9,403 nt of DNA from positions 1-9,403 of the forward strand of contig NW_021828335.1 of NCBI RefSeq assembly GCF_006345805.1, given 5' to 3'. Source of the stretch: Octopus sinensis (Eukaryota). The notes beneath the pieces were generated by a model. The model did no database searches. It was given only the letters and a program-made list of their open reading frames with translations, and had not been told where the DNA came from. Each line of letters starts with the position of its first letter. Positions within the stretch are counted from its first letter, which is position 1. The translations under genes and the position numbers were made by a program. Positions 1 to 9,403 of this stretch are shown here, one piece after another.

Positions 1-37
1 GCTTCTAGTCCATCCAATTTTTTAACAGAGATGTGGA

Positions 38-38
<1 letters not shown>

Positions 39-81
<43 letters not shown>

Positions 82-104
82 TGTGTGTGTGTGTGTGTGC
101 GTGT
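39..104. repeat. (GT)n microsatellite
   Basis: About 32 GT units with a few interruptions (GC, GA). Confidence 0.97.
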
Positions 105-179
105 TCTGTTTGCGTACGAGATGTACGTGTGCATTAATGTTTGAATAGCTATCAAGAAACATAGTTACACAGCCACGCA

Positions 180-346
180 CATACGTATACACACACATGC
201 AAATATGTATATATATATATGTATATATATTATATATATATATATAAGATGTATATATATAATATATAATATATATATATATATTTGATATATATATATA
301 TATATATATTATGTATATATGTATATATATATATAATATATGTATG

Positions 347-383
<37 letters not shown>

Positions 384-915
384 GTATGTATATATATATA
401 TATATATGTATGTCTATATATATATGTATAGATATATATCTATATATATATATATATATATAATTTATATATATATATATGTGTTATATATATAGATATA
501 TATATGCATATATGTAGTATATATATATTATATCCATATCCATATAGATAAAATATATATGTGTATATATGTATATACATATATATATATATATATAGAT
601 ATAAATATAAATATATATATATGCATATATATATCTAAATATATATGCATATGTATATACTTGTCTATATGTGCATATATGTATATATGTATACATATAT
701 GTGTGTGTATATATATATATATGTATATATATGTACATTTATTTATCTTTATTCACATATATGTGTATGTATATGTACATATACAAGTATGTATGTATAT
801 GAATGTATATGTATGTTTGTGTGTATGTATACATATATATATACACACACATATACACGCACATATATATACACACATACATACATACATACATGTATAT
901 ATATGTGTGTGTGTG
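180..915. repeat. Compound (TA)n/(TATG)n/(CA)n low-complexity tract
   Basis: Near-continuous degenerate TA, TATG and CA repeats. This is the source of the Y/I/C/V/H/T-rich ORFs. Confidence 0.95.
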
Positions 916-1045
916 AAATATACACAAGTGCACATGTTGATAAATGGGTTGGCATGAAACTGAAACCCCCTGAGTCACTGCAACCCCTGATAAGAGATAT
1001 AAACACCATCCTTGATGTATAAATTTCCGTTTTGTTTTGTCTGTA

Positions 1046-1246
1046 GGAGGTGCGTGGCTTAGCGGTTAGGGTGTTCGGCTCGTGACGGTGAGGCTGTGTG
1101 CTCAATTCCTGGCAACAGCAACACCAATGCGATGCGTCCTCGCTCCAGTTTGCTCAGCTGGTAAAAATGGATTGTACCGGTAATTCAAAAGGGGCCAGCC
1201 CTGTCATATTCTGTGTCATGCTGAATCTCCCTGTGAAATACATGAA
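1046..1246 (+). mobile_element. tRNA-derived SINE (family A body), 5' part, interrupted by the MITE array
   Basis: Head GGAGGTGCG, A-box TGGCTTAGCGG (1055-1065), degenerate B-box TGCTCAATTCC (1099-1109). 1178-1246 aligns to the reverse complement of about 5938-6003 in the intact SINE of this window. Confidence 0.85.
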
Positions 1247-3185
1247 CCCTTTCATTACCAACCTAGCTGAAACCACCCCTGGTTTTGAGTACAAATGTCT
1301 TGTTTTCATGAGTTTTGAATTAAAATCTTCCACCAAACCTTAGTCACAATTTACGTTCCTAACACTAGCTTAATGATAACTAAGATATTTTACTAAATTC
1401 TTTGTTATATTTAAAATTAATTGAAAGAACACAGAGCATCTCAAAATAAATACGGTAACAAACGGTTAAATCACCATGATATTTTTAACCCTTTTGATAC
1501 CAAGCCACTAAACTGCCTCTGGCTCTGTAGTACAAATGCTTTTGTTTCATAAGTTCTGAATTAAAATCTTCCACCAAACCTTAGTCACAATTTATGTTCC
1601 TAACACTAGCTTAATGATAACTAAGTTATTTTACTAAATTCTTTGTTATATTTAAAATTAATTGAAAGAAACACAGAACATCTCAAAATAAATACGGTAA
1701 CAAAAGAGTTAAAGTCACCATGATATTTTTAACCCTTTTGATACCAAGCCAACTAAAACTGCCTCTGGCTCTGTAGTACAAGTGTCTTGTTTTCATAAGT
1801 TCTGAATTAAAATCTTCCACCAAACCTTAGTCACAATTTATGTTCCTAACACTAGCTGAATGATAACTAAGATACTTTACTAAATTCTTTGTTATATTTA
1901 AAATTAATTGAAAGAAACACAGAACATCTCAAAATAAATACGGTAACAAAAGAGTTAAAGTCACCATGATATTTTAAACCCTTTTGATACCAACCTGGTT
2001 GAAACCACCTCTGGCTCTGTAGTACAAATGTCTTGTTTTCATAAATTCTGAATTAAAATCTTCCACCAAACCTTAGTCACAATTTATGTTCCTACACTAG
2101 CTGAATGATAACTAAGATACTTTACTAAATTCTTTGTTATTTTAAATTAATTGAAAGAACACAGAACATCTCAAAATAAATACGGTAACAAAAGAGGTTA
2201 AAGTCACCATGATATTTTTAACCCTTTTGATACCAAGCCAACTAAAACTGCCTCTGGCTCTGTAGTACAAATGTCTTGTTTTCATAAGTTCTGAATTAAA
2301 ATCTTCCACCAAACCTTAGTCACAATTTATGTTCCTAACACTAGCTGAATGATAACTAAGATACTTTACTAAATTCTTTGTTATATTTAAAATTAATTGA
2401 AAGAAACACAGAACATCTCAAAATAAATACGGTAACAAAAGAGTTAAAGTCACCATGATATTTTTAACCCTTTTGATACCAAGCCAACTAAAACTGCCTC
2501 TGGCTCTGTAGTACAAATGTCTTGTTTTCATAAGTTCTGAATTAAAATCTTCCACCAAACCTTAGTCACAATTTATGTTCCTAACACTAGCTGAATGATA
2601 ACTAAGATATTTTACTAAATTCTTTGTTATATTTAAAATTAATTGAAAGAAACACAGAACATCTCAAAATAAATACGGTAACAAAAGAGTTAAAGTCACC
2701 ATGATATTTTATAAACCCTTTTGATACCAAGCCAACTAAAACTGCCTCTGGCTCTATAGTACAAATATCTTGTTTTCATAAGTTTTGAATTAAAATCTTC
2801 CTCCAAACCTTAGTCACAATTTATGTTCCTAACATGAGCTCTAATTATAACTAAGTTATTTTACTAAATTCTTTGTTATATTTAAAATTAATTGAAAGAA
2901 ACACAGAGCATCTCAACAGAAATATGGTAATAAAAGTGTTCAAGTCACCATGATATTTTATAAACCCTTTTGATACCAAGCCAACTAAAACTGCCTCTGG
3001 CTCTATAGTACAAATGTCTTGTTTTCATAAGTTTTGAATTAAAATCTTCCACCAAACTTTAATCACAATTTATGTTCCTAACACTAGCTTACGGATAACT
3101 AAGTTACTTTACTAAATTCTTTGCTATATTTAAAATTATGTGAAAGAACCACAGAACATCTCAAGAGAAATATGTTAACAAAAGG
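1247..3185. repeat. Tandem array A: 8 units of a ~222-bp piggyBac-type MITE plus 16-bp spacer
   Basis: Unit starts at 1247, 1489, 1733, 1979, 2222, 2468, 2716, 2965 (period 242-249). Typical ends are TTAA|CCCTTTTGATACC and CGGTAACAAAAGAG|TTAA. Spacer consensus AGTCACCATGATATTT. Confidence 0.92.
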
Positions 3186-3386
3186 TGTGAGTGAATATAT
3201 GTATATATATGTCCATATATATCTGCATATATATGTATATATGTATATATATATATCTATTTATTTATATACACATATATATGCATGTATGTAAGTTATA
3301 ATAATTTGACTTGTTGAAAATTCTGGTATCATACTTTGCTTTTATGCTTAACACAATTCATACAAATTATACATACATACACAAGC

Positions 3387-3418
<32 letters not shown>

Positions 3419-3470
3419 GCATGTGTGAATGTATATTTTGTGTGTGTGTATGTATATACATATATATATG
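3186..3470. repeat. (TA)n/(TG)n-rich low-complexity tract between the arrays
   Basis: TA and TATG runs at about 3195-3290 and 3370-3470, separated by AT-rich sequence. Confidence 0.8.
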
Positions 3471-4599
3471 AGAAAAGTTGAGTTCAATTATAACGTTTTT
3501 GCTCTAGTTATTAGATTTCTAATACAGATTCTTCATATCAGAATTGTAGCTTATTTAAAAAATATTAAGATTTGACAAGTATAAGGTGTGTTATGAGCAT
3601 TTATAGAATATGTATTCTATAGAAACTTAACTAATAATTAAAGATGGAGAATGTTTTATAAAATTTTAATCCATGTAACTAAAACTTTTAACTTTTAAAG
3701 TTTTGAATTAAATCCTGAGTCACCATTTATGTTCCTAAAACTAGCTTAATGATAACTAAGTTATTTTACTAAATTCTTTGTTATATTTAAAATGAAATTG
3801 AAAGAAACACAGAGCATCTCAACAGAAATATGGTAACAAAAGGGTTCAAGTCACCATGATATTTTTAACCCTTTTGTTACCAACCCGGCTGAAACCGGCT
3901 CAGGCTCTGTAGTACAAATGTCATGTTTACGTAAGTTCTGAATTAAAATCTTCCACCAAACCTTAGTCACAATTTATGTCCTAACACTAGCTGAATCATA
4001 ACTAGTTATTTTACTAAATTCTTTGATATATTTAAAATGAAATTGAAAGAAACACAGAGCATCTCAACAGAAATATGGTAACAAAAGGGTTCAAGTCACC
4101 ATGATTTTTTAACCCTTTTGTTACAACCGGCTGAAACCGGCTCAGGCTCTGTAGTACAAATGTCATGTTTACGTAAGTTCTGAATTAAAATCTTCCACCA
4201 AACCTTAGTCACAATTTATGTTCCTAACACTAGCTGAATCATAACTAAGTTATTTTACTAAATTCTTTGCTATATTTAAAATGAAATTGAAGAAACACAG
4301 AGCATCTCAACAGAAATATGGTAACAAAAGGGTTCAAGCACCATGATATTTTTAACCCTTTTGCTACCAACCCGGCTGAAACCGGTCAGGCTCTGAGTAC
4401 AAATGTCATGTTTACGTAAGTTCTGAATTAAAATCTTCCACCAAACCTTAGTCACAATTTATGTCCTAACACTAGCTGAATCATAACTAAGTTATTTTAC
4501 TAAATTCTTTGCTATATTTAAAATGAAATTGAAAGAAACACAGAGCATCTCAACAGAAATATGGTAACAAAAGGGTTCAAGTCACCATGATATTTTTAA

Positions 4600-4822
4600 C
4601 CCTTTTGTTACCAACCCGGCTGAAACCGGCTCAGGCTCTGTAGTACAAATGTCATGTTTACGTAAGTTCTGAATTAAAATCTTCCACCAAACCTTAGTCA
4701 CAATTTATGTTCCTAACACTAGCTGAATCATAACTAAGTTATTTTACTAAATTCTTTGATATATTTAAAATGAAATTGAAAGAAACACAGAGCATCTCAA
4801 CAGAAATATGGTAACAAAAGGG
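4600..4822. mobile_element. Representative non-autonomous piggyBac-type MITE monomer (223 bp)
   Basis: TTAA|CCCTTTTGTTACCA ... TGGTAACAAAAGGG|TTCA: a perfect 14-bp TIR with CCC...GGG termini at TTAA-type sites, the established piggyBac signature. No coding capacity. Confidence 0.85.
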
Positions 4823-5275
4823 TTCAAGTCACCATGATATTTTTAACCCTTTTGTTACCAACCCGGCTGAAACCGGCTCAGGCTCTGTAGTACAAATGTC
4901 ATGTTTACGTAAGTTCTGAATTAAAATCTTCACCAAACCTTAGTCACAATTTATGTTCCTAACACTAGCTGAATCAGAACTAAGTATTTTTACTAAATTC
5001 TTTGTATATTAAAATGAAATTGAAAGAACACAGAGCATCTCAACAGAAATATGGTAACAAAAGGGTTCAAGTCACCATGATATTTTTAACCCTTTTGCTA
5101 CCCAAACCCGGCTGAACCGGCTCAGGCTCTGTAGTACAATGTCATGTTTACGTAAGTTCTGAATTAAAATCTTCCACCAAACCTTAGTCACAATTTATGT
5201 TCCTAACACTAGCTGAATGATAACTAAGTTATTTTACTAAATTCTTTTAAAATAATTGAAAGAAATACAGTGTAT

Positions 5276-5692
5276 AGGTGCAGGAGTGGCTGTGTGGTAA
5301 GTAGCTTGCTTACCAGCCACATGGTTCTGGGTTCAGTCCCACTGCATGGCACCTTGGGCAAGTGTCTTCTACTATAGCCTCTGGCCGACCAAAGCCTTGT
5401 GAGTGGATTTGGTAGACGGAAACTGAAAGAAGCCTGTCGTATATATGTATATATATATGTGTGTGTGTGCATGTGTTTGTGTGTCTGTGTTTGTCCCCCC
5501 CCAGCATCGCTTGACAACCGATGCTGGTGTGTTTACATCCCCGTAACTTAGCGGTTCAGCAAAAGAGACTGATAGAATAAGTACTAGGCTTACAAAGAAT
5601 AAGTCCTGGGGGTTGATTTGCTCAATTAAAGGCGGTGCTCCAGCATAGCCGCAGTCAAATGACCGAAAGAAGAAAAAGAGTAAAAGAGAGTA
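5276..5692 (+). mobile_element. tRNA-derived SINE family B, copy 1 (full length, inside the last MITE unit)
   Basis: A-box TGGCTGTGTGG (5287-5297), B-box GGTTCAGTCCC (5330-5340), CORE-like CCTTGGGCAAGT motif, internal (TA)/(TG) tract, (GTAAAAGA)-type tail. Probable TSD AGTGTAT (5269-5275) / AGAGTAT (5693-5699). Confidence 0.9.
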
Positions 5693-5730
5693 AGAGTATC
5701 TTGAAACAAATACGGTAACGAAAGGCTTCA

Positions 5731-5774
5731 GGGTACACATGTCTGTGGGATACTCAACCACTTGCACCTTAATT
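5731..5774 (+). mobile_element. Continuation of the SINE interrupted at 1246 (3' remnant)
   Basis: GGGTACACATGTCTGTGGGATACTCAACCACTTGCACCTTAATT aligns to GGTACACGTGTCTGTGGAGTGCTCAGCCACTTACACGTTATT (reverse complement of about 5896-5937), directly after the TTAA of the intact copy. Confidence 0.8.
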
Positions 5775-5822
5775 ACCCTAATCGCTAAGCCACGTGCTTT
5801 CACAAACTTTTGTCTGGGCATT

Positions 5823-6204
5823 GGGGGTAGCACTCCGTCGGTTACGACGACAAGGGTTCCGGTTGATCCGAATCAACGGAACAGCCCGCTCGTGAAATAA
5901 CGTGTAAGTGGCTGAGCACTCCACAGACACGTGTACCTTAACGTAGTTCTCGGGATATTCAGCGTGACACAGAGAGTGACAAGGCGGCCCTTTGAAATAC
6001 AGGTACAACAGAAACAGGAAGTAAGAGTGAGAGAAAGTTGTGGTGAAAGAGTATAGCAGGGATCACCACCATCCCCTGCCGGAGCCTCGTGGAGCTTTAG
6101 GTGTTTTTGCTCAATAAACACTCACAACGCCCGGTCTGGGAATCGAAACCGCGGTCCTATGACTGCGAGTCCGCTGCCCTAACCACTGGGCCATTGCGCC
6201 TCCA
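5823..6204 (-). mobile_element. tRNA-derived SINE family A, full-length copy (3' member of a dimer)
   Basis: Minus-strand head TGGAGGCGCAA, A-box TGGCCCAGTGG (6183-6193), B-box GTTTCGATTCC (6139-6149), two hairpins at the 3' end. Confidence 0.9.
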
Positions 6205-6422
6205 CCCTTTGAAATACAGGTACAACAGAAACAGGAAGTAAGAGTGAGAGAAAGTTGTGGCAAAAGAGTACAGCAGGGATCACCACCATCCCCTGCCGGA
6301 GCCTCGTGGAGCTTTTAGGTGTTTTCACTCAATAAACACTCACAACGCCCGGTCTGGGAATCGAAACCGTGATCCTATGACCGCGAGTCCGCTGCCCTAA
6401 CCACTGGGCCATTGCGCCTCCA
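6205..6422 (-). mobile_element. SINE family A, 5' half (upstream member of the dimer)
   Basis: Direct repeat of 5988-6204 with 8 substitutions and 1 indel. A-box 6401-6411, B-box 6357-6367. The dimer is flanked by GTCTGGGCATT at 5812-5822 and 6424-6434. Confidence 0.9.
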
Positions 6423-6782
6423 GGTCTGGGCATTATTGATTTATACAAATGTGTAAGGATGAAGGCCAGACTTGAATAAGCATGACTATAGTGGCAACGG
6501 AGTTTGTCGAGTGATGAATAAATAAACACTCTGAGCTATATATATATGTGTGTGCATATTTAGTTTCGCTGAGAAGCTAGGCTGGGTGAGGGCCTCCTTT
6601 TTCAGTTAAGACTCTGTTTAAATACAAATGGATTTGAATTCACACGTGTGTTTATAGTATCGGTAATGTTATTATTATTTTATAATATTTATATTATTTG
6701 TGTCTTTTATTTATGTTTTCATACTCACGCTGTAATGTTATTCTTTAAATATTGGAAGAGATTCATACACCGCATGTCTAGT

Positions 6783-6825
6783 TATATATATATATATATA
6801 TATCTAATATTATATATATATATAT
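6783..6825. repeat. (TA)n microsatellite abutting a SINE head
   Basis: Interrupted TA run. Confidence 0.9.
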
Positions 6826-6980
6826 AGGCGCAGGAGTGGCTGTTTGGTAAGTAGCTTGCTAACCAACCACATGGTTCCGGGTTCAGTCCCACTGCGTGGT
6901 ATCTTGGGCAAGTGTCTTCTGCTATAGGCCCGGGCCGACCAATGCCTTGTGAGTGGATTTGGTAGACGGAAACTGAAAGA
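6826..6980 (+). mobile_element. SINE family B, copy 2 (5' module only)
   Basis: AGGCGCAGGAG head through GGAAACTGAAAGA, homologous to 5276-5430 and to the start of copy 3. Confidence 0.9.
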
Positions 6981-7063
6981 CTTATTCTTTGTAAGCCCAG
7001 TACTTATTCTATCGGTCTCTTTTGCCGAACCGCTAAGTGACAGGGACGTAATCACACCAGCAT
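6979..7063 (-). mobile_element. Inverted internal fragment of the SINE family B 3' module
   Basis: Reverse complement of 7589-7675 with few differences. Confidence 0.9.
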
Positions 7064-7226
7064 ATTACAGACTTATTTCTACATGACCAGAAAGTTGAAC
7101 TGTGAAGTTTTATGCTCCTTTTCTCTTCTCTTCTCTTCATTTCTTTATTCCTTTTCTCCTGTTCTCTATGCTGTCATTTCATTAATCTGAACCTTTCTCA
7201 TTTTCCCTATTTGTCTCTGATGACAG

Positions 7227-7244
7227 AATATCCCAGAAACAGCT
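7227..7244 (+). other. Candidate 18-nt microexon (unverified)
   Basis: Long pyrimidine tract with no AG from 7108 to 7224, then CAG|AATATCCCAGAAACAGCT|GTAAG. Length is a multiple of 3 with no stop in any frame. Confidence 0.3.
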
Positions 7245-7350
7245 GTAAGGCTTTGAATTTTTTTTTTCCAATAATAATATTGTATACAACTTGAGATGTT
7301 TGCCTTGCCTTAATGTTTGTTGTCCTCTTTAACAATTTATATATATATAT

Positions 7351-7716
7351 AGGCGCAGGAGTGGCTGTGTGGTAAGTAGCTTGCTAACCAACCACATGGT
7401 TCCGGTTCAGTCCCACTGCGTGGCATCTTGGGCAAGTGTCTTCGCTATAGCCCCGGCCGACCAATGCCTTGTGAGTGGATTTGGTAGACGGAAACTGAAA
7501 AGAAGCCCGTCGTATATATGTATATATATATATATGTATGGTGTGTTTGTGTGTCTGTGTTTGTCCCCCTAGCATTGCTTGACAACCGATGCTGGTGTGT
7601 TTACGTCCCCGTCACTTAGCGGTTCGGCAAAAAGAGACCGATAGAATAAGTACTGGGCTTACAAAAGAATAAGTCCCGGGGTCGATTTGCTCGACTAAAA
7701 GGCAGTGCTCCAGCAT
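7351..7716 (+). mobile_element. SINE family B, copy 3 (lacks the 3' tail)
   Basis: Colinear with copy 1 from the head to GTGCTCCAGCAT. A and B boxes present; preceded by (TA)n. Confidence 0.92.
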
Positions 7717-7992
7717 ACTTTTCTTTCCCTGTTATCCCCCACAGCATTTACATAACCGTTCATTCAGTACCTCTTACCATCGCCCCCCCCTGCTACTAAC
7801 CAGCGTTCTCTCCTCTCCCTGCATCGTGTACTCTGTTGCTATCCACTTGTTGTTCTTTCTGAGTATGACACATCCTTATTGCTGTCTTCTGAAGCTTCTC
7901 AGGTTGCTTTATATACAGCCTCTTACCAATAACCATTGTCTAGCTGTTTTTTTCTTTTAAATGCAAATACACTTGTCCTATCCTTGTCGATT

Positions 7993-8053
7993 TATAAGTG
8001 TGTATGCATGTCTGTTATTATGTGAGCGAATGTATGTATGTAGGTATGTGCGA

Positions 8054-8090
<37 letters not shown>

Positions 8091-8172
8091 GTATGTATAT
8101 TGGATATAAGTATAAATACTAGTGTATATATAAGTATGTGTGTATTTGTATGTTTGTTCATATATACATTTG
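7993..8172. repeat. (TA)n/(TATG)n low-complexity tract
   Basis: Pure TA run at about 8055-8083 within degenerate TATG/TG repeats. Confidence 0.9.
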
Positions 8173-8177
8173 TGTGA

Positions 8178-8254
8178 CTCCTCTCTCTCCCCCACGCTCT
8201 CTCTTTCTCTCTCTCTTTTTCTCTCCCTCTCTTTCTCTCTCTCTCTCTCTTTCT
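8178..8254. repeat. (CT)n microsatellite
   Basis: Degenerate CT run; source of the RERE and SLSL ORFs. Confidence 0.92.
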
Positions 8255-8369
8255 AACATCATGCTCTTTTCGTTCACACTCTCGCACCCTGTCATGCTTG
8301 CCTTGAAACGAACAAAAACAAATGTATTTGAGAAAGCTCTTCGGCCTAGTGAGAGACAAGGCAACTCTT

Positions 8370-8545
8370 CTAGTGTTGGTGCCATGATACAATGTAACCT
8401 GTACACACTGTACAGTGGTTGGCGTTAGGAAGGTCACGGAGCCAGAGAATGCATATCAAAGCAAATACTGGAGCATCATGACTTGTCAGATTCTAAACCA
8501 CTCAATGTATGTCAGTATGGGTCCAGAACATTAAATGGTTTTGAT
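8370..8545 (+). mobile_element. Probable degraded 3' part of an older, third SINE-like repeat
   Basis: TGTTGGTGCCA...AGTGGTTGGCGTTAGGAAGG...CATTAAATG resembles an octopus repeat ending in (GAT)n as I recall it. There is no second copy in the window to confirm. Confidence 0.4.
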
Positions 8546-8550
8546 TATAT

Positions 8551-8965
8551 TCTCTCTTACTCTTTTTACTCTTTTACTTGTTTCAGTCATTTGACTGCGG
8601 CCATGCTGGAGCACCGCCTTTAGTCAAGCAAATTGACCCCGGGACTTATTCTTTGTAAGCCCAGTACTTATACTATCGGTCTCTTTTGCCGAACCGCTAA
8701 GTGACGGGGACGTAAACACACACAGGGCATCGGTTGTCAAGCAATGCTAGGGGGACAAACACAGACACACACACACATACATATATATATATACATATAT
8801 ACGACAGGCTTCTTTCAGTTTCCGTCTACCAAATCCACTCACAAGGCATTGGTCATCCTGAGGCTATAGCAGAAGACACTTGCCCAAGATGCCACGCAGT
8901 GGGATTGAACCCAGAACCATGTGGTTGGTTAGCAAGCTACTTACCACACACCCACTCCTGCGCCT
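8551..8965 (-). mobile_element. SINE family B, copy 4 (full length)
   Basis: Reverse complement of copies 1 and 3, with tail (TCTTTTAC)n at 8551-8580, B-box at 8901-8911 and head ending at 8965. Confidence 0.92.
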
Positions 8966-8967
8966 AT

Positions 8968-8986
8968 AGATGATGATGATGATGAT
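8968..8986. repeat. (GAT)n microsatellite
   Basis: About six GAT units. Confidence 0.9.
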
Positions 8987-9027
8987 GGCAAATATTCTGA
9001 GAATGGATTTTTGTCTCCCCCCCCATC

Positions 9028-9198
9028 CAGGGGCATAGCTAGGGTAAATGGCACCCAGGACAAGCATCAAAATTGTGCCCCGTCTCCAACAAAATGTGGT
9101 AACTCGCATACAAATGGCTCAATGAGAAAAATTGCGCCTCCCCTCAAAGTGGCGCCCAGGGCATGTGCCCTGCATTCCCCACCCTAGCTACACCCCTG
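9028..9198. mobile_element. 171-bp MITE with 18-bp TIRs, hAT-like
   Basis: CAGGGGCATAGCTAGGGT (9028-9045) versus ACCCTAGCTACACCCCTG (9181-9198): 16/18 match, both mismatches at one decayed CpG. CAG...CTG termini. The 8-bp flanks CCCCCATC and CCCCTCAC match only 5/8. Confidence 0.8.
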
Positions 9199-9321
9199 CC
9201 CCTCACCGCTCACTCTGTGTCTCTTTCATTTTCTTCAGCTTCACCCCAGTCACTCTTACCCTACCCCCTATAATGCTAGTAGTCATGGAGCTTGGCTGCA
9301 GTAAGAAACCCCGGTTTTCTG

Positions 9322-9403
9322 TGTCTGTGCGTATGTGTGTGTGTGAATGTGTGTGTGTATGTACGTGCATGTCTTTAATGAATGCTGTGTATATATGTTT
9401 GTA
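9322..9403. repeat. (GT)n/(GTAT)n degenerate microsatellite
   Basis: GT-rich tract running to the window end. Confidence 0.8.

What the first reader, a model, noticed from the sequence alone, without database searches (positions are those of the whole stretch)
1178..5774. The whole 4.5-kb block sits in the TTAA of one SINE, and its outermost ends are a private matching pair
Seen: the SINE stops at ...GAAATACA-TGAA (1246) and resumes at TTCA-GGGTACAC (5727). The intact paralogue in this window reads GAACTACG-TTAA-GGTACAC (TTAA at 5938-5941), giving an in-window empty site. The outer TIRs (CCCTTTCATTACC at 1247; reverse complement GCCTTTCGTTACC at 5714-5726) share a TTTC variant, while internal TIRs have TTTT or other variants. 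The outer flanks TGAA and TTCA are reverse complements of each other. Inference: either one MITE inserted and its interior was later expanded or converted into arrays, or the arrays moved as one composite transposon using the outer ends.
Basis: partly seen in the sequence, partly recalled or inferred. Interest (0 to 1): 0.7.

Follow-up and report, generated by a model that had tools for sequence, protein, structure and literature searches.

The report
MITE tandem array nested in a SINE
Fifteen head-to-tail copies of a small piggyBac-type transposon (about 4.5 kb) sit at one four-base site inside a short retroposon of an octopus-type genome; this is a clear but ordinary example of a mobile element turning into a tandem repeat.

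Summary
One tRNA-type SINE (1044-1242 and 5731-5807) is split by a block (1247-5726) that starts on a MITE left end and stops on a MITE right end. Two SINE cores place the halves four bases apart. A 9-bp target duplication (TTTTGTCTG, shuffle p about 0.006) brackets the whole.

The block holds 15 units of a 220-bp MITE (13-bp ends CCCTTT..TACC), joined by TT(A/C)A + AGTCACCATGATATTT + TTAA. There are two sub-arrays (A, B), a 511-bp filler, and a later SINE inside the last unit.

The "private matching pair" does not hold. A copy of the same MITE in Octopus vulgaris, flanked by perfect TTAA, has TTTC at both ends. The site behaves as a decaying CpG, so TTTC is most simply the ancestral state.

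The 16-bp spacer does not match the local SINE, so the junction came from elsewhere. The outer unit parts are 14-31% diverged and both flanks are mutated, while the array cores differ by under 1%. The likeliest history is therefore an old insertion of a two- or few-copy composite, amplified later in place. A solo MITE converted from another array cannot be excluded. This is a known kind of event, of modest interest.

The parts
1035..1043 (+). Left copy of the SINE-X target-site duplication, TTTTGTCTG
   Evidence: Longest direct match between the two outer SINE borders; 29 of 5000 shuffles reach it.
1044..1242 (+). SINE-X 5' part: tRNA-like head (GGAGGTGCGTGGCTTAGCGGTTAGGG...) plus the left part of the shared core
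   Evidence: Aligns to the SINE-Y core up to its TTAA, to the L001 SINE through TGAA, and to core profile positions 4-95.
1243..1246 (.). Left flank tetranucleotide TGAA (decayed TTAA, or native SINE sequence)
   Evidence: SINE-Y has TTAA here and the L001 SINE has TGAA.
1247..1259 (+). Outer left terminal inverted repeat, CCCTTTCATTACC
   Evidence: Identical to the reverse complement of the right end of the O. vulgaris copy Lv1.
1247..3186 (+). Sub-array A: 8 MITE units (A1-A8), period 242-249
   Evidence: TRF gives period 246, 7.7 copies, 94% matches. Unit ends, alignment. A3, A5 and A6 differ by 0.5-0.9%. Edge units A1, A7 and A8 are more diverged.
3187..3697 (.). Filler between the sub-arrays: TA/TG microsatellites plus about 240 bp of unique sequence. 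It replaces one junction and the first 64 positions or so of unit B0.
   Evidence: B0 matches unit profile positions 65-244 at 3698-3866. No match in L001-L003.
3698..5275 (+). Sub-array B: truncated B0, units B1-B5, and the 5' part of B6
   Evidence: TRF gives period 243, 6.3 copies, 96% matches. B1-B4 differ by 0-0.9%.
5276..5692 (+). Common octopus SINE inserted into the last unit B6 (borders within about 5 bp)
   Evidence: blastn finds 89% identity over 426 columns to the copy at 8555-8970. Absent from all other units. Possible 7-bp duplication AGTGTAT / AGAGTAT at 5269-5275 and 5693-5699, read by eye; an exact-match test found nothing beyond chance (longest match 4 bp, p=0.85).
5700..5726 (+). 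3' end of B6, with the outer right terminal inverted repeat GGTAACGAAAGGC at 5714-5726
   Evidence: The right segment of the B6 row (alignment columns 165-232) is 15-25% from every other unit.
5727..5730 (.). Right flank tetranucleotide TTCA
   Evidence: It is the extra four bases relative to both reference SINE cores.
5731..5807 (+). SINE-X 3' part: right part of the core plus the tail
   Evidence: Aligns to SINE-Y 503-546, to the L001 SINE directly after its TGAA, and to core profile positions 93-139.
5808..5816 (+). Right copy of the SINE-X target-site duplication, TTTTGTCTG
5823..6421 (-). Uninterrupted core with TTAA at 5938-5941; own duplication GTCTGGGCATT at 5812-5822 and 6424-6434.
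   Evidence: shuffle p=0.0002.

Best explanation
A tRNA-type SINE (SINE-X) retroposed here first, making the 9-bp duplication TTTTGTCTG. Long ago, a TTAA-specific cut-and-paste transposase of the piggyBac type inserted an element into the single TTAA-type site of the SINE core. That element was bounded by a MITE left end and a MITE right end. It most likely already held at least one internal junction (right end, TTAA, 16-bp spacer, TTAA, left end). In other words it was a dimer or short oligomer formed elsewhere, where two copies had landed in neighbouring TTAA sites, and it was mobilised as a composite through its outermost ends (inferred). Unequal crossing-over or replication slippage between units then multiplied and homogenised the interior in place (shown by the divergence pattern). 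The outer 70-120 bp at each edge and the two flank tetranucleotides could not take part and simply decayed, from TTAA to TGAA and TTCA, with CpG loss. A 511-bp filler later split the array into two separately homogenised sub-arrays. A common SINE landed in the last unit, and SINE-Y landed next to the 3' end of SINE-X.
For: Nesting is shown. The halves are collinear on two reference cores. The SINE duplication has p about 0.006. The block starts and ends exactly on unit ends, which chance gives about 1.7e-5 of the time. The family is a real TTAA-flanked MITE with CCC...GGG termini: L003 16260-16486 reads TTAA-CCCTTTCAATACC...GGTAATGAAAGGG-TTAA and is about 91% identical to window units. Direct dimers across a short TTAA-to-TTAA spacer occur elsewhere, with a different 23-bp spacer. 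The spacer is foreign to this site: no significant similarity to either SINE flank, and no SINE bases are missing at the site. The internal left end CCCTTTTGATACC is identical to that of the independent copy Lv2. The outer left end equals the reverse complement of the right end of Lv1, so inner and outer ends belong to different family lineages. In-place amplification long after arrival is supported by divergence: cores differ by 0-0.9%; A and B differ by about 9-10%; the outer left part is 14-31% and the outer right part 15-25% from everything else; units at sub-array edges are more diverged than central ones; and the SINE in B6 was never copied. At 15% divergence, both 4-bp copies carry at least one change with probability 0.23. 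Tandem arrays of complete piggyBac-related MITEs, some with uniform gaps, are described in corals (PMC2872659).
Against: No second locus with the same 16-bp junction could be looked for, because no octopus genome is searchable by DNA here. Composite movement is therefore inferred, not seen. A simple two-copy founder predicts inner units built from a B-type left part and an A-type right part. The real units are more mosaic: the A-type and B-type right ends match two different dispersed lineages (Lv2-like and Lv1-like). So more founders, or exchange with other copies, are needed. The flank tetranucleotides are not TTAA. The closest SINE relative reads TGAA at the site. The outer right end finishes GGC rather than GGG. 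The many 1-bp indels in B units may be assembly errors.
Confidence: 0.5

Rival explanations
1. A single MITE inserted into the SINE site. Later its interior was replaced or expanded. Either a break inside it was repaired from an array of the same family elsewhere (ectopic gene conversion importing junctions), or a first tandem duplication was cut exactly at the TTAA borders and sealed with 16 bp of filler. Unequal crossing-over in place followed.
For: It explains equally well the old, decayed outer 70-120 bp and flanks around a young interior and the foreign spacer. The two outer ends differ from a common CpG-bearing ancestor CCCTTTCGTTACC by one change each. Replication slippage was the mechanism proposed for coral MITE arrays.
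Against: Conversion still needs a donor array with this junction elsewhere, which has not been observed. A filler origin would need breakpoints exactly outside both TTAA copies and a 16-bp insert of unknown source. The TTAA on each side of the spacer looks like two real insertion sites, as at L003. The shared TTTC gives no support, because it is most simply ancestral.
Confidence: 0.3
2. The whole present 4.5-kb structure (array A, filler, array B, SINE in B6) moved here recently as one composite transposon.
For: The block is bounded by one left and one right end at one site.
Against: Both flank tetranucleotides are mutated. The outer right end finishes GGC. The outer unit parts are 14-31% diverged while the cores differ by under 1%. 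Central units are more uniform than edge units in each sub-array, which is the signature of homogenisation in place after the filler arrived.
Confidence: 0.05
3. The array size or arrangement is partly an assembly artefact: collapsed, expanded or mis-joined near-identical repeats. The biological structure may be shorter or differently ordered.
For: Units within each core are 99-100% identical, and many differences are 1-bp indels in homopolymers, as is typical of long-read consensus errors.
Against: The borders, the diverged edge units, the filler and the SINE in B6 are unique anchors that an assembler places unambiguously. The A and B types are distinct.
Confidence: 0.1
4. The two SINE pieces are unrelated fragments that happen to flank a satellite, so nothing was inserted into a SINE.
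For: The 'intact paralogue' is another SINE family. Only the core is shared.
Against: Both pieces abut exactly on two independent reference cores, with similar identity (about 80% and 84%). A 9-bp duplication brackets them. The array phase matches the unit ends at both borders.
Confidence: 0.02

Closest known systems
Tandem arrays of complete piggyBac-related MITEs (CMITE) in Acropora corals (Wang et al. 2010, PMC2872659)
   Same: Full-size MITEs lie head to tail, some with uniform gaps between them. Elements and gaps are both highly similar. The elements are linked to piggyBac-type machinery.
   Different: Here the array's outer borders are visible and coincide with one target site inside a datable host element. 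The edges are old and the cores young. It is a different host phylum and an unrelated MITE sequence.
MITE- and TE-derived satellite DNAs (for example Xstir in Xenopus and MITE-related satellites of oysters and other bivalves; review PMC6947457)
   Same: A mobile element becomes the monomer of a tandem repeat that grows by unequal crossing-over and evolves in concert.
   Different: This is a short local array (15 units), not a chromosomal satellite. Each monomer keeps both inverted ends and its TTAA-type flanks. The monomer includes a foreign 16-bp spacer.
piggyBac superfamily cut-and-paste transposition (structure and mechanism: PMC7351741)
   Same: TTAA target, CCC...GGG termini, and short 13-bp terminal inverted repeats. 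Excision tolerates non-TTAA flanks and carries a 4-nt flank overhang.
   Different: No transposase was identified here. The flanks of the block are TGAA and TTCA. Kolobok and some other superfamilies also use TTAA (PMC6004289 is listed; the rest is from memory).
Composite transposons (two element copies mobilising what lies between them)
   Same: An outer left end and an outer right end from different copies would be used together.
   Different: The copies are direct repeats of a non-autonomous MITE, and the cargo is more copies of itself. Movement as a unit is inferred, not observed.

Membership tests
piggyBac-type (TTAA-specific) MITE | TTAA target-site duplication flanking the element | tested here: met
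   The L003 copy is flanked by perfect TTAA on both sides. Most internal units have TTAA on the left and TTAA or TTCA on the right. The outer flanks of the block are TGAA and TTCA, each one change from TTAA.
piggyBac-type (TTAA-specific) MITE | Short terminal inverted repeats with 5'-CCC...GGG-3' termini | tested here: met
   13-bp ends CCCTTT(T/C)(G/A)(A/T)TACC and GGTA(A/T)C(A/G)AAAGGG in 14 left and 15 right ends, and in L003. That CCC/GGG is typical of piggyBac is from memory.
piggyBac-type (TTAA-specific) MITE | Small, non-coding, multi-copy and dispersed | tested here: met
   About 220 bp, with only short chance ORFs. An independent locus was found in only 60 kb of sampled O. vulgaris DNA.
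piggyBac-type (TTAA-specific) MITE | An autonomous partner with matching ends that encodes a piggyBac (DDE_Tnp_1_7) transposase | not testable with these tools
   No octopus genome is searchable here. PMC13282606 lists PiggyBac among recently active O. vulgaris DNA transposons, but its ends were not compared.
MITE-derived tandem array (as coral CMITE arrays) | Head-to-tail complete elements with uniform junctions; elements and junctions both highly similar | tested here: met
   TRF gives periods 246 and 243 with 94-96% matches. The same 16-bp spacer is present at all 13 internal junctions (D8).
Composite transposon that moved as a unit | The same internal arrangement at other loci with different flanks and an intact target duplication | not testable with these tools
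   Protein-word searches on the array junction ORF, a metagenome scan and exact-ORF look-ups found nothing. At this locus the duplication is not intact.
tRNA-derived SINE (the host element) | tRNA-like head with A and B boxes, and target-site duplication of variable length | tested here: inconclusive
   Duplications are present for SINE-X (9 bp, p about 0.006) and SINE-Y (11 bp, p=0.0002). The heads read like A and B boxes by eye (TGGCTTAGCGG; GGTTTCGATTCC in SINE-Y). ARAGORN and Rfam find no tRNA.

The most novel reading that the evidence does not exclude
Arrays of complete MITEs may themselves be mobile units in this genome. The transposase would pair the outermost left and right ends and move a multi-copy array, so arrays would seed new arrays by cut-and-paste. 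Under this reading the odd flanks are a footprint of that event. The right-hand TTCA would be the 4-nt overhang carried over from a TTCA-type junction of the donor array, and TGAA would be the native, non-canonical target. The repeated finding of direct MITE neighbours (L003, L001) would then reflect a family-wide tendency to insert next to resident copies.
Probability: 0.12. Interest if true: 0.55.

Novelty: new member of a known kind. Interest (0 to 1): 0.28.

Why it matters
The locus is a compact, datable record of how a cut-and-paste element becomes a tandem repeat. The host SINE fixes the insertion point. The decayed edges mark the arrival, and the near-identical cores mark later growth in place. 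If the same junction is found at other sites, it would show that MITE arrays spread as composite transposons. That would be one route for disseminating satellite-like DNA, and it bears on repeat annotation in cephalopod genomes. As it stands, the finding adds an example rather than a new principle.

Tried and rejected
- **RNA scans:** ARAGORN found no tRNA. The Rfam E-value scan gave only sub-threshold microRNA matches on TA/TG microsatellites.
- **Exact-ORF look-ups:** the two ORFs spanning the left and right junctions, and two microsatellite ORFs, are not on record.
- **Protein-word searches:** an array-junction ORF and the translated, joined empty-site SINE shared no words with any protein.
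- **Metagenome scan:** the most conserved 24-mer of the MITE gave 0 hits. A second scan was judged pointless.
- **Bacterial, phage and plasmid collections:** not searched, because they cannot hold this DNA.
- **Spacer origin:** the 16-bp spacer was compared with both SINE flanks, the SINE-Y core and the unit interior, on both strands. The best result was p=0.035 among 12 tests (reverse complement of a B-specific internal stretch), so it was rejected as chance.
- **Spacer as part of the element:** rejected, because the L003 copy has different flanks.
- **Junction from a circularised element plus rolling circle:** rejected, because that would leave a single TTAA and no spacer (reasoning).
- **Right SINE half as an inverted second SINE copy:** rejected, because 5731-5773 matches the core in the + sense. 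Only a 20-nt head motif is inverted there.
- **Filler as a known repeat:** no match in 60 kb of O. vulgaris DNA.
Full report
**What the window is.** The sequence is SINE-rich animal DNA full of TA/TG microsatellites. An ORF from its commonest SINE matches three 'hypothetical' proteins of Octopus vulgaris. I fetched their loci, L001-L003, 20 kb each, from assembly GCA_951406725.2. They contain the same SINE families and the same MITE family. The window therefore comes from an octopus or a close relative. The exact species was not established.

**Checking the observation.**
- The left SINE piece ends ...GAAATACA-TGAA at 1246. The block begins CCCTTTCATTACC at 1247 and ends GGTAACGAAAGGC at 5726. 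The SINE resumes TTCA-GGGTACAC at 5727.
- Against the uninterrupted SINE on the minus strand (SINE-Y, 5823-6421), the left piece aligns to positions 432-498 and the right piece to 503-546. Only the TTAA at 499-502 (window 5938-5941) lies between them.
- A second reference, a SINE in O. vulgaris (L001, about 19985-20215, minus strand), gives the same result. The left piece aligns through its TGAA, and the right piece starts directly after it.
- A profile built from the three cores places 1153-1246 on positions 4-95 and 5728-5774 on positions 93-139.
- The SINE-Y core has one TTAA in 136 bases.
- New evidence: a 9-bp direct repeat TTTTGTCTG lies two bases before the SINE head (1035-1043) and right after its tail (5808-5816). 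Only 29 of 5000 shuffles give a match that long.
- One caveat: SINE-Y is not the same SINE family. Heads and tails differ, and only a core of about 115-135 bp is shared.

**Anatomy of the block.** TRF finds two arrays, 1288-3184 (period 246, 7.7 copies, 94% matches) and 3714-5247 (period 243, 6.3 copies, 96% matches). A motif scan finds 14 left ends and 15 right ends, all in one orientation.
- Each unit is a MITE of about 220 bp with 13-bp inverted ends, CCCTTTTG(A/T)TACC and GGTAACAAAAG(G/A)G.
- Each unit is followed by the junction TT(A/C)A + AGTCACCATGATATTT + TTAA. This junction is the same at all 13 internal junctions.
- Sub-array A holds units A1-A8 (1247-3186).
- A filler of 511 bp (3187-3697), made of microsatellite plus unique sequence, replaces one junction and the first 64 positions or so of unit B0.
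- Sub-array B holds B0-B6 (3698-5726).
- The last unit carries a copy of the common octopus SINE (about 5276-5692, 89% identical to the copy at 8555-8970). No other unit has it.
- The block starts on base 1 of a left end and stops on the last base of a right end. For a period of 244, chance gives this about 1.7e-5 of the time. Transposition through those ends is the only reasonable reading.

**The family is a real TTAA-type MITE, and TTTC is not private.** In only 60 kb of O. vulgaris DNA, the family turned up once, at L003 16260-16725.
- The first copy there (Lv1) is complete and reads TTAA-CCCTTTCAATACC...GGTAATGAAAGGG-TTAA.
- It is followed by a different 23-bp spacer, another TTAA, and a second direct copy (Lv2, left end CCCTTTTGATACC) truncated at its 3' end.
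- This shows three things. The 16-bp spacer of the window is not part of the element. The TTTC variant occurs at both ends of an unrelated copy.
- The right end of Lv1, reverse-complemented, is CCCTTTCATTACC, identical to the window's outer left end.
- The variable position behaves as a CpG. The outer right end has CG, the outer left end and Lv1 left have CA, Lv1 right has TG, and internal ends have TG (left) and CA (right).
- The same CG/TG/CA pattern appears at five other columns of the unit alignment.
- The simplest reading is an ancestral CCCTTTCGTTACC. On that reading, the shared 'C' of the outer ends is a retained ancestral state and says nothing about their being a pair.

**Where the copies were made.** Pairwise differences are as follows.

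| Comparison | Divergence |
|---|---|
| Core units A3, A5, A6 | 0.5-0.9% |
| Core units B1-B4 | 0-0.9% |
| A versus B | about 9-10% (similar to either versus Lv1 or Lv2) |
| First 70 bp or so of A1 versus every other left part | 14-31% |
| Right segment of B6 (alignment columns 165-232) versus every other right part | 15-25% |

- Units at the edges of each sub-array (A1, A7, A8, B0, B5, B6) are more diverged than central ones.
- B6 is a chimera. Its left 100 bp or so is B-like, and its right part is an older lineage that keeps the ancestral length where both A and B units have small insertions.
- A4 shares derived states with A1 in its left part, so the outer unit has exchanged sequence with the interior.
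- This is the classical pattern of unequal exchange in place, with homogenised centres and decaying edges. It occurs separately in A and B, so it continued after the filler arrived.
- At about 15% divergence, each 4-bp flank copy has a 0.48 chance of at least one change, and both together 0.23. TGAA and TTCA need no special explanation.
- A recent move of the present 4.5 kb is not credible.

**Where the junction came from.** The spacer has TTAA-type tetranucleotides on both sides, like two real insertion sites.
- It shows no significant similarity to either SINE flank, to the SINE-Y core, or to the unit interior. The best of 12 tests gave p=0.035.
- No SINE bases are missing at the site.
- A tandem duplication of a solo copy would put local flank sequence in the junction, and it does not.
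- The internal left end (CCCTTTTGATACC) is identical to Lv2's and differs at three positions from the outer left end. Inner and outer ends therefore belong to different family lineages.
- The junction was therefore imported. One route is inside a dimer or oligomer that transposed as a composite; I rate this the best explanation at about 0.5. The other is repair or conversion of a solo copy from an array elsewhere, at about 0.3.
- The L003 dimer shows that the nucleating step does occur: two direct copies across a short TTAA-to-TTAA spacer.
- I could not test the decisive prediction, which is the same junction at other loci. None of the collections searchable by DNA yielded octopus sequence: the one metagenome scan found nothing and the others hold only phage, plasmid and prokaryotic DNA. 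The protein-based routes also found nothing.
- A weakness of the simple two-founder model is that the A-type and B-type right ends correspond to two haplotypes also seen in dispersed copies: CAAAAT..ATAC as in Lv2, and CAACAG..ATAT as in Lv1. This implies more founders, or exchange with other copies.

**The odd flanks.**
- Two coincidences stand out. The closest SINE relative (L001) reads TGAA at this very site. TTCA is also the right flank at 7 of 13 internal junctions.
- piggyBac opens its hairpins to leave a 4-nt overhang copied from the donor flank, and it excises from non-TTAA flanks (PMC7351741). A TTCA donor flank could therefore in principle be carried to a new site.
- I rate this as unlikely. 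The right end of B6 is not of the B lineage. A TGAA target would mismatch that overhang at two of four positions. Ordinary decay is sufficient.
- It is recorded as the most novel reading (probability about 0.12).

**Comparison with what is known.** Tandem arrays of complete piggyBac-related MITEs, some with uniform gaps, were described in Acropora and attributed to replication slippage (PMC2872659).
- The turning of transposable elements, MITEs included, into tandem repeats by unequal crossing-over is reviewed in PMC6947457.
- PiggyBac elements are listed among recently active DNA transposons of O. vulgaris (PMC13282606).
- The locus passes the tests I could run for a TTAA-specific, CCC...GGG-ended MITE and for a MITE-derived array. 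The transposase partner and movement as a composite could not be tested.

**Verdict.** The finding is real and the anatomy is clear. The 'private pair' inference is wrong. The history is best read as an old insertion of a small composite, or of a solo copy later converted, followed by amplification in place. It is a new member of a known kind. Interest: 0.28.

Noticed in passing
window 1053-1072 and 5775-5794: The head motif of SINE-X, CGTGGCTTAGCGGTTAGGGT, recurs inverted (19/20) in the SINE's own 3' tail. None of 2000 shuffles reached this score. A SINE with complementary head and tail is unusual. It may be a family feature or a local rearrangement.
   Followed up: partly
window 5988-6204 and 6205-6422: SINE-Y carries an internal tandem duplication of about 217 bp covering its head and body (95-97% identity), so it has two tRNA-like heads.
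   Followed up: partly
window 5808-5822 and 6424-6434: SINE-Y inserted immediately after the 3' end of SINE-X. Its 11-bp duplication GTCTGGGCATT (p=0.0002) overlaps SINE-X's duplication TTTTGTCTG by five bases, which gives the order X first, then Y.
   Followed up: yes
window 6823-7057: A copy of the common octopus SINE has positions 3-160 in the + sense, directly followed by positions 250-328 inverted. This is an internal deletion plus inversion.
   Followed up: partly
window 3187-3697: A 511-bp filler between the two sub-arrays, made of TA/TG microsatellites and about 240 bp of unique AT-rich sequence of unknown origin. It starts within a base of the end of unit A8 and replaces one junction plus about 64 positions of unit B0.
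   Followed up: partly
L003 16260-16725 (Octopus vulgaris OX597827.1): A direct dimer of the same MITE family. A complete TTAA-flanked copy is followed by the 23-bp spacer AATATATAATAGAGAAACAATTC, a TTAA, and a second copy truncated at its 3' end. The two copies differ by about 9%.
   Followed up: yes
L001 10990-11900 (Octopus vulgaris OX597836.1): A second MITE family with TTAA-CCCTTT(C/T)A... ends is present as two direct neighbours 330-360 bp apart. Their spacers are also duplicated (about 80% identity). A further left-end-like TTAACCCTTTTGTGACC lies at 11845. Duplication of a MITE with its spacer seems recurrent in octopus DNA.
   Followed up: partly
window 1-930, 3195-3470, 8030-8160: Long TA/TG microsatellite tracts produce dozens of sub-threshold Rfam microRNA matches (mir-297, mir-466 and others). 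These are low-complexity artefacts.
   Followed up: yes

Follow-up and report, generated by a model that had tools for sequence, protein, structure and literature searches.

Between positions 1247 and 5726 of the window, by which we mean the whole 9,403-nucleotide stretch of Octopus sinensis DNA that was analysed, 15 units of ~245 bp each follow one another in head-to-tail order (Table 1). TRF, BLAST and nhmmer agree on these units, as an earlier note on the same DNA had counted them, and the two limits that it gave hold: one is the outermost base of the first 5' inverted repeat, the other that of the last 3' inverted repeat. TRF reports the units as two tandem arrays, one at 1288-3184 with a period of 246 (7.7 copies, 94% matches) and one at 3714-5247 with a period of 243 (6.3 copies, 96%). 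Unit borders were set by BLAST and nhmmer with the monomer as query. The 15 units fall into two sub-arrays, A and B, which are split by a gap of 512 bp.

Table 1. Features of the array, its units and its insertion site, with positions in the window
Feature	Positions	Strand	Remarks
Host SINE-like repeat, left part	1040..1242	+	Collinear with five uninterrupted paralogues
Left target-site copy, TGAA	1243..1246	.	One mismatch from TTAA; aligned with TTAA in 5/5 empty paralogues
Sub-array A, 8 units (A1-A8)	1247..3185	+	TRF, BLAST, nhmmer
Gap between A and B	3186..3697	.	512 bp; (TA)n/(TG)n microsatellites and AT-rich sequence
Sub-array B, B0-B5 and 5' part of B6	3698..5270	+	TRF, BLAST, nhmmer
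B0, partial unit	3698-3868
B1-B5, complete units	3869-5089
Representative complete element, unit B4	4600..4822	+	223 bp
B4 5' inverted repeat	4600-4613		CCCTTTTGTTACCA
B4 3' inverted repeat	4809-4822		TGGTAACAAAAGGG
Representative linker	4823..4846	+	TTCA + AGTCACCATGATATTT + TTAA
B6, 5' part	5090-5270		Resumes at 5697-5726, with the SINE in between
Octopus SINE inside B6	5273..5696	+	89-90% identical to SINE copies 7348-7717 and 8968-8554
B6, 3' remainder	5697..5726	+	Terminal 3' inverted repeat CGGTAACGAAAGGC at 5713-5726
Right target-site copy, TTCA	5727..5730	.	One mismatch from TTAA
Host SINE-like repeat, right part (GGGTACACATGTCTGTGG...)	5731..5775	+	81% identical to minus strand of 5937-5895
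Empty host-repeat paralogue in the window	5891..6012	-	TTAA at 5938-5941

The first base of sub-array A is also the first of a 5' inverted repeat, and its units start at 1247, 1489, 1733, 1979, 2222, 2468, 2716 and 2965; A8 runs as far as 3185, where its 3' inverted repeat also has its outer end. In sub-array B the last unit is interrupted by a SINE whose peptides match Octopus and Argonauta proteins, and which entered B6 later than the array was formed. Beyond the SINE, the 3' remainder of B6 was recovered by nhmmer (5689-5736, matching model positions 185-232, E = 0.003). Scans for tRNAs and Rfam families over the window gave no matches.

In the gap between the sub-arrays, BLAST matches are confined to the microsatellites, which TRF places at 3195-3282 and 3387-3418, and nhmmer with the monomer finds nothing significant there upstream of 3698. 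The stretch from ~3604 to 3697 resembles a decayed unit end, a linker and a unit start, at a score equalled by 4 of 300 shuffles. This weakly suggests that the array may continue through the gap from ~3604 on.

An array that exists, or has its present length, merely through faulty assembly is highly improbable. Units B1-B5 are 98-99% identical, and each carries three to four single-base deletions relative to their consensus but no insertion, as is typical where a long-read consensus is in error. However, the A units have distinct substitution patterns, variants grade toward both edges, the array is broken by an old SINE and by a decayed stretch, and its ends join the host repeat cleanly. The doubt is limited to the number of B units, where the copy number could be wrong.

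The repeat unit and its class

Both inverted repeats are still legible in the full monomers, as had been claimed, and the element that they enclose is complete; in the B units it measures 223 bp, against the ~222 bp of the earlier note. The 14-bp inverted repeats are perfect (14/14) in B1, B4 and B5 and match at 11 of 14 positions in the A units. With up to two mismatches allowed, the window contains 27 occurrences of the inverted-repeat motif where 0.07 would be expected; the 14-nt inverted repeat within one monomer exceeds that of all 500 shuffles (shuffle maximum 11), and the repeats pair in the DNA fold of unit B4 (z = -3.3). Neighbouring elements are joined by the same linker, TT(A/C)A + AGTCACCATGATATTT + TTAA, at 13/13 internal junctions; in the A units its first tetranucleotide is TTAA, followed by the same 16 bp and TTAA. 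The bounding TTAA-like tetranucleotides and the 16-bp spacer of the original description stand for the internal junctions, but the outermost bounds of the array are TGAA and TTCA, each one mismatch off TTAA. The 16-mer itself is absent from all other sequence compared.

The longest open frame across the units is 61 aa. None of the monomer frames has a protein match, the concatenated A and B frames return nothing at E <= 0.001, and the two longest ORFs of the window were looked up and neither is on record. With its 223 bp (below 600), its lack of coding sequence, its inverted repeats and its target-site duplication, the unit has the properties of a MITE, and the head-to-tail repetition of 15 monomers is that of satellite DNA, although "satellite" is a generous term for units totalling ~3.7 kb at the single array locus seen.

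The hallmarks of piggyBac are TTAA duplication, inverted repeats of 12-19 bp and a CC[C/T]T terminal motif (PMC2872659; PMC5381638), and autonomous coral piggyBacs end in CCCTTT (PMC2872659; PMC5381638). In the octopus family the ends are of the CCCTTTTGTTACC type, that is, CCCTTT...AAAGGG, with the end form CCCTTTTG(T/A)TACC, and the inverted repeats agree over 14/14 positions in the B units. The TTAA target is seen in five empty paralogues of the insertion site, in a perfect TTAA pair around a dispersed copy (L046, below) and in the junctions TT(A/C)A...TTAA. Taken together, these features support the assignment made in the earlier note, in which the repeat unit would be a complete TTAA-targeting CCC...GGG element, i.e. 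a piggyBac-type MITE. Its premise that TTAA targets and CCC...GGG ends define piggyBac holds for the ends but not for the target: since Kolobok and T2-MITEs share TTAA (PMC6004289), TTAA by itself is not diagnostic, and it is the CC[C/T]T termini that discriminate (PMC2872659).

A rival reading places the element in another superfamily, to be mobilised by that superfamily's transposase. Kolobok also duplicates TTAA (PMC6004289), and the cognate transposase (DDE_Tnp_1_7 in the case of piggyBac) was not identified: 148 kb of octopod DNA contained no transposase-encoding element with matching ends, and seven octopod loci contained no transposase ORF. (Six recently active piggyBac families are reported from O. 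vulgaris, their end sequences not given; PMC13282606.) Kolobok and T2-MITEs, however, end in AGGRR/AG (PMC6004289), and this AGGRR/RR motif is not found in the array, whose CCCTTT...AAAGGG ends match both the piggyBac CC[C/T]T motif and the autonomous coral piggyBacs. The other candidate is a Tc1/mariner-type element with a TA duplication and A...T ends, in which ACCC...GGGT termini at a TTAA target would give an identical string. Here the bases beside the TA should vary, but T precedes and A follows the central TA at 7/7 independent ends, as expected of a 4-bp TTAA target; the TA-duplication reading is disfavoured solely on this ground. We therefore rate a MITE of either kind as very unlikely.

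Relatives of the piggyBac-type MITE were sought in ~148 kb of octopod sequence, namely 127.6 kb from three species of Octopus and 20 kb from Argonauta. A search with an octopus zinc-finger protein, made to widen this sample, returned mostly vertebrate zinc fingers and two usable Octopus proteins. The Octopus sequence holds the array family at one other locus, L046 (O. vulgaris OX597827.1), which is unrelated to the window and carries two copies; none was found in the 20 kb of Argonauta sequence. The first copy, at 16260-16481, is complete and has TTAA on both sides (TTAA-CCCTTTCAATACCA...TGGTAATGAAAGGG-TTAA). The second lies 31 bp downstream, behind a 23-bp linker unrelated to that of the array, and both are 88-93% identical to the units of the window. 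Within the 127.6 kb of Octopus DNA, this locus demonstrates the dispersal of the array family and supplies the TTAA-flanked copy outside the array on which the earlier note had made its reading depend. An exact scan of metagenome and prokaryote-genome collections with a 22-nt element core gave 0 matches, and the combined TTAA and inverted-repeat pattern gave 33 and 12 matches in these collections, which are due to chance or bacterial and have no matching 3' repeat within 8 kb.

Sibling CCCTTT...AAAGGG families also occur in Octopus. An insertion of one of them is present in O. sinensis (L048) and exactly absent, at a TTAA, from O. vulgaris (L049), where the empty orthologue has exactly one TTAA; either a new insertion or a precise excision fits this. 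A second sibling family forms a head-to-tail pair in L051, and the element end there, CCCTTTTGTGACCA, is 13/14 identical to the end of the array family. Internal similarity of the array family to the other CCCTTT families or to the L051 element is not significant. These loci also bear on the notion of an ordinary satellite that is not a transposon and whose monomer holds a 14-bp palindromic pair by chance. Dyad symmetries are frequent in satellites, and the window shows one array only. Yet the array limits are the exact outer ends of inverted repeats, within a duplicated TTAA; a complete TTAA-flanked copy lies at an unrelated O. vulgaris locus; and the sibling families show exact presence/absence polymorphism at TTAA. 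We give the ordinary satellite almost no credence.

The insertion site and the origin of the array

The array interrupts a SINE-like host repeat of which the window also contains an empty copy. On the left, 1172-1241 matches 6008-5943 on the minus strand with 80% identity; on the right, the alignment scores above 1000/1000 shuffles. When the two flanks are joined, they align with the in-window paralogue at 95 of 115 positions (82.6%), with the junction on its TTAA, and the sole extra segment relative to the empty paralogues is the TTCA at 5727-5730. Loci of O. sinensis and O. vulgaris supply four further uninterrupted copies, with the consensus ...GAGAACTACG TTAA GGGTACACGTG.... The empty site of all five paralogues, ...ACG TTAA GGGTACAC..., is thus to be compared with a filled site of TGAA, array and TTCA. 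On these alignments the whole array is one insertion at a single TTAA within the SINE-like repeat, and its last unit runs directly into that repeat with no copy of the linker.

The simplest history would be growth in place: a single MITE entered this TTAA, replication slippage or tandem duplication of the element with its flank made both array and linker, and nothing multi-unit ever moved. The same explanation is preferred for the CMITE arrays of corals, since elements and gaps there are both conserved (PMC2872659), and the one target-site duplication round the array fits a single founding insertion. Such an origin predicts a linker built of local flanks, however, and the linker shares only 6-7 of its 16 positions with the right flank and 2 with the left. 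Neither flank nor the empty site shows any similarity to it beyond that of shuffled linkers (P = 0.18-0.75), a second TTAA 16 bp away exists in none of the host-repeat paralogues, and the linker is missing where the last unit meets the host repeat. Derivation of the 16 bp from the local flanks, the empty site or the element interior is unsupported. An origin in situ is unlikely on this evidence, and seeding of the satellite at this locus is not supported.

Since the linker resembles neither the flanks nor the empty site, we infer that the founding dimer was made elsewhere; the proposal that it moved as a composite leans on the same comparison. Our preferred reading is that the locus probably holds tandem copies of a 223-bp non-autonomous MITE of the piggyBac type, an array that was born as a dimer at another locus, moved in, expanded and decayed. 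While a piggyBac transposase mobilised the family in trans, insertions at adjacent TTAA sites or a local duplication would have brought two copies into head-to-tail order, separated by 16 bp and two TTAAs. The dimer or a short array would then have reached the present site, most likely by cut-and-paste as a composite element that used its outermost inverted repeats; alternatively, a solo copy already present there would have undergone ectopic conversion. That the array is itself a composite transposon, in which a dimer or short array made at another locus was excised by a piggyBac transposase acting on its two outer inverted repeats and then inserted at this TTAA, we propose tentatively, as a possibility we put somewhat below an even chance. 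A second array with the same linker was not seen in the 127.6 kb of Octopus sequence.

After arrival of the dimer or short array, out-of-register exchange between units would have raised their number to at least 15 and would still be homogenising the two blocks A and B. Core A units are 95-99% identical, whereas the edge units A1, A7 and A8 stand at 86-92% and the edge units of the array at 85-90%, and A and B differ by ~10%. The divergence is star-like, with A, B and the dispersed copies all ~8-12% apart, and the linker is common to A and B, which places dimer formation near the active period of the family. In the last steps the edges, the target-site copies and the middle would have decayed, a microsatellite and AT-rich stretch would have split the array, and the SINE would have landed in the last unit. 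"Young", the word first used for the array, fits B1-B5 with their 98-99% likeness, but the insertion of the array is old, given its mutated target-site copies, decayed edge units, A/B divergence and SINE. No function is indicated, and the array behaves as selfish or neutral repetitive DNA.

Comparison with transposon-derived arrays in other animals

Full-size piggyBac MITEs in tandem arrays have been on record from Acropora corals since 2010 (PMC2872659). The CMITE elements of A. millepora and A. palmata (Wang et al. 2010, PMC2872659) are, like the octopus element, small, non-coding and TTAA-flanked, with 13-14 bp inverted repeats that start with CCCTTT and a tie to piggyBac-like transposons; they too occur as full-size elements in tandem, with some gaps as conserved as the elements. 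They differ in being ~100 bp long, in having an internal core conserved between families and in belonging to a different phylum, and sequence similarity to the octopus element ends at CCCTTT. The coral arrays were seen in short shotgun reads and attributed to replication slippage, without empty-site analysis, whereas in the octopus an entire 15-unit array is shown to occupy one TTAA, with a linker foreign to the site.

Complete transposons also serve as units in the hobo, P element and R1 dimers of Drosophila (McGurk & Barbash 2018, PMC5932611), where, as in the octopus, the junction retains target-site sequence and expansion proceeds by unequal exchange. The Drosophila dimers arise from insertion into the same target site twice, and their junction is a single duplication; the octopus junction, TTAA-16 bp-TTAA, points instead to two neighbouring sites or a duplicated flank. 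Unlike the Drosophila dimers, moreover, the octopus dimer apparently formed at a locus other than the present one of the array.

In Xenopus, MITEs give rise to arrays or carry them, as in Xmix/Xstir (a T2-MITE of Kolobok) and miDNA4 (a Tc1/mariner MITE with a satellite), and there Xmix likewise targets TTAA and a composite of MITE and array can transpose (PMC6004289, PMC12628747). The Xenopus repeat unit, however, is an internal segment within one pair of inverted repeats, while the octopus unit holds both; the AGGRR termini and the superfamily differ as well. DTC84 and related bivalve MITEs (PMC3879986) provide a molluscan likeness, with short tandem arrays and satellite DNAs, but here core repeats lie centrally between unique arms, the whole element is not repeated, and it is not of the TTAA/piggyBac type (PMC3879986). 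The octopus array does not belong with such tandem-repeat-containing MITEs (Xstir, miDNA4, DTC84); every unit has both inverted repeats and the linker.

Arrays of this kind were already on record from corals, Drosophila and Xenopus; the octopus array is a mollusc example, and as it stands it leaves the understanding of such arrays unchanged. The octopus array is a clean and fully legible case of a DNA transposon becoming tandem-repeat DNA, in which units, linker, target-site copies and empty site can all be read within one 9.4-kb window. Satellite DNA of cephalopods has hardly been described, and in a recent O. vulgaris annotation repeats make up ~66% of the genome. If the array did move as a composite, an Octopus proto-satellite would spread between loci by transposition, and at every new site unequal exchange would enlarge it. 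Several arrays with an identical 16-bp linker, each with its own TTAA duplication, would then be expected. Should the same linker occur at other TTAA sites, a cut-and-paste transposase would be moving whole arrays, which would constitute a route of satellite dispersal.

Anatomy and superfamily of the array

The earlier note had described 15 tandem units at 1247-5726, bounded by inverted repeats and separated by a short spacer. This description and its coordinates are correct: BLAST with the 247-bp unit at 4600-4846 as the query, followed by a profile built from 12 full units, recovered 15 head-to-tail units in two sub-arrays, A (A1-A8) and B (B0-B6). Each unit is a 223-bp element with the ends CCCTTTTGTTACCA and TGGTAACAAAAGGG, a terminal repeat pair without mismatches in B1, B4 and B5; in A units, 11/14 positions match. 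After each element, at 13/13 internal junctions, comes a linker composed of TT(A/C)A, AGTCACCATGATATTT and TTAA. The terminal repeat motif, allowing up to 2 mismatches, occurs 27 times in the window versus 0.07 expected, and the 14-nt inverted repeat in one monomer exceeds that of all 500 shuffles (maximum, 11).

Features of the array and of the surrounding window
Feature	Position	Remarks
Microsatellite block, (AT)n/(TG)n	203-904	Degenerate, 700 bp, upstream of array
Tandem array (Tandem Repeats Finder)	1288-3184	Period 246, 7.7 copies, 94% matches
Tandem array (Tandem Repeats Finder)	3714-5247	Period 243, 6.3 copies, 96% matches
Units A1-A8	Starts 1247, 1489, 1733, 1979, 2222, 2468, 2716, 2965	
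Tracts like the 203-904 block	3195-3282, 3387-3418	Inside A/B gap
Unit B0	From 3698	Partial
Units B1-B5	3869-5089	
Unit B6	5090-5270 + 5697-5726	Split by SINE
SINE within unit B6	5273-5696	424 bp, 89-90% identity to other window copies
Abundant octopus SINE, four copies/fragments	5273-5696, 6823-7063, 7348-7717, 8554-8968	Mutual identity 89-92%; 3' part of 6823-7063 inverted (rearranged)
Second tRNA-like SINE, tandem duplicate	5988-6204, 6205-6422	Minus strand, 96% identity
Inverted repeat, 43 bp	5732-5774, 5895-5937	81%

TTAA targeting is common to piggyBac and Kolobok. Kolobok and T2-MITE ends are AGGRR/AG (PMC6004289); piggyBac elements have inverted repeats of 12-19 bp with the terminal motif CC[C/T]T (PMC2872659; PMC5381638), and autonomous coral piggyBacs carry CCCTTT ends (PMC2872659). 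Judged by its termini, the octopus element fits piggyBac and not Kolobok, and the TTAA target and CC[C/T]T-type ends bear out its earlier assignment as piggyBac-type. An element with A...T ends flanked by a TA duplication would, at a TTAA target, yield an identical string, but this reading is disfavored: 7/7 independent ends keep the outer T and A, evidence for a 4-bp target.

Insertion site and origin of the linker

The outer limits of the array are inverted-repeat ends, with 1247 being base 1 of the 5' repeat and 5726 the last base of the 3' repeat. The left flank (1172-1241) resembles minus strand 6008-5943 and the right flank (5732-5774) resembles minus strand 5937-5895, each scoring above 1000/1000 shuffles, and the stretch matched by both is one uninterrupted paralogue of a SINE-like host repeat. 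Joined with one tetranucleotide kept, the flanks match this paralogue at 95/115 positions (82.6%), with the junction on the TTAA at 5938-5941. In O. sinensis and O. vulgaris loci, four further copies of the host repeat run unbroken across the insertion point; their consensus is ...GAGAACTACG TTAA GGGTACACGTGTCTGTGG..., versus ...ATACA TGAA (1247-5726) TTCA GGGTACACATG... at the filled site. TGAA and TTCA are a TTAA duplication with one later substitution per copy, and the whole array is a single insertion at a single TTAA. The 43-bp inverted repeat beside the array exists because the host repeat that bears the array faces its uninterrupted paralogue head to head, ~160 bp away.

The 16-bp linker matches the right flank at 6-7/16 positions and the left flank at 2/16. 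Compared with either flank or with the empty site, it scores no higher than shuffled linkers. Since it lacks local-flank similarity, the linker is foreign to the insertion site. Two local origins are disfavored. Two insertions here at neighboring TTAAs should leave the joined flanks lacking 20 bp relative to the paralogues, and they do not; local duplication of a solo element plus flank should give a linker consisting of local flank, and the match is no better than shuffles. The most economical history would have a dimer or short array forming at some other locus, being mobilized by its outermost inverted repeats to the present TTAA, and growing afterwards by unequal exchange. The main alternative is that a resident solo copy was converted ectopically by an array located elsewhere; like the moved array, it predicts more arrays carrying the identical linker.

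Arrays of this kind are already known from corals. In 2010, tandem arrays of full-size piggyBac-type MITEs were described in Acropora, some with conserved gaps separating the elements, and the octopus array is like them in both its full-size units and its conserved inter-element gaps (PMC2872659). Drosophila has arrays of complete transposons starting as dimers (PMC5932611), and MITE-satellite links in Xenopus and bivalves have been reviewed (PMC12628747; PMC3879986). We found no description in the literature of the window family, nor of a MITE-derived array in any octopus; the one aspect that may be new is the possible transposition of the array as a whole.

Dispersed copies and age of the array

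Translated window-SINE peptides match predicted proteins of Octopus vulgaris, O. bimaculoides and Argonauta hians, which also assigns the window to an octopod. Loci were chosen via the proteins so matched, plus two zinc-finger proteins, and the surrounding DNA was fetched, giving six Octopus loci (127.6 kb, a tiny sample) and one Argonauta locus. No cognate transposase was found in these loci; a recent O. vulgaris annotation lists six recently active piggyBac families (PMC13282606). The window family is present in one locus, L046 (O. vulgaris OX597827.1, ~76.09 Mb). Its first copy is TTAA CCCTTTCAATACCA...TGGTAATGAAAGGG TTAA; the second, past an unrelated 23-bp linker, begins TTAA CCCTTTTGATACCA... 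and ends early, near position 209. Head-to-tail pairs also recur with differing linkers. The two copies are 92% identical to each other and 88-93% identical to window units. The earlier note had made its MITE claim depend on dispersed TTAA-flanked copies, and with such a copy in L046 the claim survives.

Unit identities are 95-99% in core A, 98-99% among B1-B5, and 88-91% between A and B, with the edge units A1, A7, A8 and B6 at 85-92%. The A-B distance is about that of each from the dispersed O. vulgaris copies, and the linker is nonetheless common to A and B, so that the tandem structure dates from about the period of the family's spreading. Blocks A and B have therefore been homogenized separately since that structure arose. 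The terminal repeats of the array carry 2-3 changes, and the A/B gap is 512 bp of microsatellite/AT-rich sequence, of which the final ~90 bp resemble, in a weak match, the end of one unit, a linker and the start of the next, all decayed. The origin of the array is old, given the mutations in both target-site copies, the changes in the terminal repeats, the SINE insertion and this gap between A and B; the satellite's earlier description as young holds for the B block only (98-99%). Relative to the consensus, B1-B5 each have 2-3 substitutions, 3-4 single-base deletions and 0 insertions. This pattern looks like long-read consensus error, and real inter-unit identity may thus be higher; the count of near-identical B units could reflect mis-assembly.

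Sibling families in Octopus

The fetched loci also contain sibling MITE families of the same architecture. One in O. vulgaris (L051, OX597836.1), TTAA CCCATTTACTGCA...TGCAGTGAAAGGG TTAA, forms a head-to-tail pair at locus positions 11404-11651 and ~11066-11293, with 110 bp between the copies; in its inverted repeat, CCCTTTCACTGC, the first 12 nt are identical to those of coral CMITE family VI, CCCTTTCACTGCCA (PMC2872659). At 11832-11849 of the same locus there is an element end, GGTCACAAAAGGG TTAA, whose inverted repeat matches the window family's at 13/14 positions and whose internal sequence is unrelated; a candidate opposite end, TTAACCCTCTTGGGAC, lies at 9543, 2.3 kb off. This element could be a relative served by the window family's transposase.

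A 221-bp sibling MITE, TTAA CCCTTTAGTGTTC...GCTAAAGGG TTAA, occupies positions 8741-8969 of an O. sinensis locus (L048, CM016872.1) and is exactly absent from the orthologous O. vulgaris site, which has a single TTAA (L049, OX597827.1, ~8985-8993; ...GGATGGT TTAA ACTATCC...). The difference is due to an insertion, or else to a precise excision, after the species split, so piggyBac-type events have taken place in Octopus since O. sinensis and O. vulgaris diverged.
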